The notes under the pieces were generated by a model. It saw nothing but the letters and a program-made list of their open reading frames with translations, had not been told where the DNA came from and ran no database searches. A program made the position numbers and the translations under genes. Below, piece by piece: positions 1 through 64,000 of a stretch of DNA of 64,000 nucleotides. Numbering within the stretch: the first letter of the stretch is position 1; every line of letters begins with the position of its first letter. The stretch is taken from the sequence record MG752970.1; one strand, 5' to 3'.

Positions 1-2
1 CG

Positions 3-2123
3 TCATATATAGCTACGTTTTCGGCTCTATATCCAGATCCTCTTGGTTCTACAAATTTATCGTCTACAAATACGTATGACGTCAATAGCTCGGCTATTGT
101 TTTTACTGGTGCCTGGAATAAAGATCAAGGTGCACCTAATTCAACATGGAGAGCATTTACCACAGGAACCAACCAAAAAGCATCATTTGTAACAGATGCT
201 ACATCATTTGTGATAACTCTTCAGAAAGAATTTGGTTGGGGTAGTGCAAAGGTTATGGTTGGTTCAACGCAATATGCCACACTGACCAGCAATGATGCAG
301 TAGGTGGAGGATTCTTACAAGATGTTACTGTGAGTGGTCTTCCTTCGGGGACAAAAACAATTGACATTATTTCAACTACGGCAGCAGCAAAACCGTTTGT
401 GTTTACAAAACTGTCGTACACGAAAACGTCAACATATTCTCAGGTTAATGAGAATGTAGTATTGAATTACGCATACTCTTATGTTCCACCATTTGCTCCT
501 AAAAATCCTAGATTGCAGGGAGGCATGGTTACGTGGGATGCGTCCAATAGAACTGATTTAGATATTACGATTCCTAGAGATAATTCTAATCTTACTGAGT
601 ATAGAGTTTATTCTAGATTTCCAACATATTGCGTATATTATTTCCAGGGTAAACAGGACATATTATCTCAGTACGATATTGTAATCATAGAACCATCTGC
701 CGTGTCGCGTCAACAGGTAAAGGCATGGCAGGATAAAGGAATCAAAGTTTTCGGTTATGTATCATTTGGTGAAGAGGATGGAGAAAGACCAGATATTTTT
801 GATTTAGCTAGTTCAGCCCTCGGTCCGCATAAAGACGATCAAGGCGGTCCTGGAGGATACGCATCTTACTATAACAAAGGTGGTAATCTATTTGGTGAGG
901 CAAGCGAATGTCAATTAGATAACCAGCGGGTTCTGGGGACTAAAACATGCGCTGTTGGAAACCCAAAATATTTTACTGGAACTGGAAGATGCAGTACATC
1001 ATGCACTAATGACTGGCGAGATGGTTATATAACTCAGCAAGCAGGAGGAACATGTAAGGCAGGGTTCACTATCCATAATAATTGGATTAGAGACGCCATG
1101 ACGGCATGTTCCAATAAATCATGTCCTAGTTATACTCCTGTCAATCAGAAGTGTACCCAATACGTTCCTAGCGATGTTAAATGGGGCCAGGATTATAGCA
1201 TGGCGACTCCGAATTATCCCGACCAAAATGGAATATGGGGTTCTTCATTTATTAATCCTATAGCTCCACGCTGGAAACAAAAACTGCAAAATTTCTACAT
1301 GCCAACAGTTTTTGGTACTGGTCAGAATTTTACAGAAACTTACACCTGCGCTTCTCATACTAATTCAGATGGCTCTACTAAACTGGTATTCCGTTTGAAT
1401 AATTATCCGATTGACGATAATGAAACGTTTACGGTTAAGAGCGCAGATGGAACTATTGAGTATAAGAAGAACTTGGATTATAGCTATGATGCTACTGCTG
1501 GTGTTATAGCAATAGAGCCTACTGCGGGGGTGGATGCTGGATACACTGCACCTGTTGCTGGAACACAATTCAGTGTGACTTATCAGAAGAAAGGATTGCA
1601 GTGCGATGGAATTTTTATGGATACGGTAGATACGGTTGATGTTTACCCATCTGAGCAGTTCAATCAAGCTATGGCTGATATGATTAACTCTCTTAAAGCT
1701 AGCAATCCTACAAAATATTTCTGTAGCAATAGAGGATTTAGTGTTTTAGACAAGATCATTTCATCATGTTCGCACGTGATGTTCGAAACCTTTCTATCTG
1801 AATATAACTGGGATACCGGTCAATATTATGAAATTACGGATCCAGATTCGGTGTCATTCAATGATGGGATAAAGAAGCAATTGCGAAATCTTAGAAGACA
1901 ACATAAGTTTGATGTGTTTGCTCTTAATTATTGCGATAACGGACCGTCAGGTGATGCTCTGCGTCAGAAAATAAATGATCAATGCTATGCTGAAGGTTAT
2001 ATGAGTTGGACATCTACTATCGATCTAAATGACCCACTTCCGGTTATTCCAATGAATGTGAATCCGGGAGGTGCTATAAGATCTAATACGTGGATGATGC
2101 TAAGAAAATCTAAGGTTCAATAA
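3..2123 (+). CDS. GH114/GH166 (PelA/Ega3-like) endo-alpha-1,4-galactosaminidase-type glycoside hydrolase, likely virion-associated; 5'-truncated by the window edge
   Basis: The frame is open from base 3, before the GTG at 210. Motifs YDIVIIEP, KVFGYVSFGEE, DGIFMDTVD, NRGF and VMFET match the TM1410/PelA hydrolase TIM-barrel pattern. Located in the tail module. Confidence 0.75.
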   Translation, partial: SYIATFSALYPDPLGSTNLSSTNTYDVNSSAIVFTGAWNKDQGAPNSTWRAFTTGTNQKASFVTDATSFVITLQKEFGWGSAKVMVGSTQYATLTSNDAVGGGFLQDVTVSGLPSGTKTIDIISTTAAAKPFVFTKLSYTKTSTYSQVNENVVLNYAYSYVPPFAPKNPRLQGGMVTWDASNRTDLDITIPRDNSNLTEYRVYSRFPTYCVYYFQGKQDILSQYDIVIIEPSAVSRQQVKAWQDKGIKVFGYVSFGEEDGERPDIFDLASSALGPHKDDQGGPGGYASYYNKGGNLFGEASECQLDNQRVLGTKTCAVGNPKYFTGTGRCSTSCTNDWRDGYITQQAGGTCKAGFTIHNNWIRDAMTACSNKSCPSYTPVNQKCTQYVPSDVKWGQDYSMATPNYPDQNGIWGSSFINPIAPRWKQKLQNFYMPTVFGTGQNFTETYTCASHTNSDGSTKLVFRLNNYPIDDNETFTVKSADGTIEYKKNLDYSYDATAGVIAIEPTAGVDAGYTAPVAGTQFSVTYQKKGLQCDGIFMDTVDTVDVYPSEQFNQAMADMINSLKASNPTKYFCSNRGFSVLDKIISSCSHVMFETFLSEYNWDTGQYYEITDPDSVSFNDGIKKQLRNLRRQHKFDVFALNYCDNGPSGDALRQKINDQCYAEGYMSWTSTIDLNDPLPVIPMNVNPGGAIRSNTWMMLRKSKVQ

Positions 2124-2133
2124 GGGTGATGAT

Positions 2134-2382
2134 ATGTCGGATATAAATCCTAATGAAGTAAATCCATTTCTTACAGATATTCCTGTTGTTTCTATTGTCA
2201 CACAGGTTAGATTGGTAAACGGCGTTGAAGTTGAGACGCCGGTTTCTGATTGTATTAGAGTTTGGGGTAGATTGAATGGGGCTGCAAAAAGAGATGCACA
2301 CAAAAATCCTATAATCCCTAATTCTCAGCCTATTAGAATTATACCTGATCCGTACGGAATGGATAAACAGAGAAATTTCTAA
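2134..2382 (+). CDS. hypothetical protein (82 aa)
   Basis: ATG ORF with GGTGA-like RBS, collinear with neighbours. Confidence 0.6.
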   Translation: MSDINPNEVNPFLTDIPVVSIVTQVRLVNGVEVETPVSDCIRVWGRLNGAAKRDAHKNPIIPNSQPIRIIPDPYGMDKQRNF

Positions 2383-2395
2383 CGAGTATAGAAAC

Positions 2396-2403
2396 CATAA
2401 ATA
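2396..2403 (+). promoter_or_regulatory. T4-like late promoter (CATAAATA)
   Basis: Intergenic, 30 nt before ATG 2434. The same motif recurs before other structural genes. T4 late consensus is TATAAATA. Confidence 0.65.
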
Positions 2404-2433
2404 ACAGAATATAGAACACTAGAGGATTCATCC

Positions 2434-3012
2434 ATGAATGATTGTCAAAACATCCAAGCTACAAGTCGAATCGTAGCAAGTTATCTCGACACTGGTGAGG
2501 TTGTCGCTGATTTCACTAATGCGGTTCATCCGCAAAATATGGCTAGAATCATTGCAAGAGGTCTAGCTCGTGAAACTAACGGTTGGATTCATAAAATGGC
2601 TTTTGGTAATGGCGGAACTCACATTAACTCGGGTTTAACTATTACTTATCTTACGCCGAACACCGTTGGTACTGCAGCATCTTTGTATAATCAAACATAC
2701 GAAGAAATTATTGATGATTCCAACGTTTCGGTTGGTCCAGGTAATTCGTGTATTTCATCGGCTTCTCCTGATCCAGCTATAACATCGGTTGTTACGTGTA
2801 CTTGCGTTATAGCGGCAAATGAACCGTCCGGTCAGGCAAATTCAGATGGTACAACTACGGATCCAGATAGTCTGTACACATTTGATGAATTGGGGTTGTT
2901 TACGGCTGATGCGCAACCATTAATGCTTACTCATGCTATTTTTTCTCCAATTGAAAAAACAGGTAATAGAGCAATGCTTATCAACTATACGCTGACAATC
3001 TCAGTTAACTGA
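2434..3012 (+). CDS. putative baseplate/tail structural protein
   Basis: Follows a late promoter. C-terminal YTFDELGLF...THAIFSPIEK...INYTL resembles phage tail-fibre-proximal/baseplate domains. Confidence 0.5.
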   Translation: MNDCQNIQATSRIVASYLDTGEVVADFTNAVHPQNMARIIARGLARETNGWIHKMAFGNGGTHINSGLTITYLTPNTVGTAASLYNQTYEEIIDDSNVSVGPGNSCISSASPDPAITSVVTCTCVIAANEPSGQANSDGTTTDPDSLYTFDELGLFTADAQPLMLTHAIFSPIEKTGNRAMLINYTLTISVN

Positions 3013-3031
3013 TTTTAGTTTCAACAATTTG

Positions 3032-3058
3032 AAAATGGGACCGAAAGGTCCCATTTTT
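3032..3058 (+). terminator. rho-independent terminator
   Basis: AAAATGGGACC-GAAA-GGTCCCATTTT stem with a GNRA loop and a T tract. Confidence 0.85.
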
Positions 3059-3086
3059 CGTTTATGGAATCAATTTCATAAAGTCT

Positions 3087-3094
3087 CATAAATA
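3087..3094 (+). promoter_or_regulatory. T4-like late promoter (CATAAATA)
   Basis: Directly after the terminator and 28 nt before ATG 3123. Confidence 0.7.
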
Positions 3095-3122
3095 GCTAAT
3101 CTAAGGATTTAAAGGACGCAAC

Positions 3123-3344
3123 ATGACTAACGTTTACAGCACTACCGACATTGTTTTGGCAGCAACACTTCGCTGCCTTGGTTATAAGCTTGCTAACATA
3201 GTTAAGAACGGAAATAAGGGCACGTTCCAATTTGAAGGCGTCGACGAGGATGTACTGAACAAGTATGATCTAGGCGAACTGCGTGTGGAACCTTCCGAAT
3301 TTAACCACAACATAAAGGCCCTGACGACAGCGTCTAGGAGATAA
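3123..3344 (+). CDS. small phage protein, DUF5659-like
   Basis: TTDIVLAATLRCLGYKL pattern; AAGGA RBS. Confidence 0.45.
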   Translation: MTNVYSTTDIVLAATLRCLGYKLANIVKNGNKGTFQFEGVDEDVLNKYDLGELRVEPSEFNHNIKALTTASRR

Positions 3345-3346
3345 TT

Positions 3347-3568
3347 TTGCCAGTATGTAATAACCCGTACGTTCATACGCAAGATATTGCGGCCGTAACT
3401 TGGCCGATTGCGCATGGGCTTAATACATATCCCATTGTAGAAATTTTGATCGATGATGGAAATGGTGGCTGGATGGTAATGATTCCAGCTGAAATCCATG
3501 TAATAGACATGGATCATGTTGAAATTCAGTTTACATCAGCCAGAACCGGCAAAGCCATTTTAATTTAA
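3347..3568 (+). CDS. small tail-associated beta protein
   Basis: YVHTQ...TWPIAHGLNTYP...VEIQF pattern, typical of small ORFs next to tail-fibre genes; TTG start. Confidence 0.5.
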   Translation: MPVCNNPYVHTQDIAAVTWPIAHGLNTYPIVEILIDDGNGGWMVMIPAEIHVIDMDHVEIQFTSARTGKAILI

Positions 3569-3579
3569 GAGGATAAAGC

Positions 3580-5295
3580 ATGTTAATTGATGGAATTATG
3601 CTAACTGACACATCAAATGTTAGCAACATGCAGACGGAAAGTGGACCTGCGTTCCCATCAAATCCAAAGCAAGGACGAATATTCTATTTGAATACATCTA
3701 CCTCGCAGTATCAGCAAGGTTTGTATTTCTATGATGGTTCTGATTGGATTATTGGAGATATTTCGTCGGTAGACGTAGGAGCAAATAGTGGTCTAACCGG
3801 CGGCGGTGGTAGAGGTGACGTATCTTTGGCAGTTGATCCTACTAAATTTACGACTACGGCAAATTTTAATGCGCACGTAAATGACACTCAACGCCACCTT
3901 AGCCCATGGGCATCAGCATTAATCGCCGGCCTCAGCATACAGCTTACGTCAACGCATTTAAACCATTTAGTAGGTGTTAGATCTAACGTTCAAATTCAAT
4001 TGGATAATAAGTTGAGTTTGACCGGTGGTACCATAACAGGTCCGGTAATTCTACCAGGAGATCCTCCATTCCCACTCAGCCCAGCCACCAAAGCATATGT
4101 TGATAGTAAGGTGATGGGTATCGATGCTAAGAATTCCGTTAGAGTGGTTACTGCTGGGGATATTCCACTATTGGGACTTCAATCAATAGATGGATATCAG
4201 CTTGTCGAGGGCGACAGAGTTTTGGTTCGTCTGCAAAATGACATGAAAACCAACGGTATTTACATTGCATCCAGCGGTGTATGGACCAGAGCTCCCGACG
4301 CGAATAGTAATTCTAATTTTACGTCCGGAATTTATATTTTCGTTGAAACCGGAAACACGTATGGTGCAACTGCTTGGGTGTGTACTGATACTTCTATCAA
4401 TTTAGGTTACACCGATATCCATTTTGCGCAATTCTCTGGCATGAATGGAAATTCGTATACAGCCGGCCCAGGTCTAATTCTACAGGGAGGCACGTTTAGT
4501 GCGCAGTCCGTAGATTCAAGTAGAATTCTTATTAATGGAAGTGGTATCGATCTAGGTGCTGTTGGTAATCCTGGAACATTTAACCGAGTGTCGGTTGACA
4601 ACTATGGCCGTGTTCTTCTGGGAACGCTTGAAAATTATTTGCTAGAAAACCAACAGATTACTCTTAGTGGTGATGCTAGCGGTACAGGAAACACTTCAAT
4701 AACGGTAACGCTGGCAAACTCGGGTGTTACTGTAGGTACTTATAAGTCCGTGACTGTAGATGCTAAGGGCCGTGTTACTGCTGGTACCAATCCAACAACA
4801 TTGGCTGGATATGGTATTACTGATGCAGCTCCACTATCTCACGTTGGATCTAGTGGTGTTGCACAGCACGCAATTGCTACAACATCCGTGGCTGGATTCT
4901 TATCTCCGTCTGATAAGACGAAACTTGACGGGATTGCGTCGGGTGCAACGGGGCTTACATATGGAACAATCACTGATGGCACCAATACGGCAAGCCCTAG
5001 CTCAGTAAATAACGTTCTTAGAATGTTAAGTGCCAATGGATTACTAAGTATTGTTGTTACGGATAATTATTCTGGTAGTGATGATGCTGTGACATTCACG
5101 GTGAATGAGAGCAGCATTCAAATTGGAAATATTGCTGGTACATTGGCGATAGCTAAGGGTGGTACTGGGGCAACAGATGCCGCAACAGCTCGTACCAATT
5201 TGGGACTAGGAACCATGGCCCTGCAAAATGCAGCAAGCGTCGCTATTACGGGTGGTACCATTGATGGAATTGTGATAGACGGCGGCACATATTAA
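3580..5295 (+). CDS. tail fibre protein (571 aa)
   Basis: ATKAYVD motif, GDRVLV...NGIY...WTR domain, GTYKSVTVDAKGRVTAG fibre repeat, GGTGAT...ARTNLGLG C-terminus. Confidence 0.8.
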   Translation: MLIDGIMLTDTSNVSNMQTESGPAFPSNPKQGRIFYLNTSTSQYQQGLYFYDGSDWIIGDISSVDVGANSGLTGGGGRGDVSLAVDPTKFTTTANFNAHVNDTQRHLSPWASALIAGLSIQLTSTHLNHLVGVRSNVQIQLDNKLSLTGGTITGPVILPGDPPFPLSPATKAYVDSKVMGIDAKNSVRVVTAGDIPLLGLQSIDGYQLVEGDRVLVRLQNDMKTNGIYIASSGVWTRAPDANSNSNFTSGIYIFVETGNTYGATAWVCTDTSINLGYTDIHFAQFSGMNGNSYTAGPGLILQGGTFSAQSVDSSRILINGSGIDLGAVGNPGTFNRVSVDNYGRVLLGTLENYLLENQQITLSGDASGTGNTSITVTLANSGVTVGTYKSVTVDAKGRVTAGTNPTTLAGYGITDAAPLSHVGSSGVAQHAIATTSVAGFLSPSDKTKLDGIASGATGLTYGTITDGTNTASPSSVNNVLRMLSANGLLSIVVTDNYSGSDDAVTFTVNESSIQIGNIAGTLAIAKGGTGATDAATARTNLGLGTMALQNAASVAITGGTIDGIVIDGGTY

Positions 5296-5307
5296 ATCGG
5301 ATAGTAA

Positions 5308-8300
5308 ATGTCAAATACACTTCTCCTTAAGCGCTCAGCGGTTCCAGGAAAGACGCCGCTATTAACGGATTTGCAGCTAGGTCAGCTTGCTATTAACACA
5401 TATGATGGCAAGCTGTATACTAGAAAAGATAATGGAACGGCATCAATTATAGATCTTGGAAACATAACTTTGTCCGGTGATGTCACTGGATCTGGATCTG
5501 GTTCAATAACATTAACGTTAGCAAACTCTGGTGTTACGGCTGGAACTTATAAATCGGTAACCGTCGATGCTAAAGGACGAGTGACGGCTGGAACTAATCC
5601 CACCACTCTTGCTGGTTATGGAATAACTGATGGCGTAAACGTTTCATCGTTGGCTGCAGCAAATGGTGTTGCTACTTTAGATTCTTTTGGAAAGCTGTTG
5701 ACATCACAAATTCCTGCTTCTCTTGTTGGAGCGGTTGTTTATCAAGGGGTGTGGAATGCATCTACTAACTCTCCAACATTGACATCTGGTACTGGAACAA
5801 AGGGTAATTATTATAAAGTATCAGTAGCAGGTTCAACAAACATAGATGGCCATTCAAGTTGGAATATTGGAGATATGATTATCTTCAATGGAACGACATG
5901 GGATAAAATTGATGGAGTAGAATCTGAGGTTCTATCAGTTTTTGGTAGAACCGGTGTGGTAACGATGCTATCATCTGACGTTACCACCGCACTTGGTTAT
6001 ACACCACTTAGTGGAAACCAAAATATCACATTGTCAGGTGATGCTACTGGATCTGGGGCAACTTCTATCACTGTAACTCTAGCTGATTCAGGAGTAACGG
6101 CCGGAACATACTCATCAGTTACTGTTGATGCTAAAGGTAGAGTGACATCGGGTGGACAAATAAATTCAGGCACTGTTACGTCGGCTCTTGGATACACGCC
6201 TGTTCAGACAGTTGCGGGAAGAACAGGAAACGTAGTACTAACGACTAGCGATGTTACCGGTTACGGTACTGTGAGTGACTCGGTATTTTCGATTACCAAC
6301 AATTCCGATCCTACAAAAATTGCGAAATTTGATGCAAGCGGTATTTCAACAGGAACAACGAACACTTATACGCTTCCATCGGTTACTGGTACTCTAGCAA
6401 GTCTCGCGAATATTTCGCAAACATTTACAGGCACCACAACATTTTCGGGTACATCCGTTACTGTGGGAAGTTCGACTGCAACCGCGACGTATGGCTTTGG
6501 ATCTGGTGCTACGGTAAACGGATCTACAAAGACTATTAACATTGGTACGTCTGGTGTTTCAGGTTCTACTACTGCTATAACTGTCGGTTCAACTACGTCC
6601 ACGACGACAATTGCCCTTAATGGTGCGGTAACTGCATCAACACCAACTACCGCGGATAACAGTACGCTTATAGCTACCACCGCTTTTGTTAAAAATCAGG
6701 GATATGCGCAATCATCCGCATTAAGTGCTTCGTCTGGTTCTTCACTCGTTAATTTTATCGCATCTGGATCTGCTGCAGTATCAAGAACTGTTCAATCCGT
6801 TTTGCGTGATACATTCAACGTTCGCAATTATGGTGCTGTTGGTAATGGGGTTACAGATGACACTGCTGCCCTTAATGCCATGTTTGCGATGATTCAGTCT
6901 AATGCAACTGTCGTAGACGTTTATTTCCCGGCCGGAAACTACATTTATTCAGGAAGTGGATTAACCGGTAATGCATATGTTGGAAGAATCCGTGGTGATG
7001 GTCCAACAGCATCTATGATTACTGCAGCATCAAGCGCGGTTACGGGTTCTGCACTTACATTCACTGCAACTGCCGATGGACTAACACTGCAGGATATAGG
7101 TATTTTTGGTCCGGGTCAAGGTGCTGCTGGTGGTCAAGACGGCGTGGTTATATCGAACGGTGGATCACCTGTTCGTCAGCCAAGATTTGTAAATTGCGAA
7201 ATTTACAATTGGCCAGGAAAAGCATTGAATGTTACAACACCAATAGCCGGTTCTGCACATAATTGCCGCTTCCAGAATAACATTCATGGCGTATATTTGA
7301 GTGGTGGAACAAGCTTTACATTCTATAACTGCTATCCTAATGGTAATAAGAAGTCGGGATACTGGTTGAATGGTACCACATATAGCACCTTCAACGGCTG
7401 CGCGGCAGATACCAATGGTATTGCATACTTACTGTCTGGATCAACTGCTATCACCCTTGTAGGATGTGGTAATGAAGCGGGTACTGCTAATAATTTGACC
7501 ATTACGAACAGTTCGCTTACGTCCAACGTTGCAACATTCACATACTCCGGTCCTGATCAATCGGCTGATTTTATAGGTAATGGTAGAACCGTGATTATTC
7601 AGGGTTCAACAAACATCCCAGCTGCCAACGCGGGTATATCTGGTCTTGGTGATGGTCGCTGGCCTATAGCATCTGTTGGTACAAATACAATTAGTATTAA
7701 CTTGACAAGTGCAAACATTTCTTCAGCTGCTGATACGGGTACGGCTAGCTTCTGGGCTGGAGATGGTGTCGTTATAAACGGATCTACGATTATTCAAATT
7801 CAGGGTTACAGAACAATAGCTCCAGCACAGACAAGCAGCTCTATGCTGGTGACTGAAGGTTCTGCTAACCAGGTTACCGTGACTGGTATGCGTAGCACAC
7901 AGGGAAGTGGATCTCTGCAGCTTGTTGATATGTGGTTGGGTAACGGCACTGCGAACATTATACGGATGAATAACGCATTCACCGGCGGTACTTATTCGGC
8001 TGCAAACAATATTTCGACGGTGTCAAACGGAACATGGACGCTTCCTACTGTTACAGGCGTAAATGCTTTAAACTCTAACGGAAACCTTTCTCTTACGACG
8101 ACTGCTTCGGCCACATCAGGTACCAATAATAACAGTCCAACTGCTTTTCTGATTGGCACATACTGGACAGGCACCGCATCATCGCAAGATGTGGTTGCTA
8201 TTCAGTCAAAGCCTGCTACCGGTGCAAATCCTTTAATTTCATTGAACTTCCAGCATCAATCTGGATCTTCAGGTGGTATGCAATTGTCGGTTAATGGAAC

Positions 8301-9081
8301 TCCATTCTTGTCTGGAAACAGTCAGTTTATTGGTACTAGCATTAACACGTCGGGTAATGCTACTATTGGTGGCACATTGAGTGTGACTGGTGTTGCAACG
8401 GCCCCTACAGCAGCACCAGGAACTAACACCACACAAATTGCTACAACGGCATTTGTGCAAACCGCGACATCTTCATATCTGCCGCTTGCTGGTGGAACGG
8501 TTACTGGTGCTATTACGTTGAACGCGGCTCCGGTTGTAAATGGAACAGCGGGATGGACGACTGTAAGCTGGAATAAGGGAATGAGACTATCTCCATCCAC
8601 TGCTATTGAATTTGCGGGTCCTTCTAGCAACCACTTTGGTATAGGTAACTCTGGCGGTACGCTGTATTTCTTCACAAACACTGCCGATGATAACTCAGCA
8701 GCTCCTAACTATTTCATGACTGCCAATAGTTCAGGAACCGTGACGTACAATGCACCGGTTAATGGTACGTTCTTTAACGTATCTGTTTCGGGTGCGGTTG
8801 CAGCAGCAGGTACTACGCAAGGAACGGCTACAGCGCTAACTTCATCGGTTAATGTGGTTACATCAGGAACAGGTGGAGTAGTTCTTCCAGCTGCAACAGG
8901 AGGAATGGAGTTGGTGGTTATCAATACTACAGGTTCTGCTATTAACGTATATCCAGCTTCAGGCGGTCAAATTGACTCGTTGGGAGCTAATGTAGCATTC
9001 TCGTTGGGAGCGGGAGCTAAATTGTGCTATGTTGCTACATCTACTACCCAATGGTATTCATTGACTGCAGTGTATGCATGA
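5308..9081 (+). CDS. tail spike/fibre with pectate-lyase-3-like beta-helix (putative depolymerase), 1257 aa
   Basis: N-terminal LLLKRS...LAINTYDGKLY anchor domain and fibre repeats. FNVRNYGAVGNGVTDDTAAL...YFPAGNY marks the start of a right-handed beta-helix. Confidence 0.8.
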   Translation: MSNTLLLKRSAVPGKTPLLTDLQLGQLAINTYDGKLYTRKDNGTASIIDLGNITLSGDVTGSGSGSITLTLANSGVTAGTYKSVTVDAKGRVTAGTNPTTLAGYGITDGVNVSSLAAANGVATLDSFGKLLTSQIPASLVGAVVYQGVWNASTNSPTLTSGTGTKGNYYKVSVAGSTNIDGHSSWNIGDMIIFNGTTWDKIDGVESEVLSVFGRTGVVTMLSSDVTTALGYTPLSGNQNITLSGDATGSGATSITVTLADSGVTAGTYSSVTVDAKGRVTSGGQINSGTVTSALGYTPVQTVAGRTGNVVLTTSDVTGYGTVSDSVFSITNNSDPTKIAKFDASGISTGTTNTYTLPSVTGTLASLANISQTFTGTTTFSGTSVTVGSSTATATYGFGSGATVNGSTKTINIGTSGVSGSTTAITVGSTTSTTTIALNGAVTASTPTTADNSTLIATTAFVKNQGYAQSSALSASSGSSLVNFIASGSAAVSRTVQSVLRDTFNVRNYGAVGNGVTDDTAALNAMFAMIQSNATVVDVYFPAGNYIYSGSGLTGNAYVGRIRGDGPTASMITAASSAVTGSALTFTATADGLTLQDIGIFGPGQGAAGGQDGVVISNGGSPVRQPRFVNCEIYNWPGKALNVTTPIAGSAHNCRFQNNIHGVYLSGGTSFTFYNCYPNGNKKSGYWLNGTTYSTFNGCAADTNGIAYLLSGSTAITLVGCGNEAGTANNLTITNSSLTSNVATFTYSGPDQSADFIGNGRTVIIQGSTNIPAANAGISGLGDGRWPIASVGTNTISINLTSANISSAADTGTASFWAGDGVVINGSTIIQIQGYRTIAPAQTSSSMLVTEGSANQVTVTGMRSTQGSGSLQLVDMWLGNGTANIIRMNNAFTGGTYSAANNISTVSNGTWTLPTVTGVNALNSNGNLSLTTTASATSGTNNNSPTAFLIGTYWTGTASSQDVVAIQSKPATGANPLISLNFQHQSGSSGGMQLSVNGTPFLSGNSQFIGTSINTSGNATIGGTLSVTGVATAPTAAPGTNTTQIATTAFVQTATSSYLPLAGGTVTGAITLNAAPVVNGTAGWTTVSWNKGMRLSPSTAIEFAGPSSNHFGIGNSGGTLYFFTNTADDNSAAPNYFMTANSSGTVTYNAPVNGTFFNVSVSGAVAAAGTTQGTATALTSSVNVVTSGTGGVVLPAATGGMELVVINTTGSAINVYPASGGQIDSLGANVAFSLGAGAKLCYVATSTTQWYSLTAVYA

Positions 9082-9116
9082 TAGGTAAATAAACCATCAA
9101 ATAAACTGATTCCTAT

Positions 9117-9977
9117 ATGTCATACGTAAAAGGTGGTGCTGCATCGGCAGCAGACGTCAATTCAATAATCAATGATATCAATTTGATAGTTGGGTCTCCA
9201 TCCGGTTCTGGCGCGGCAGCATATGGTTGGAATCAAACGTCGCTTACTTTATCAACACTGTCTAGTGGACAACCGGTTTTGGCGTCAACATGGTCTGCAA
9301 TACAATCTAGATTGCAGACCATCATGAATCATACGGGAACCACTATATCTGGTTTTCCTTCTGGATCTGCATTTACCAGTGGAAATGCCCATGCATATAT
9401 TTTGGTTTTGGATGGAATTACTACTACATTAAAAAGTAACAGATTTAATTTGGGATCTGGTACACTAGAAAGTAACGTACAATCAACAAAAACTAGAACG
9501 ACTGCATGGGGTGGTGGAGCAGCTGGAATTATACATGATATTGTTTTTGTGTTTTCTACTGCAGCACATATGCAAGCATTTTTTAATGCTGGTGGTAAAT
9601 TCAGTTTTACTGCATCAAGAACGGGTGGTTCTGCTACAACGCAGAATACGTCATGGACTACATTGTTGTCTACAATGGGAACTTACTCGTTTACTAGAAA
9701 CGAATTTTATAACGCTACCTCAACTTTAGCGAATACCGCACAATGGGTATCCACTAGCGCGTATTCTGCAAATACTATAACTGCTGCTTGCTCTGTTCCT
9801 GCATCAAATCAATTCAGAGTTCAAATGAGCTATTATGACGGTCACACTAATAGTTTCTCCGATTCTGTAGATGGAACTTTTACAAGCACCATCACAACCG
9901 TCAGACCTTCTACTCTATATCTAAACAATCCAGCGATTGCATTTCCTACTCTGGGCACGGATTCAAGCACTATCTAA
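9117..9977 (+). CDS. putative tail structural protein (286 aa)
   Basis: Ser/Thr/Gly-rich beta protein between fibre genes; core TAAATA at 9086-9091 upstream. Confidence 0.55.
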   Translation: MSYVKGGAASAADVNSIINDINLIVGSPSGSGAAAYGWNQTSLTLSTLSSGQPVLASTWSAIQSRLQTIMNHTGTTISGFPSGSAFTSGNAHAYILVLDGITTTLKSNRFNLGSGTLESNVQSTKTRTTAWGGGAAGIIHDIVFVFSTAAHMQAFFNAGGKFSFTASRTGGSATTQNTSWTTLLSTMGTYSFTRNEFYNATSTLANTAQWVSTSAYSANTITAACSVPASNQFRVQMSYYDGHTNSFSDSVDGTFTSTITTVRPSTLYLNNPAIAFPTLGTDSSTI

Positions 9978-9994
9978 GGTTAGTCCTTAATCTT

Positions 9995-10002
9995 CATAAA
10001 TA
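9995..10002 (+). promoter_or_regulatory. T4-like late promoter (CATAAATA)
   Basis: Intergenic, upstream of the 1369 aa fibre gene. Confidence 0.65.
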
Positions 10003-10050
10003 GTCTATGTAACTCATAGACTATTTTTCTTAGAGCAGCGGGAAACTTCA

Positions 10051-13000
10051 ATGTCAAACAAGTTGTTAATTAAACGATCATCTACATCTGGTAAAGTACC
10101 TACTATTGCAGATATAGTGGTTGGCGAACTAGCCATGAATACCTATGATGGTAGATTATTCATGCATATCAATAATGGATCGGATTCCATTATAGAAATA
10201 GGTGCGTTAAATTCTCCTGCTTTTACAGGAATTCCTACTGCTCCTACTGCATCTGCTAGTACAAATACCAGTCAAATAGCGACAACTGCGTATGTCACTA
10301 CAGCAATATCCAATGCAGCATTTGTGTCAAATAGCAATAACATTGTTGCTGGGAGTGGTATTTCTGTTTCAAAATCGGGCACTGATATAACAATTTCGGC
10401 AACCGGATCTGGTACAGGGAGTGTAACCAGTGTGGCATTATCCATGCCATCTATTTTTAACGTTTCAGGTTCACCGGTAACCACTACTGGTACTCTTACT
10501 GCTACATTAGCAGGTCAGAATGCTAATACATTCTTAAGTGGCCCTGGATCTGGTCCTGCAGATATACCTACATTCAGAGCAATAGCACCAGCAGACCTAC
10601 CGCTGGCCACAACGACTAATGTTGGCGCAGTATCAATAGGTGCAGGTTTGACGGTTGATGTTTCTGGTGTAGTTAAGCTTGATACGAATAACGCTGTTCA
10701 GTCATTCAACGGTCGATATGGAACAGTAACTCTAACAAGTGCAGATGTCACCGGTGTTGGTGGACTGTTGGCTAATAATGCTGCGCTGACAGGAACTCCT
10801 ACCGCCCCAACTGCAGCAGTTAACAACAATACAACCCAGATAGCTAACACCGCCTTCGTAACCACGGCAATCAATAACGCTATTTCTAGTGGAACTGTTA
10901 CTGCATTTAATGGTCGTGGTGGTAACGTAATTCTGCAGGCTACTGACGTTACTGGTGTAGGCGGAGCATTACTGAATTCACCTACATTTACAGGCACGCC
11001 TGCTGCTCCAACTGCTGCATTAGGAACTAACACTACTCAGATTGCTACAACGGCGTTCGTTGCCGGTGCGATTAGCAATATGTCATATGTGAGTTCGTTT
11101 AACGGCAGAACGGGAGCGGTAACACTAACACAATCTGACGTAACCAATGTTGGTATAGCTTTACTGAGTGGTTCCGATTTTACGGGAACTGTGACAGCGC
11201 CAACTCCAGCTACAAGTGATAATTCTACTAAGGTAGCAACAACTGCATTCGTTAAGACGGTCGTTGCATCATCTGGAGTATCCACTTTTAATGGTCGTTC
11301 TGGTGATGTGTCACTTACATCGAGTGATATTTTGAATGCTGGAGGAGCCCTATTAACAAGTCCAGCATTTACGGGAACACCAACAGCTCCAACGCCAGCT
11401 ACAAGCGATAATTCGACGCAGATTGCAACGACGGCATTCGTTAAAACCGCTTTAAGTGGATATACATTGCCGGTTGCAACAGGATCGACTCCTGGGGCGG
11501 TAATAGTTGGATCTGGTATTAATGTCGCGCCCGACGGTACAATTTCAACAACGTTCCCGGTGACATCAGTAGCCGGTAAAACGGGAGCAGTTACACTGTC
11601 TCTCAGCGATATTAATGGTGCTTCTAGTTTAGCACCAATTAATAGCCCATCATTTTCTGGAACTCCTCTAGCACCCACTATTGATCCTCATAACTTAACA
11701 TGGAGTTCTGGACAACCGAGTGATCAAATTGCTACCAATGGTTTCGCTGTAGCCGTAGCTACTCAGACGTCAACGAGCATTGGTGTGACAGGTGGAAACG
11801 TTTCACTTGGAAATGCAGCAAATTACCAGTATATTGTTATCACTGGAACTCTGACATCTGATGCAACAATTGTTCTTCCAGGAGATCCTGGTGGTCGTTG
11901 GGTATTCTACAACAATACATCAGGTAGCTATAACGTAATTCTCGCTGGACCTACTGCTAACAAGGCAACATTCACGCTTCAGCAGGGTGGAACTGCAGAA
12001 GTAGTTTGTGTATCGTCTATTGGTGTTCTTCCTGCAACTTCTGTAGGTATAACGCAACCTCAAACAGATAATTCGACAAACTTGGCTACAACAGCATTTG
12101 TTAAATCTATGTTTGCTGGTCAAACTGCAGTTACATCGTTTAACAGCAGAGTTGGAGCGATCACGCTGCAAACATCAGATGTTAGTGCTGTTGGTGCAGC
12201 AATGCTAACCGGGGCAAATTTCACCGGAGCAGTCACGGCACCAACTCCATCAATAGGTGATTCATCTACTAACGTTGCAACCACTCAGTACGTTGAAAAG
12301 GCACTTCTAAACACAACAACTGTATCGTTAAGTTCTACCAACGTTACGTTGACTCCGGCACAGTATGGTACTGCCATTATAGAATTCACTGGAACCTTAA
12401 CGCAATCTGTTACGATAACTGTTCCTACTAGTGGTCAATGGGTGATGTATAACGCCACCACTGGTGCGTTCAATGTTACGTTGAGTAATGGTCAAGGATC
12501 GACTTATGTTGTTCCTCAGAATCAGAGCGCCTCGGTGATGTCTCTTGGTAGCCTAGGAATAGTGAATGCTAATATTGCGGCATTCGTTCTTACTCCTGCT
12601 ACGGCTACAACTCTAGGTGGTGTATATGTACCAAGTGGAAATGGACTTACTGTTGATAACACCGGTGCTATAAAAGCTTCTATAGCCGGATCTACTTCGT
12701 CGACGACGGGTGTAGTGTATCAGGGTGATGGTATAACGATAGGATCTGATGGTAAATTAAGTGCTAACCTGCGGACAGTTGCAGGAGTTACTCCAACCGG
12801 TGGTGATATCACATTGGCTGTTGGAAATATTTCTGGAGCTGCACCACTTAACAGTCCTACATTTACAGGTACTCCTGCTGCACCAACTCCAGCAACAAAT
12901 GACAATTCAACTCGTATAGCTACGACTGCTTTCGTTGTTAATGCTCTTGGATCAATTGGTGTTACATCGTTTAATAGCAGAATGGGAGCGGTTACGTTAC

Positions 13001-14160
13001 AGGCTTCTGATGTTACTGGAGTGGGTGGAGCTCTGACGGCATCACCAACATTTACAGGTACTCCTGCTGCACCAACGCCAGCTACAAGTGATAATTCAAC
13101 CAGAATTGCTACTACTGCGTTTGTGCAATCTGTTTTTGCTCAAATAGGATCCGGTGTTCTTACATTTAACGGTAGATCCGGGTCTGTAACGCTTCAAGCT
13201 TCTGACGTTACTGGCGTTGGTGGTGCATTGACGGCTTCTCCAGGATTTACCGGAACACCAACTGCGCCAACAGCAACGGCAGGTACTAACACTACTCAGA
13301 TTGCTACAACCGCTTTCGTTCAGACAGCCATTGCTGGTGTTTCAGGAGTTTCTAGCTTTAATACCCGTACGGGTGCAGTGACATTAACTGCCGCGGATGT
13401 ATCTAACGTTGGTGGTGCTATGACTGCATCTCCATCGTTTAGTGGTACCCCAACGGCACCTAATCCAACTATAGGAACCAACACAAACCAAATTGCTACT
13501 GCTCAATTTGTTGAAAGCACGCTATTTACTGCATCATCTGTGGCATTGTCAAATGCTAACGTTACCCTATCTGCATCACAGTATGGTGCGTGTATTATCA
13601 AATTGACTGGAACCTTAACGGCGAACGTCTCTATAACATTCCCTACAAGTGGTCAATGGGATGTTTATAACGCAACTTCTGGTTCATTTACTGTCACCCT
13701 TACTAACGGTACTGGATCAAATGTTGTGGCTCCTCAGGGAACGGTTACAGTCGTTATGTCTGATAACACTGCTGGAATGATAAACACTAGTGCATACGCC
13801 GCGGCCAACGTTGCACGTATAGCATGTAATATCCCAGGTAGTCCGAATGTTACGACAGAAACGTTCTATCTATTTGGACAAGCATGCACGTTACCAGCCA
13901 ACTTGACAGGAGCAACAGCTTATGGGGTTGCAGCGGCAAGCAGCTCTGCTCCATACACCGTTAACGTGTATAAATACGTAGGAACTTCATCGTCAGGAAC
14001 GCAAGTTGGAACCATAACTGTAAATCCAGGTTCGACATCAACTTTCGCCACGACCGGCGGCACTTCGGTATCGTTTGCGGTTGGAGACAGATTAAGTTAT
14101 CAATTCCCAACTGGCAACATGACACTGTTTGCAGCAACGCTTGTTGGAACATGGCAGTAA
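10051..14160 (+). CDS. long repeat-rich tail fibre (1369 aa)
   Basis: Same N-terminal anchor as the 5308 gene. Many SPxFTGTPxAPT...NxTxIATTAFV and VTSFNGRxGxVTL repeats. Confidence 0.8.
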   Translation: MSNKLLIKRSSTSGKVPTIADIVVGELAMNTYDGRLFMHINNGSDSIIEIGALNSPAFTGIPTAPTASASTNTSQIATTAYVTTAISNAAFVSNSNNIVAGSGISVSKSGTDITISATGSGTGSVTSVALSMPSIFNVSGSPVTTTGTLTATLAGQNANTFLSGPGSGPADIPTFRAIAPADLPLATTTNVGAVSIGAGLTVDVSGVVKLDTNNAVQSFNGRYGTVTLTSADVTGVGGLLANNAALTGTPTAPTAAVNNNTTQIANTAFVTTAINNAISSGTVTAFNGRGGNVILQATDVTGVGGALLNSPTFTGTPAAPTAALGTNTTQIATTAFVAGAISNMSYVSSFNGRTGAVTLTQSDVTNVGIALLSGSDFTGTVTAPTPATSDNSTKVATTAFVKTVVASSGVSTFNGRSGDVSLTSSDILNAGGALLTSPAFTGTPTAPTPATSDNSTQIATTAFVKTALSGYTLPVATGSTPGAVIVGSGINVAPDGTISTTFPVTSVAGKTGAVTLSLSDINGASSLAPINSPSFSGTPLAPTIDPHNLTWSSGQPSDQIATNGFAVAVATQTSTSIGVTGGNVSLGNAANYQYIVITGTLTSDATIVLPGDPGGRWVFYNNTSGSYNVILAGPTANKATFTLQQGGTAEVVCVSSIGVLPATSVGITQPQTDNSTNLATTAFVKSMFAGQTAVTSFNSRVGAITLQTSDVSAVGAAMLTGANFTGAVTAPTPSIGDSSTNVATTQYVEKALLNTTTVSLSSTNVTLTPAQYGTAIIEFTGTLTQSVTITVPTSGQWVMYNATTGAFNVTLSNGQGSTYVVPQNQSASVMSLGSLGIVNANIAAFVLTPATATTLGGVYVPSGNGLTVDNTGAIKASIAGSTSSTTGVVYQGDGITIGSDGKLSANLRTVAGVTPTGGDITLAVGNISGAAPLNSPTFTGTPAAPTPATNDNSTRIATTAFVVNALGSIGVTSFNSRMGAVTLQASDVTGVGGALTASPTFTGTPAAPTPATSDNSTRIATTAFVQSVFAQIGSGVLTFNGRSGSVTLQASDVTGVGGALTASPGFTGTPTAPTATAGTNTTQIATTAFVQTAIAGVSGVSSFNTRTGAVTLTAADVSNVGGAMTASPSFSGTPTAPNPTIGTNTNQIATAQFVESTLFTASSVALSNANVTLSASQYGACIIKLTGTLTANVSITFPTSGQWDVYNATSGSFTVTLTNGTGSNVVAPQGTVTVVMSDNTAGMINTSAYAAANVARIACNIPGSPNVTTETFYLFGQACTLPANLTGATAYGVAAASSSAPYTVNVYKYVGTSSSGTQVGTITVNPGSTSTFATTGGTSVSFAVGDRLSYQFPTGNMTLFAATLVGTWQ

Positions 14161-14170
14161 GGAGAGTAGA

Positions 14171-16411
14171 ATGGCTTTAAAGTACGCAGAGGGATTTGAA
14201 ACATCTGTAGATGATAGTGATATTCGCGCACGCGGATGGTTGTACGCACCTACGAAGCGTTATGCAGGTTTACCTCCTTCAAAAACGGCAGCCGTTGGAT
14301 CAATAGGTCTACGTAGATTTGTGAATAACGGCAGCGATGCTGCCACCACTGTTGGGGCGACCGGTGCAGCTGATTTGGGGTATTACAATACGGGTATAAC
14401 GGTTAATCAGGCCTGGTCCGCCGGAGGTTTTACATTTGGATCGTCTGCCACTCATTATAGCGGCTCTATGGTTCAGATAGGTGCAGTAGGAACTGGTGGT
14501 CCATCCGGTCAAGCACTAGGATGTATAGATTTTGATGGTACAAATTATTGGGCTTGTACGTCTGCGACTAAAATTGCAAAATCTACCGATTTTATTACGT
14601 GGACGAATACTACAGCAACCCCAACGGGCTTAACTCTATCATCGACGGTATCGTTCATGGGTTCCGGTGTAGTGATGGTTGTTCCTCAAACTGCAACACC
14701 AACCACGTTAAGTGTTGCATACACTAGTAACGGTGGAACTAGCTGGTCCACGCAAACACTGGCCACTGGAATTAGTACAACAACAGGTGCTCAATATGGA
14801 ATTGGATTTGCAACTGGAAATCCAACATATCCCCATGCAATCTTAATTGGGATTAGTGATAACTCTGCGGCAAATGGTCTCTATATAGGAACTCTGGGTG
14901 GAACGTTTACCCAAGTAATTGGTGGTACGGCTTACACGATGGGATTCTTTGTTCCTAGACCTGTGGTTATTAATGGATACATTTATGTAACTGATGCGTC
15001 AAATAATGCGACATCCGCGAATTTTTATTCTGCACCCGTATCCGGGGCAATAAACACAGCGGGAGCCTGGACTAAATGGTCTCTTGGAAATGTGCCTAAC
15101 CCTTCTCAAATATCGTATTTTCAGGCGGCAAACGTTTTCATGATATCATCTGTCACGAACGGTTTGTTCACTATTCCTAACACTGGTGGTACAGGTACTC
15201 CTACTCCCCCAACGTCGGCAACAACTGCATCGAATCCTTACTCAGCAGCAGGAGTATTCGGAATAGCATCCAGTGGATCTACTGCGGTTATTTTTCCAGA
15301 TGTGTTTAATTCTATCAGTGCTAACAATACGGTTTTCACATCAACCGATGCGTCAACCTGGACTCCTCAATTCAAAATCTGGCCAGACTTGGGTGGAACG
15401 AATAGAAATGGTTGGTGTACGGTGTTTTATGACGGGACGCAATATGTTGCTGTAGGATCTGTAGGATCTACAGCCCACTCCCAAATCATATGTACGACGG
15501 ATGATGGTGTAAACAATTGGCGTATCAGATACGCATCTGATACTTCAAGCAATGGTACAACAGGTGGATTTAGTGGATTGGGTGTGTGCACTGCAACTGC
15601 TGCTCCGGTATCGGGGTCAACATGGACAGCGGGAACCACTGCTGCATGGTTAAATGCGAGCGTCCCTTCTGCAGGATCATCTACTATTAGCTTTTTCACT
15701 ACGTCAAACAGTGCAACCGCGGCATCCACCGCAGCTGTTTCGACATCCACTACGCTAACTCATTATTACGAAATAAAAGCGGTTGCCACTGCTACTGCTA
15801 ATACATTTAATATCAGTTGGTATGTAGATGGGGCATTGAAAGCCACAAGTACAAGTATCCTTCTTGGATCTTCTACAACGGATACTACAAGTTTGCTGAT
15901 ACTCAACATTCCTAGATGTGGTGCTTGGCAGCAATTCGATGATATGTACTTAACGCTTGATAACGGCACCGGATTACAAGGACCTGCGGGCCCCATCTAC
16001 ATTACAGCACGCAGACCGACAACGGATGTGCAGGATCAATGGTCTCCTAATGGCACGGCAACAAATTCAACTGCAACCAATCAGACTGCATTAAGCAGTA
16101 GAAAAGACAGATATTCTTCAACATATACTGATGGCGCAAAAGATGTTTATTCGTCCACCGATTCTACTCCATCCAGTTATAAAGTAAAAGCAGTTCAGAT
16201 AGAGGGATATTTTTCGCAATTGAGTACTGTTGCTCCAACTGCTAAATTGAGCTTGATTAGTAGTGGCAATCAGGTTGATGCGTCAACTGCAACGGTAAAT
16301 AGCAGTCAGGTATTCACATCGGCGATAGTTGAACAAAATCCAAATGGTAACGTTGCTTGGACTCCAGGAACGGTAAATAGTTCACAGTTTGCAATTACTA
16401 AGGTGACTTAA
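14171..16411 (+). CDS. putative tail tip/receptor-binding protein, paralog 1
   Basis: Start reassigned to ATG 14171 (GGAG RBS). BNR/Asp-box-like YTSNGGTSW; S/T/G-rich; paralog of the 16636 gene. Confidence 0.6.
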   Translation: MALKYAEGFETSVDDSDIRARGWLYAPTKRYAGLPPSKTAAVGSIGLRRFVNNGSDAATTVGATGAADLGYYNTGITVNQAWSAGGFTFGSSATHYSGSMVQIGAVGTGGPSGQALGCIDFDGTNYWACTSATKIAKSTDFITWTNTTATPTGLTLSSTVSFMGSGVVMVVPQTATPTTLSVAYTSNGGTSWSTQTLATGISTTTGAQYGIGFATGNPTYPHAILIGISDNSAANGLYIGTLGGTFTQVIGGTAYTMGFFVPRPVVINGYIYVTDASNNATSANFYSAPVSGAINTAGAWTKWSLGNVPNPSQISYFQAANVFMISSVTNGLFTIPNTGGTGTPTPPTSATTASNPYSAAGVFGIASSGSTAVIFPDVFNSISANNTVFTSTDASTWTPQFKIWPDLGGTNRNGWCTVFYDGTQYVAVGSVGSTAHSQIICTTDDGVNNWRIRYASDTSSNGTTGGFSGLGVCTATAAPVSGSTWTAGTTAAWLNASVPSAGSSTISFFTTSNSATAASTAAVSTSTTLTHYYEIKAVATATANTFNISWYVDGALKATSTSILLGSSTTDTTSLLILNIPRCGAWQQFDDMYLTLDNGTGLQGPAGPIYITARRPTTDVQDQWSPNGTATNSTATNQTALSSRKDRYSSTYTDGAKDVYSSTDSTPSSYKVKAVQIEGYFSQLSTVAPTAKLSLISSGNQVDASTATVNSSQVFTSAIVEQNPNGNVAWTPGTVNSSQFAITKVT

Positions 16412-16412
16412 T

Positions 16413-16625
16413 ATGGCATCTAATGCAAATGAATTACTAGGCGCAAAGGCCTTAGCTGAGCAGATTATTCTTGTGGCTGGGGTTCAGGCTAAAGCTCAGA
16501 CTATTGCGCAGCAAGTTCTTATGAGACCTTCATCCCAAGCGAAGGCATGGGCTATTGCAGAGCAAGTTTTGTTGCAACCTGGGTCTGGACAAACGTATCC
16601 GGTTGCAACTTGGTGGTTTAGTTAA
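16413..16625 (+). CDS. small protein with three AKAxxIAxQVL-type repeats (possible fibre chaperone/adaptor)
   Basis: Fills the gap between the two paralogs; internal tandem repeat. Confidence 0.5.
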   Translation: MASNANELLGAKALAEQIILVAGVQAKAQTIAQQVLMRPSSQAKAWAIAEQVLLQPGSGQTYPVATWWFS

Positions 16626-16635
16626 AGGAATAAAA

Positions 16636-18834
16636 ATGACATTGAAAGTTATGCAGGGATTTGAAACGTGCAGAGACGATTCAGATCTTAGAGCACAAAA
16701 TTGGTTGAAATCACCAACATTAGATTATGCAGGATTTCCTGGAGCAACCACGGCAGTTGGAAATACTGGAATTAAACAGTTTACGGTGGCCAGCGCTGCC
16801 GCTACCGTGGTCGGTAATGCATCGGCTGCGGATCTAGGATATTACAATACGGGTATCACCGTTAATCAGGCATGGACTGCTGGTGGTTTTACATTTGGGG
16901 CATCCGCGACGTTTTATAGTGGTACTGCAGGTGCCGCAATTGGATCTGCCCTGAGTACCAGCCAATATATGAATCAAATAGTTTTTGATGGAACTAGATA
17001 TTGGTCAATTCAATCAAACCCAACTATACAGGTCGTAACTTCTACCGATTTAATTACCTGGACAGCAACACCATCCCAGCCTGGAGGTTTAACAGGTACA
17101 GCTGGTAATAGTGTGTCATATATGGGCGGCGGTGTAGTGATGGTGATACCTGGTGGAGGTGCGTCAAACATCGTGTATTACACCTCCAATAATGGATCAT
17201 CATGGAGCTCGCAGAGTTTTGGTGCGGCAACCGGACCTATTTATGGTGCTGGATGTGCCACTGGTAATTCGACATACCCACATTGCGTAGCGATTAACTC
17301 ATCAAACACATCTTCATGGAACGGAGTGTGGATTGGTACACTTGGTGGAACTATGACGCAGGCTGTATCGCCTGGTGCGTATGCTGCAACTGGTTTGCTA
17401 TCACGTCCTAAAATCATAAATGGATACATCATTTGTACGTTGGGAAATAACGGAATATATTCGGCTCTTGCGTCAAGCGCAAGCTTGAATACTACCGGCG
17501 CGTGGACTAAATGGACCTACACTGGTCAAAACTTGACGGATGTAAACTACTTTCAACCAACAAACGTGTGGATTGTTAGTGGCTATCAGGCAGGCGTCGT
17601 AACAATTCCAAATCTCGGTGGGTCTGGAACACCAACTCCACCAACTACTGGCTCGGGAACTTCGGTGTATGCGAGTCCGATATATGGATTAATAGTTAGT
17701 TCAACGAACGTAACAATGTTACCTGCTGCTACTACAACTGGTAACGTGTCTCTTCTCACATCGACTACCGCGGCGTCCGGAAGTTGGACAAATACGTCAA
17801 GAATTCTACCGTATCTGGGTGCGAACATCAATGGATTTAAAGAATCGTATTATGATGGAACAAAATGGATAGTTGTTGGTTGGGCAAGTGGAACATCGTC
17901 TAGTCAGGTTATTTGCACGACAACCGATGGATTGAACAATTGGCAAACAAAATATATGACGGATGTGGCGCCATCTACGACCGGTGGATTTAGTGGTCTT
18001 GGTGTCTGTGCTGCTACCGCAGCCCCTACTTCTGGATCAGCTTGGACGCAGGTAGGTGGAACTGCATGGCTGAATTGTTCAACTCCTGCATCAAATTCTT
18101 CCACAATAACGGTGTACACCGCCGCTGGTACGACTGCAGCATTTACGGCCACACAAGCATCAACTACCTTGACACATACATACGAGGTTAAGGCAACAGC
18201 AGTTCCAGGAACTACTAATAGTTTTACTATTACACTTTACATAGATGGAACACTTCAGAGTGGCTCTGCTACGGTCGCAATGGGATCTGGGACATCGGAT
18301 ACAACATCATTGCTGATCCTTAATTTACCTAGATCGGGTAACTGGCAGCAATTTGATGATGTGGTGTTTACTCTTGATGATGGATCTGGTATAGTAGGTC
18401 CATTGGGTGTTATGAACATAGTAGCACGAAGACCAACTACTGATACGCAGGCACAATGGACAATCAATGGATCCGCTGTTTCAGATTCTCTGTCTGTGAA
18501 TCAATCTGCACTGTCTTCACAGTCTACTAATTACATTTCTACGTTCACTGATGGTGCTAAAGACATTTACACGTCTTCAGATACTCTTCCTACAAACTAT
18601 AAACCGATTGCCGTTCAAGTAGAAGGATATTTCGCTAAAGGCGGAACAAATGCTCCAGTTGTAAGTCTGGGAATTCAGAGTGGATCTACTGAAGTTGATA
18701 GCTCAAACTTAACGGTAAATAACTCCACTGCTACTTACCTAAGTCAGATAGTTGAAAAGGATCCGAATGGAAATATCGCGTGGACTACAACTAGTGTTAC
18801 AAATTCAAAACTGGTAGTCAACAAGATATCGTAA
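16636..18834 (+). CDS. putative tail tip/receptor-binding protein, paralog 2
   Basis: Start reassigned to ATG 16636 (AAGGA RBS). Shares GFETxxDDSDxRA, ADLGYYNTGITVNQAWxAGGFTFG and WQQFDD with paralog 1. Confidence 0.6.
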   Translation: MTLKVMQGFETCRDDSDLRAQNWLKSPTLDYAGFPGATTAVGNTGIKQFTVASAAATVVGNASAADLGYYNTGITVNQAWTAGGFTFGASATFYSGTAGAAIGSALSTSQYMNQIVFDGTRYWSIQSNPTIQVVTSTDLITWTATPSQPGGLTGTAGNSVSYMGGGVVMVIPGGGASNIVYYTSNNGSSWSSQSFGAATGPIYGAGCATGNSTYPHCVAINSSNTSSWNGVWIGTLGGTMTQAVSPGAYAATGLLSRPKIINGYIICTLGNNGIYSALASSASLNTTGAWTKWTYTGQNLTDVNYFQPTNVWIVSGYQAGVVTIPNLGGSGTPTPPTTGSGTSVYASPIYGLIVSSTNVTMLPAATTTGNVSLLTSTTAASGSWTNTSRILPYLGANINGFKESYYDGTKWIVVGWASGTSSSQVICTTTDGLNNWQTKYMTDVAPSTTGGFSGLGVCAATAAPTSGSAWTQVGGTAWLNCSTPASNSSTITVYTAAGTTAAFTATQASTTLTHTYEVKATAVPGTTNSFTITLYIDGTLQSGSATVAMGSGTSDTTSLLILNLPRSGNWQQFDDVVFTLDDGSGIVGPLGVMNIVARRPTTDTQAQWTINGSAVSDSLSVNQSALSSQSTNYISTFTDGAKDIYTSSDTLPTNYKPIAVQVEGYFAKGGTNAPVVSLGIQSGSTEVDSSNLTVNNSTATYLSQIVEKDPNGNIAWTTTSVTNSKLVVNKIS

Positions 18835-18854
18835 TTCTAGGTATCCTAATACCA

Positions 18855-18862
18855 CATAAATA
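18855..18862 (+). promoter_or_regulatory. T4-like late promoter (CATAAATA)
   Basis: Upstream of the lysis cassette. Confidence 0.65.
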
Positions 18863-18895
18863 GCAAGTAAATCTTTTCTATAAATGGAGTTATAA

Positions 18896-19219
18896 ATGCT
18901 TAAAGACTTACTTGCTTTTTATACGGCACATCATAAGGAACTCCAGTTCGTTTTTACAGGTGTTCTAGGAATGATATTCCACTATTACAAAGCGCTGTGG
19001 AGAAATGAAACTGCGGCAACTTTTAAACAGTGGTTCGGTCTTGCAGATCCACATTCAACGTTCATGACATTTGCTGCATTCATCGGGGCGATGTTTACGG
19101 CACTTTCTACAAATGCTCTCGATTCCATGAATTTCTATGGTGTTGCTGTTGCTGGATTTACTGCCGGATTTTCTATAGACTCTGCATTCAACTCAGTACC
19201 GGATAAGAAGATAGCTTAA
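18896..19219 (+). CDS. putative holin
   Basis: 107 aa with 2-3 hydrophobic helices and a charged C-terminus; first gene of the spanin/lysin cassette. Confidence 0.55.
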   Translation: MLKDLLAFYTAHHKELQFVFTGVLGMIFHYYKALWRNETAATFKQWFGLADPHSTFMTFAAFIGAMFTALSTNALDSMNFYGVAVAGFTAGFSIDSAFNSVPDKKIA

Positions 19220-19236
19220 ACTATAAGGAGAAACAT

Positions 19237-19626
19237 ATGGTCTTAGCGGCAATATTAAGAAACTGGAAATTATTCACGGTTTTGGGAATCCTTGTTGTTC
19301 TGTTATCAATTATAGGTGTCTACAAGGTGAAGGCTGACTCGTATATGAAAGATGCCAACACATTGAGAGTTCAAAATGGTCAATTGCAAGAGAAAATTAA
19401 TCAGGCAGTCCAGATTAATAAAGAAAATCTGGCAGTAATAGACCAAATGCAGAAGGACGCTAAAACCAAGGATCAAGTGGTTCAAACTCTGAATCAAACA
19501 CTCAGCAAAAACAGGTCGGATCTTCAGAAGCTGCGCGATAATCTATCGCACTCAAAGCCTGAAGATAATGGATCTGTAGCTCCTGTTCTCCGTGACGTTA
19601 TTAGAGGAGTTCAAAATGCGCGCTAA
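19237..19626 (+). CDS. i-spanin (Rz-like)
   Basis: N-terminal transmembrane segment followed by a coiled coil; overlaps the downstream lipoprotein. Confidence 0.75.
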   Translation: MVLAAILRNWKLFTVLGILVVLLSIIGVYKVKADSYMKDANTLRVQNGQLQEKINQAVQINKENLAVIDQMQKDAKTKDQVVQTLNQTLSKNRSDLQKLRDNLSHSKPEDNGSVAPVLRDVIRGVQNAR

Positions 19627-19933
19627 ATTGATCATCTCACTGTTGTCCATTTTCATGATTTCCGGATGTGCTACCACGTCTGACGTTAAGGTGGTGGAAA
19701 AGATTAAATATGTACGTGATGATATTCCAGCTGAAATGCTGACTATCCCACCGCATCAGGCTAATTTAAATGTTGATGATCCAGCTCTAACTCAGAAGGA
19801 CGTTGGTATGTGGATTATAAATGAAGCTGATTATTCGACAACTGTTACAAAGATGCTTGAGGCAATTAAGAGCTATCAAGATAAGCGTGATGCTGACATT
19901 GAGAAAATGAATAAAGATCAACAAGGAAAGTAA
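19616..19933 (+). CDS. o-spanin (Rz1-like lipoprotein)
   Basis: Start ATG 19616 with AGAGGA RBS. Signal peptide with lipobox ISG-C; overlaps the i-spanin end. Confidence 0.75.
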   Translation: MRAKLIISLLSIFMISGCATTSDVKVVEKIKYVRDDIPAEMLTIPPHQANLNVDDPALTQKDVGMWIINEADYSTTVTKMLEAIKSYQDKRDADIEKMNKDQQGK

Positions 19934-21603
19934 TGGGTTGCGTAGCATCAAAGAAAGCCGCAAAGGATGTCTCTGCAAGATGGGCATCCTTTGCTGTCTC
20001 TGACGACGTATATGACAAGGATACGTTTCAGCAGCAAAATGAATGTTCGGAGGGATATTTGGCCCGCGCCGGAGTTCCAGTAGATGAAAGAAATGGTGGT
20101 GACTTAGCATCCAACCAAATAGAAAATGTTTCTATTCCGGTAAAATGCGATCTATCTGTTGATACCCAGATGAAAATCACCAAGCTTGATTCTCCATTTA
20201 CTGGACCAGTAACATGGTCGGCGTTTTTTCCTGATGGAACTACACCATACAGTGGTGATGTGAATGTGGATTCTTCGGGTCGTGTTTCGGGTACTTACAC
20301 CAGGGAATCAACGTACGAGATGCAGATTGTGGCTAAGGATTCAACTGGTCAAGTGATTGATAAAAAGCAATTCAAATTGGTAGCCCAGAAATGCAAACCT
20401 GGTTTGTCAATTAAATTTCAACACCCACTCCCAGGATCAGTATGTACGTCCAAATGTAATCCTAACCGAGTTCACCCTGTTACCGGGCAGGTAAAACCGC
20501 ATAAAGGCTGTGATTTTGCGTATCCAGGTGGAGCCACAAAAGATGCTCTTGCATCCGCCGACGGAGAAGTTATTTTTGCCGGCGTGAAGAATGGCTATGG
20601 AAACGTGGTTTACATTGGTCATAAGAATGGTGCTGGAGTTGCATTGTGTGTTACTAAATACGCCCACCTAGAAAAAATATATGTCAAAGTGGGTGATAGA
20701 GTTTACGGCGGTCAGCCTGTTGGTCACGAAGGAAAAACAGGGATTGGCACGGGAAAACACTTGCACTTTGAGATTAGAGGAGGAGACGGACAAGATGCAG
20801 TTGTGTATGATCCGTTGGAATACATTGATGGAACTCTGACTATTAAAACTGACCCAGCTGCTCAGGCAGCTAATGGTGATGCTGATACTGGAAACGCTGA
20901 TGGCAATGCAACACAGAAGCAAAACAACAACGTTCAATTGACAACGGCAAAAGCTCAATTGCCATGTTCGGGATTTCAGAATAACCAAAATGATGGAGCA
21001 ACTCCTCCAACACAACCAACAGTCAATCCAGGTCTTGGATGTGATTTTGAATCCGCATTTAGATTCACAATGCGTTATGAATGTACTCCTTCATTCGACG
21101 TGAACGACCCTGATGTTATCGCGGGCAACATTAGCACGCCGGCCGCCGCTCGTAAGTGTGGTTACGTGAACAACCCGTCTGATAAAGGGGGAGTCACAAA
21201 ATACGGCGTGGCGCAAAATAGTAACCCACACTATAACGTAGCTTCTCTTAATTTGGATTCTGCTAGAGGAATATTTAAACAGAAATATTGGGATGTTGGT
21301 GGAGCTGCTCAGCTTCCGTACCCTCTTTGTGTGGTGCATTTCGATACGTGTGTTCTGTTCGGTCCTGCCCGAGCCGTAAAATTTGTCCAACAGGTTCTTG
21401 GTGTTCCTGATACCGGACGAATGGATGCAGCTACAGCTTCAGCTGCAGCAGCCTATGCTGACCAGAATGATTTGAAGAATAAGGTAATACAGAAGAGAAG
21501 AGATTACCATATCAACAGATGCAATGAAAATCCATCTCAGAAAAAATTCCTGAATGGTTGGTTGTCACGTTGCAACAGTCTTCAAAGCTCTTTTAACGGA
21601 TAA
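19933..21603 (+). CDS. multidomain peptidoglycan hydrolase: Ig-like + M23 endopeptidase + GH108 muramidase + PG-binding
   Basis: M23 motifs HKGCD (HxxxD) and HLHFE (HxH). GH108 GYVNNPSDKGGVTKYG. C-terminal PG_binding_3-like FLNGWLSR. Confidence 0.8.
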   Translation: MGCVASKKAAKDVSARWASFAVSDDVYDKDTFQQQNECSEGYLARAGVPVDERNGGDLASNQIENVSIPVKCDLSVDTQMKITKLDSPFTGPVTWSAFFPDGTTPYSGDVNVDSSGRVSGTYTRESTYEMQIVAKDSTGQVIDKKQFKLVAQKCKPGLSIKFQHPLPGSVCTSKCNPNRVHPVTGQVKPHKGCDFAYPGGATKDALASADGEVIFAGVKNGYGNVVYIGHKNGAGVALCVTKYAHLEKIYVKVGDRVYGGQPVGHEGKTGIGTGKHLHFEIRGGDGQDAVVYDPLEYIDGTLTIKTDPAAQAANGDADTGNADGNATQKQNNNVQLTTAKAQLPCSGFQNNQNDGATPPTQPTVNPGLGCDFESAFRFTMRYECTPSFDVNDPDVIAGNISTPAAARKCGYVNNPSDKGGVTKYGVAQNSNPHYNVASLNLDSARGIFKQKYWDVGGAAQLPYPLCVVHFDTCVLFGPARAVKFVQQVLGVPDTGRMDAATASAAAAYADQNDLKNKVIQKRRDYHINRCNENPSQKKFLNGWLSRCNSLQSSFNG

Positions 21604-21605
21604 TC

Positions 21606-21893
21606 ATGGCAAAAATAGGAAGATTGGGGGATCCATTTGATGATGGTGACTTTATCGCTCAGGGGAGTGCAAATGTGTTTGTTAACGGACTTCCCGCGTC
21701 AAAAGTCGGAGATATGACTACAGGTCATGAAGATTGGCCACCAGTTGCTATTATTGATGGGGCATCTACGGTTTTTGTAAATGGTGTCCCATTAGTAAGA
21801 GTTGGATCGCATCATGACATACACTGCAATCATGACGACGATTGTCACGATGCAACACTTATTGATGGATCAGATACGGTTAACGTAGAATAA
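21606..21893 (+). CDS. PAAR-domain spike tip protein (T4 gp5.4-like)
   Basis: RLGD...GSANVFVNGLPASKVGD...VFVNGVPLVRVG repeats, with His/Cys metal ligands. Confidence 0.85.
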   Translation: MAKIGRLGDPFDDGDFIAQGSANVFVNGLPASKVGDMTTGHEDWPPVAIIDGASTVFVNGVPLVRVGSHHDIHCNHDDDCHDATLIDGSDTVNVE

Positions 21894-22786
21894 TGCCAAG
21901 AAATCAACAGAAAAATTACACATACGTACCCAACTTTAGATTGAATTCTACTCAACAGATGCCATCGTTTGAGAGTTTTCGTTCTCGCCTAGAAATTGGT
22001 GGAACTTTTTTCAGATCTAAAGCTATAGGAACAGAAGCAAACAAAATATCTGTCACGTGTACGGTTTCTGGAACCACTTTCACTCTGTTGGTCCAATCGA
22101 CTATTTCGGTAAAAAACGTAACATACACCGGTACGGCTACAAAATATGGGGTTAACGTTGTAGCACCGGATACTTCGGTTCCGCAGGATGTTACGTTATC
22201 TTTCTCTTCTGCCACATCTTTCTCTATGACTGGATCCGTAAGTGGGACAACTGGTCCATTTCAGGTTGGATCTGCAGCTAGAATTGCGGGATGCATAGTA
22301 ACTGTTATTCCTGGATCTTCTCCATTTTCTTCGGGTGACAAGATAAAATTTTCGGTTGTTAAACCTAGGGAAACTTATTCAGCAGACCAATCGGGAGCTA
22401 TAGATCCCATTACAGGAGCATTTGTTGGGACTTCTGCTATTCCTGCTATCAGGGCCGCAGTAAATGCTCAAAGTTCTCTGATTGAAATGCCTGAACGTGG
22501 ATACGACTATGTCGATCTGGTAGGAACCGATTCTGGATCTGGCAGAACAGTAGGACGCTCTGGTCCTCTTCTGACCCCAGAAGGTGCTCTTTCCGTTTTT
22601 CCACAGACGCTTCTATATGGGGCTTCAGGCCCTCCATCAAACCCATCTGGTATACAAACCGGCCCCGAGCGAACATTAATCCATTTGAATAGAACTGAGA
22701 ATGACCAGGGAGCTCTGGTTTCTATCGGTAAGGTCCTGGAGTTCGTCGGGTCTTCAGTGTATAATGGCTTCTTCCAGGAGTACTGA
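21893..22786 (+). CDS. putative structural protein (297 aa)
   Basis: Translationally coupled to PAAR (TAATG); beta-rich. Confidence 0.55.
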   Translation: MPRNQQKNYTYVPNFRLNSTQQMPSFESFRSRLEIGGTFFRSKAIGTEANKISVTCTVSGTTFTLLVQSTISVKNVTYTGTATKYGVNVVAPDTSVPQDVTLSFSSATSFSMTGSVSGTTGPFQVGSAARIAGCIVTVIPGSSPFSSGDKIKFSVVKPRETYSADQSGAIDPITGAFVGTSAIPAIRAAVNAQSSLIEMPERGYDYVDLVGTDSGSGRTVGRSGPLLTPEGALSVFPQTLLYGASGPPSNPSGIQTGPERTLIHLNRTENDQGALVSIGKVLEFVGSSVYNGFFQEY

Positions 22787-22813
22787 AGGTCTCTGGGGAC
22801 CTCTGAATCTCTA

Positions 22814-22854
22814 GGATTTTTCACGATATGAAATTTGGGATTTTTCACGATATG
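22814..22854 (+). repeat. two exact 17-bp direct repeats GGATTTTTCACGATATG, 24-bp period
   Basis: Copies at 22814-22830 and 22838-22854; partial inverted copy CATATCG at 22871-22877. Confidence 0.85.
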
Positions 22855-22866
22855 GTATAAAAACTA

Positions 22867-22895
22867 TGTACATATCGAAAAACCTGACATATAAT
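22867..22895 (+). promoter_or_regulatory. sigma70-type early promoter TGTACA-N17-TATAAT
   Basis: Perfect -10 at 22890-22895, 4/6 -35 at 22867-22872, 17-bp spacer. Confidence 0.6.
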
Positions 22896-22969
22896 ATCTC
22901 ATACTTTGAATATTTCGAAACACCGAAGATTCAAGTAAAACTAATAAATCCAGAAACGGAGAAGTTAAA

Positions 22970-24355
22970 ATGGCAAAAGCAACCCTGACCTACAACGCAG
23001 CTACCGATAAGTGGGAAGCAAAGTACAACGGTGTTGTTATCATCAAGGGTGGTTCCCGTCAATATGTTGAAAACGCTGTGAACAGCGGTTTGAACACGAA
23101 GTGCAAGAAGCTGGGTATCGACGGTTTCCTCTCTGATGAAGTTGCTCACGAAGATATCCGCGATTCCATCTCTGAAATGTTCGGTGTTACTGAACGTTTT
23201 GAAATGCTGAATACGCTGGCTACGATGATCGCCAACGACAAGGCAAAATCGCTGATTGTTACTGGTACTGGTGGTCTCGGCAAAACGCACATGATTCTCG
23301 AGGCCATGCGAGCTGCAGGTCTTCAATCTGCAGACGAAGCTCCGAAGTTTGATGCAACGGTTCTCTTCCCGAAGGAATGTGAAGAACTTCGGAAAGCCGT
23401 TCATGCAGCCATCGACAAGGCAAATGCATTCTATGCAGAACGCCGTGAAGAGCTGGAAGAAGAAAACGAAGATAATCCGGATTTCGAACATAAGCTTGCT
23501 GAAATCGATCTTGAGTATCCTAACATCGAGTTTAACAATCTCGATCATGGTAAGATTCTTGGTACAGCTCACTATGCTTCGAACACGATCTCCTTCAACT
23601 TCGCGGCATACTTGCACAACCCGAGCGCCTTCATCAATGTGGTAGCTCCCCACGAAGTTTCTCACTTGGTTGTGGATGCACTTTACGCTGACGCTGACAA
23701 GCATCCCAAGGCACACGGCAAGGAATTCCGGAAGGTGATGCAGGAATGCTTCGACCTGGACGGTTCGGCTACCACGCCCGTTGGTGATATGAGCTACGTG
23801 CATACGAATGAAACCTGGAAGAATCCTGGTGACTACACCATGATCAAGGGTTATTCGACTGCTAAGGGTCTCTATAAGGCTCTGTATGCCAATCGCAACA
23901 AGATCGTGATTCTCGATGACTGCGACTCGGTTTGGAAGGATGCGGTGTCGCTGAACATCATGAAGGCAGCTCTGGATTCCTACGACAAGCGGATCGTCTC
24001 CTGGAATGCAGACATTGATGACATGCCTACCTCGTTCGAGTTCACCGGCCGAATGATCTTCATCTCCAACCTGAGCCAGAATGATCTGTCGCAGGCAGTT
24101 AAGTCCCGTAGCCTGCGTGTTGATCTCTCTATGACGACTCTGGAAAAGATCGAGCGCATGGAACACCTGGTTGAATCCGAAGAGTTCATGGCTGAGGTTC
24201 CGAAGAACATCAAGCGTGAAGCGATGGCCTTCATGAAGGAGCATGCAGCTCAAGCAACGGACCTGAACATCCGTACTCTCATGTCGGTGATCACTCTCCG
24301 CATGGGTGCTCCTAAGTCGTGGACCCGCCTGGCTCTGTACACGATCACCGCGTAA
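22970..24355 (+). CDS. P-loop AAA+-type NTPase with an inserted SprT-like zinc metalloprotease domain
   Basis: Walker A GTGGLGKT and Walker B VILDDCD. Between them: GTAHY...HEVSH...HGKEF (SprT HExxH plus third His). GGAG RBS. Confidence 0.7.
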   Translation: MAKATLTYNAATDKWEAKYNGVVIIKGGSRQYVENAVNSGLNTKCKKLGIDGFLSDEVAHEDIRDSISEMFGVTERFEMLNTLATMIANDKAKSLIVTGTGGLGKTHMILEAMRAAGLQSADEAPKFDATVLFPKECEELRKAVHAAIDKANAFYAERREELEEENEDNPDFEHKLAEIDLEYPNIEFNNLDHGKILGTAHYASNTISFNFAAYLHNPSAFINVVAPHEVSHLVVDALYADADKHPKAHGKEFRKVMQECFDLDGSATTPVGDMSYVHTNETWKNPGDYTMIKGYSTAKGLYKALYANRNKIVILDDCDSVWKDAVSLNIMKAALDSYDKRIVSWNADIDDMPTSFEFTGRMIFISNLSQNDLSQAVKSRSLRVDLSMTTLEKIERMEHLVESEEFMAEVPKNIKREAMAFMKEHAAQATDLNIRTLMSVITLRMGAPKSWTRLALYTITA

Positions 24356-24359
24356 GTAA

Positions 24360-24383
24360 AAGGAGAGTCCTAGGACTCTCCTT
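24360..24383. terminator. perfect 24-bp palindrome at the strand switch (bidirectional terminator)
   Basis: AAGGAGAGTCCTAGGACTCTCCTT between convergent genes. Confidence 0.75.
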
Positions 24384-24406
24384 GTTGCAGATTTCTCCGT
24401 GTGAGA

Positions 24407-24679
24407 TTAGATAATTGCCATAATCTCACTTTCACGGGCTAGATAAACGTCTAGCCCGTTTATTTTTGTCTTCTTGGCGTCGGTGTGGTGAATCAGAATC
24501 GAGTCACCAACTTTGACGTCCATCGGAAATTCCTTTCCAGGTCCTGTCTGGATTACGTGTCCAGTTAGGATTTCTTCTCCTTGTTGCTGCATGACAACAA
24601 TTCCTGCTACTTCTCGTTGAGAAGTGTCTGCAACCGTAAATGCTACATAGTCATCTAACAGGGTGATAGTTTCGGTCAT
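24407..24679 (-). CDS. groES: GroES-like co-chaperonin (Cpn10; T4 gp31 analogue)
   Basis: GHVIQTGPG...VKVGDSIL...RESEIMAI signature. Confidence 0.85.
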   Translation of the reverse strand: MTETITLLDDYVAFTVADTSQREVAGIVVMQQQGEEILTGHVIQTGPGKEFPMDVKVGDSILIHHTDAKKTKINGLDVYLARESEIMAII

Positions 24680-24837
24680 CTCTGGGTCTCTCAGTTGAAT
24701 TTGAATTGGGAAGACATATGGAACTACATCTTCACTGGTTGATCATCTCTGGTGACCTCTGGTGAGGTCAGAATTGTATCGATTATCATCTCGGATCTAT
24801 CAGAGAGGCTCAGAGATGACCAATCAATGCGGTTGTA

Positions 24838-25488
24838 TTACTCTATGTGATCAGAGAACCAGTCCTTCCAGGTTCCTGGAAAATTAGCTGGATCGTACAG
24901 ATACATATCTTGAGCTGTGATATTTATGCGAGCTTGGAGGAGTGTTCCAACCTTGACGTTGGAAATTGAGGTAATGAAGTGAGGTCCTGCTGGATAGATA
25001 ATTAGTGATCCTCTCTGAGGAACTAAACTAAAATTGAAATACGGTGCTGGAAATTCAAGCTTGCCACCGAATACTTCGTATCTCAGATCAATAGGGGTTT
25101 CATTTTGATAATCTGACAGCCATAGAATAGCCGTCAAATCTACGTCTTTGACTTTGACCCATTTTCTTTTTAGATACACCGCATTTTCGCAACCCGGCGG
25201 CTGACAATGGGATTTCATTCCCTCATGAAATCCCTCGAATTTAACTTTCTCTATACTTTTGATCTTAAGACCATATCTGGTTTCTATATCAGGAACCAAA
25301 CCTTCCAGTTGATCCACGATGATCGATTCGGCATCATCATGGGTCTTTTCCATTTTTACTGGAAAACCAGCAGCATCTCTGTCAACATGGTTAAATTTCA
25401 CCATCGTGGAGATTTGATCGCACCATTTAGGTGACAAAAAGTCATTGATCACCATAAATGGCGACTTCGCCGGTTTTTTCCCGCTCAT
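24838..25488 (-). CDS. 2OG-Fe(II) oxygenase-fold protein (metal ligands look degenerate)
   Basis: DLTAILWLSDY...GGKLEFP...PQRGSLIIYP double-stranded beta-helix pattern. Confidence 0.65.
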   Translation of the reverse strand: MSGKKPAKSPFMVINDFLSPKWCDQISTMVKFNHVDRDAAGFPVKMEKTHDDAESIIVDQLEGLVPDIETRYGLKIKSIEKVKFEGFHEGMKSHCQPPGCENAVYLKRKWVKVKDVDLTAILWLSDYQNETPIDLRYEVFGGKLEFPAPYFNFSLVPQRGSLIIYPAGPHFITSISNVKVGTLLQARINITAQDMYLYDPANFPGTWKDWFSDHIE

Positions 25489-25497
25489 TGAATCCTC

Positions 25498-26040
25498 TTA
25501 CTTAAGTCTTTGTTGGCTTGTATTCAACCCGACAATCAGTCCATGTAAAGAAGCTAGCTCACGTTGAAGATCTTGAAGCTGTCTGGTTGTTTCTTTACCT
25601 TGAAGTTTAACTTCAGTTGTTACTGATGTCAGTTCATGCTTAATGATATTTATCGAATCCACATTACGACCCTGTGAGTCCTTAAGATGCTCAATCTCAG
25701 TGATAAGTCCATTGATTTTATCAGTGAATTTGTCGTCGTGAATTTTTAAATCGTTGGCGGTAGCCGTGAGAAGATTAAGCTTGTCTTTAAGCTCATCGAG
25801 AATGGATATTTCTTTGTCACTCATCTTGGTAACTGCGGCTCCCAGCGTAGCGACGTCCGATTTTGATGCTACTTCGTCATTCGGTCCACTTCCTCCGTTC
25901 TTTTTAAAGAACTCGAGGGCTTTAAAGAGAAAATTGACTATCACGTAAGTAATCAAAACAAAGCCAATAATTACTAGACCGACGTCTGAAATATTGCCAC
26001 TTTTGATCGCCTCTAGGATAGCAGAGATGAGGTGTTCCAT
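25498..26040 (-). CDS. membrane-anchored coiled-coil protein
   Basis: N-terminal transmembrane helix and heptad repeats; late motif upstream at 26065-26072. Confidence 0.6.
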   Translation of the reverse strand: MEHLISAILEAIKSGNISDVGLVIIGFVLITYVIVNFLFKALEFFKKNGGSGPNDEVASKSDVATLGAAVTKMSDKEISILDELKDKLNLLTATANDLKIHDDKFTDKINGLITEIEHLKDSQGRNVDSINIIKHELTSVTTEVKLQGKETTRQLQDLQRELASLHGLIVGLNTSQQRLK

Positions 26041-26064
26041 AGAGTACCAGTAATCATTACTGAA

Positions 26065-26072
26065 TATTTATT
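26065..26072 (-). promoter_or_regulatory. T4-like late promoter (AATAAATA)
   Basis: Intergenic, 25 nt before ATG 26040. Confidence 0.55.
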
Positions 26073-26094
26073 CGATTATCGGGTAAACCTTGAC

Positions 26095-26808
26095 TTATAG
26101 GAACGATGTAATTGTCAATCCTGCTTCTTTGAGTTGTGACAAAACTTCTTGATCTAGTGGGTGATCAGTGTAATTTTTTAATGCAAATTCAGAAGTGCCG
26201 AACTCCTTCTTGTAGGCAAGGCCTCGTTCTACAATTAGAAGTTTTCCGGTATCATTGAAAATATCCATTGTGTCCTTTGTGAGTGATAGGAATGGTTTGT
26301 CGTTTCCAATTCTCTCACTTTCATGGATAATGTGTAGAAGATTGTACAAAATACCGGTGATCGCAGATACAATTTTTGGATACGCCATGTAGATGGTGTA
26401 TTTGTCAGCTGCCGCGATTTTTGCTTTTGCGTAATCTATGTATGGTCTCTGGAATTTGATAATGTTGCTTACATTATCATTGAAAAGATGTGGCGCCGCT
26501 TGAATGACATCCCCAATTTCCTCTACAACATGCTCAACTGACGCGCTTAAATATGGCTCGTACGTCGAGATGTTGTCCTCTTGTTGATTATCACTAACGA
26601 TCAATGTGAGGAATAGTTTTTCGGTTCGAAGGATCCATTTGAACCATAGATCATAGTTAAGCAGAAGAATTTCTCTGCTTGAATGGGAAAACGAACCCTT
26701 CGGATTTCTAATCAACTCATTGAATATGAATGCTTGTTGCTGACGAAATTTAGCAATAGAATTGCTAGAGACAATTCTGAATTCAATGTTGTTAGGGATG
26801 TAATTCAT
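26095..26808 (-). CDS. hypothetical protein (237 aa)
   Basis: Long ORF collinear with the operon. Confidence 0.6.
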   Translation of the reverse strand: MNYIPNNIEFRIVSSNSIAKFRQQQAFIFNELIRNPKGSFSHSSREILLLNYDLWFKWILRTEKLFLTLIVSDNQQEDNISTYEPYLSASVEHVVEEIGDVIQAAPHLFNDNVSNIIKFQRPYIDYAKAKIAAADKYTIYMAYPKIVSAITGILYNLLHIIHESERIGNDKPFLSLTKDTMDIFNDTGKLLIVERGLAYKKEFGTSEFALKNYTDHPLDQEVLSQLKEAGLTITSFL

Positions 26809-26810
26809 TT

Positions 26811-27575
26811 TTATTTTAGATTGGAGTGCACATCCTGACCAACAATGAGATGTGCTGGGCCGGTTGCTTTTTCCAACTTCACTGCGCTTGCAAGCTTTTC
26901 ATTGTTTACAAACACATTCATGGCTATCATGTTACCCTTTTCGATTGGTGTCTTGAATTGCTTAGAACCAATGCTGAATGTGGCGACAGACTTTCCGACA
27001 GTCAAATTTTCAACCATCAAAATGACGTCCTTTCCTTTAGCCTTTTTAACCTTTACGGGATCTGAAAATAAACGGCAGGTTGCCATGCTTTCATAGAAAT
27101 CGTCATCCTCTTCTTCGTCTTCTTCTTCTTCTTCGGATTCCTCTTCTTCTGATCCATCAGCCTTTTTAACTTTCTTTACTGCATCCTTGACATCATCGCC
27201 TTCTTCATCTTCGGCATTGTCGTCAGTTGTTTTATCTTCCTTGTCATCCTCGGATGCATCTTCTGGTTCTACGTCAGAAGGAGGTGGAGTTTCTTCAACA
27301 GGAGGAACATCCTTTTTATCTTCTACTGGTGCAACATCAACGCTTGTGATAGCGATAGTAGTTGGAACAACTGGATTTCCAATGTATGACTGGGAAGTCT
27401 GTTTTTCAATCTTGTCATCAAGCAAGTGAATTAGTGACTTGCAGACTTCCATTCTGTTTTGGTCAGGAAGATCATTCAGTGCATTAAATGAGCTTACAAG
27501 ATCAGCCCAGACCAATAGACACTTGGCATTGGTCTCGTCGTCCATATTGAATTGTGGAATTATAAGTTTAGACAC
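26811..27575 (-). CDS. hypothetical protein with long acidic low-complexity linker
   Basis: Poly-E/D centre; folded-looking termini. Confidence 0.6.
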   Translation of the reverse strand: MSKLIIPQFNMDDETNAKCLLVWADLVSSFNALNDLPDQNRMEVCKSLIHLLDDKIEKQTSQSYIGNPVVPTTIAITSVDVAPVEDKKDVPPVEETPPPSDVEPEDASEDDKEDKTTDDNAEDEEGDDVKDAVKKVKKADGSEEEESEEEEEDEEEDDDFYESMATCRLFSDPVKVKKAKGKDVILMVENLTVGKSVATFSIGSKQFKTPIEKGNMIAMNVFVNNEKLASAVKLEKATGPAHLIVGQDVHSNLK

Positions 27576-27599
27576 GTGCTTTTCCTTTTATTAGCTGAT

Positions 27600-28268
27600 T
27601 TACGATGAAGTATTTATTAGGCTGGTGTAGAATTTGTCAATTCTCTCTGCAAGAATGGAAACATATGGTAACAAATCCTTCTTAAAAATGAGTGGAAGAT
27701 TGTTTTCGACAGCCATGATGACAACACCATGCATAATATCTGTTCCAAACATTTCATTATGGGCTAACGCATAAAACGTTACTTGAACCCAATAATCTTC
27801 AATTTCTTTGTCGGTTTTGTTTCTCAAAGAAGTTTTAAAATCTATGATTGATGGAATTCCATTCCATACACCAATTAAGTCGGTTCTACCTGCAACCTGT
27901 AGGACATGAGAATATAATGCGGCTTCTTGTCCCCATACTTCGTTGATTTTCTTTACATGCAACTTGATGCTGTTGAAAAGTTTGATATGATCCGGATGTT
28001 GATTTTCAGTTGGATTCGGATGACCTTGCAGAAATTTTTCACACATCAAATGAACTGCAGTTCCTCTTTCACCGGCATCTTTCAATACCTTATCAGCCTT
28101 TTCAGCACCTATGCTTTGACGCCACGCATCTAGTCTTGATTTCTTTTCGGCAGAAACCGTTTGACCGAGAATTGTGGTAATAGATGGATAGTACAGGTCT
28201 CCTTCGACGTGATACCAGCGTCTATTGTCCACACTAATTGTCTCTAAATCCCTGTACTCGTATTTCAT
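27600..28268 (-). CDS. PD-(D/E)XK family exonuclease of T4-like phages
   Basis: RGTAVH, AGRTDLIG, IIDFKTS and QVTFY motifs. Confidence 0.8.
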   Translation of the reverse strand: MKYEYRDLETISVDNRRWYHVEGDLYYPSITTILGQTVSAEKKSRLDAWRQSIGAEKADKVLKDAGERGTAVHLMCEKFLQGHPNPTENQHPDHIKLFNSIKLHVKKINEVWGQEAALYSHVLQVAGRTDLIGVWNGIPSIIDFKTSLRNKTDKEIEDYWVQVTFYALAHNEMFGTDIMHGVVIMAVENNLPLIFKKDLLPYVSILAERIDKFYTSLINTSS

Positions 28269-28486
28269 CTTTTCTTTGTCATAAATGTATGGTTTGTTGG
28301 AACTCCAACCTTATGCTTTCTTGCAATCTTTAGTTTTCTAGACAGCTTGAAATTTTTGCGTTTAAAACACGCAGCTGCATTTTTTACTTTCTTGCCTTTT
28401 CTATTTCCAGTGCAGCAAGTGAATGATTCATTTATTCGATAAACTTTAAATTCACTTGATGATTCATTCTTTAGTGTTATTTTCAT
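28265..28486 (-). CDS. small basic hypothetical protein
   Basis: Lys/Arg-rich 73 aa, ATGA-coupled on both sides. Confidence 0.45.
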   Translation of the reverse strand: MKITLKNESSSEFKVYRINESFTCCTGNRKGKKVKNAAACFKRKNFKLSRKLKIARKHKVGVPTNHTFMTKKR

Positions 28487-29643
28487 TGTGCATCTACCTC
28501 ACCGGTTCGGCCATCTGAATCCAGTAATTGATTGACCAGTTCACCGTCAAGAGTTGCACTCCAACCAGTTGTGTTGCACTTTAGCGTAATGCCGTCACCG
28601 ACTGGGGTGATAGTACACGTGGATGCTCCATCAACATTCATTTCTACAGTTTCACCGGTATCAATAGCTTGCCTGATTTGTGCTATTTCATCATGTGTGA
28701 ATTGAAGATCGACGCCATCGGCCTTTATAGAAACTGAGTCATTGGCCATTTGAACTTCACCCTGACTTTCGTGTATAGAATAATCAGAGAATGAATCATG
28801 GCCTAGAAATTTTAGAAGATAATAGCGCTGATGTTGGTTTAATTCCTTTACATGTTCACCAATGATGTGAACTAATGATTGATAGCGTACAAGCATGCTT
28901 GGGGTGATTCCCAATTTTGTGGCGACATCTACACCAAGCTGGCGATAACGATTTGACCCTATATACCTGTCAAGACGGGTTCTATCAGGATCCATAGCCG
29001 ATACAGATGAATCAATGTCATCGTCTAGTGCCCCAAATTTTGGTGATTCGTCGCTCGCCTTCGTGAATTGGTTGTCGTCTTCAACGTCATCTTTGCTTTC
29101 GCGAAAACGCGCCTTAAATGATTCTTCTGATTCACCAAGAAATTTCGTCTTGAGTCCCAGTTTGGTAGAATAGCTTTCTGACGTGTCGGATCTATCTACG
29201 GCTTTATTAAGAGATTCGGATCCATCGGTCATGGTGTCCTCAGCATCTTCATCTGATGGATCATGATCTTCATCTTCATCTTCTTCGTTTTCGTCGTCAT
29301 AGCCTTCTGGCCATTCTACGTCAACGATGTCATATTCTTTGTCTAGCTCGGCAAGAACTTCGTCTATGTCGTCATTTTCTGCTAGTTCGTTGGCCAGTGC
29401 AGCTTCGAAATCGTCGGCTTGATCTGCTCTAACGTACACTTTAACGACCGCACCGGTATCAGTTTCCATTCCGAAAACTACGGTGTCAACATCATCTATT
29501 TCGGCTGCCCTATCCAGTTTAGCATGAACATCGTTATCTGACATTGCTGCCAGCTTTTCAAGATTCTGTTGAGCTCGCTCGCCAGCTTCATCGCCAGTTG
29601 TAACCGGCATTTTTTCTAGAAGCGATTGAAGAAATTTTGTCAT
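28483..29643 (-). CDS. acidic late protein, possible prohead core/internal head protein
   Basis: Late motif upstream; N-terminus MTKFLQSLLE; very acidic. Confidence 0.55.
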   Translation of the reverse strand: MTKFLQSLLEKMPVTTGDEAGERAQQNLEKLAAMSDNDVHAKLDRAAEIDDVDTVVFGMETDTGAVVKVYVRADQADDFEAALANELAENDDIDEVLAELDKEYDIVDVEWPEGYDDENEEDEDEDHDPSDEDAEDTMTDGSESLNKAVDRSDTSESYSTKLGLKTKFLGESEESFKARFRESKDDVEDDNQFTKASDESPKFGALDDDIDSSVSAMDPDRTRLDRYIGSNRYRQLGVDVATKLGITPSMLVRYQSLVHIIGEHVKELNQHQRYYLLKFLGHDSFSDYSIHESQGEVQMANDSVSIKADGVDLQFTHDEIAQIRQAIDTGETVEMNVDGASTCTITPVGDGITLKCNTTGWSATLDGELVNQLLDSDGRTGEVDAQ

Positions 29644-29666
29644 TCGTATTTCCTGTTATTTTAAGG

Positions 29667-29674
29667 TATTTATC
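29667..29674 (-). promoter_or_regulatory. T4-like late promoter (GATAAATA)
   Basis: Upstream of ATG 29643. Confidence 0.55.
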
Positions 29675-31355
29675 AAGAGCGTTTCTTCTTTTTGCGTTTA
29701 GCTATCATAGCTTTAGCTTTTGATGAGCGAGTTCTCTTGATCATTGTTCCTCTTGAGAAGAGGGGTTGTGGAAACGTAGCTATATCTGCTGATGTGACAG
29801 CACCGGAATCTACAGCACCACCGTCATCTTCCAACAGTGATTCTGCCATAACTGGTTCGGTAAACAATCTGTCAATTTGCTTAGGAAACATTGCTAAGTA
29901 AATATCGCTGATTCTATTAGCATCCAAAATTTTATTCTCTAAGCTATTCAATTCCTTTCTAGCTTCGGCAAATGCAAGCAGTGTTCTATATTTGATTTCA
30001 TCGTCATACTTTGCTTTCTTATCTCCCTTGAGGTCGACAGAATATGACTTGCTGTGGAGCTTAAACTCACTTAGTGCTTTGTCTAGAGCTTCAATCGAAT
30101 ATTGAATGATTGCTTTTGCTTTTCTTTTGACAGAATCTAATTCGATATTTCTGAACTTATCATTGATTGCTGAAACCAAACCATCACGTGTAATAGCTCC
30201 AAATTTCTTCAGAGTCGATTTTAACGATGATGCATTTGACACATCTGGAATTCCTATGATCTTATATAGGCGCAATTTGGTATTTCCTACGATACCGCCT
30301 CTAGATGTGAGAGGCGCAGCCGGATCATTGGTAAGAATTTGACCAGATATTGTTCTACGGACTTCGTGATTGAATTTGTTAAGCTTTGTAAAATCACCTT
30401 TGTCAACGATCTTAGTTTGATCATCTGAATCGGGATCTAGTAAAACTATTCCTTCAACATTTCCATTGCTGGAATTCATCTTTGATTGAATTTTTCCAGC
30501 ATATGCATCAAGAAGTTTCTTCTTGATAGGAAGCTTGAAATCGTTGAACAGCGCCGCTGCAACCTTTTCTCTTTCGACTTTGATTGCCGGTCTGTCTTTT
30601 ACAGGAACATCATTCAGTGAAACCGTTACCACCTGTCTATTCGTCATTTTGATTCCGACTGCTGACAGCGGTTTATTTGTTTCTTCAAGGTATCTTTTCA
30701 GCTTAAACATTTCTTGCTGAACATTCACCTTTGTTAGAATACTGTTGTTGATGACTTGTGTGGATGTAAATTTCCACTGCGTCAGCTTTTCCTCTTCCTC
30801 TACATTGACACCATCATCGGTGTAAACTTGCATAGTCTTGACGGCGACACTTTTTCCTTTGAGTGCTTCGTCGAGCTTTCCAACAATTTCTTGATCTGGT
30901 GTTTTATCTGCATCTTGACCCTGAACAGATCTTAGGAATGCAATGTAATTAAATCCGTCTAGATCATATTCAATGGCATTTGGCTGATTTCCGAAAAGAA
31001 TTTCACATTCGACTTCTCTCCCGGCACCCACAACATCTCTTAGGATATTAACTACTTTTAGTAAAGCTGCGTGAGCTGATTTAAAACCATTTGCAGCCCC
31101 ATTGATCCCGTATTCAGAGGGCTTACGGATGAGGACTGGGGATGATTTACGTCTAGTGTAAAATTTGCCATTGTTGTCGAAGCCGAATGACAACTGGGCA
31201 CCATCTAGCTTCTCTGAGATGATAAATTTCGACAAATTGTCAATTGTACTTATGAATTTGTCGATTGAAAGATCTTCCAGATGCGAAATACCTTCCGTTA
31301 GAATAGGTTGTGCGTATTGCTTAAAGGTTAGCATTAGCGTCTCTCTGTGTAACAT
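29673..31355 (-). CDS. late protein with a ligase/capping-type nucleotidyltransferase (KxDG) domain
   Basis: ISHLEDL...ISEKLDG (motif I), ECEIL (III), NVEGIVL (IV), KIV (V). Probable start MLTFKQY at about 31334. Confidence 0.55.
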   Translation of the reverse strand: MLHRETLMLTFKQYAQPILTEGISHLEDLSIDKFISTIDNLSKFIISEKLDGAQLSFGFDNNGKFYTRRKSSPVLIRKPSEYGINGAANGFKSAHAALLKVVNILRDVVGAGREVECEILFGNQPNAIEYDLDGFNYIAFLRSVQGQDADKTPDQEIVGKLDEALKGKSVAVKTMQVYTDDGVNVEEEEKLTQWKFTSTQVINNSILTKVNVQQEMFKLKRYLEETNKPLSAVGIKMTNRQVVTVSLNDVPVKDRPAIKVEREKVAAALFNDFKLPIKKKLLDAYAGKIQSKMNSSNGNVEGIVLLDPDSDDQTKIVDKGDFTKLNKFNHEVRRTISGQILTNDPAAPLTSRGGIVGNTKLRLYKIIGIPDVSNASSLKSTLKKFGAITRDGLVSAINDKFRNIELDSVKRKAKAIIQYSIEALDKALSEFKLHSKSYSVDLKGDKKAKYDDEIKYRTLLAFAEARKELNSLENKILDANRISDIYLAMFPKQIDRLFTEPVMAESLLEDDGGAVDSGAVTSADIATFPQPLFSRGTMIKRTRSSKAKAMIAKRKKKKRS

Positions 31356-31361
31356 TTAAGC

Positions 31362-31369
31362 TATTTATT
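31362..31369 (-). promoter_or_regulatory. T4-like late promoter (AATAAATA)
   Basis: Between the terminator at 31389 and the ligase-like gene. Confidence 0.6.
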
Positions 31370-31388
31370 ACCTATAGCTAGAAAATGA

Positions 31389-31412
31389 AAAAGGGCTAAA
31401 TTTAGCCCTTTT
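31389..31412 (-). terminator. rho-independent terminator (perfect palindrome)
   Basis: AAAAGGGCTAAATTTAGCCCTTTT. Confidence 0.8.
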
Positions 31413-31413
31413 G

Positions 31414-31791
31414 TTAGTCTACGACTATTGGTTCGTTCCATGGATAGTTTGGTGGATAATTTGGAGGATATGCCCAAGGTGTTCCAGTTCTATCTGATGG
31501 ATAAATCCATGGTCTATATGGAGGAACAGGATTTGTTCCTGTTTGATTATCTCGTTCGTACTTTTTGATAGCTTCTTCCATTTCTTCGGCTGCTTTCTTA
31601 ACTATGTCTTCCTTCACTGATGGTTTTGGCGCCGGTGTAGGAAGTTGAGTTAGTGTTGCTTGTCCGACCTTTTCAACAATCTTTGCCCATTCCTCGGTGG
31701 TAGGAAGTCTACCACCGGTGATTTCAATAAATCCGGCTAACCATTTTGCTAGATCAGACGGAATTGGTTGAACGATGTTAGACGTTGTCAT
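31414..31791 (-). CDS. hypothetical protein with Pro/Tyr/Trp-rich tail
   Basis: ORF track; PPNYPPNYPWN repeat. Confidence 0.6.
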   Translation of the reverse strand: MTTSNIVQPIPSDLAKWLAGFIEITGGRLPTTEEWAKIVEKVGQATLTQLPTPAPKPSVKEDIVKKAAEEMEEAIKKYERDNQTGTNPVPPYRPWIYPSDRTGTPWAYPPNYPPNYPWNEPIVVD

Positions 31792-31793
31792 GA

Positions 31794-32096
31794 TTATCCT
31801 AGAAGCTTAACGCGCTTGATATTGAACTTGCGGTGCTTTAAGGCATCACTGGGTTCCCAATTGGACGCGGTAGCATCAAGCCATTGCTCAAACGTTGGTG
31901 CTTTGACATTTTCTAGAAACGCCAGATACATATCGTAAAATTCTTCAAAGCATTTACGATCGTATTCGCCCATTTCTGTCAAATCGATTGCATTGAGGTT
32001 TTCTGTTGGGAGGCGATGAAACAGTGCCTCCCTAGTGGTGACATTACCCTTAGAATCGGTATATTCAAACTTACGGATATTATCTTTTGCTGTCAT
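31794..32096 (-). CDS. hypothetical protein (100 aa)
   Basis: Start reassigned to MTAKDNIRKF to avoid overlap with the upstream gene. Confidence 0.55.
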   Translation of the reverse strand: MTAKDNIRKFEYTDSKGNVTTREALFHRLPTENLNAIDLTEMGEYDRKCFEEFYDMYLAFLENVKAPTFEQWLDATASNWEPSDALKHRKFNIKRVKLLG

Positions 32097-32103
32097 TTTA
32101 ATC

Positions 32104-32379
32104 TCAGTAGTCACCGCCATCAGTCTCAGCTGATTCCTGAGGGGCGGCTGTCTCAGTTTCAGGTTGAGCAGGATGCTCGTAATTGTACATGAGCTGGGCC
32201 AATTCAACGTTTAGTTGACGAATAGCAGCTTCAGTCATAGATAGTTCAATGCGCTGTTCTTGGAGCTTGTTTGCCCAAATGCGATGAATTTCGATTAGTT
32301 TTTGCGCGTCTTGTGGTAGCTGTGATTCGATGTAATGCTTGCCGCCGATGCTAACAACTGATTGATTGCTGAAATCCAA
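32104..32379 (-). CDS. small coiled-coil hypothetical protein
   Basis: TTG start with GGAG RBS directly after the helicase. Confidence 0.55.
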   Translation of the reverse strand: MDFSNQSVVSIGGKHYIESQLPQDAQKLIEIHRIWANKLQEQRIELSMTEAAIRQLNVELAQLMYNYEHPAQPETETAAPQESAETDGGDY

Positions 32380-32381
32380 AA

Positions 32382-33710
32382 TTATTCTCCTAGTTTAAGT
32401 AGTTCATCAATTGACCTTGGCTTGGTCGTCTTGATCTGATTTATTTGACTCTTGAAGTCAGTGAAGTTTTGCTCTTTGCGTTCTCTGTTACCAATCACGA
32501 GAGTTTGAGGATCCCATGCTAGAGTCACATGATTTCCAACACCGGCACTTGAGCGCGTTTTTAGGAGCTCAAGAATGTAAATCCCCTGTGCCTTGTGTGC
32601 TTCATCCTGCCGAATACCTATTAGGTTATCTGCAGTGTTAACCTTCGACATACCGCCGGCAATTTGTGCCTGAGAATACTTTTCGGATTCAATTGCCGAG
32701 CGACCCAACTGTGAAGCTGTAATGCCAATTGAATTTGTCTCAAAAGCGAGTGCTCGAAGTTCTTCAGACACAAACTTATCTTTTACGAACAGATTTTCAG
32801 CACTCACAGGATTGTTGGAGGCCATAATATCCAAATAGTCGGTGATGATGAAATCTGGATATGATCCATTTACTAATTCATATTCTTTCAGAAATGCTCT
32901 AAGATGATTACAGTTGGTGGTGCTTTCTGGCATCCGCTTGATAGTCAAACGCCCATACTTTGATCTCTGTTCTAGAATGGTGTCAGATACTTTCTCCAAA
33001 TTTGGAAGAATATCCTGTTGTTGAAAGCCCGACAACATTGAATCTAGTCGTTTAGCAACTAGATTTTCTGCAAGCTCCATCGAAAAATATACACCATTTA
33101 GAAGATGACCAGTTTCCTTGTTGAATTGTGTTAAAAGATTCTTACCAACATTCAACATGACCATTGACTTGCCTTTACCTGGTGGTCCAGCAAATACATT
33201 CAATTCTTGCTTGTTGACTCCACCACCTAGCATGTAATCCAAGTCATCCCACCCGGTGGAATACATTGAATTCACTGTTGTGAGTTGTTTGAGCCGCGTC
33301 AGTGGATCTTGGAAATAATCAAGACCCAGCTCTCTGTTAATACCAACCATGAGAGCATCCCGAATTGACTTTTCAATTTGACCAAATTCTCCCTTTTCTA
33401 TAAGCGGGGGAGATGAAAGAATGGCATATTCGATTGCCTTATTCTTGCAGAAATTTTCAATTTCTGTTGTGGCATACGACATTTCTGCCGTACCCACGTT
33501 TTTCTGTTGTAGCGTTACGCCAGTTTCGGCTTGTACTTGATCAACGCCGGGAACGTGTTTGTGTTGATTGAAATATTCTTTGATGAACGTAACGCATTTT
33601 TTAACCTCTGGCTCAAAATATTCTGGTCGGAGGATTGCATTACACTTCGCAAATAGATCATAAGACGAAGTGAGGTATGACAGAAGTAACTTTTGCTTCT
33701 CGATGTTCAT
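32382..33710 (-). CDS. 41: replicative DNA helicase (T4 gp41/DnaB-like)
   Basis: AGPPGKGKS Walker A; YFSMEL, IITDYLD, TASQ, KTRSS motifs. Confidence 0.92.
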   Translation of the reverse strand: MNIEKQKLLLSYLTSSYDLFAKCNAILRPEYFEPEVKKCVTFIKEYFNQHKHVPGVDQVQAETGVTLQQKNVGTAEMSYATTEIENFCKNKAIEYAILSSPPLIEKGEFGQIEKSIRDALMVGINRELGLDYFQDPLTRLKQLTTVNSMYSTGWDDLDYMLGGGVNKQELNVFAGPPGKGKSMVMLNVGKNLLTQFNKETGHLLNGVYFSMELAENLVAKRLDSMLSGFQQQDILPNLEKVSDTILEQRSKYGRLTIKRMPESTTNCNHLRAFLKEYELVNGSYPDFIITDYLDIMASNNPVSAENLFVKDKFVSEELRALAFETNSIGITASQLGRSAIESEKYSQAQIAGGMSKVNTADNLIGIRQDEAHKAQGIYILELLKTRSSAGVGNHVTLAWDPQTLVIGNRERKEQNFTDFKSQINQIKTTKPRSIDELLKLGE

Positions 33711-33787
33711 TAATGTAATTGTAAGTAGTGTTATGAGCTTGCATGATATTTAACGTGATTGATCCACTGATGTGATGGACCGTATAG

Positions 33788-34459
33788 TTAAAAGACAAAC
33801 CCAGCTCCAAGATTCACTGCCTTGGAGAAGTCAATCCAGTGCGTAGCCTGAGCATCAGCAAATTTTGACTTGCGCAATATTTCGGGAGAAAACATTCTGT
33901 CAACTCGCAACATACCTTTTAGTGTAATGTTAGAAAGACAGGTTTCACCGTCTTTATGTTGGAGGCCATCATGGCGACCAATTATGAATAGGTGGGTTTT
34001 ATCCCTGTTTTTATAAAGAGTGGTTAAATTGGGACATCCTGAATTCTCTAGTCCTTCACCTGCCATGTCGCATATTGAATTCAGATATTTCCATTTTCCA
34101 GGATACATTTTAATTTCGATAAAAATTTCATCTTGAGTATCTGGATTAATAACACTTAAATCCGCAAAATAATCATTGACGTATGCAGGTTCAAGATTGG
34201 CTTTATCAAGGAGGTTATAAACGTATTGCTCTCCGAGACTTCCTACCAGATTACGGTTGATAAGACCGTTTATCCAAGTATCGTCTACTGAATTGCCTTT
34301 CTTTATTTCCGTCTCGATGATTCCTTCGCCTTGAATTTTTATTCTAGCTATAGTTTCATCGTTAGCATATTCGGCATTGGGACCAGCTCCCACATTACGC
34401 AATGATTTGCCCAATGTGTTGACTATGAATTTTAGATTAGTGTCAATGAGATTTGTCAT
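33788..34459 (-). CDS. putative PD-(D/E)XK restriction-like endonuclease
   Basis: LGEQYV...FADLSV...FIEIK motif arrangement; sits between primase and helicase. Confidence 0.5.
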   Translation of the reverse strand: MTNLIDTNLKFIVNTLGKSLRNVGAGPNAEYANDETIARIKIQGEGIIETEIKKGNSVDDTWINGLINRNLVGSLGEQYVYNLLDKANLEPAYVNDYFADLSVINPDTQDEIFIEIKMYPGKWKYLNSICDMAGEGLENSGCPNLTTLYKNRDKTHLFIIGRHDGLQHKDGETCLSNITLKGMLRVDRMFSPEILRKSKFADAQATHWIDFSKAVNLGAGFVF

Positions 34460-35427
34460 CTTCTTGTTTTTAGTTTGGCGGCGAGCATGTTAACCCAGAG
34501 CTTTGCCTCTAATCCACTCTTTACGTTACTCATCAAATTGGTGACGGTCCACAGTTTGCCATGTCTCTGAATTGCTTTGTTTACATCACCAATATCGCCA
34601 GAAATAAAAGTGATTGGGTGATCATACTGAAGCGCAGTTTGAGCGAAGCTAATCCCATTTAAATCCTTGTCAATTACGAATACCTTCTTTCTTCGTCCTT
34701 GATTCAAAATTTCCATTTTTTGAACGGGAATTTTACTACCAATGGTACTGCAACCATTGATAGGAATTGCGTCAAATATTCCTTCAGTCACAAACAGCAT
34801 TGATTGCGAATTATCGTGAATTGCATCAACGTTGTAAATTATTCTGTCTTTTTCTTCGGTGCAATTCAAGTATCGTTTTTTATTTTCATCGTCCATTGAT
34901 CTGGCTTGCCAATAAACGAGTCTCCCATTTTTATAAAATGGAATAATGATCCTATCTCTATACTTTGGATCTTCTGAAAGATACCATTTTAGTTCTTTAG
35001 GATCAATACATCTGCTTTCTAAATATGCAGAAGCCACCTCACACCATGGATCATCTGGTGTTGGGATGTATGATTTTTCTGGTAGTTCTACTTCTTTGAT
35101 CGGCTGTATCTTTTGGATTTCTCCATTTGAAGAAACACGTCCTGATTCTGGAGAGAAGAAATTTTTTGCCAGTTGCAGCTCAACGTATTCAATATCGAAT
35201 CCGAATTCATCAAGGATGCGTTTGAACTTGTCATTAAGCTTTCTAGCGTCCTCATATTGAGTCCCAGTGACACCGCAATTGAAGCAGTTGTATACCACCT
35301 TATCTGACTCGAAAAGAAAGGCACCGCGAGGTTGATAGTCATTGCAGCACTTGCACTTAATGTGGTGCCAACCTTTAGCTGTGGTTTTTGAGAAGATGAG
35401 ATGATCTCTTATTAATTGTTCTAGCAT
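34456..35427 (-). CDS. 61: DNA primase (T4 gp61-like)
   Basis: CKCC...CFNC zinc finger; RIIIPF...WQAR; TOPRIM TEGIFD...IDKD. Confidence 0.9.
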   Translation of the reverse strand: MLEQLIRDHLIFSKTTAKGWHHIKCKCCNDYQPRGAFLFESDKVVYNCFNCGVTGTQYEDARKLNDKFKRILDEFGFDIEYVELQLAKNFFSPESGRVSSNGEIQKIQPIKEVELPEKSYIPTPDDPWCEVASAYLESRCIDPKELKWYLSEDPKYRDRIIIPFYKNGRLVYWQARSMDDENKKRYLNCTEEKDRIIYNVDAIHDNSQSMLFVTEGIFDAIPINGCSTIGSKIPVQKMEILNQGRRKKVFVIDKDLNGISFAQTALQYDHPITFISGDIGDVNKAIQRHGKLWTVTNLMSNVKSGLEAKLWVNMLAAKLKTRR

Positions 35428-35442
35428 CTCTAGAAATAAAAA

Positions 35443-35471
35443 TGGCCGACGGTATATTTACACGTCGGCCA
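35443..35471 (-). terminator. rho-independent terminator
   Basis: TGGCCGACG/CGTCGGCCA stem followed on the - strand by TTTTTATTT. Confidence 0.65.
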
Positions 35472-35495
35472 GCCACTTGATTGGTAGACTGTTTG

Positions 35496-36203
35496 CTAAC
35501 TGCTTGCCAGAAGAAGTCTATTCTTCTTGTTCAGTTTAGCCATCACACCGTTGGCATATTTGTTTACTGCAACAGAATAAGGAAATGTGGAAGGATCCAC
35601 AGATTCTGCTCCAGCCTTGCCACGATTGTAACGTGCGGCCACCAGCATTTTAGGTTCGTTCTTTGCTCCAAGCATTACCAAATATTTGCTAGCAAGTCTG
35701 ACGGCAAATTTCTTGTCAGTGATCATGCTAGCTACAAGCTCTTCTTCTGTTTTGAATTTTCCGAGACTTGGATATTTGGCAAGAACGTCTTTGGCGGCAT
35801 TGAGCTTCATTTGCGCAACTCCGTAATATCGCGCCAGAGGTTTAAGCCCAAATTCGTGTCCTGCTACTTTGTAGTCCTTGTATGTCCCAACCTTGGATTC
35901 CTGCATGATGATTCCTTGGATGAGAGTAGGATCCTTGAACCCATCTTCCTGCGCAACTTTGTACGCATAAATCAGAAGTTCGCTCTGTTCTTTGTTGAAG
36001 TCTGTTGTTGGTTTGACTTCTTTATTTTTCTTGATTTCTTCTTTTTCGATTTCAAGTTGTGTGATTTTCGCCTCGTAAGCATCTTTGAGACGCTGTTCAC
36101 GAACATCAGCTGCACGGATTGTGGAGAAGAAGATAAAAACTCCCACTGCCACCAAGGCTGCGATTGCTGCGTTCTTCCTGGTCATCGGTTTCCCTCCTAT
36201 CAA
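35496..36203 (-). CDS. lytic transglycosylase (SLT/lysozyme-like) with N-terminal membrane anchor
   Basis: IIMQES catalytic Glu, YGVAQMK, AARYNRG; hydrophobic N-terminus AAIAALVAVGVFIFF. Confidence 0.75.
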   Translation of the reverse strand: MIGGKPMTRKNAAIAALVAVGVFIFFSTIRAADVREQRLKDAYEAKITQLEIEKEEIKKNKEVKPTTDFNKEQSELLIYAYKVAQEDGFKDPTLIQGIIMQESKVGTYKDYKVAGHEFGLKPLARYYGVAQMKLNAAKDVLAKYPSLGKFKTEEELVASMITDKKFAVRLASKYLVMLGAKNEPKMLVAARYNRGKAGAESVDPSTFPYSVAVNKYANGVMAKLNKKNRLLLASS

Positions 36204-36216
36204 AAAGACATAAACA

Positions 36217-36246
36217 ATTATATATCGATTTTTAGGAAAAGTAAAC
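36217..36246 (-). promoter_or_regulatory. early promoter (G)TTTACT-N17-TATAAT
   Basis: T4-early-like -35 GTTTAC and perfect -10. Confidence 0.7.
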
Positions 36247-36259
36247 GAAATTTTAGGAT

Positions 36260-38167
36260 TTAAATCAAACCTTGAATGATTTCGGTTAGTATTTCGTTCG
36301 GAGCATGTTGATAATCCAATGTCAGATCATCTGACCCCTCACAGTCGACAACGTTGTCAAAAATATCATCATAAAGACCTTTTTGTAAATTCCAGGTTAT
36401 TGCTATAGTGTCGTGACCATACGCAAACTTGAAATATTTTGCTCCCTGTTTCAGGACTTCCAATCTAACATTTAGATAGTCTCCCGTTTCTTTGTCAACT
36501 GACGCAATTTTGGATTGTTTGAAGATAACATCAGCTCCCGCGAATGATGAATACGCTGATACTCGACCGTCCTTACCAAACTTAGCTCTGAAAAATGGTT
36601 CATCACCACCATCGGTTAGAATGAGACACTTTTTGACAGCAGCTCTTTTTGATTTTAGAATTTGATGCGCATATAAAAATCCTTCGGTGACATTTGTTCC
36701 TTCAAATTGGAAGAAGGACGCAGACGTGCGATGATTTACACACAACTTCCAAAACTTATACAGCTTATTGTCGAAATCCGAATCTTTAGTGTTCAAGATA
36801 GGGAGAAATTTTGATGGATTGATAGCTGACATTGGGGTACCAATGAATCCACTTACGATTCCACTGGCAGTAGTGTACAGGAAAATCTCAGCTTCTATTT
36901 TTGCTTTTCGACAGAACAGTGCTATTTCAGCTGTTCTGCAGAATAATGAGCGTGTGCAACCCATCATCGACCCGCTCCAATCTAATGCTATTGCATAAGT
37001 GTGATTTTGTTGGTTAGGTCTAATTTTCTTGATTTCGAAAATATCATCATCTATCTGATAATATGGAATCTTTGCTACGTCAACATCTCCGGAGTTTACG
37101 TTCTTCGTGTTGGCTCTGTTAGCAGCACTCTTTCTTACCATGAACGTGTGATAAATTCGATTTGAAACCTTGGTAGCTTCGGTTTTTACCTTCTTAAAGA
37201 TTTGATCAGTTGTGTGACCAGAATCTGAACCTACGAATGATACTTTTTTGATGTCAGTAAAACTCGAGCATTTCCGAAGTAGTGCCTCATCCAATACCGA
37301 ATAAACTACGTCATTCTTTTCGGGATCAGATCCTTTCATTACATCATGGTGATCAAAAAACTGATCGTCATTTTCTAGAATGTCCTGTGGGCAGCATCCT
37401 GACCCTGGTGAATTTTCAGGTTTTTGAGCATTGCCTGATTTGTCAGTTTTTCCTTCTTCTTTCTTTCCATTGGCGTTAGATGATTTCATTTCTTTATCAT
37501 CTGACTCACCGTCTCCATCTAGATGTTCGTCTGATTCTTCGTCTGATTCAGAGCTGACTATTGAAGGTGCCGGTATTGAAACTTTTACGGAATATTTTTT
37601 GAGCATTTCGTTAATAAGCTCAGCCATCCGTATTCTGTCTCTTATGCTGTCACTTGATAAATTTTCGGCATCTCTAAGTAGCTTCAAATCCGGTAGTTGA
37701 ACCTGTGGCGGATATGGGAGAGTCTTTGCATACTTTCCTCCTTTGCAGTTGTAATTTAGAACATTTACAATCCATGTTACCAATTCAATGGATGTAAAAT
37801 CTCTACCTACAAAAAGTTTTTGGAAATATTGCTTGAGATATTTTTTAACTCCCGGATACGCTCGACACAATTTTCTTTCAATGTATCCATCTTCTACTAT
37901 GTTGAAGATGGTGAAGAATGGCTGTATCTCGTTGAGTTGATGTTTTGTGATGTTAGTGAACAGCGCATGCCCAACTTCATGGAATGTGAATCCAGGAGTT
38001 AGCTCTTCATCTTCATGTTTTTCAGATAGATATAAATCTCGACTTAGTAAATCGAAAGCGGCAGGAGCGCTCATAGCCGAATTTACGATAACGCGAATAT
38101 TTTCCTTAGCGCACAGGCTCGCAAGACATTTCACATATCCGGCATCGTCCGAAACTTTATAGGTCAT
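36260..38167 (-). CDS. vWA-domain protein with N-terminal HExxH region (CobT-like partner of MoxR ATPase)
   Basis: FHEVGH...NIVEDGYIE; MIDAS DWSGSM...T...LTDG. Confidence 0.8.
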   Translation of the reverse strand: MTYKVSDDAGYVKCLASLCAKENIRVIVNSAMSAPAAFDLLSRDLYLSEKHEDEELTPGFTFHEVGHALFTNITKHQLNEIQPFFTIFNIVEDGYIERKLCRAYPGVKKYLKQYFQKLFVGRDFTSIELVTWIVNVLNYNCKGGKYAKTLPYPPQVQLPDLKLLRDAENLSSDSIRDRIRMAELINEMLKKYSVKVSIPAPSIVSSESDEESDEHLDGDGESDDKEMKSSNANGKKEEGKTDKSGNAQKPENSPGSGCCPQDILENDDQFFDHHDVMKGSDPEKNDVVYSVLDEALLRKCSSFTDIKKVSFVGSDSGHTTDQIFKKVKTEATKVSNRIYHTFMVRKSAANRANTKNVNSGDVDVAKIPYYQIDDDIFEIKKIRPNQQNHTYAIALDWSGSMMGCTRSLFCRTAEIALFCRKAKIEAEIFLYTTASGIVSGFIGTPMSAINPSKFLPILNTKDSDFDNKLYKFWKLCVNHRTSASFFQFEGTNVTEGFLYAHQILKSKRAAVKKCLILTDGGDEPFFRAKFGKDGRVSAYSSFAGADVIFKQSKIASVDKETGDYLNVRLEVLKQGAKYFKFAYGHDTIAITWNLQKGLYDDIFDNVVDCEGSDDLTLDYQHAPNEILTEIIQGLI

Positions 38168-39212
38168 TTAGTGTATAAGGAATAACGTTTCCGGCTTCGT
38201 CAAGAATAGCAGACATGCTTTTAGATTTTGAAGAAGATGGTGGCTGACTTGCGGTAACCGGTGTTCCAGTTGGATTATTCCAGCTAGCATTTTTGAAAGC
38301 TTCTGAAAATGCGTCAGGCTTATCGGTTGTTGAAAATGGATCTTCAACTGTTTCAACATTGGCGTCATCATCTTCGATCATGATCTCCCAAAGCTTAACG
38401 ATAGATTCCTGAATATCCGGATCATCGAATGTTGATACTGCATAATTTACTGCTTTAAATGCGGGCTCATCATTCAATTTCGTCGCACCAAAAATTTTCA
38501 TCATCTTGGCGGTGAGTATAATTTTGCGAACACTTAGGTACTGACTGATTCCTCCTCCTTCATATGAAGAATAGATGTCAGTAAACCATTTGGCAAGATG
38601 TTTGATTATTTTTGGTTGATCGAACTCAAATTGATCAGCGTGTGATTTTAGAATACTGATAATTTCTTCGGTGGTTGGAACATTGTATTCGATCCACGCC
38701 GCAAATCGATCTCTAAATGCCTTGTTAAGGACGTTGGTTCCAACGTATTCACCACCCGTTTGATCGCCAGTTCCCTTCGTATTTCCGGTGGCTATAATCA
38801 TGAACCCATCTTTAGGTTCAATCACTTCACCGGTTTTCTTGATGGTGTAAGATTTTCCTTCTAGAATCGGTTGAAGTTCCATCAACACAACAGAATCACC
38901 AGCATCAAGTTCATCAAGCACTATGATGTCACCATTCAACATTGCGTTGATTAGTGGACCATACTTAAATTCGGTGTTTCCATTTTCTAGTCGGATGCCA
39001 CCAACCATATCGTCAACTGTTGTTGAAACTGAAACGTTAAATTTGATGGCTTTTCGATTATGCTTCCGGGCGGCTTCTATGATCGCGGTTGTTTTTCCTA
39101 AACCAGTTGGACCATATACGAAAATCGGAATTGAGATAGGAGTGGAGATAAACTGTTCTACTTTAGAAAAGAATTCAGTTTCTATAAATCCACTTGATTT
39201 AGTTGTTGTCAT
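38157..39212 (-). CDS. MoxR/CobS-like AAA+ ATPase
   Basis: GPTGLGKTT, VLDELD, ATGNTKG, AFRDRF. Confidence 0.88.
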   Translation of the reverse strand: MTTTKSSGFIETEFFSKVEQFISTPISIPIFVYGPTGLGKTTAIIEAARKHNRKAIKFNVSVSTTVDDMVGGIRLENGNTEFKYGPLINAMLNGDIIVLDELDAGDSVVLMELQPILEGKSYTIKKTGEVIEPKDGFMIIATGNTKGTGDQTGGEYVGTNVLNKAFRDRFAAWIEYNVPTTEEIISILKSHADQFEFDQPKIIKHLAKWFTDIYSSYEGGGISQYLSVRKIILTAKMMKIFGATKLNDEPAFKAVNYAVSTFDDPDIQESIVKLWEIMIEDDDANVETVEDPFSTTDKPDAFSEAFKNASWNNPTGTPVTASQPPSSSKSKSMSAILDEAGNVIPYTLNDL

Positions 39213-39241
39213 TATTGGGATGTGAGTAGAGACTTCTCTTT

Positions 39242-39270
39242 ATTTTACATTCCATCCCTGCTAAAGTAAA
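39242..39270 (-). promoter_or_regulatory. early promoter TTTACT-N17-TAAAAT
   Basis: Same -35 as the 36217-36246 promoter; 17-bp spacer; directly downstream of a terminator. Confidence 0.65.
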
Positions 39271-39294
39271 AAGGGATACCGAAGTATCCCTTTT
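39269..39294 (-). terminator. rho-independent terminator with C(UUCG)G loop
   Basis: On the - strand: AAAAGGGATAC-TTCG-GTATCCCTTTTT. Confidence 0.85.
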
Positions 39295-39310
39295 AAAGAA
39301 TGACATTTGA

Positions 39311-39721
39311 TTAGAATGGAATTCCATTTGAACCATTACCAACACCAAATTGTTGTTGGTTGAATTGGTCCTGAGACATAACGCCGCGCTCGGTGTACTG
39401 AGCGTCCATTAGACCTCTGCGCTCAACTCTGCGGTCGATTGAACCTGGAGCACGCTTGATTTTGATAAGATGCTCATGGAAATAATCCAAAGCATTCATT
39501 CCGTTGCGTAGTGTTGTTTGGGACATTAGCTCAAACAGCTCATACTTGTCCGAATGTGGACCAGTGATGATTGACTTTAGACGACCCTTGTCGATGTAGT
39601 CGAGCCCTTGAACTTCGATATAAGCGATTGAACCGTCTTCCCAACGCTTAACGACAGCAATTTCTTCCTTAACGCCGTCGTCATTAACGTCGACGTAGTC
39701 AACGTGTTTGATTGATGTCAT
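39311..39721 (-). CDS. hypothetical protein (136 aa)
   Basis: GGAG RBS; late motif upstream at 39762-39769. Confidence 0.65.
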   Translation of the reverse strand: MTSIKHVDYVDVNDDGVKEEIAVVKRWEDGSIAYIEVQGLDYIDKGRLKSIITGPHSDKYELFELMSQTTLRNGMNALDYFHEHLIKIKRAPGSIDRRVERRGLMDAQYTERGVMSQDQFNQQQFGVGNGSNGIPF

Positions 39722-39796
39722 ATGAGTATCTCCTAAGATTCAATAAATAAGGATTTCGTTTTATTTATTAGTGCTCCCAACTCATGTTAGACGGAG

Positions 39797-40792
39797 TTAT
39801 ATTTCCAAAATAGAATTTGAGTCGTTACTCACATTTTTGCCCTTCGTCTGATTGACGCTCAGCATTGGAATGTATTGCTCAATTTTTTCGGCAATATTTT
39901 TGAGATCATGCTTTCCTAGGAACTTCAGAAAATGGAAGTTATTGTACTTTCCGGGATTTTGCAGCGTACGTTCAATGTCAGTGTACATAGCAATCTTAAC
40001 ATCTTCCGGTTGACACTCTAGATCCAACAGCATCTTATTTTCTTCGTACAGATCCTTTACCTTGTACGTAACCTCTTGAGCCTCACCATCAACGAGTCTA
40101 ACTTCAGACCATGTTTCTTCCATTAGTTGAATGCGATCGACGTCATTTTCAAATGCAGCTTTGATTTTAGTAGCTCTTACTCTTGGATATGCAGACATAA
40201 CATTGTCTTTCTTATCACCTCGAATGCATTTTTCAAACATGAAGTATAGAGGATCAATTTGTTCGCCAGTCTTCTTGTCGATTCCTCGTGGCTTTCCATC
40301 ATCCGGATTAATGAGAACAACGTCAGGATGTTTTAGGAGCTGAATAAAATCCTTGTCACCAGAAAGAATGATGATGGTGTCACCCATTCCAGTGAACATT
40401 TGCACGTATCCGGCGATGGTGTCATCTGATTCCATTCCAGGTGTTGCTATACATGGAATCGATGTGTGTTCATGCATCACATCTTTGAATGACTGCATAA
40501 GAGCAAAAATGTAATCCATGGACGAATCGCGAACTCTATTACCCTTGTATGCTACCTTTCGTACGCATTCTGGGGATGAGGTGTACGTTTTTCTCCAATT
40601 GCCACCACCTTCAAATGCAAATACTAATTGGTCCGGGCGATGCGCCTTATAGTATTTGTTGATGGTCTGAAATGCGGAATGCAGAAGAAGACCTGAACGA
40701 TCTTCTTGCGATCCAAATTTGTTGTCTCCTGCTGTTGCTACACGAAATAGCAAGTTAGGGCAGTCAACAATCATTCTAATCATTCCGGCCAT
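39797..40792 (-). CDS. rnh: RNase H / 5'-3' flap exonuclease (T4 rnh-like)
   Basis: IVDCPN, FAFEG, YKGNR, ESDD, SGDKDFIQL, GDKKDNV. Confidence 0.9.
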   Translation of the reverse strand: MAGMIRMIVDCPNLLFRVATAGDNKFGSQEDRSGLLLHSAFQTINKYYKAHRPDQLVFAFEGGGNWRKTYTSSPECVRKVAYKGNRVRDSSMDYIFALMQSFKDVMHEHTSIPCIATPGMESDDTIAGYVQMFTGMGDTIIILSGDKDFIQLLKHPDVVLINPDDGKPRGIDKKTGEQIDPLYFMFEKCIRGDKKDNVMSAYPRVRATKIKAAFENDVDRIQLMEETWSEVRLVDGEAQEVTYKVKDLYEENKMLLDLECQPEDVKIAMYTDIERTLQNPGKYNNFHFLKFLGKHDLKNIAEKIEQYIPMLSVNQTKGKNVSNDSNSILEI

Positions 40793-40794
40793 TA

Positions 40795-41103
40795 TTATCC
40801 TTTGTTGATTCTGTTGCCGTTTGCGAGAACTGAAATTTCGGGTTGGAACATTTCTACTGGATTGTCGTCAATAGACGGCGTTCTCCCCCGAAAGGTCGAT
40901 CGCAAATAGATTTCAACCATTTCCTCTTCAGTCGGGGCGAAAATTCCCATCTGACGTATGGACACAATAAAGGCATCGTTCCAATCCATGCTGATTTTCA
41001 CGTATCCCTGTTCATCTGGTTTTTCATCAACAATGAATTCAAACCATGGAGTTTTTGAGAATTTCTTCTTCCAGAATTTTTCGAGTTTTTTAAACATGAT
41101 CAA
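40795..41103 (-). CDS. hypothetical protein of the replication cluster
   Basis: ORF tightly packed between clamp and RNase H. Confidence 0.6.
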   Translation of the reverse strand: MIMFKKLEKFWKKKFSKTPWFEFIVDEKPDEQGYVKISMDWNDAFIVSIRQMGIFAPTEEEMVEIYLRSTFRGRTPSIDDNPVEMFQPEISVLANGNRINKG

Positions 41104-41828
41104 GCCTTTGGCATTAGAATGAATGGATATCCATTCAGCGTCAATTCCAGAGTTCCTTTCTTTCCGAAAACCAGAACTACAGATTCTTGTCCACTTCCAG
41201 CTGCTTTCAGAATAGGAATAATGGATTTGATGTTGTATTTGAAGCTATAAAATGAAGGACGTCCGTCGATCTCGGTGACTTCATCACTAATTTTGCTGGT
41301 AAATGTATCCAGATTTTGATCTACAAGTTCTATCGACATACCATCATTCTTCAACGTGAATAGTATATCAGTGGCGCCACTCATAGATGAAATAGCATTA
41401 GTGATAAGTGGCAGCTTTGATACTGGCAGAGTTACCGCAAAGCTATGTTCATCACGCACTGCTTTTGGAATTTTCTTGTCGAAAATTTCAATCGATCCAG
41501 CTCTATACTGAACTTTTACGGAATCTGTCTCAATGTTCAGCGTTGAAATTGCTTCCTTGTTCCGATTGTCTTCTTTCATGTCAATCTTGAAGTCGTCATC
41601 TTTAACTAGATTGATACGACTTAGCAGCGTGTTCAGCCGATTGAGACAGATGCTGTGATCTTGGAAATCTGGAACTTCAACATTCGTGGTAATGACAACC
41701 GTTCTATTCTCATCGATGCCTCTAATTGTATCCTTAGAAATAATGAGAGTTTCAATTGCAGCCGTTTTGCATGCGTTAAGCAGATTGATCAGCTTTTGTG
41801 AAGCTTCTTTGGTTAAATTCATGTTCAA
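41100..41828 (-). CDS. 45: DNA polymerase sliding clamp (T4 gp45-like)
   Basis: About 240 aa beta-rich protein adjacent to the B-family polymerase; length and pattern fit a clamp. Confidence 0.6.
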   Translation of the reverse strand: MNMNLTKEASQKLINLLNACKTAAIETLIISKDTIRGIDENRTVVITTNVEVPDFQDHSICLNRLNTLLSRINLVKDDDFKIDMKEDNRNKEAISTLNIETDSVKVQYRAGSIEIFDKKIPKAVRDEHSFAVTLPVSKLPLITNAISSMSGATDILFTLKNDGMSIELVDQNLDTFTSKISDEVTEIDGRPSFYSFKYNIKSIIPILKAAGSGQESVVLVFGKKGTLELTLNGYPFILMPKA

Positions 41829-44515
41829 AATTCTAATAAAGAGTTAAGGATGTCTTGCTGAGGAGATGGAACTGGTTGACCAAGAACATCAAATGTTGGC
41901 TTGATTTTTAGATCCATTAACTTTTCTTCCATCAATTCCAAATCTATACGGAAATTTTCTGTAAACCATTCTGGGACTTTGTTTGAATCCGCATTGAAGG
42001 CCATTGACTTAAAACCGAACTGATTTGGTTTTAGATATAGAAGACGAACCTTATCTCCTGAGGAAATTTTTAGTGACACTAGATCGCCGAAAAATTCCAA
42101 CATCTCGTTATAGTTTATAGCTGCACGAATATGACCTGGAAGATTTACTTTGGAGATGCCCTTTTTCTCGTATGTCTTCCATTCCATGTAATAACTGTCC
42201 AATTTGTTTGCTGATTTTGGGACAGCAATTGCCAAAGGATCATCACTACTAATTAGTACCTTTCGATTGTCATTCACATACTTTGATACTGTTTCGTAAG
42301 ACTCAGATGCAAGTACCTTCGTCGTCAATTCTTTCAGGAATTTCTGAACTGGAACTGGGGTGTCGGATTTTTTCAAATCTAATCCCATGGTCTTGAGTTT
42401 GTTGCTCAAGTGACCATCTTTGTCGCGAATATCTTTTCCATCCAGATTTACTACACGAAGAGCGTATTTCTTCTTCTTGTAGAAAATTCCAGTGTCAGCA
42501 ATAACTTCTCTACCGGCCTTGATTAGTTGATCAAATCCTTCGGTGCAATAGAATGCCTCACGCATAAATTCTGGGAATGAGCTATTGACTGCCTCACCAA
42601 TGGCATCACCCATTGCCACAGCTTCTTCATGCGTGTTAGCTGGAACCAAGAAATAAGTTGAGTCTGTGTCGCCAGCAATAACGTTTGGATTGTCGATAGT
42701 ATATTCAATGGAAATTTCTTCAACACCATTTTTCACTTCAACTATTTCACGTCTGTTTAGCGGCTTACGCTCTCCAAGAGTCAATTCACCAATGGTTTCC
42801 ATCATGTGACGAGTGATTTGACGACCAGTACCTGTTGTACTTGCACCAAATCTTTCGTCATAGAACCGGCAAAATCTATTAATGGTGGCGCCATATAGAG
42901 AATTCAAAAGAATTTTCTTGGTGAGTTGTAAAAGATCTGCTAATTCTTCCTGTGCCTTTGCTTCCTTATATTCCTTGGAATCTGGCCCAAATTTTTCAAG
43001 CTTATCTTGGGCAATGTCAACCCATTTCTTTTTCTCGGCTTGCATCTTCTTGCGCTCTGAATACCATTGTGCAAGAAGACCGGGAATTACACCGATGCCA
43101 GTTGATTGATCAAAAACTGTACCAAAACCGGATAGAGCCCATTTACGTTCACGGAATATGTTCTTCCATTCTGCGCCAGTGGCTTCCATTTCAGTGCCAT
43201 CTTCAAATTTGCAGATATGTAGAAGATCATCACCTTCTCGAATTCCCTTCCAATCGGCTTCTTTGTTTAAGAATTGACCAACAATCTTTTCTGGAGAAAT
43301 GTTGATTGATCTCATTGTCGACGGATATAGAGAGTTAATGTCTACAGATCCGATCCATTTATAGAATCCGGTTTTTGTAGACAGAACCATCGCACCTTCA
43401 ATTGGATCACCCACCTTATCACTTCGATCTGGAACAATAAGGTTTAGAACATAATGCGCGTAGTTGATGATACCAGTATCAATAAGACGCACTGAACCAA
43501 AAATGGCATCAAAGGTCACGGTGTTTTCGTGAACCATTTGATTTGCTAAATCAATGAATTTGTACTTGATGTCCAAGAACTTCAAGATTTCAGTATCTCG
43601 AACGTTGTATCGTAGAAACAGATTGAAATCATTGTTGTAAAGTTCTTCAAGAGTTCCCGGATAATCCAACTTCTCAATATCTAGCTCTTCAAAGGCAATG
43701 TTTGCCAGAGAATACGAAGCTCTGCCTTCGAAGGTAAACTTTTTGAACAGTTGCATGTAGTCAAGGTGAACACGGCCATACAATCTTGCGACAGTGTTTT
43801 TTCGACCAAACTTCTCAACTTCTTCAAGAGTTGGTGGGCGGCATCCTTCAAAGCACCAACGAATGGTGTGTTCTTTCCCAAGCGTCAATTCTGTGCGACG
43901 AACGAGATATGGAATATCAAAGAAATCCGAGTTCCATCCCGATAGAATGTCCATATCTTGAACATAATCAAGAGTTGCTAAAAGAAGCTCACGCTCAGTT
44001 TCAAATAGAACCAGATTCGTTGGTAAAGTCTTGTCTATTTCCGCATCCCAATCTTTGTCTTTCCACGATTTTGGTGGAACGGCAAATGTGACAAAAGTAT
44101 CAGTATGTGGAGTAAAAATTGTGATGGCGTTGACTGGAGCGTATGGGTTTTCCACGCTAGAAAATCCAAGTTCTTTCTTGTAGTCAACTTCAATATCTAT
44201 GAACGCTGTGTGTAGATTTGGTTTTGGAATACCATAATAATTATCCATCAGCGCTCTCTCGGTAAGTTTGAAATCCGATTCAAACTTATGAGGAAAACGT
44301 GTTTTTGCCCGTTCGAAACTGTCCTTGTTATCAAACTCGTGCTTAATTAGCTTATGTCCATAGATTGATGTGAAGGTTCCATTTTCGTCTGGAGTGTAGA
44401 AATAGTATGGAACTTTTAGCTCTTTGCGGAGGCGACCCCGTTCAGGGCATCGCTCCCACACATAGACAATTCCATTTTTGCCCTGTTGAGCATCAATGTA
44501 ATTTAATTTTGACAA
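41825..44515 (-). CDS. 43: family B DNA polymerase (T4 gp43-like)
   Basis: Exo DIE, GWNSDFFD, YNVRD; pol DINSLYPS, KILLNSLYG, GDTDS, KKKY. Confidence 0.95.
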   Translation of the reverse strand: MSKLNYIDAQQGKNGIVYVWERCPERGRLRKELKVPYYFYTPDENGTFTSIYGHKLIKHEFDNKDSFERAKTRFPHKFESDFKLTERALMDNYYGIPKPNLHTAFIDIEVDYKKELGFSSVENPYAPVNAITIFTPHTDTFVTFAVPPKSWKDKDWDAEIDKTLPTNLVLFETERELLLATLDYVQDMDILSGWNSDFFDIPYLVRRTELTLGKEHTIRWCFEGCRPPTLEEVEKFGRKNTVARLYGRVHLDYMQLFKKFTFEGRASYSLANIAFEELDIEKLDYPGTLEELYNNDFNLFLRYNVRDTEILKFLDIKYKFIDLANQMVHENTVTFDAIFGSVRLIDTGIINYAHYVLNLIVPDRSDKVGDPIEGAMVLSTKTGFYKWIGSVDINSLYPSTMRSINISPEKIVGQFLNKEADWKGIREGDDLLHICKFEDGTEMEATGAEWKNIFRERKWALSGFGTVFDQSTGIGVIPGLLAQWYSERKKMQAEKKKWVDIAQDKLEKFGPDSKEYKEAKAQEELADLLQLTKKILLNSLYGATINRFCRFYDERFGASTTGTGRQITRHMMETIGELTLGERKPLNRREIVEVKNGVEEISIEYTIDNPNVIAGDTDSTYFLVPANTHEEAVAMGDAIGEAVNSSFPEFMREAFYCTEGFDQLIKAGREVIADTGIFYKKKKYALRVVNLDGKDIRDKDGHLSNKLKTMGLDLKKSDTPVPVQKFLKELTTKVLASESYETVSKYVNDNRKVLISSDDPLAIAVPKSANKLDSYYMEWKTYEKKGISKVNLPGHIRAAINYNEMLEFFGDLVSLKISSGDKVRLLYLKPNQFGFKSMAFNADSNKVPEWFTENFRIDLELMEEKLMDLKIKPTFDVLGQPVPSPQQDILNSLLEF

Positions 44516-44524
44516 TGCACTTCC

Positions 44525-44797
44525 TTAAGCTTGTGGGTGAATTACTTCGTATAGGCCTTCCACTTCATCGAATTCGCGCTTCTCGTGTTCAATGTCACCA
44601 ACAATTTCGGCCTTAACCAGCTTGCTGAAAATCTTTGGCTTGATGCCCAGCTTATCCTTGGCTTCCTTTGCGATGTCACGATATGATTCATTGCGGGTTT
44701 TAATTTCACGCTTGATCATAACTGCTTCTTCGATGAAACCCTTTAGAATCTTACGGCCTTGTTCGTTTAGTAGTGGGTTAACTTGATTGTCTTCCAT
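44525..44797 (-). CDS. dsbA: double-stranded DNA-binding protein (T4 DsbA-like)
   Basis: About 90 aa; IKRE...YRDIAKEAKDKLGIKPKIFSKLVK...FDEVEGLYE. Confidence 0.65.
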   Translation of the reverse strand: MEDNQVNPLLNEQGRKILKGFIEEAVMIKREIKTRNESYRDIAKEAKDKLGIKPKIFSKLVKAEIVGDIEHEKREFDEVEGLYEVIHPQA

Positions 44798-44807
44798 GAC
44801 TAATCCT

Positions 44808-45206
44808 TTAATGTAGTGTGTTTAGAACTGATTGAGATTTAATTTCTAGATCATCATCTAGGAGCTTGTATTTAACAACCCAGTCGTCGATGTCATCTGA
44901 CGTGCTGTAGATAGTTCGACTTATTTCCTTAATACCCCAATTCATGGTATCTTCTGCAACTCTTTCTAAAAATTCGGTTGCAGTTTCATCGGGATGATCA
45001 TCTATTAGATATGGGTTGCGTAGCTCATGCATCGTTACTTCTTCATTTATTCTGGCTAGAAATTCATGTGCCAGAAATTTAGCCGATCGCTCGCATTCTT
45101 CCCAACTTTTATACTTTAATGAAATTATTTTGGGGCGCAACAATCCCGGGACGTCTTTAGACCAGAATTCCCTAATATAAGGATTGAGGTATAGTATGAA
45201 ATGCAT
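44808..45206 (-). CDS. hypothetical protein
   Basis: ORF track; collinear. Confidence 0.55.
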   Translation of the reverse strand: MHFILYLNPYIREFWSKDVPGLLRPKIISLKYKSWEECERSAKFLAHEFLARINEEVTMHELRNPYLIDDHPDETATEFLERVAEDTMNWGIKEISRTIYSTSDDIDDWVVKYKLLDDDLEIKSQSVLNTLH

Positions 45207-45212
45207 TGTTGA

Positions 45213-45617
45213 TTAATGAATGACTTTTAGTTTTATATTTTCGTCGTGCTCGGTCACAAGTACCCGGGAATTTATTACGGTGTTCCCACTGCTGTCACAT
45301 ATTTCTATTTCAACAGCATGATCGTTTGGGAGATCAACATATTCCCCAGTGTCGTCATTTCCGCCACCCATGATGGATTTATTGTACTTCTTGGTGACGT
45401 TCATGAAGTCAAATTGACAGAAAAATATCTGAAGATCGTTGAGTAGATTTCTGAATTCCATGAAGCATTCTTGCATTGTGTCATAATGCTTGGATTCAAA
45501 TGCTACGATGTCAATATCTGTTAAACCTTTGCATAGGTCAAGCTCTGTACAAATTGGATTTTCCAAATTTAACTGGACCTGAAACATTGATTTGAAATTT
45601 TTCTGAATTTCTGCCAT
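45213..45617 (-). CDS. hypothetical protein
   Basis: TAATG-coupled to the upstream gene. Confidence 0.55.
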   Translation of the reverse strand: MAEIQKNFKSMFQVQLNLENPICTELDLCKGLTDIDIVAFESKHYDTMQECFMEFRNLLNDLQIFFCQFDFMNVTKKYNKSIMGGGNDDTGEYVDLPNDHAVEIEICDSSGNTVINSRVLVTEHDENIKLKVIH

Positions 45618-46654
45618 TACAAAATTACTGGATTGTCGATAATATTCGTCGTATCGGATTGCGACGATGCTGCAACAGGATCATCACTCAATCTACCGGT
45701 AATTTGAATTGGTGGGAAGATATTTGTTTTGATGTGCGACATGTTGATGACGATGTCGGCCTGCTTTCTTGTATTTACTGCGTACAAGAACACGACATGA
45801 TCAGCAATTAGTTCATTGATGTCTACTAGCGCATCCTTCACTCTATCAAATGCCGTGTGTGGGGAATATGATAGTGCGAAATATGAAGGTGTCTGAAGTG
45901 ACCCAGAGGTGACGGAGCTGATCGTAAATGACTCATTAACGACTAGCGTTGAGAGGTCACTGCAGGTGTATCTGGTGAACGCAGAGTTCATTGCTTTAAC
46001 GCTTGATACGTTACCCCATGCGCAGTTTGCCGCTGCATCTTTGGTAAATGTTAGAGTCTTAGTTGTTCCCTCTGTTTCTTGATATACCAAAACCTTAACC
46101 GAAATTACATCATCAGTTCTTGGTGTCCCTAACGTGATGGTGTTAGCAACATTGGTGCTGTATTGGCTTGGGTCTAAGAGAACTCCATTGATGTAGAGCT
46201 TTATCTTGTCCGAAGAAGAAAATCTAAGAGCTCTTGGTGTAGGAGAATTATCTACTCCAGCAATTTTTGACAACACGGTCGCGGAATACAGATAGTTGTA
46301 TTCCTGACTTCTTGTCAAACGTGTTTCTTTTATGAGAAGAGAAATAGAAACAGATGATGGAGCTATTGATGGATCCGATTGCAGAAATATTGATAGAGTT
46401 TCTGTTCCATCCAATAGGCTCAAAATTGGATCGACTGCTTGCACGCTTGTAGTAGAAATAGGATCAAATCGTGATCTCCAAGGTGCTAAAGATTTAGGAT
46501 TGCTGGAAGCATCTGCTGACGCTTCTAAAAGTTGGCCTGTGCATTGATACGTTATTGTGCACTTGTTGATGAATGGACGAAATTCATCTACCTGCTTTAT
46601 AGTTGTTTTCTGGCAGGTATCGCACTTGTAAGTTTTGGTTGTAATCATACCCAT
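45617..46654 (-). CDS. putative late/structural protein with N-terminal Cys cluster
   Basis: CATAAATA late motif at 46675-46682; CDTC...CTITYQC; beta-rich body. Confidence 0.55.
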   Translation of the reverse strand: MGMITTKTYKCDTCQKTTIKQVDEFRPFINKCTITYQCTGQLLEASADASSNPKSLAPWRSRFDPISTTSVQAVDPILSLLDGTETLSIFLQSDPSIAPSSVSISLLIKETRLTRSQEYNYLYSATVLSKIAGVDNSPTPRALRFSSSDKIKLYINGVLLDPSQYSTNVANTITLGTPRTDDVISVKVLVYQETEGTTKTLTFTKDAAANCAWGNVSSVKAMNSAFTRYTCSDLSTLVVNESFTISSVTSGSLQTPSYFALSYSPHTAFDRVKDALVDINELIADHVVFLYAVNTRKQADIVINMSHIKTNIFPPIQITGRLSDDPVAASSQSDTTNIIDNPVIL

Positions 46655-46674
46655 AATGTTCTCATTCTATGAAA

Positions 46675-46682
46675 TATTTATG
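46675..46682 (-). promoter_or_regulatory. T4-like late promoter (CATAAATA)
   Basis: Intergenic. Confidence 0.65.
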
Positions 46683-46692
46683 GGTACTGCTA

Positions 46693-47100
46693 TCACTTAG
46701 ATTTTAGCTTTTCGGCTTGTGCGACCATTGCCTCAAATGCATCAAGTGTGGTTTTTTCATGAGGATTAGTAGTCTCACCTCTTAGCGTATCAGTTGTCGA
46801 AATCCCATCAAATCCTGATTTATATTTTGACAGACGATCATGCGCTATCTTTACCAGAAAATCATTAATTTTCGGATCTAGTATTATCGTTTGTAAAACC
46901 TTGAGAAGATCGGCTGGTAAATCACCATGCTTTTTATGACTAAGATACAGGTGGTAAATAGACACAAATCGTTCATGCGAAGTCATACCGTCATCATCAA
47001 CAAGGAACCTCAGTGCTTCGAGGTTCCATGCTTTTGACGTTTTTAGCAATGAGCGTATCTGTTCTTTTGTTAGATACTTAGGTGTTACCGTTGAGCCCAT
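46693..47100 (-). CDS. hypothetical protein
   Basis: ORF track. Confidence 0.5.
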   Translation of the reverse strand: MGSTVTPKYLTKEQIRSLLKTSKAWNLEALRFLVDDDGMTSHERFVSIYHLYLSHKKHGDLPADLLKVLQTIILDPKINDFLVKIAHDRLSKYKSGFDGISTTDTLRGETTNPHEKTTLDAFEAMVAQAEKLKSK

Positions 47101-47662
47101 TGGTAAATATTTCCTTGATGATTCGCAGTGATTCGACTGTGTAGATACAATCTTCCATCGCGTTATGACCTGTTCGTTCTGGGAATCCCATCAATGCAAA
47201 CAAATCGTCCGACTTGTTGATTCCCAGTAAGGCATGCGCAAATGATCTAGTGTCGAATCTTATTGGATGAACCCTGATGTGGATATCGTGGTCTGACAAG
47301 ATTTGCTGGGTGAATGCAATATCAAAATCCACAGAATGTCCAATGAAAATCATTCTCTTATCGGGATTGAAGTATTTCAAAATAAGCTCAGCTAGAGAAA
47401 CTGCGGCAGTTTCGCGATCAACGCCATTTTCCTCAAGATATTCACGGGTCAAACCATGAATAGCTTCAGCTTCTTTTGACCACTTATATTTTGATTCATC
47501 AAATTTGATTTCTAGGTAGAGTGAATCTACAATTTCAAAAGTAGAAATTCTTACAACGGCTGCACCAAATGAAAGACCCTGATATGAGACATGACTGTCT
47601 CCATTAAAATCTGAACCAGATGTTTCCCAATCGATTGCCAATGCAAATTCTGGAGATGTCAT
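47078..47662 (-). CDS. DEDDh 3'-5' exonuclease (DnaQ-like)
   Basis: IDWETSG, GHSVDFD, HNAMED. Confidence 0.85.
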   Translation of the reverse strand: MTSPEFALAIDWETSGSDFNGDSHVSYQGLSFGAAVVRISTFEIVDSLYLEIKFDESKYKWSKEAEAIHGLTREYLEENGVDRETAAVSLAELILKYFNPDKRMIFIGHSVDFDIAFTQQILSDHDIHIRVHPIRFDTRSFAHALLGINKSDDLFALMGFPERTGHNAMEDCIYTVESLRIIKEIFTNGLNGNT

Positions 47663-48234
47663 AGATATCCCTTTGATATTTCAATTATTTCGTCAGCTCT
47701 ATCTTCAGGAGTAATAGACTGTACGATGTGATAGCTAATATTGTGCTTTGTATAAAATTTAACTATGGCGTCATGAACAGGTTGCTGACTTGCTGCATCA
47801 GCCCGAACTCCATCATCTACATGGTCAAATTTTCCTGGAGGCAAAATAAAAGCACAACGTATTAGAAGAGCGTGACCCACTAAATCAAGTTCATAGTTAG
47901 CAAGCCACCTATGATCAGTGGTATATGTATTGGTGGTTTCCCAATGTGCCGCGTATCCATATAAATCGGCGTGGGATCTGTCTATGTAGACCGGCCCTAG
48001 ATTCCAGTTTTGTAGAGTTTGAAGTCTATCACTCATGTCTTTCTTTACGTTCTCTTGAAAGACGTGCATCAACTCACTATTCTTGGACACTTGATCCAAA
48101 GATAGCTGCATTTTTTCTAGAACTTTGCGAGTAACAGAAACGCTATTAGTCCAATGATCTTTTTGGCGTAAAGCTTCCAATGTCACGGTCTTGCCGGTGC
48201 CAGAGGCACCGGACAATGCAAAAATTGTGCTCAT
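47659..48234 (-). CDS. P-loop nucleotide kinase-like protein (AAA_28/dNMP kinase)
   Basis: GASGTGKT and IDRS motifs. Confidence 0.65.
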   Translation of the reverse strand: MSTIFALSGASGTGKTVTLEALRQKDHWTNSVSVTRKVLEKMQLSLDQVSKNSELMHVFQENVKKDMSDRLQTLQNWNLGPVYIDRSHADLYGYAAHWETTNTYTTDHRWLANYELDLVGHALLIRCAFILPPGKFDHVDDGVRADAASQQPVHDAIVKFYTKHNISYHIVQSITPEDRADEIIEISKGYL

Positions 48235-48500
48235 CGCCCAATCTTTGGATTACGTGGCATCTTACGTGTGGCGTCGTTTACTTCTTTTGCGTCCACCTTA
48301 GCGATGTCATCAAACATCTTTTCGATGTTATCAACGATCTTGATGGTCATATATTCCGGCATCGTAAGAATATCGCGGATATAATAGGAATAATCAACTT
48401 GCCACTTATGCAGTTGAGTTCCGCGGAAATTGTCATTAAATTTGTGGGTCAAATTAGCGAACTTGCGGTTTAGATCGTTAATAAGTGTACGTTGGTACAT
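48231..48500 (-). CDS. hypothetical protein
   Basis: GGAG RBS; ATGA overlap. Confidence 0.55.
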   Translation of the reverse strand: MYQRTLINDLNRKFANLTHKFNDNFRGTQLHKWQVDYSYYIRDILTMPEYMTIKIVDNIEKMFDDIAKVDAKEVNDATRKMPRNPKIGR

Positions 48501-48583
48501 GAAAACTCCTGTTGTTAACTAGGTGAAAATATTTAAAGTGATGGAAGTGTTGATGAAGGGATACCTTAGCATCCCCTCACGTG

Positions 48584-49270
48584 TTACGGCAGATGTTTGA
48601 GAATTGTTTTAATTAGAGGATTGCGCACAACATCATTTTCGTGGAATTGGACAACTTGAATTTCTGATGTCTTTCCTAGAAGAGCGTTGGCTGCCGGTGC
48701 GAAACCTGAATCGCCTGGTTTTGGTAAGTCGATTTGGTTTTCGTCGCCGTTAATGCACATATACGAATTCTCACCAAGACGTGTTGTGATTAGCTTAACA
48801 CCTTTACGTGTAAGATTTTGTGCTTCGTCAACGATGATGAACGCGTCCTGTAGTGTCATACCACGTAGATACGCAGCCGGAATAAATTTGATTTTTCCGG
48901 ATTTAATTAGATCTTCGGTCTTCATTGGACCAATGTGTTGAATGAAGTTTTGACGTAGTGCTTCAAAATATGGTCGTGTTTTTTCGTCAATCTCACCAGG
49001 TAGATAACCTAGCTTTTCATCAGCAGCCTCGATGATAGGTTTTGTGATGATGATTTGCTGAACATCCTTTTCAATTAGATGTTGAAGAGCAATGTAGGTG
49101 GCAATGTAGGTTTTACCGACACCTGCAGGTCCTAAACAAAATGTAATTGTTGCTTCGTTGAGAGTTTGTGCGTAGTATTCCTGTGCTGCAGTTCGGAATT
49201 TGAGAGGTTTAAGGAAGAGGGCGTTTGATTCTTTTGCTGGTGCTGGGTACTTCTGTATTTTCTTCGCCAT
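48584..49270 (-). CDS. phoH: PhoH family ATPase
   Basis: GPAGVGKT, LGYLPG, YLRGMT, IVDEAQN, TRLGE, GDxxQxDL, DVVRNPLI. Start reassigned to MAKKIQK. Confidence 0.93.
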   Translation of the reverse strand: MAKKIQKYPAPAKESNALFLKPLKFRTAAQEYYAQTLNEATITFCLGPAGVGKTYIATYIALQHLIEKDVQQIIITKPIIEAADEKLGYLPGEIDEKTRPYFEALRQNFIQHIGPMKTEDLIKSGKIKFIPAAYLRGMTLQDAFIIVDEAQNLTRKGVKLITTRLGENSYMCINGDENQIDLPKPGDSGFAPAANALLGKTSEIQVVQFHENDVVRNPLIKTILKHLP

Positions 49271-49327
49271 TAAATCAGTCCTACTAAAATGAGATTGAAC
49301 GTATGAATATGTTTTATAGACCGAAAA

Positions 49328-49349
49328 AAGGAGCGTAATTACGCTCCTT
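49328..49349 (-). terminator. rho-independent terminator (perfect palindrome)
   Basis: AAGGAGCGTAATTACGCTCCTT with a T tract on the - strand. Confidence 0.75.
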
Positions 49350-49689
49350 GACCCTCGGTAGCCCACGCAATCCATGCTGCAGCATCCATGGTTGGATTGA
49401 AGCATGTATTCGTTTCTTCAAGCTCATGGATCTTGCCAATGAAGAATTTAGCAACATCCACAATTTCCTTCTTGCTTAGTTCCTTAACGGCGTCAATCAT
49501 TTCCTTAGTTGGATTGTGACCGTCTAGATCAATGCTGAAGGATTTGCTATCCTTAATGAGTTGCATAAGGTTAGCCAGAATATAGACCTCAACTGTAGGA
49601 TCGGTGAGGCCGTCATTCTTTACGATCTTCTGAAGTGTCAGCATGACATGAGGCATGAGAGATTCTGCGAATAGCTCTCTAAACTTCAT
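49339..49689 (-). CDS. putative internal head protein
   Basis: N-terminus MKFRELFAE resembles the T4 capsid-targeting sequence. Confidence 0.5.
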   Translation of the reverse strand: MKFRELFAESLMPHVMLTLQKIVKNDGLTDPTVEVYILANLMQLIKDSKSFSIDLDGHNPTKEMIDAVKELSKKEIVDVAKFFIGKIHELEETNTCFNPTMDAAAWIAWATEGQGA

Positions 49690-49690
49690 A

Positions 49691-50218
49691 TCAGATGTCC
49701 TTTAGATCTAGATCGTCGTCATCGACTGAAGGTGCTTTTGGTTCCTTCTTATCGTCCTTGTCCTTCTTATCTGCATCATCGTCATCATGCTTCTTGTGAT
49801 GTGGATGCTTCTTTTTCTTGCCATCGGCGTCTAGATCATCATCTGATCCTTCACCTTGGTTTACTAGATCGCGAACTTGATCTCCATCTAGATAGCCCTG
49901 TTCTAGCATTGCGTCTAGAAGAGCCTCTGCATCGACTTCAGTTCCATCGCGTTGTAGATCTAGCAGAACTTCAAGAGCATCTTTGGTTAGAACAACAGTT
50001 TCTGGCTTTTCTTTCTTGCCATCCTTGTCGTCTTTCTTGTGATCCTTCTTCTTGTCGCCCTTATCATCTTTGTCGTCTTTGTCGGTCTTATCATCACCGC
50101 CATCGCCCTTGGCGCCTGGATCCAAATCATCTAGACCGGTATCTAGGTCAAGACCATCTAGATCTAGTGAATCATCAGCTTCACGCAGAGCTAGTAGTTC
50201 TTTCATTTGCTTTAGCAT
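49691..50218 (-). CDS. highly charged D/K-rich late protein (possible prohead core protein)
   Basis: Start at 50218 (GAGGA RBS); MLKQMKELLALRE; late motif at 50273-50280. Confidence 0.55.
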   Translation of the reverse strand: MLKQMKELLALREADDSLDLDGLDLDTGLDDLDPGAKGDGGDDKTDKDDKDDKGDKKKDHKKDDKDGKKEKPETVVLTKDALEVLLDLQRDGTEVDAEALLDAMLEQGYLDGDQVRDLVNQGEGSDDDLDADGKKKKHPHHKKHDDDDADKKDKDDKKEPKAPSVDDDDLDLKDI

Positions 50219-50272
50219 TATTAATCCTCGAGGTTTAATTGGGACGACTTCCATCGCCCCAGTACGTAGAAC

Positions 50273-50280
50273 TATTTATT
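50273..50280 (-). promoter_or_regulatory. T4-like late promoter (AATAAATA)
   Basis: Overlaps the clpP stop; upstream of 50218. Confidence 0.5.
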
Positions 50281-50941
50281 GTTCGTCTGTAGCAGAAACC
50301 TTTGTGGTTTTCTTCTTGGCTACTTTCTTTGCGGCAGGTTTTACGTTATCTGTAGTTCCTTGGCCGCTTTTGTCTACGTAAGTATCCACGATTTTGTCGC
50401 AAAGACCGTATTTTAGACATTCCTTTGGTTCTAACCAGCGATCTGATGGTCCTAGAAGAATATCCTTAACTTGCTTTGCTGTCATATTGGTGTTTCTGGT
50501 ATAGTGCTCGATAAATTGATTTTCGAGAATTTGAACCATTCTATTTCCAGCGATGAGCTCATGTTGCTTACCAAACATACCGGTGGTAAACTGATGGGTC
50601 ATGACAAGGCAATTCTTTGTCATTAGACGCATTCCTCTGGTGCCGGCGATAAAGATGCTAACACCCATAGATGCGATGCATCCGATAGCAACAGTTTGAA
50701 TCTGATGTGGATTTGATTCCATCAAACTGATAATTGCATTTCCATCGTCCACATTGCCACCTGGGCTGTTGATGAACATGGTTAGAATTTCATCTGGATT
50801 GTAGATAAGTGCACTCTTTAGGAGCCAGTGAGATGTCTCATAGGCCGACTGTTCGTCGATTGCACCGTAAAGAAGATGAGTTCCCAGAGAATTAAGACTT
50901 AATGCATCTAGGGATAGGGTTTGTGGAACAGATTCTGCCAT
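50276..50941 (-). CDS. clpP: ClpP serine protease proteolytic subunit
   Basis: INSPGG, CIASMG (catalytic Ser), MTHQ (His), DRWL (Asp), YGLCDKI. Confidence 0.92.
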   Translation of the reverse strand: MAESVPQTLSLDALSLNSLGTHLLYGAIDEQSAYETSHWLLKSALIYNPDEILTMFINSPGGNVDDGNAIISLMESNPHQIQTVAIGCIASMGVSIFIAGTRGMRLMTKNCLVMTHQFTTGMFGKQHELIAGNRMVQILENQFIEHYTRNTNMTAKQVKDILLGPSDRWLEPKECLKYGLCDKIVDTYVDKSGQGTTDNVKPAAKKVAKKKTTKVSATDEQ

Positions 50942-50961
50942 ATTGATTCCTTATGGTGTAG

Positions 50962-51243
50962 TTATGATGCTAACTCTTGTGACATGTGGGACGCTAGTTT
51001 CTTTATCGTTAGAGGAAGAATCTTTATACCCGGCATTTGAGTTACTTCTTGGAAGGATATTACGTGATAGCGGCCTTGCAGCTGCTCTAATGAATGACCT
51101 GTTTCTTCTGCATAATGCGCAAGAAACATTTCAAATTGATTTGGCTCATCGTCTACGATATAGACCTCTCTAGCTTTGGCATCTAAAATGAAGATAACTC
51201 CATCACTATGGGAATATTCTAGAAGAGTCTTTAAAAGTGTCAT
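50962..51243 (-). CDS. putative internal head protein
   Basis: N-terminus MTLLKTLLE; downstream of a late motif. Confidence 0.45.
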   Translation of the reverse strand: MTLLKTLLEYSHSDGVIFILDAKAREVYIVDDEPNQFEMFLAHYAEETGHSLEQLQGRYHVISFQEVTQMPGIKILPLTIKKLASHMSQELAS

Positions 51244-51245
51244 GC

Positions 51246-51785
51246 TTATTTTCTGAGTAGATTGCAGAAATAAATTCGGCTGTAATTCGATGTTTCATCG
51301 GAACCTATCATCATGATAGGCTTGTTATGATCTCCAGTAACGAAACTTAGTTTAATTTCACCAAGTAAACTGTCTTCTTGATGAACTCTAAACGGATTTC
51401 TTTTACCTTCTGCAATCAAACTATTTGCCTCTTCCTTGAAGATTTCTAATGCTTTAGACATTAGCTGTTTCTTCAGAGAATTTCTAGTATCTTTATCTAA
51501 TGCTCCAGCCAACTTTACAGAAAGGTTTACTGAGCATCGCTTTCCTGATTTATTTATGACGTACTGGGAGTCATCTACTTTTGATGAAAAGAGCATATTT
51601 GGTCTCTTTTCCTTCAGCTCATCGTCTTTTACGTCCTTGACTTGTTTAACTATTGATTGCCATTCTTCCTTGAGGCGTGACTTGATCTTAGAAACGAGCT
51701 CATCATGCTCATCTCTTTCATAGTCTAGGAAACGCAGAGCTTCAGCTGCACGGGCTTTTTCAAATAGAATTTCAGTTACTTTCAT
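51246..51785 (-). CDS. putative internal head protein
   Basis: N-terminus MKVTEILFE; late motif at 51813-51820. Confidence 0.5.
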   Translation of the reverse strand: MKVTEILFEKARAAEALRFLDYERDEHDELVSKIKSRLKEEWQSIVKQVKDVKDDELKEKRPNMLFSSKVDDSQYVINKSGKRCSVNLSVKLAGALDKDTRNSLKKQLMSKALEIFKEEANSLIAEGKRNPFRVHQEDSLLGEIKLSFVTGDHNKPIMMIGSDETSNYSRIYFCNLLRK

Positions 51786-51812
51786 GTTTGACCATGTATA
51801 AGAATCATGGTC

Positions 51813-51820
51813 TATTTATC
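51813..51820 (-). promoter_or_regulatory. T4-like late promoter (GATAAATA)
   Basis: Right after the tmRNA terminator. Confidence 0.6.
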
Positions 51821-51844
51821 ACCATTCTTCTATCCCGGAGCATG

Positions 51845-51869
51845 AAAAAGGGTAGATTGCTCTACCCTT
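51845..51869 (-). terminator. rho-independent terminator closing the tmRNA gene
   Basis: On the - strand: AAGGGTAGA-GCAA-TCTACCCTTTTT. Confidence 0.85.
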
Positions 51870-52120
51870 CTGTCAACTATTCTGTTGCTAAGTCAGTGAC
51901 CAACTCCAGCAGACCTTTAGCTCAGGCTGCTACGGCGTAACGTGAATCGTTAGCGTTTAGTTTAATTTGCTTTTAACGTCTACTCCTGACGATAATCTCC
52001 AGCTTCGTACTTGTCTGCCAATCGATACCATGACCACCCCATGAAAATTAAATGGGTGGAGTGGGCGGGAGTCGAACCCGCGTCTTGTTCAGCTTTTCTG
52101 TTGCTATCAACGACTATTCT
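51870..52120 (-). ncRNA. ssrA: circularly permuted (two-piece) tmRNA
   Basis: Acceptor piece comes first: T-arm GCGGG-TTCGACT-CCCGC (52081-52065), then CCACTCC-A (52064-52057). A 16-nt spacer follows. The coding piece starts GGGGTGG at 52040, giving a 7-bp acceptor stem with a G3.U70 pair. Tag ORF 51954-51922 = ANDSRYAVAA*. Outer ends are approximate. Confidence 0.92.
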
Positions 52121-52375
52121 TTACTTAAGCAGAAAATCAAAGTAATACGAATTGATCGCATCCTTTAATTTTCGCTTTGCAAATAACGCATTGCCATTAC
52201 TTCCAACTACCTGGAATTTACCATCTCTGGCCTTAGACAGCCATAATGTTTTGGCAATGTCAATTGGCTGAGGAACGTTTGTTTGCGTAACCTCATAGAT
52301 GGCTGCAACTACCTCACCTTCTTCCAACTTTTCAGAGGCGAATATCGATAGTGCAGCTGATAGTGTAGAATTCAT
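52121..52375 (-). CDS. hypothetical protein
   Basis: ORF immediately upstream of the tmRNA. Confidence 0.5.
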   Translation of the reverse strand: MNSTLSAALSIFASEKLEEGEVVAAIYEVTQTNVPQPIDIAKTLWLSKARDGKFQVVGSNGNALFAKRKLKDAINSYYFDFLLK

Positions 52376-52434
52376 ACCAGTGATGCCCAGATGATTTCAA
52401 TCGATACGGATGATAGCTACATCATCCGTCAATT

Positions 52435-52650
52435 TTATTCACTCTGGTCCTCTTCTAGATCATCCTCATCGTCATAATCATCGTAGTCGTCCATCGCTTC
52501 GTCTTCACGAATCTGATTCAGATACTGCTTGAATCCAGCTTTCGCGAGCCGATTGTCACGAGCTTCGAAGTTTTCCTTAACGTTAAACTTCTTCTTGCCC
52601 GAGCGTTGTTGACGGGATTCTTTTGTGAGATAATCTTCTTGCTTAGCCAT
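52435..52650 (-). CDS. small charged hypothetical protein
   Basis: Basic N-terminus, acidic C-terminus. Confidence 0.55.
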   Translation of the reverse strand: MAKQEDYLTKESRQQRSGKKKFNVKENFEARDNRLAKAGFKQYLNQIREDEAMDDYDDYDDEDDLEEDQSE

Positions 52651-52697
52651 ACAAATGTAAAATGAGTTGTTTCTCTTTCGTATTTATCGATTATACG

Positions 52698-53201
52698 TCA
52701 GGGAAGCTTCCAAAGAACCTTTTCGATGCTATTGTCAATTTCATCATCGATGATTTTCTCGATGATGTTCCAATCCCCATTGGCCAACCCGGCGCCAATA
52801 AGTGGGAAGTTGAGAACCTTGTCGTAAACGACTTCTGGGAATTCGGTGTTCCAATTCAAAATCATTTTGTTGATTTTCTTGAAACATTTTCGTAGACCAT
52901 CATAGTCGACATATACGACATTCTTGTCTGCACCATAAAATTCCTGGGTGATCGCGTTGAACACAATTCCCCATGAATCAGAAAGTTCCACAGAAATTAC
53001 ATCGCCAACTTTCAAGCCTTGAAGCAAATATGCTCGCCGGTAGTCCTTCCACACCGTTGGATATTCTCGACGGAATTCACCGGCGATGCCGCGGCCCATT
53101 GCTCCTTGCGCATTGCAGCCGTGAACGTAGAATTCCCGTCGACCGTATAGATCATTTTCGGCAATGGCTTCTACCATATTGCCGTATACGGTATGAATCA
53201 T
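52698..53201 (-). CDS. macro domain protein (ADP-ribose processing, TARG1/DarG-like)
   Basis: VHGCNAQGAMGRGIA...FPLIGAGLANGDW. Confidence 0.88.
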   Translation of the reverse strand: MIHTVYGNMVEAIAENDLYGRREFYVHGCNAQGAMGRGIAGEFRREYPTVWKDYRRAYLLQGLKVGDVISVELSDSWGIVFNAITQEFYGADKNVVYVDYDGLRKCFKKINKMILNWNTEFPEVVYDKVLNFPLIGAGLANGDWNIIEKIIDDEIDNSIEKVLWKLP

Positions 53202-53701
53202 CGAACCACCTTAATTTCTGGAAATTGATTGGTGTAGACGCAGTGTTCGAGATGCTTTGCAAATTCCCGCATTGCATCTGGATTCTTTACATCTGCAAAA
53301 TCGGATGCAATGAGTGATGTTACAAAATAGATCACATTCACTACCAAAGGCAGCGATGGTTCGTATTGAATTTCGTATCCATCACCATTTTGGAACTTTT
53401 CATCGACTCGTTCGCGTCCTGTCTTGGTGTTGAAGTTGTTACCATCGCAGACTTCGTAGCAGAATCGAAGAACTTTCTGTTCTGGGTCCACATCGAAACG
53501 GAATGCAATACCACGGAGCGGGTCATAGTCGACGGTTATCTTGCTTAGCTCTAGTTGCTGATTCGGACCAAAACAGAAAGAATCTGGTCGAAGAATGATT
53601 TGAGATGGCCGTAGGTAGCGGTAAACTGAAAATGGTCCCATTTTATTTTGCGAATTGAGGGAAAATGATTGGTTGTTGGTTGCCATTTCGGATAATGGCA
53701 A
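53198..53701 (-). CDS. hypothetical protein
   Basis: ORF track; true start may be the internal Met (about 53686). Confidence 0.5.
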   Translation of the reverse strand: MPLSEMATNNQSFSLNSQNKMGPFSVYRYLRPSQIILRPDSFCFGPNQQLELSKITVDYDPLRGIAFRFDVDPEQKVLRFCYEVCDGNNFNTKTGRERVDEKFQNGDGYEIQYEPSLPLVVNVIYFVTSLIASDFADVKNPDAMREFAKHLEHCVYTNQFPEIKVVR

Positions 53702-54434
53702 GTTTATTTTGAGTCAAAGATCGATCGACCAGTGAAGGTCCAACCTTTGCGGTGTAAATGCTGTTGTGCTTCATCAGCCACTTAAAGTGAGTCTTGGACA
53801 TTTTTCCATTTTCATCTACATGCGGTTCGCAGATAGACAAAATTTTGGAAAGGAGTTCTTTACTGAGTTCTCCCTTATGTTCCGTGACATTCATTTCACC
53901 ACGAATTTTCTTCAGGGTTTTCTTCAGATTGATGATGAAAAATTTCTGGTTCCGCTGTCGGCATTTCTTGACAAGAGAATTCAGTCGCGCTTTTTCTCCG
54001 TCATTCAAGATTAGCATCGACGTGTTGATGTCTGGATACAGCTCGGCAGCGCGAACAGAAACATCGACAAAATCCGCATCATGAGAAATTAGAAAAAAGT
54101 TCCGAGTTCCTTTACACAGATGCCACATCAGCTGCATGGCAATAACCTTGTCGACCGCTTCTTTACCAACAGCATCGAACATGATTACTTCTGCATCTGC
54201 TCCATATGTACTACTAAGACGCTCGTATTCTGCAGATTTAAGCAATCCACTGCAGGTTTTGACCACGTATACCTTGTCAATATTCTTGACCATGCGAAGA
54301 ACTGCTGTCTCAGCATTGGTAGAAATTCCGTCAGCATCAATGAACGCTACTGAATTTACGAACTGCGTAACATTCTTAGATTTGGACTTTGATTCAAATA
54401 CTGCTTTGATTTTAGAAAAGATCGTGGATATCAT
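53643..54434 (-). CDS. NYN (PIN-like, LabA/DUF88) domain putative ribonuclease
   Basis: FIDADG...GKEAVD...LISHDADF acidic motif set. Confidence 0.65.
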   Translation of the reverse strand: MISTIFSKIKAVFESKSKSKNVTQFVNSVAFIDADGISTNAETAVLRMVKNIDKVYVVKTCSGLLKSAEYERLSSTYGADAEVIMFDAVGKEAVDKVIAMQLMWHLCKGTRNFFLISHDADFVDVSVRAAELYPDINTSMLILNDGEKARLNSLVKKCRQRNQKFFIINLKKTLKKIRGEMNVTEHKGELSKELLSKILSICEPHVDENGKMSKTHFKWLMKHNSIYTAKVGPSLVDRSLTQNKLAIIRNGNQQPIIFPQFAK

Positions 54435-54497
54435 TCTTTTCTCAATGAAGCGTTAATCGATGTGACTATTGTATCTTCATCAAAGTCCTAAGAACAC

Positions 54498-55427
54498 TCA
54501 AACTGCGATCGGGAAATCAATCTTAGGAAGTGCCTCATATCCTAAAAGTTCAAAATCATCAACTACGTAATCGTAGATGGATTCTCTAGGATTCAGTTTT
54601 AGGATTGGGGAATCTGGTGCTTCTTCTCTAGAGAGATACTCATTGGTGGCATCGAACGCATTCTTGTAGACGTGACAGTGTGATGCGCTATGATACACGG
54701 TCTTTGGATTGAATCCACATTGCTGGGCGATCATGTACGTAAACAGTGTGGCAGTCCAAATGTTACCCATACCGACACCTATAGGATAATCGGCTGATCT
54801 CTGGAACAAGTGGCAACTCAGATCTTTCATTTCTCCATTTTCGTCCGGAGAGACGATAAATGAATAGAATGCATGACACGCCGGAAGAATCGCCATGTGG
54901 TTGGTGTCGGGTCTCCAGAATGTGAAGCATGCCTGTCTAGATTTAGGATTAGTCTTCAGGGTGTTGATTACGTAATCTAACTGATTGAAGCCACATTTTC
55001 CTTTTGCTGCAGAATAGAATGGGTTCCCAGATTCCATTTCTTTAGCATGATCAACAGTGTGGATATCCGCGCCAAAATGAATTAGATTGAAACCGTATAC
55101 GTATCCGGCTGATCCTTGTGGCAGATCATGTTTCTCTGTGAATTCGTCATTTTTCCATGGAGTCCATATTTTAGCACCCATGGCTTCTAGATCATTGATG
55201 CTATGACTGCCAGAAATATACCACAAAACTTCCTTGACGATGGATTTCCATGCTACCTTACGTTTAGTAAGAACAGGAACGCGTTCGCTGATATCATACT
55301 TGGTGCTGAGACCGAACAGAGCTCTAGTACCATGCCCTGTTCTATCTCCATCAATGTCGAAGCCCTCATTCATAATTCGAGCGAGGGCTTCGTCGTACTC
55401 ATACATCGTATATTTGGAATTCTTCAT
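54498..55427 (-). CDS. thyA: thymidylate synthase
   Basis: DRTGHGT, EVLWYISG, LPACH (catalytic Cys), QRSAD, HVYKN. Confidence 0.92.
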   Translation of the reverse strand: MKNSKYTMYEYDEALARIMNEGFDIDGDRTGHGTRALFGLSTKYDISERVPVLTKRKVAWKSIVKEVLWYISGSHSINDLEAMGAKIWTPWKNDEFTEKHDLPQGSAGYVYGFNLIHFGADIHTVDHAKEMESGNPFYSAAKGKCGFNQLDYVINTLKTNPKSRQACFTFWRPDTNHMAILPACHAFYSFIVSPDENGEMKDLSCHLFQRSADYPIGVGMGNIWTATLFTYMIAQQCGFNPKTVYHSASHCHVYKNAFDATNEYLSREEAPDSPILKLNPRESIYDYVVDDFELLGYEALPKIDFPIAV

Positions 55428-55731
55428 CTTCTACTTCTTGTCTTTCGAACCAGATTTCGTCTTTAATGTCGTCAAACCATACTTTATACGTTGGAACAGT
55501 TTCGCCTTTCAATAGAATTTGAAATTCATCTCCATACGATATACCAACTATGTCGTAGGTTTGGCGTTTAATGTTGTGTGTTACCTGAATTGGAAGAATG
55601 GAACTGTACAGCTTTTGGATTATTCTCAATCCTGTTCCATTTTCAATTAGAACATCTGCAATTTGTACTATGCCCTTTCTGTTCATGTTCATTATTTTTC
55701 TCCTCGATGAGCATGCTGATATAATCAGCAC
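55399..55731 (-). CDS. hypothetical protein
   Basis: Probable start at the internal MNMNRKG. Confidence 0.5.
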   Translation of the reverse strand: MLIISACSSRRKIMNMNRKGIVQIADVLIENGTGLRIIQKLYSSILPIQVTHNIKRQTYDIVGISYGDEFQILLKGETVPTYKVWFDDIKDEIWFERQEVEDEEFQIYDV

Positions 55732-55858
55732 AGCATCTGCATTGGTTACAGATGCTATTTACACCGACCAGAAATTCATCTAAACTTGAAGCTCCAGATT
55801 TTTCTAGGAGCTTCTGAACTTCGGACTCAGATACGTTATTGCAGATGCAAACGATCAT
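55643..55858 (-). CDS. bfd: Bfd-like [2Fe-2S] ferredoxin
   Basis: MIVCICNNVSE...CNQCRCC; Cx1C-x~31-Cx2C pattern. Confidence 0.75.
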   Translation of the reverse strand: MIVCICNNVSESEVQKLLEKSGASSLDEFLVGVNSICNQCRCCADYISMLIEEKNNEHEQKGHSTNCRCSN

Positions 55859-56220
55859 TGAATGTTATCTGGTAGTTGACTAGCAACTTCAGCTGCATAA
55901 TTTCGTTCTATGACCCGACGCCATTTGTTATTTTTGAGGCCCAGTTGAACCATAATTTCTTCGATAATAGATTCATCATCTAGGTCAGAATGGTGTGATC
56001 TGAGCACATCTAGAATGACGATCATCATATCTGCTGCTTCACCAAATGACGATTCGCTGGCTGTTTTGTGAGGCAGATGGCCACGTTCAATTTGGATTGC
56101 TGTGGAAAATTCACCGTGTTCTTCTGTTAGCTTAGCCAACTTTGCTTCAAAAGGATAATTGTCCTTGACGTGTCTTGATGTCGTCAGAACATCCTTGAAG
56201 ATTTGATTGATAGTGATCAT
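55855..56220 (-). CDS. MazG-like nucleotide pyrophosphohydrolase
   Basis: KLTEEHGE...GEAAD. Confidence 0.75.
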   Translation of the reverse strand: MITINQIFKDVLTTSRHVKDNYPFEAKLAKLTEEHGEFSTAIQIERGHLPHKTASESSFGEAADMMIVILDVLRSHHSDLDDESIIEEIMVQLGLKNNKWRRVIERNYAAEVASQLPDNIQ

Positions 56221-56621
56221 TGCTTAACGTTAAATTGTTCAAGAATCTTGACGTGATCGGGAGCCTTCCAGCCTGCTGGCTTCTTAACATCAAATGAATG
56301 GCCGCGCTTGCTGTCTGCGGCGGAAGCTACTCGAACCTTTTCCATGTTTGCGCGCTGTACTTCTGCCCAATGCGCTTCCCATTGTTCTTCTGAAAGACCC
56401 ATTAGATCTGCAGTACCTAGTGCCACATAAACGATATCGATTAGAGCATCAATTGCCTCAACCAGATTTCCTTCTGAGCTTGCCTTAAAAAATTCATCCA
56501 GTTCTTCTTGGATGAATTTGCCGCGGAACTGTGCGACATCATCTGGAAGAAGGGCTACTTCTGTTTGGGTTGGAACTTCGTACTTGTCGTGAAATGCTGC
56601 TACGTCTGAAAAATTGCTCAT
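56217..56621 (-). CDS. all-alpha NTP pyrophosphohydrolase (PRA-PH/MazG-like)
   Basis: IQEELDEF...DALIDIVYV...VQRANMEK...KPAGW. Start reassigned to MSNFSDV. Confidence 0.8.
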   Translation of the reverse strand: MSNFSDVAAFHDKYEVPTQTEVALLPDDVAQFRGKFIQEELDEFFKASSEGNLVEAIDALIDIVYVALGTADLMGLSEEQWEAHWAEVQRANMEKVRVASAADSKRGHSFDVKKPAGWKAPDHVKILEQFNVKQ

Positions 56622-56690
56622 TTGAAATCCTGAGTGGTTGTTAATAACTGAAATATTTAACATGCCACTCAAGATCAAATTCGACGAATG

Positions 56691-56996
56691 TTAGTCAAAA
56701 TCGCTAGCATCATTGACCATCATATCTATTAGTAATCCTACTATATAGATAAGAGCGACGCAGCAACTAATTATCAATGCGAATAGCACGACATCACCGC
56801 ATTTGACAATAAGGTATACGCACGTCAAAACTGTTAGGATTACCAGAAACCCCATCAAAAATCGTCTTACGTGTTTATTGAGTTTGGACCATTCCAGAGT
56901 CCATTCCCATCGTGCTTCCTGATTATTTTCTTCCATGATATTCCTACCTAGATTTGCGACGTCTTCGTGCGTGAATCTCTTCGAGAATAGATTCAC
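56691..56996 (-). CDS. small membrane protein
   Basis: Two hydrophobic helices. Confidence 0.55.
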   Translation of the reverse strand: MNLFSKRFTHEDVANLGRNIMEENNQEARWEWTLEWSKLNKHVRRFLMGFLVILTVLTCVYLIVKCGDVVLFALIISCCVALIYIVGLLIDMMVNDASDFD

Positions 56997-57159
56997 CTGC
57001 TATCCAGCATAAAACTATTGCAACGATCGTGTAGGCTAGTCCGAAAAAAGTGTACATGCATACATTTGCACCAAAGAAAAAATAAATGCCCGCAAACAGT
57101 AAGCAGGGTACCCCTAGCACTAAAAATCCGACTAAAAACTTTTTAATAAAATCCATCAT
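56944..57159 (-). CDS. small membrane protein
   Basis: Two hydrophobic helices and a basic tail. Confidence 0.5.
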   Translation of the reverse strand: MMDFIKKFLVGFLVLGVPCLLFAGIYFFFGANVCMYTFFGLAYTIVAIVLCWIAGESILEEIHARRRRKSR

Positions 57160-58247
57160 ATTTGCTCCAATGAATATTGTTCCTTCAACATGTGGGCTCT
57201 GAAATATCCCACATAATCAGGATCCTTTCCCCTAAACACTGACATGATTAATCCAAAGAATCTATGCCCTTGGAACTTTAATGCAACATCCTTAGGAGTC
57301 ATTCCGGAGGTCTGAGCCACAGCTTCCTCAACATCTCTACGGATTTCACCGATTGTTGCAACAACACGCTTTTCAATTTGTTCGATTTTGGTTAAATCGA
57401 CGCCAATCTTCATGAGCGGTTCTTTCACGTCATCCAGAGTTTCATCTAGAATCATTTCGGCAATATCACGCTCACGAATGAACACGATAGTCCTGTGCAG
57501 CTTCACGTACCAATCGGTCTTCACCTTTACCATGTCGCCATCAGCGAACTGAAAAATGGCACCTTCAATATCTTCCTTGTCCTTCAACGTAGACAAAAAG
57601 TGCAGAGGCTCACCTATTAGAACATTCTGTACTATAGGAATTTGGTAATAGTTCGCAAATCCTTCTAGCTTGTCCATACACCAATATTCACCGGTGACGT
57701 TGTTACGTACATGCAGCAGCGTCATTTGCTCTGAATCATATGGCAGAACAATTCTATTATCTGGAGCCGTGTACTCAAAAGTTGGTGTAAATCCCATCTC
57801 ACCAATCCATTGAGCAAATGCCGTGAAGTTCGAATTTGCATCTAAAAACTTTTGAGCCTTCACGGCAACATCAGATGAAAACGACTTCTTCGATTTAGCC
57901 AGCACGCCACCATTCAAAACCATGGTGCTAATCATGGACCCATCTAGTTTATCCATCACGCGCCCCACTTTCTCCCATTCTAAATTTTCCTGACGCGCGA
58001 AATCATTTTCGTTCAGGTTGAAAAATTTGTGGAGGCTTCTTGAAATTACATTTCCTTCTGGACCAAAAGTGATGCCACGGCATTCTCTAGCCCATGGATT
58101 ATCAAATGTTGAAGCTGTGGCAATGGAATAGCACACGATTGTTGTTCCATTTGCTTGCTTGGTAACATTGATTTCCGGCTTGTCTTGGATTTTTGAAACC
58201 AAATCATCCAAGTGGGTAATTATAGGGAACGACATAGCATGCTCCAA
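57156..58247 (-). CDS. rnlA: RNA ligase 1 (T4 Rnl1-like)
   Basis: ECRG...HKFFN, MDKLDGS, FEY...NRIV, EGAIF, KVKTDWY. Confidence 0.9.
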   Translation of the reverse strand: MEHAMSFPIITHLDDLVSKIQDKPEINVTKQANGTTIVCYSIATASTFDNPWARECRGITFGPEGNVISRSLHKFFNLNENDFARQENLEWEKVGRVMDKLDGSMISTMVLNGGVLAKSKKSFSSDVAVKAQKFLDANSNFTAFAQWIGEMGFTPTFEYTAPDNRIVLPYDSEQMTLLHVRNNVTGEYWCMDKLEGFANYYQIPIVQNVLIGEPLHFLSTLKDKEDIEGAIFQFADGDMVKVKTDWYVKLHRTIVFIRERDIAEMILDETLDDVKEPLMKIGVDLTKIEQIEKRVVATIGEIRRDVEEAVAQTSGMTPKDVALKFQGHRFFGLIMSVFRGKDPDYVGYFRAHMLKEQYSLEQI

Positions 58248-58252
58248 AGTGA

Positions 58253-58272
58253 TTGGGACCCGAAGGTCCCAA
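58253..58272. terminator. stable hairpin TTGGGACC-CGAA-GGTCCCAA (UUCG loop on the - strand)
   Basis: Intergenic 8-bp stem; T tract only on the + strand side. Confidence 0.5.
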
Positions 58273-58276
58273 ATTT

Positions 58277-58618
58277 TTAATGTTCGATGTTATCTGAATA
58301 TAAAGCCTTGACTTCACCGTTTTCGTACTCCTTCTGGTCTTCATAAGGAGCCGCAAATTTTCGGTATAGTTCTAATTTGATGCACTCAAGAACCCCAATT
58401 TGTGCGTTGTAGCTTGCGTAGGATTCTCGCTGATCGTAAATTGATTTCAGCAATGTACTGACTGCATAGTTTACTAAACCTGGGGTGGCCTTCAACGAGG
58501 CAAGATCACCTTCAATAGCGCTCTCATCTGATGGATGAGCTGCATCATAGATAGCATTGACTAGATTCAGGATATGAACGTCAAGCTTCTTGCGTTGTTC
58601 AGTTGTGATGTACGGCAT
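58277..58618 (-). CDS. conserved phage hypothetical protein (DUF6899-like)
   Basis: GLVNYA...GVLECIKLELYRK...PYEDQK...NG pattern. Confidence 0.55.
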   Translation of the reverse strand: MPYITTEQRKKLDVHILNLVNAIYDAAHPSDESAIEGDLASLKATPGLVNYAVSTLLKSIYDQRESYASYNAQIGVLECIKLELYRKFAAPYEDQKEYENGEVKALYSDNIEH

Positions 58619-59332
58619 TTAGACTCCAAACTTCTCGTTGAGATACTTCTTAAAGAACTCGTATCGATTCGCCATACCTTCATTGGTGTGAACCACCAAA
58701 TCGATGCATGACTTACAATAGAGTGGTGAAATTTTTGAAACGAAATGTGAATTGCTTTTAGCAAATACATCTCCACACATGCTACACAGATAGTGATTAC
58801 CACTGCTGTGATTACCATAAACATCTCGACGCAAAATTCCCTGAGGAAGTTGTGCCAGGTAAGTGTTCAGTTCATCGAAATTGTTGAACACCTTAGTAGA
58901 TAAACCGATCAGCCATTTTGGTACTTCGCCAATCACTTTGTCATACGTATTGACAACGAAGAGTGGAATATCGTTTTCGTATGCACACTGAGCCTCAGAG
59001 TGTGACCCAGCTCCTCTCCGAACTGACTCGTCATATAGCAATACAACGGCATCGGTATCATTTCTGATGAGGTCCAGATCGGCTTCAATGAAGTGCTTTC
59101 GCATGATAGACTTCAAAGGAAGTTCATTCTGCGCTTCTTCAGAGAGAAGAGGATCACTCATGGTAAGACCATAAGCACGATCTAATTCAGTGATGTCAAA
59201 TGGAATGAATCCCATGTTGATCAGATTGATGCTTAGCGAAGCACGCCATGCACCACCTAGTTCAACCGCCTTTTCCATTCCACCTGATAGATAGATTGTT
59301 CCGTTATGTTTTTTAGGATCTAGTAGAGTCAT
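58619..59332 (-). CDS. nucleoside 2-deoxyribosyltransferase/N-glycosidase-like protein with C-terminal Zn ribbon
   Basis: IYLSGGM...DLDLI...DAVV...GAGSHSE...AY; CSMC...CKSC. Confidence 0.7.
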   Translation of the reverse strand: MTLLDPKKHNGTIYLSGGMEKAVELGGAWRASLSINLINMGFIPFDITELDRAYGLTMSDPLLSEEAQNELPLKSIMRKHFIEADLDLIRNDTDAVVLLYDESVRRGAGSHSEAQCAYENDIPLFVVNTYDKVIGEVPKWLIGLSTKVFNNFDELNTYLAQLPQGILRRDVYGNHSSGNHYLCSMCGDVFAKSNSHFVSKISPLYCKSCIDLVVHTNEGMANRYEFFKKYLNEKFGV

Positions 59333-59501
59333 TTAATTGACCTTGAAGTTCGTCTATTAATTCATTGTACGCTGCGAGTCTACCTAAGAGAACGTAATAC
59401 GAAAATACGTTCTCTTGGGTTACTTCCAGGTTTAAGGCGAACCACTGATCAATTTCGTCTAACTGCAAATGAACAAATTGCAGGGTTCTATCGATGTCCA
59501 T
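59313..59501 (-). CDS. small hypothetical protein
   Basis: TAATG-coupled to gene 52. Confidence 0.45.
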   Translation of the reverse strand: MDIDRTLQFVHLQLDEIDQWFALNLEVTQENVFSYYVLLGRLAAYNELIDELQGQLNDSTRS

Positions 59502-60826
59502 TAGGGTGAGTACGTAAATTCACTCAACTCCTTCAGGTACATCTGATCTGGAGTGGTGTTAGTCAATGCATCGATTTTCACCAATACTTCTTCGATTTCA
59601 TCCTTAAGCTTTTGAATTTGTTCTAGAGTTAGATTGTAGATTCTAATATCTAGCAGCTTGTCAATGTTTACAAACTTTTCTTTCTCTAGCAACTTGTACA
59701 GATCTTCCTTTTTCTTCTTAGAGAAGAGTTGGGAATTAGCAATGTAGAAGTTAATGAAGCGTAGTTTTTCATCTAGCCACTGCACATACTCGGTGAGCTG
59801 ATTAATTTGCGCAACACGACGATCTTCATAGAATCCAAGCCTGAGATCGACAAAGTATTCAAGTAGCAACTCTGGACTATCGAATTTTTTGATCTTGCCG
59901 TTCTCTAGCCACACCGTAAAGTTTTCAGTTTCACGGGTAAACAACTTGAACTTACGGTACAACTCATCTTCATCTAGAGATGTTGTCGTACGAGGACATT
60001 GCACCCTAATGTGGAACGTATTGTTCTTTGTTAGATCGGTGTAATCCTTGATGAATTCCTCATCGATAAGCTTGTTGAGAATTTCCTTGTACTTCTCTAG
60101 GCTGTAACCAATTGGAAGTTCGGTGATCTCGATGTTCGTGGTATTGACGACTTGCAGCTTTCCCTTGAAGACGACTTGGCCTTCATCATTCTTAGTGATT
60201 TCACCGTTGAAACCACGATACCATGGAATGAGTCGATTTTTATTGTGCTTGCCCTTGAGATAATTCTCTGTGTACTTCTTCAAATCATTTGGATTATATA
60301 GAAGAATTTCACACGCAAAACCCGTACCCGTACCAGATGCCCCGTTGATGAGAACGGGTGGAAGAATAGGCATGTAGTAAAGTGGCTCAACTGGATAGCC
60401 GTCTTCTTCAACGTAAGTCAGAATGAGTTCGTCATCCTTTTTGAAGAGCTTGCGGAAATTTTCCGTAAACTCCGTATAGATGTACCGACCTGCAGCCGCC
60501 TCAGGGACAGAACGATTACCAAACGTTCCTTCTGGTTTTAGCAGGTTCATGTTATTGGAACCTGCATAGTCGCGCGCCAACCCAACAATGGTTTTTGATA
60601 GGGAGTCTTCACCATGGTTGTAGTGCGTAACTTCAGCTACATATGAACCCAGCTGTGCTACCTTAATTTCTTTTGTGTTCTCACCTTTCTTCTGTAGTCC
60701 GTAAATCACCTTACGTTGAGATGGTTTTAGTCCGTCAACGATATTTGGGATAGAACGGTAGCAGTCGTAAAGAGAGAATTCCTTGACCTCATTTTGGAGG
60801 AAGTCTTTAATGCGAATTGATTTCAT
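59501..60826 (-). CDS. 52: type II DNA topoisomerase, breakage-reunion subunit (T4 gp52/GyrA-like)
   Basis: DGLKPSQRK, YNHGE, AAAGRYI (catalytic Tyr), NGASGTGTG, ITELP. Confidence 0.95.
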   Translation of the reverse strand: MKSIRIKDFLQNEVKEFSLYDCYRSIPNIVDGLKPSQRKVIYGLQKKGENTKEIKVAQLGSYVAEVTHYNHGEDSLSKTIVGLARDYAGSNNMNLLKPEGTFGNRSVPEAAAGRYIYTEFTENFRKLFKKDDELILTYVEEDGYPVEPLYYMPILPPVLINGASGTGTGFACEILLYNPNDLKKYTENYLKGKHNKNRLIPWYRGFNGEITKNDEGQVVFKGKLQVVNTTNIEITELPIGYSLEKYKEILNKLIDEEFIKDYTDLTKNNTFHIRVQCPRTTTSLDEDELYRKFKLFTRETENFTVWLENGKIKKFDSPELLLEYFVDLRLGFYEDRRVAQINQLTEYVQWLDEKLRFINFYIANSQLFSKKKKEDLYKLLEKEKFVNIDKLLDIRIYNLTLEQIQKLKDEIEEVLVKIDALTNTTPDQMYLKELSEFTYSP

Positions 60827-60876
60827 GAATGCCTTCTGTGATGTCTTATTGTATTACGTTGAAATCCTAAGTTACA

Positions 60877-61257
60877 TCACTCTTCATCTTCTTCATCTTG
60901 CACATCATATTCTTCGCAGCCGAACTCATCATACGCAGAGTCCAAAGCGTATTCATACGCGTTCATGGTACCAAATTCAACGCGATTTGACCATGAATTT
61001 GCAAACAGTTTACTTAGAACATCAGCTTCAGAATCGGTGATGTCGGTGACGGTGAATACTGAAAACCACTCATCAAAATCTCCATAGTTGAACGATTCAT
61101 TTGTTCCAAAATAAAACTCGCGTTCACCATATTCATCAAACATTCTCTTGATCAGTGCAACTTCTTTGTTGAATTGATCCTTGTCGATGACCATAAAGCC
61201 ATCTACATCAAATTCATCTGCGTAATTGTCAGAAAATTTAACTAAAATCTTGCTCAT
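60877..61257 (-). CDS. acidic hypothetical protein between the topoisomerase subunits
   Basis: TAATG-coupled to the ATPase subunit. Confidence 0.6.
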   Translation of the reverse strand: MSKILVKFSDNYADEFDVDGFMVIDKDQFNKEVALIKRMFDEYGEREFYFGTNESFNYGDFDEWFSVFTVTDITDSEADVLSKLFANSWSNRVEFGTMNAYEYALDSAYDEFGCEEYDVQDEEDEE

Positions 61258-63173
61258 TATTTCTCCTCAATTCCCAACCAGTCCTTCCGTTTATCGGACA
61301 TGCCCGCTTCTTTGCCGAATAGAAGTTTGATAGCTTCAGCGTCGCTGGCATCTTCATGTCGAATTTGGATTAAATGATTATCCATATCCGCAAAATACTC
61401 TTCGAAGTCTACGGCCTTCGATGTTCCTAGACCCTTGTAGTACTTAGATTCCCATCGCTCATTTGCGTGCTTCTCTGCCCAAGCTTCAAATTCTGCTTTC
61501 GTATAGAAATTGATAACTTCCTTCTTACCTTTTCTAACGCGAATGAGTGGGGTGATGAATCGATAAATGACTCCCATCTTGAACAGTTCTGGCCAGAATC
61601 GGTGGAACATGTTGATGAGAAGACCACTAATATGAAGTCCATCAACGTCAGCATCGGTCATGAATACGATTTTCCCGTATCTAAGCTCACTGATGCTTTT
61701 AACTTCAACTCCAATCTGAAGACCGGTTGAAATCATGATGTTCTTGAACTCTTCGTTATTCACGAGCTTTTTCAGATCAGCACCATCTAAAGAATCCACA
61801 TTGAGAGGCTTACCTTTAAGTGGGAACGCGCCCATTGTTGCTCTGTCGGCAGCAGAAAGAATTGCACCCTTAGCTGAGTCTCCTTCTGCTAGGAACAACA
61901 TGCACTTCTCTGGCTGTTTGCCCGCAAAAGCTGCGTCATCTAGCTTCACGACTTTTCGTGCTGATGTCTTATCAGCCGTCTTATTAAGCGCTCTTAGTTC
62001 TGCTCGAGCTGCTGCGTCTGCTTTTGCTTCAACCCAATCCAAAATTGATTGGATAATTTCTTCAGACTTAATAAGCTTGTTGATAAACTTATCGCTAATT
62101 TCAATGGATGTTTTATAGTCACGTGGTTCAGAAATCATGCGCGACTTCGTCTGACTATCAAACTTAGGTCTATTGATGTTACACGAAATGAAAAGCCGCA
62201 AATGATTTCGAAGATTTGCTGGTGTTACGTCAACCTTGTGCTTCTTTTTGAAATATTCACGCAGCTTGGTGGTTATTTGTTCTGCGATGTACAGAATATG
62301 GGATCCACCTTCATACGTGTTCACCGAATTAACGAATGAAACGGATTCAAATCCTTCTTCTGACGATTTAGAAATGCCTACCTTCCAATCATCATTTTCT
62401 TCATACACGTAAGCATCAGTGTACAGCTTGATGTAATCCTCGAATGATTTAATGTCAATTCGTTGACCATTAAAGAAGAATTTACATTGCGGATTGGTAC
62501 CAGCGGCGTTTACCACTGCTGTTAGAAATTTAAGGAAGTGTCCTTCATCCAATCCTTTCAAATCCGAGAAGCGCTCATAATCAGGAAGGAAGGTAATTTG
62601 CGTGTATCCTTTTGCTCCCTTTTTAACCTTTGCTTCAGATTTTTCCTTCATGTTGCCTTTGAACTCTTGATGGAAATTATTTGACCCATCACAAGTTTCA
62701 ACGATGAAGTACTTAGAGAAAATGTTGGATGCTTTTGATCCAATGCCGTTGGTACCAATTACGGCCTGATCATCATCGTCATTGTAGTTAGAACCCGAAA
62801 GCAGTGTTCCAAAAATCATTTCTGGAACATACACTTGGGTTTCCTGGTGAATAACTACCGGAATACCACCGTTATCCCAAACGGTAATTTCACCCGTTTG
62901 TTGATCAACGTTCACCTTGATTTGATTTAATTTCTTTGGATTTCTTTTATGTTCATCGATAGAATTATCGAGAATTTCATTGAAGATCTTACATAAAGCA
63001 GGTACGTAAGATACTTCCCTTTTCTTGAAAGAATGTGAAGCCCCGTCAAACAAATACTCAACCCCTGTATGAGTTGCCATCGAACCGATGTACATACCAG
63101 GTCGGAGAAGAATGTGATCAATTTGACTTAGAGCCTTATATTGCTGCTCAATTGTTTTAACGTGTTTAGTCAT
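61257..63173 (-). CDS. 39: type II DNA topoisomerase ATPase+TOPRIM subunit (unsplit gp39/gp60, GyrB-like)
   Basis: RPGMYIG, EILDNSID, GTNGIGSK, EGDSA, TDADVDG, YYKGLGT. Probable start MTKHVKT at 63173. Confidence 0.95.
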   Translation of the reverse strand: MTKHVKTIEQQYKALSQIDHILLRPGMYIGSMATHTGVEYLFDGASHSFKKREVSYVPALCKIFNEILDNSIDEHKRNPKKLNQIKVNVDQQTGEITVWDNGGIPVVIHQETQVYVPEMIFGTLLSGSNYNDDDDQAVIGTNGIGSKASNIFSKYFIVETCDGSNNFHQEFKGNMKEKSEAKVKKGAKGYTQITFLPDYERFSDLKGLDEGHFLKFLTAVVNAAGTNPQCKFFFNGQRIDIKSFEDYIKLYTDAYVYEENDDWKVGISKSSEEGFESVSFVNSVNTYEGGSHILYIAEQITTKLREYFKKKHKVDVTPANLRNHLRLFISCNINRPKFDSQTKSRMISEPRDYKTSIEISDKFINKLIKSEEIIQSILDWVEAKADAAARAELRALNKTADKTSARKVVKLDDAAFAGKQPEKCMLFLAEGDSAKGAILSAADRATMGAFPLKGKPLNVDSLDGADLKKLVNNEEFKNIMISTGLQIGVEVKSISELRYGKIVFMTDADVDGLHISGLLINMFHRFWPELFKMGVIYRFITPLIRVRKGKKEVINFYTKAEFEAWAEKHANERWESKYYKGLGTSKAVDFEEYFADMDNHLIQIRHEDASDAEAIKLLFGKEAGMSDKRKDWLGIEEK

Positions 63174-63237
63174 TGAAATTCGTTGTGATGCTGTGTCGAG
63201 TGATTTTATTTTACCACTCGACACATCTATGAAGAAG

Positions 63238-64000
63238 TCAGTTCAGCTTCTTTTCTATCTCTTCAGCTTCTAAGACAGAATTAAAACTGTGCATCTCATG
63301 ATTAGTCAAATACATGAGAGCTGGAAGATGATGTTCACTATTGAACAAGCAGTGAACAATGTGAAGGAGATTTAACTCCTTACTTGGTGTGATGTACTTA
63401 TTTCCCTTTAGATAAAAGGAATTCATTTCTCTTAGTGCATTGATGAACGTTCCGTATCTAACTTTAAAGATTGACTGATCGTGATATCCAGTTTCAGGAA
63501 TGTCATCCCCATGTTTTGAAAATTGCGCGTATGCAGCCGCTACCGGCGTTTTTGTTACTACATCCAGCGTGCCACATTCGGGTTCAATATGAACGTATGG
63601 ACTTGGCTCAATTGATACTGGGAAAATCATAGGATAGCCAGATCCCATTTCGGCATTCTTTAACTCTTCAACTATTTCAGAGCTTTCAAGGTGCGCGTCA
63701 CCCCACATAATGATGACTTCTCTCTCACCTCTGCCCATATCGCATCTGAGCTGTTCAAGTGATTCCAGGACAGCGTGGCCATCACCCTTACCAGAATCAA
63801 TTGCTATAATTCTAAAAGCCAGATTATTATTTTCTTTAAATTTTTCAAAATCAGGCTTGGTCGTGTTATTGGCCACAACAATAACATTCTCTTGTGGGAT
63901 TATTCCATCTAATTTTTCCAAATTACTTTGCAAGTTGCTCTTTCCATTTATTGGATACAGAGCTTTTGGAATGGTAATGGAACCCATTCTGGTTCCATTA
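63238..64000 (-). CDS. sugar-phosphate nucleotidyltransferase-like protein (GT-A/NTP_transferase); N-terminus lies outside the window
   Basis: The frame stays open to the window edge: ..NGTRMGSITIPKAL (GxGTRM...PK signature); GDGHA; WGD. Confidence 0.7.
   Translation of the reverse strand, partial: NGTRMGSITIPKALYPINGKSNLQSNLEKLDGIIPQENVIVVANNTTKPDFEKFKENNNLAFRIIAIDSGKGDGHAVLESLEQLRCDMGRGEREVIIMWGDAHLESSEIVEELKNAEMGSGYPMIFPVSIEPSPYVHIEPECGTLDVVTKTPVAAAYAQFSKHGDDIPETGYHDQSIFKVRYGTFINALREMNSFYLKGNKYITPSKELNLLHIVHCLFNSEHHLPALMYLTNHEMHSFNSVLEAEEIEKKLN

What the first reader, a model, noticed from the sequence alone, without database searches (positions are those of the whole stretch)
51870..52120. 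Phage-encoded circularly permuted (two-piece) tmRNA
Seen on the - strand: the 3' tRNA-like part comes first (T-arm GCGGG-TTCGACT-CCCGC, CCACTCC, discriminator A at 52057, CCA not encoded). A 16-nt AT-rich spacer follows, then the 5' part GGGGTGG (52040). These pair as a 7-bp acceptor stem with the AlaRS determinant G3.U70. The resume context TAAAC-GCT precedes tag ANDSRYAVAA* (51954-51922), then a terminator. Known: permuted tmRNA genes are characteristic of alphaproteobacteria, some marine cyanobacteria and a small betaproteobacterial lineage. The phage tmRNAs I know of are mostly one-piece. The gene is also compact (about 250 nt), implying loss of most pseudoknots. Inference: an independent permutation or capture in a phage, providing ribosome rescue when host tmRNA/tRNA/mRNA is cut by defence nucleases.
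Basis: partly seen in the sequence, partly recalled or inferred. Interest (0 to 1): 0.87.

Follow-up and report, generated by a model that had tools for sequence, protein, structure and literature searches.

The report
Unannotated two-piece tmRNA gene in phage
The Ralstonia jumbo phage RsoM2USA carries a real but unannotated circularly permuted (two-piece) tmRNA gene; it belongs to a permuted tmRNA type already common in large phages, so it is a sound annotation, not a new kind of element.

Summary
The window is the right-hand 64 kb of Ralstonia phage RsoM2USA (MG752970). On the minus strand, 52117-51846 matches Rfam tmRNA_permuted (96.7 bits, cut-off 47) and beta_tmRNA (92 bits, cut-off 84). 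ARAGORN also calls a permuted tmRNA.

- T-arm, and a 7-bp acceptor stem with G3:U70.
- Discriminator A at 52057, followed by CCC instead of CCA.
- A 16-nt intervening sequence.
- Tag ANDSRYAVAA* at 51954-51922, and a terminator hairpin.

Permuted tmRNAs are already known in phages: 53 of 133 unique phage tmRNAs, including the sister phage XacN1. This gene belongs to a beta-type permuted family that I found in BUCT-ZZ01, XacN1 and dozens of IMG/VR viral contigs. An independent permutation is therefore unlikely. The anti-defence role is untested.

RsoM2USA-specific features:
- CCA is not encoded.
- The intervening sequence lacks the helix its relatives have.
- An 18-nt direct repeat links the two ends of the gene.

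Noticed in passing: a ClpP-family protease gene lies 0.9 kb downstream. The same tmRNA-ClpP arrangement recurs in four other viral lineages.

Verdict: new member of a known kind, modest interest.

The parts
51846..52117 (-). Whole permuted tmRNA (ssrA) gene, order: acceptor piece, intervening sequence, coding piece, terminator
   Evidence: Rfam RF04321 covers 52117-51922 at 96.7 bits. RF01850 covers 52154-51843 at 92 bits. ARAGORN calls tmRNA*.
52057..52117 (-). Acceptor piece (the 3' half of the tRNA-like domain). It holds the P2c 5' strand 52117-52113, P2a 5' strands 52092-52085, T-arm 52081-52065, 3' acceptor strand 52064-52058 and discriminator A 52057.
   Evidence: The T-arm and acceptor stem covary across relatives, as does P2a. 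The true 5' end is not known.
52041..52056 (-). Intervening sequence of 16 nt. It starts with CCC where relatives encode CCA, and it is too short to form the helix that relatives' intervening sequences form.
   Evidence: The conserved helix in relatives' intervening sequences shows up in the alignment fold.
52022..52040 (-). 5' acceptor strand (52040-52034) and the D-loop analogue (52033-52022). The predicted RNase P cut is 5' of G52040.
   Evidence: The G:U at the third acceptor pair is present in all 20 aligned sequences.
51977..52021 (-). 3' strands of the P2 helices (52021-52015 and on to about 51992) and a small hairpin at 51991-51977 just upstream of the tag
   Evidence: Rfam alignment. 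The hairpin shows compensatory changes. A run starting at this hairpin, up to the resume codon, is nearly identical to BUCT-ZZ01.
51922..51959 (-). Resume context (51959-51955) and tag reading frame 51954-51922, coding ANDSRYAVAA plus a UGA stop
   Evidence: Relatives' tags are of the same type, for example ANDSVYALAA, ANDERFALAA and one ending in AVAA.
51872..51921 (-). 3' domain. It has a hairpin (stem 51900-51894 with 51879-51872, loop 51893-51880) and two upstream stretches (51921-51917 and 51910-51906). Either stretch could pair with the loop to make the single pseudoknot.
   Evidence: Hairpin position comes from the RF01850 alignment and the alignment with close relatives. The pseudoknot pairing is read by eye and by homology. 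It is not tested statistically.
51843..51869 (-). Intrinsic-terminator-like hairpin (9-bp arms, 4-nt loop) followed by a run of U
   Evidence: (I2). The consensus scan did not list it, probably because two U of the tail are counted into the stem.
52089..52106 (-). Upstream copy of an 18-nt direct repeat, 16 of 18 identical to 51890-51873
   Evidence: This repeat is unique to RsoM2USA among about 46 distinct permuted tmRNAs.
51873..51890 (-). Downstream copy of the 18-nt direct repeat, inside the loop and 3' strand of the 3' hairpin
50276..50941 (-). ClpP-family serine protease gene (ORF465). It is a possible functional partner of the tag and is not part of the RNA gene.
   Evidence: PF00574 at E 2e-30. 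PDB ClpP chains match at E 5e-18. Ser, His and Asp are invariant in five phage homologues. The linkage to tmRNA recurs in other viral lineages.

Best explanation
This is a genuine two-piece (circularly permuted) tmRNA gene of the beta type, carried by the lytic jumbo phage RsoM2USA.

Shown:
- The sequence and secondary-structure signature of the family.
- The permuted gene order.
- An intact alanine identity set: G3:U70 and discriminator A.
- An intact 10-codon tag frame ending in two alanines.
- A terminator.
- Membership of a clade of such genes that is widespread in large phages.

Inferred:
- The gene is transcribed with, or just after, the upstream minus-strand genes.
- RNase P cuts 5' of G52040.
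- The 3' end of the acceptor piece is trimmed to the discriminator (or to ACC) and completed by the host CCA-adding enzyme.
- The two pieces stay together through the acceptor and P2 helices.
- The RNA is charged by host AlaRS and delivered by host SmpB and EF-Tu to ribosomes stalled on broken or stop-less mRNAs.
- It frees those ribosomes and adds the tag, which marks the truncated product for Clp-type proteolysis, possibly by the phage's own ClpP.

For a phage with a 4.5-h latent period, 44 tRNAs, an amber suppressor tRNA and a Pth2 hydrolase, this would keep the translation apparatus available during infection.
For: Family membership:
- Rfam scores are above the curated cut-offs for two models, and ARAGORN agrees.
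- In 20 aligned relatives, acceptor pairs 4-6 change on both sides in 8-12 sequences with none broken, and the G:U is invariant (see also for about 30 distinct sequences).
- P2a covaries across 41 distinct sequences.
- The hairpin before the tag, and P2c, show compensatory changes.

Tag:
- The tag frame is homologous to relatives' AND...AA tags.
- The 30 or so bases upstream of the resume codon are almost identical to BUCT-ZZ01 and are shared with 18 IMG/VR contigs, while the tags differ. This argues for constraint.

Genome context:
- The phage's translation-related gene set includes 44 tRNAs and a suppressor tRNA (PMC8504454).
- It also has Pth2 and a GatB/YqeY-domain protein.
- A ClpP gene with an intact triad lies 0.9 kb downstream, and this linkage recurs in four other viral lineages.
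Against: - There are no expression, processing, charging or tagging data.
- CCA is not encoded, unlike almost all relatives.
- One base of the otherwise near-invariant D-loop analogue differs (GGUAUCGA instead of GGUUUCGA).
- The outer P2 helices are weak. A two-strand fold prefers a different pairing between the 5' leader and the 3' domain.
- Its RF01850 score is the lowest among the relatives examined.
- No sigma-70-like promoter lies upstream.
- No SmpB is reported for the phage, so it depends on host SmpB accepting it.
- No close relative exists to show purifying selection on the RsoM2USA-specific features.
Confidence: 0.72

Rival explanations
1. Decaying relic. The gene was inherited from a T4-like ancestor and is no longer functional in this phage.
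For: - CCA is lost.
- The D-loop analogue carries a unique substitution.
- The helix in the intervening sequence is lost.
- P2b and P2c are weak.
- It has the lowest family score among relatives.
- An odd internal repeat suggests a rearrangement.
- It sits away from the tRNA genes, unlike in XacN1.
Against: - The acceptor stem, G:U, T-arm, P2a, resume context, 10-codon frame, stop and terminator are all intact.
- Phage tRNA-like genes without encoded CCA are matured by host enzymes in other systems. This is established for T4 tRNAs and rests on my own knowledge.
- Other family members also lack CCA (L044, L045, L053).
Confidence: 0.12
2. Modulator rather than helper. The phage RNA competes with host tmRNA for SmpB and stalled ribosomes. 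It either changes the fate of tagged proteins (a tag with different protease preference) or blunts host trans-translation.
For: - The tag ends in AVAA rather than the ALAA of most relatives.
- A CDS-less phage tmRNA-like RNA has been reported to inhibit endogenous tmRNA (cited in PMC11915505).
- The survey paper raises selective tagging of host proteins as a possibility (PMC9004378).
Against: - The tag is of the ordinary proteolysis type with the terminal Ala-Ala.
- A ClpP gene is linked to it.
- Nothing in the sequence indicates loss of the coding function.
Confidence: 0.08
3. The main role is counter-defence, that is, ribosome rescue when host nucleases cut tRNA, mRNA or host tmRNA.
For: All circumstantial:
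- A T4 Rnl1-type RNA ligase lies 5 kb upstream.
- A Macro-domain protein lies 0.6 kb upstream.
- A second RNA ligase and a Thg1 lie elsewhere in the genome (PMC8504454).
Against: - No defence system, target or cleavage is identified.
- tmRNA cannot replace cleaved tRNAs.
- The same gene type occurs in many phages of unrelated hosts, which fits a general housekeeping role.
Confidence: 0.07
4. A fragment of host ssrA picked up through integration or excision (an att-site remnant), or a chance tRNA-like fold.
For: Fragments of ssrA are common in temperate phages.
Against: - The match is full length to permuted models.
- The phage is lytic, and G+C is 46% against about 67% in the host.
- No Ralstonia appears among bacterial hits to the junction pattern.
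- The nearest relatives are viral.
Confidence: 0.01

Closest known systems
Beta-type two-piece tmRNA (Rfam RF01850), described for a betaproteobacterial lineage such as Rhodocyclaceae
   Same: - Gene order.
- The tRNA-like domain.
- A single small hairpin in place of the first pseudoknot.
- An AND...AA tag.
- One hairpin or pseudoknot domain after the tag.

The score is above the family cut-off over the full model.
   Different: - It scores only 92 bits. A Rhodocyclaceae genome scores 285 and Advenella 163-167.
- It is A+T-rich.
- Its intervening sequence is 16 nt and has no helix.
- CCA is not encoded.
- It is carried by a phage whose host genus did not appear among the permuted hits.
Permuted tmRNA of Synechococcus phage BUCT-ZZ01 (ON615601) and the IMG/VR clade sharing the hairpin motif upstream of the tag (L055-L072)
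   Same: - It is the closest DNA relative, at about 80% identity over the core stretches.
- The hairpin and the spacer before the resume codon are almost identical.
- It is also beta type by Rfam.
- BUCT-ZZ01 also holds the closest ClpP homologue among isolated phages.
   Different: - Relatives have intervening sequences of 71-199 nt, encode CCA and carry other tags.
- Their outer P2 helices are stronger.
- They lack the terminal repeat.
Permuted tmRNA of Xanthomonas phage XacN1, the sister phage of RsoM2USA
   Same: It is permuted and beta type at 107.8 bits. It is already catalogued as permuted in PMC9004378, Table S1.
   Different: - Only about 49% identical over aligned columns.
- A 114-nt intervening sequence and the tag ANANTFDYALAA.
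- It lies inside the tRNA cluster next to a GOLLD RNA.
- It is not syntenic with the RsoM2USA gene.
Alpha-type two-piece tmRNAs of marine phages (Melnitz, pelagimyophages) and of Alphaproteobacteria
   Same: They are phage-borne permuted tmRNAs proposed to maintain the hijacked translation machinery (PMC9004378).
   Different: - They belong to a different Rfam subtype.
- Some are riboswitch-controlled.
- They come from marine hosts.
One-piece tmRNAs of actinobacteriophages and huge phages
   Same: They have the same presumed function. Huge phages often combine tmRNA with other translation genes (PMC7162821; annotated examples).
   Different: They have the standard, unpermuted gene form. Some huge phages also bring their own SmpB.

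Membership tests
tmRNA, permuted (two-piece) form | Score above the curated cut-off of the family covariance model | tested here: met
   RF04321 scores 96.7 bits against 47, over model positions 1-213.
tmRNA, permuted (two-piece) form | Acceptor stem formed by two distant strands, with G:U at the third pair and discriminator A (alanine identity) | tested here: met
   Seven pairs, with G:U at pair 3 and A at 52057. Covariation is seen at pairs 4-6 in relatives, with none broken.
tmRNA, permuted (two-piece) form | T-arm with the tRNA-type T-loop, a D-loop analogue, and no anticodon arm | tested here: met
   T-arm at 52081-52065 and D-loop analogue at 52033-52022, with one unusual base.
tmRNA, permuted (two-piece) form | Gene order: the 3' tRNA-like half, then an intervening sequence, then the 5' tRNA-like half plus the tag frame | tested here: met
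tmRNA, permuted (two-piece) form | Short tag reading frame that starts at an Ala resume codon without a start codon and ends in hydrophobic residues plus Ala-Ala | tested here: met
   The frame at 51954-51922 aligns to the tag region of both models. Its translation was verified.
tmRNA, permuted (two-piece) form | Encoded CCA after the discriminator (usual, but not obligatory) | tested here: not met
   The gene has CCC. The database paper states that this position does not always encode CCA (PMC11915505). L044, L045 and L053 also lack it. It is therefore not disqualifying.
tmRNA, permuted (two-piece) form | P2 helices joining the two pieces | tested here: inconclusive
   The inner P2a helices are present and covary. 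The outer helices are weak or shifted in RsoM2USA, and an alternative pairing is predicted.
tmRNA, permuted (two-piece) form | Processing into two RNAs, charging with alanine, SmpB binding, and tagging of stalled products | not testable with these tools
   No expression or biochemical data are available for this phage.
Beta-type subfamily (RF01850) | Score above the cut-off over the full model, including the 3' domain | tested here: met
   92 bits against 84, over model positions 1-331. This is marginal, and several outer pairs are non-canonical.
Beta-type subfamily (RF01850) | A pseudoknot in the domain after the tag | tested here: inconclusive
   The hairpin is present. Two candidate upstream strands are complementary to its loop. 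No statistical test was made.
Host-derived ssrA copy | Close similarity to the host's own tmRNA gene | not tested
Indirect evidence is the absence of Ralstonia among junction-pattern hits and a G+C of 46% against about 67%. That Ralstonia uses the standard one-piece form rests on my own knowledge.

The most novel reading that the evidence does not exclude
The phage tmRNA and the ClpP-family protease gene just downstream form a virus-borne tag-and-degrade module. The module recurs in several unrelated large-phage lineages. More broadly, the beta-type two-piece tmRNA may be mainly a viral lineage that moves between phages of very different hosts (cyanobacteria, Xanthomonas, Ralstonia) and may have seeded the scattered bacterial carriers.
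Probability: 0.2. Interest if true: 0.55.

Novelty: new member of a known kind. Interest (0 to 1): 0.3.

Why it matters
- It corrects the annotation of a published biocontrol-candidate phage. Neither the GenBank record nor the genome paper lists a tmRNA.
- It adds a soil, non-aquatic example to the permuted phage tmRNAs, which a survey found to be almost all marine or aquatic.
- It shows that phages of hosts as different as Synechococcus, Xanthomonas and Ralstonia carry the same beta-type form. This bears on how the patchy bacterial distribution of two-piece tmRNA arose.
- The recurrent tmRNA-ClpP neighbourhood gives a concrete lead on what phage tmRNAs are for. It can be checked by survey.

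Tried and rejected
Rejected or unproductive:
- ARAGORN's tag call (DRRVEQSTLFHAPG) was rejected. It lies in the terminator hairpin and disagrees with both Rfam alignments.
- The sigma-70 promoter scan found nothing upstream on the minus strand. The terminator scan missed the evident hairpin.

Searches for a close relative all found nothing:
- A 32-mer shared with BUCT-ZZ01 in IMG/VR.
- An RsoM2USA-specific 18-mer in IMG/VR.
- Two patterns in JGI metagenomes.
- tblastn with the flanking ORFs against phages, which returned only the phage itself.

Steps that could not be done:
- The paper describing the betaproteobacterial two-piece lineage is not held.
- Papers on Ralstonia or Cupriavidus ssrA did not state the gene form.
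- I did not run the count of structure pairs with a hand-written structure, because that needs a very long typed string. I used the alignment fold and scripts instead.

Ideas checked and dropped:
- ORF157 as an ArfB-type rescue factor: it is a Pth2 hydrolase.
- ORF465 as the head maturation protease: the phage has a separate prohead protease next to the capsid genes.

None was entered into a tool, used as evidence or written in this report.

Full report
**What the window is**

Bases 51700-52300 are 100% identical to Ralstonia phage RsoM2USA (MG752970.1) at positions 331506-332106. The window is therefore the last 64 kb of this 343,806-bp lytic jumbo myovirus. The GenBank record shows only hypothetical proteins here and no RNA feature. 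The genome paper reports 44 tRNAs, including an amber suppressor, but never mentions tmRNA, ssrA or SmpB (PMC8504454).

**Check of the observation**

ARAGORN finds one gene in the whole window, a permuted tmRNA at 51739-52147 on the minus strand. Rfam finds two matches above the curated cut-offs:
- tmRNA_permuted RF04321 at 52117-51922: 96.7 bits against 47, E 1.5e-17.
- beta_tmRNA RF01850 at 52154-51843: 92 bits against 84, E 1.6e-26.

- T-arm at 52081-52065.
- 3' acceptor strand at 52064-52058, and discriminator A at 52057.
- CCC rather than CCA after the discriminator.
- A 16-nt A+T-rich intervening sequence at 52056-52041.
- 5' acceptor strand at 52040-52034, giving seven pairs with G:U at the third.
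- The tag frame at 51954-51922, which translates to ANDSRYAVAA and a stop.
- A 9-bp hairpin followed by a run of U at 51869-51843.

ARAGORN's own tag call lies in the terminator.

**Structure and covariation**

I collected relatives by pattern scans and from named phages.
- In about 30 distinct sequences, acceptor positions 4-7 differ freely yet always pair, and the G:U is constant.
- RNAalifold on 20 sequences shows both-sides changes at acceptor pairs 4-6 in 8-12 sequences with none broken. It also shows compensatory changes in the T-arm, in P2c and in the small hairpin before the tag.
- The two inner P2a helices covary across 41 distinct sequences. RsoM2USA fits if one extra bulged base is allowed.
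- In RsoM2USA the outer P2 helices are weak. A two-strand fold of the predicted mature pieces prefers a 12-bp helix between the 5' leader (52115-52103) and the 3' domain (51904-51891).
- After the tag there is one hairpin, homologous to that of relatives. Its loop can pair with either of two upstream stretches, which gives at most one pseudoknot. I did not test that pairing statistically.

Small size and few pseudoknots are properties of the whole beta-type family, not a peculiarity of this gene.

**Relatives**

The best DNA match in the phage collection is Synechococcus phage BUCT-ZZ01, at about 80% identity over the core. Its gene is also permuted and scores as beta_tmRNA (94.5 bits), with a 114-nt intervening sequence and the tag ANDETFSMALAA.

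The sister phage XacN1 has a permuted, beta-type tmRNA (107.8 bits, tag ANANTFDYALAA) inside its tRNA cluster. It is only about 49% identical to the RsoM2USA gene over aligned columns and is not syntenic with it.

Viral contigs:
- A junction pattern found 32 IMG/VR contigs. Nearly all are beta type, at 100-197 bits.
- The hairpin motif shared by RsoM2USA and BUCT-ZZ01 found 18 more. All those tested are beta type, with tags such as ANDERFALAA, and they often lie beside large tRNA arrays.

Bacterial genomes:
- The same junction pattern found only 18 loci in 185,579 bacterial species genomes: Advenella, one Rhodocyclaceae, Acidobacteriaceae and Acetobacteraceae MAGs, and no Ralstonia.
- None of these is closer to RsoM2USA than the viral sequences.
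- That pattern was tuned to the phage sequence, so the viral-to-bacterial ratio is biased.

No close relative of the RsoM2USA gene exists in IMG/VR or the JGI metagenomes.

**What is known already**

- Three gene forms of tmRNA are recognised, and the permuted form has its own Rfam model (PMC11915505).
- A survey of 18,146 phage genomes found 133 unique tmRNAs. Of these, 53 were permuted, and 50 of the 53 came from marine or aquatic phages. Its table lists XacN1 as permuted (PMC9004378).
- Huge phages often carry tmRNA and sometimes SmpB (PMC7162821).

The class is therefore known. This instance is unannotated, comes from soil, and is a divergent member.

**What is particular to RsoM2USA**

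1. CCA is replaced by CCC. Among the sequences compared, only three others lack CCA.
2. The D-loop analogue reads GGUAUCGA where the beta-type relatives have GGUUUCGA. A group of alpha-like viral tmRNAs shares the A.
3. Relatives' intervening sequences form a covarying helix next to the acceptor stem. The 16-nt RsoM2USA spacer cannot form it.
4. An 18-nt direct repeat (16 of 18 identical) links 52106-52089, just 5' of P2a and the T-arm, with 51890-51873, in the 3' hairpin.
   - Its exact 11-mer occurs nowhere else in the window, where 0.05 occurrences are expected.
   - None of about 46 other permuted tmRNAs has such a repeat.
   - The two copies sit at the positions that would be one segment in an unpermuted ancestor.
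   - This may be a trace of a secondary duplication or gene conversion, or it may support alternative pairing. I could not decide between these.
   - It is the only hint of a rearrangement in this lineage. It does not outweigh the shared architecture with all relatives.

**Surroundings**

All neighbouring genes are on the minus strand.
- Upstream: a T4 Rnl1-type RNA ligase (57156-58247), a MazG-like protein, thymidylate synthase (54498-55427), a Macro-domain protein (52698-53201) and two small ORFs of unknown function.
- Downstream: two ORFs of unknown function, a ClpP-family protease (50276-50941), PhoH (48584-49405) and a DEDDh exonuclease.

The ClpP:
- It matches PF00574 (E 2e-30) and solved ClpP structures (E 5e-18), and it keeps invariant Ser, His and Asp.
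- The phage has a separate prohead protease beside its capsid genes.
- A ClpP homologue lies 0.3-1.7 kb downstream, on the same strand as the permuted tmRNA, in four other distinct viral lineages: L004/L014/L017, L021/L029/L032, L034 and L067/L068.
- Three of these have the order tmRNA, cell-wall hydrolase, ClpP among T4-like replication genes.
- Most other viral loci, and all 18 bacterial loci, lack it.
- The closest ClpP among isolated phages is again in BUCT-ZZ01, though not adjacent to its tmRNA.

Elsewhere the phage encodes a Pth2 peptidyl-tRNA hydrolase and a GatB/YqeY-domain protein.

**How it most likely works**

Shown: the family signature, the permuted order, the alanine identity elements, an intact tag frame and a terminator.

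Inferred, from the established trans-translation pathway and from how two-piece tmRNAs mature in bacteria:
- RNase P cuts at G52040.
- The 3' end is trimmed and CCA is completed by host enzymes.
- The two pieces associate through the acceptor and P2 helices.
- The RNA is charged by AlaRS and delivered by host SmpB and EF-Tu.
- Stalled ribosomes are released, and products are tagged for Clp-type proteolysis.

The linked ClpP makes the proteolysis step more plausible. A phage-encoded amber suppressor would increase read-through to mRNA ends and so increase the need for rescue. This last link rests on my own knowledge of suppressor effects in E. coli, and on amber-suppressor tRNAs lying within about 1 kb of the tmRNA in BUCT-ZZ01, XacN1, L009 and L024.

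Rival explanations are:
- a decaying relic;
- a competitor of host tmRNA;
- a dedicated counter-defence role;
- a host-derived fragment, which is effectively excluded.

**Verdict**

The interpretation overstates novelty. The gene is a new, divergent and unannotated member of a known kind of phage gene. The tmRNA-ClpP neighbourhood and the terminal repeat are the points worth a follow-up survey.

Noticed in passing
window 50276-50941 (-); L017 6515-7327; L029 2237-2836; L034 9724-10296; L068 8905-9465: A ClpP-family protease gene with a conserved Ser-His-Asp lies 0.3-1.7 kb downstream of the permuted tmRNA, on the same strand. This holds in RsoM2USA and in four other distinct viral lineages. 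Three of them share the order tmRNA, cell-wall hydrolase, ClpP. The closest ClpP among isolated phages is in BUCT-ZZ01, which also has the closest tmRNA.
   Followed up: partly
window 52089-52106 and 51873-51890 (-), weaker copy 52113-52129: An 18-nt direct repeat (16 of 18 identical) joins the two ends of the permuted gene. It is unique among about 46 permuted tmRNAs. It could be a vestige of duplication, gene conversion, or a basis for alternative pairing.
   Followed up: partly
window 57156-58247 (-), 52698-53201 (-), 47078-47662 (-): A T4 Rnl1-type RNA ligase, a Macro-domain protein (its PHROG family is annotated as phosphatase) and a DEDDh/RNase T-like exonuclease lie within 5 kb of the tmRNA. 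Together they suggest an RNA repair or maturation neighbourhood.
   Followed up: no
MG752970 103221-104122 (L054 3222-4123, -): ORF157 is a Pth2-type peptidyl-tRNA hydrolase (PF01981, E 2e-32). The adjacent ORF156 is a GatB/YqeY-domain protein. Both are labelled hypothetical in GenBank.
   Followed up: partly
L003 (XacN1) 38570-38983 (+): A GOLLD RNA (RF02032, 227 bits against a cut-off of 150) lies 1 kb downstream of the XacN1 tmRNA, in a stretch with no annotated feature.
   Followed up: no
L002 4345-4420; L003 36047-36205; L009 4617-4690; L024 3421-3496: Amber-suppressor tRNAs (anticodon CUA, which ARAGORN labels Pyl) lie within about 1 kb of the permuted tmRNA in several phages. RsoM2USA also encodes one, elsewhere in its genome.
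   Followed up: no
L038, L042, L043, L045, L046, L048, L053 (Acidobacteriaceae MAGs); L036-L041, L047 (Advenella): Permuted tmRNA genes occur in Acidobacteriaceae MAGs, where only the general permuted model matches (76-89 bits). They also occur in Advenella (beta type, 163-167 bits). Both lie outside the three classical lineages as usually stated.
   Followed up: no
alignment A2, columns 150-158 with 253-261: In relatives the intervening sequence forms a covarying 9-bp helix stacked next to the acceptor stem, perhaps a processing signal. RsoM2USA lacks it.
   Followed up: partly
window 51739-52147 (-): ARAGORN recognises the gene but places the tag in the terminator hairpin. An annotation pipeline that relies on it would report a wrong tag peptide.
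   Followed up: yes
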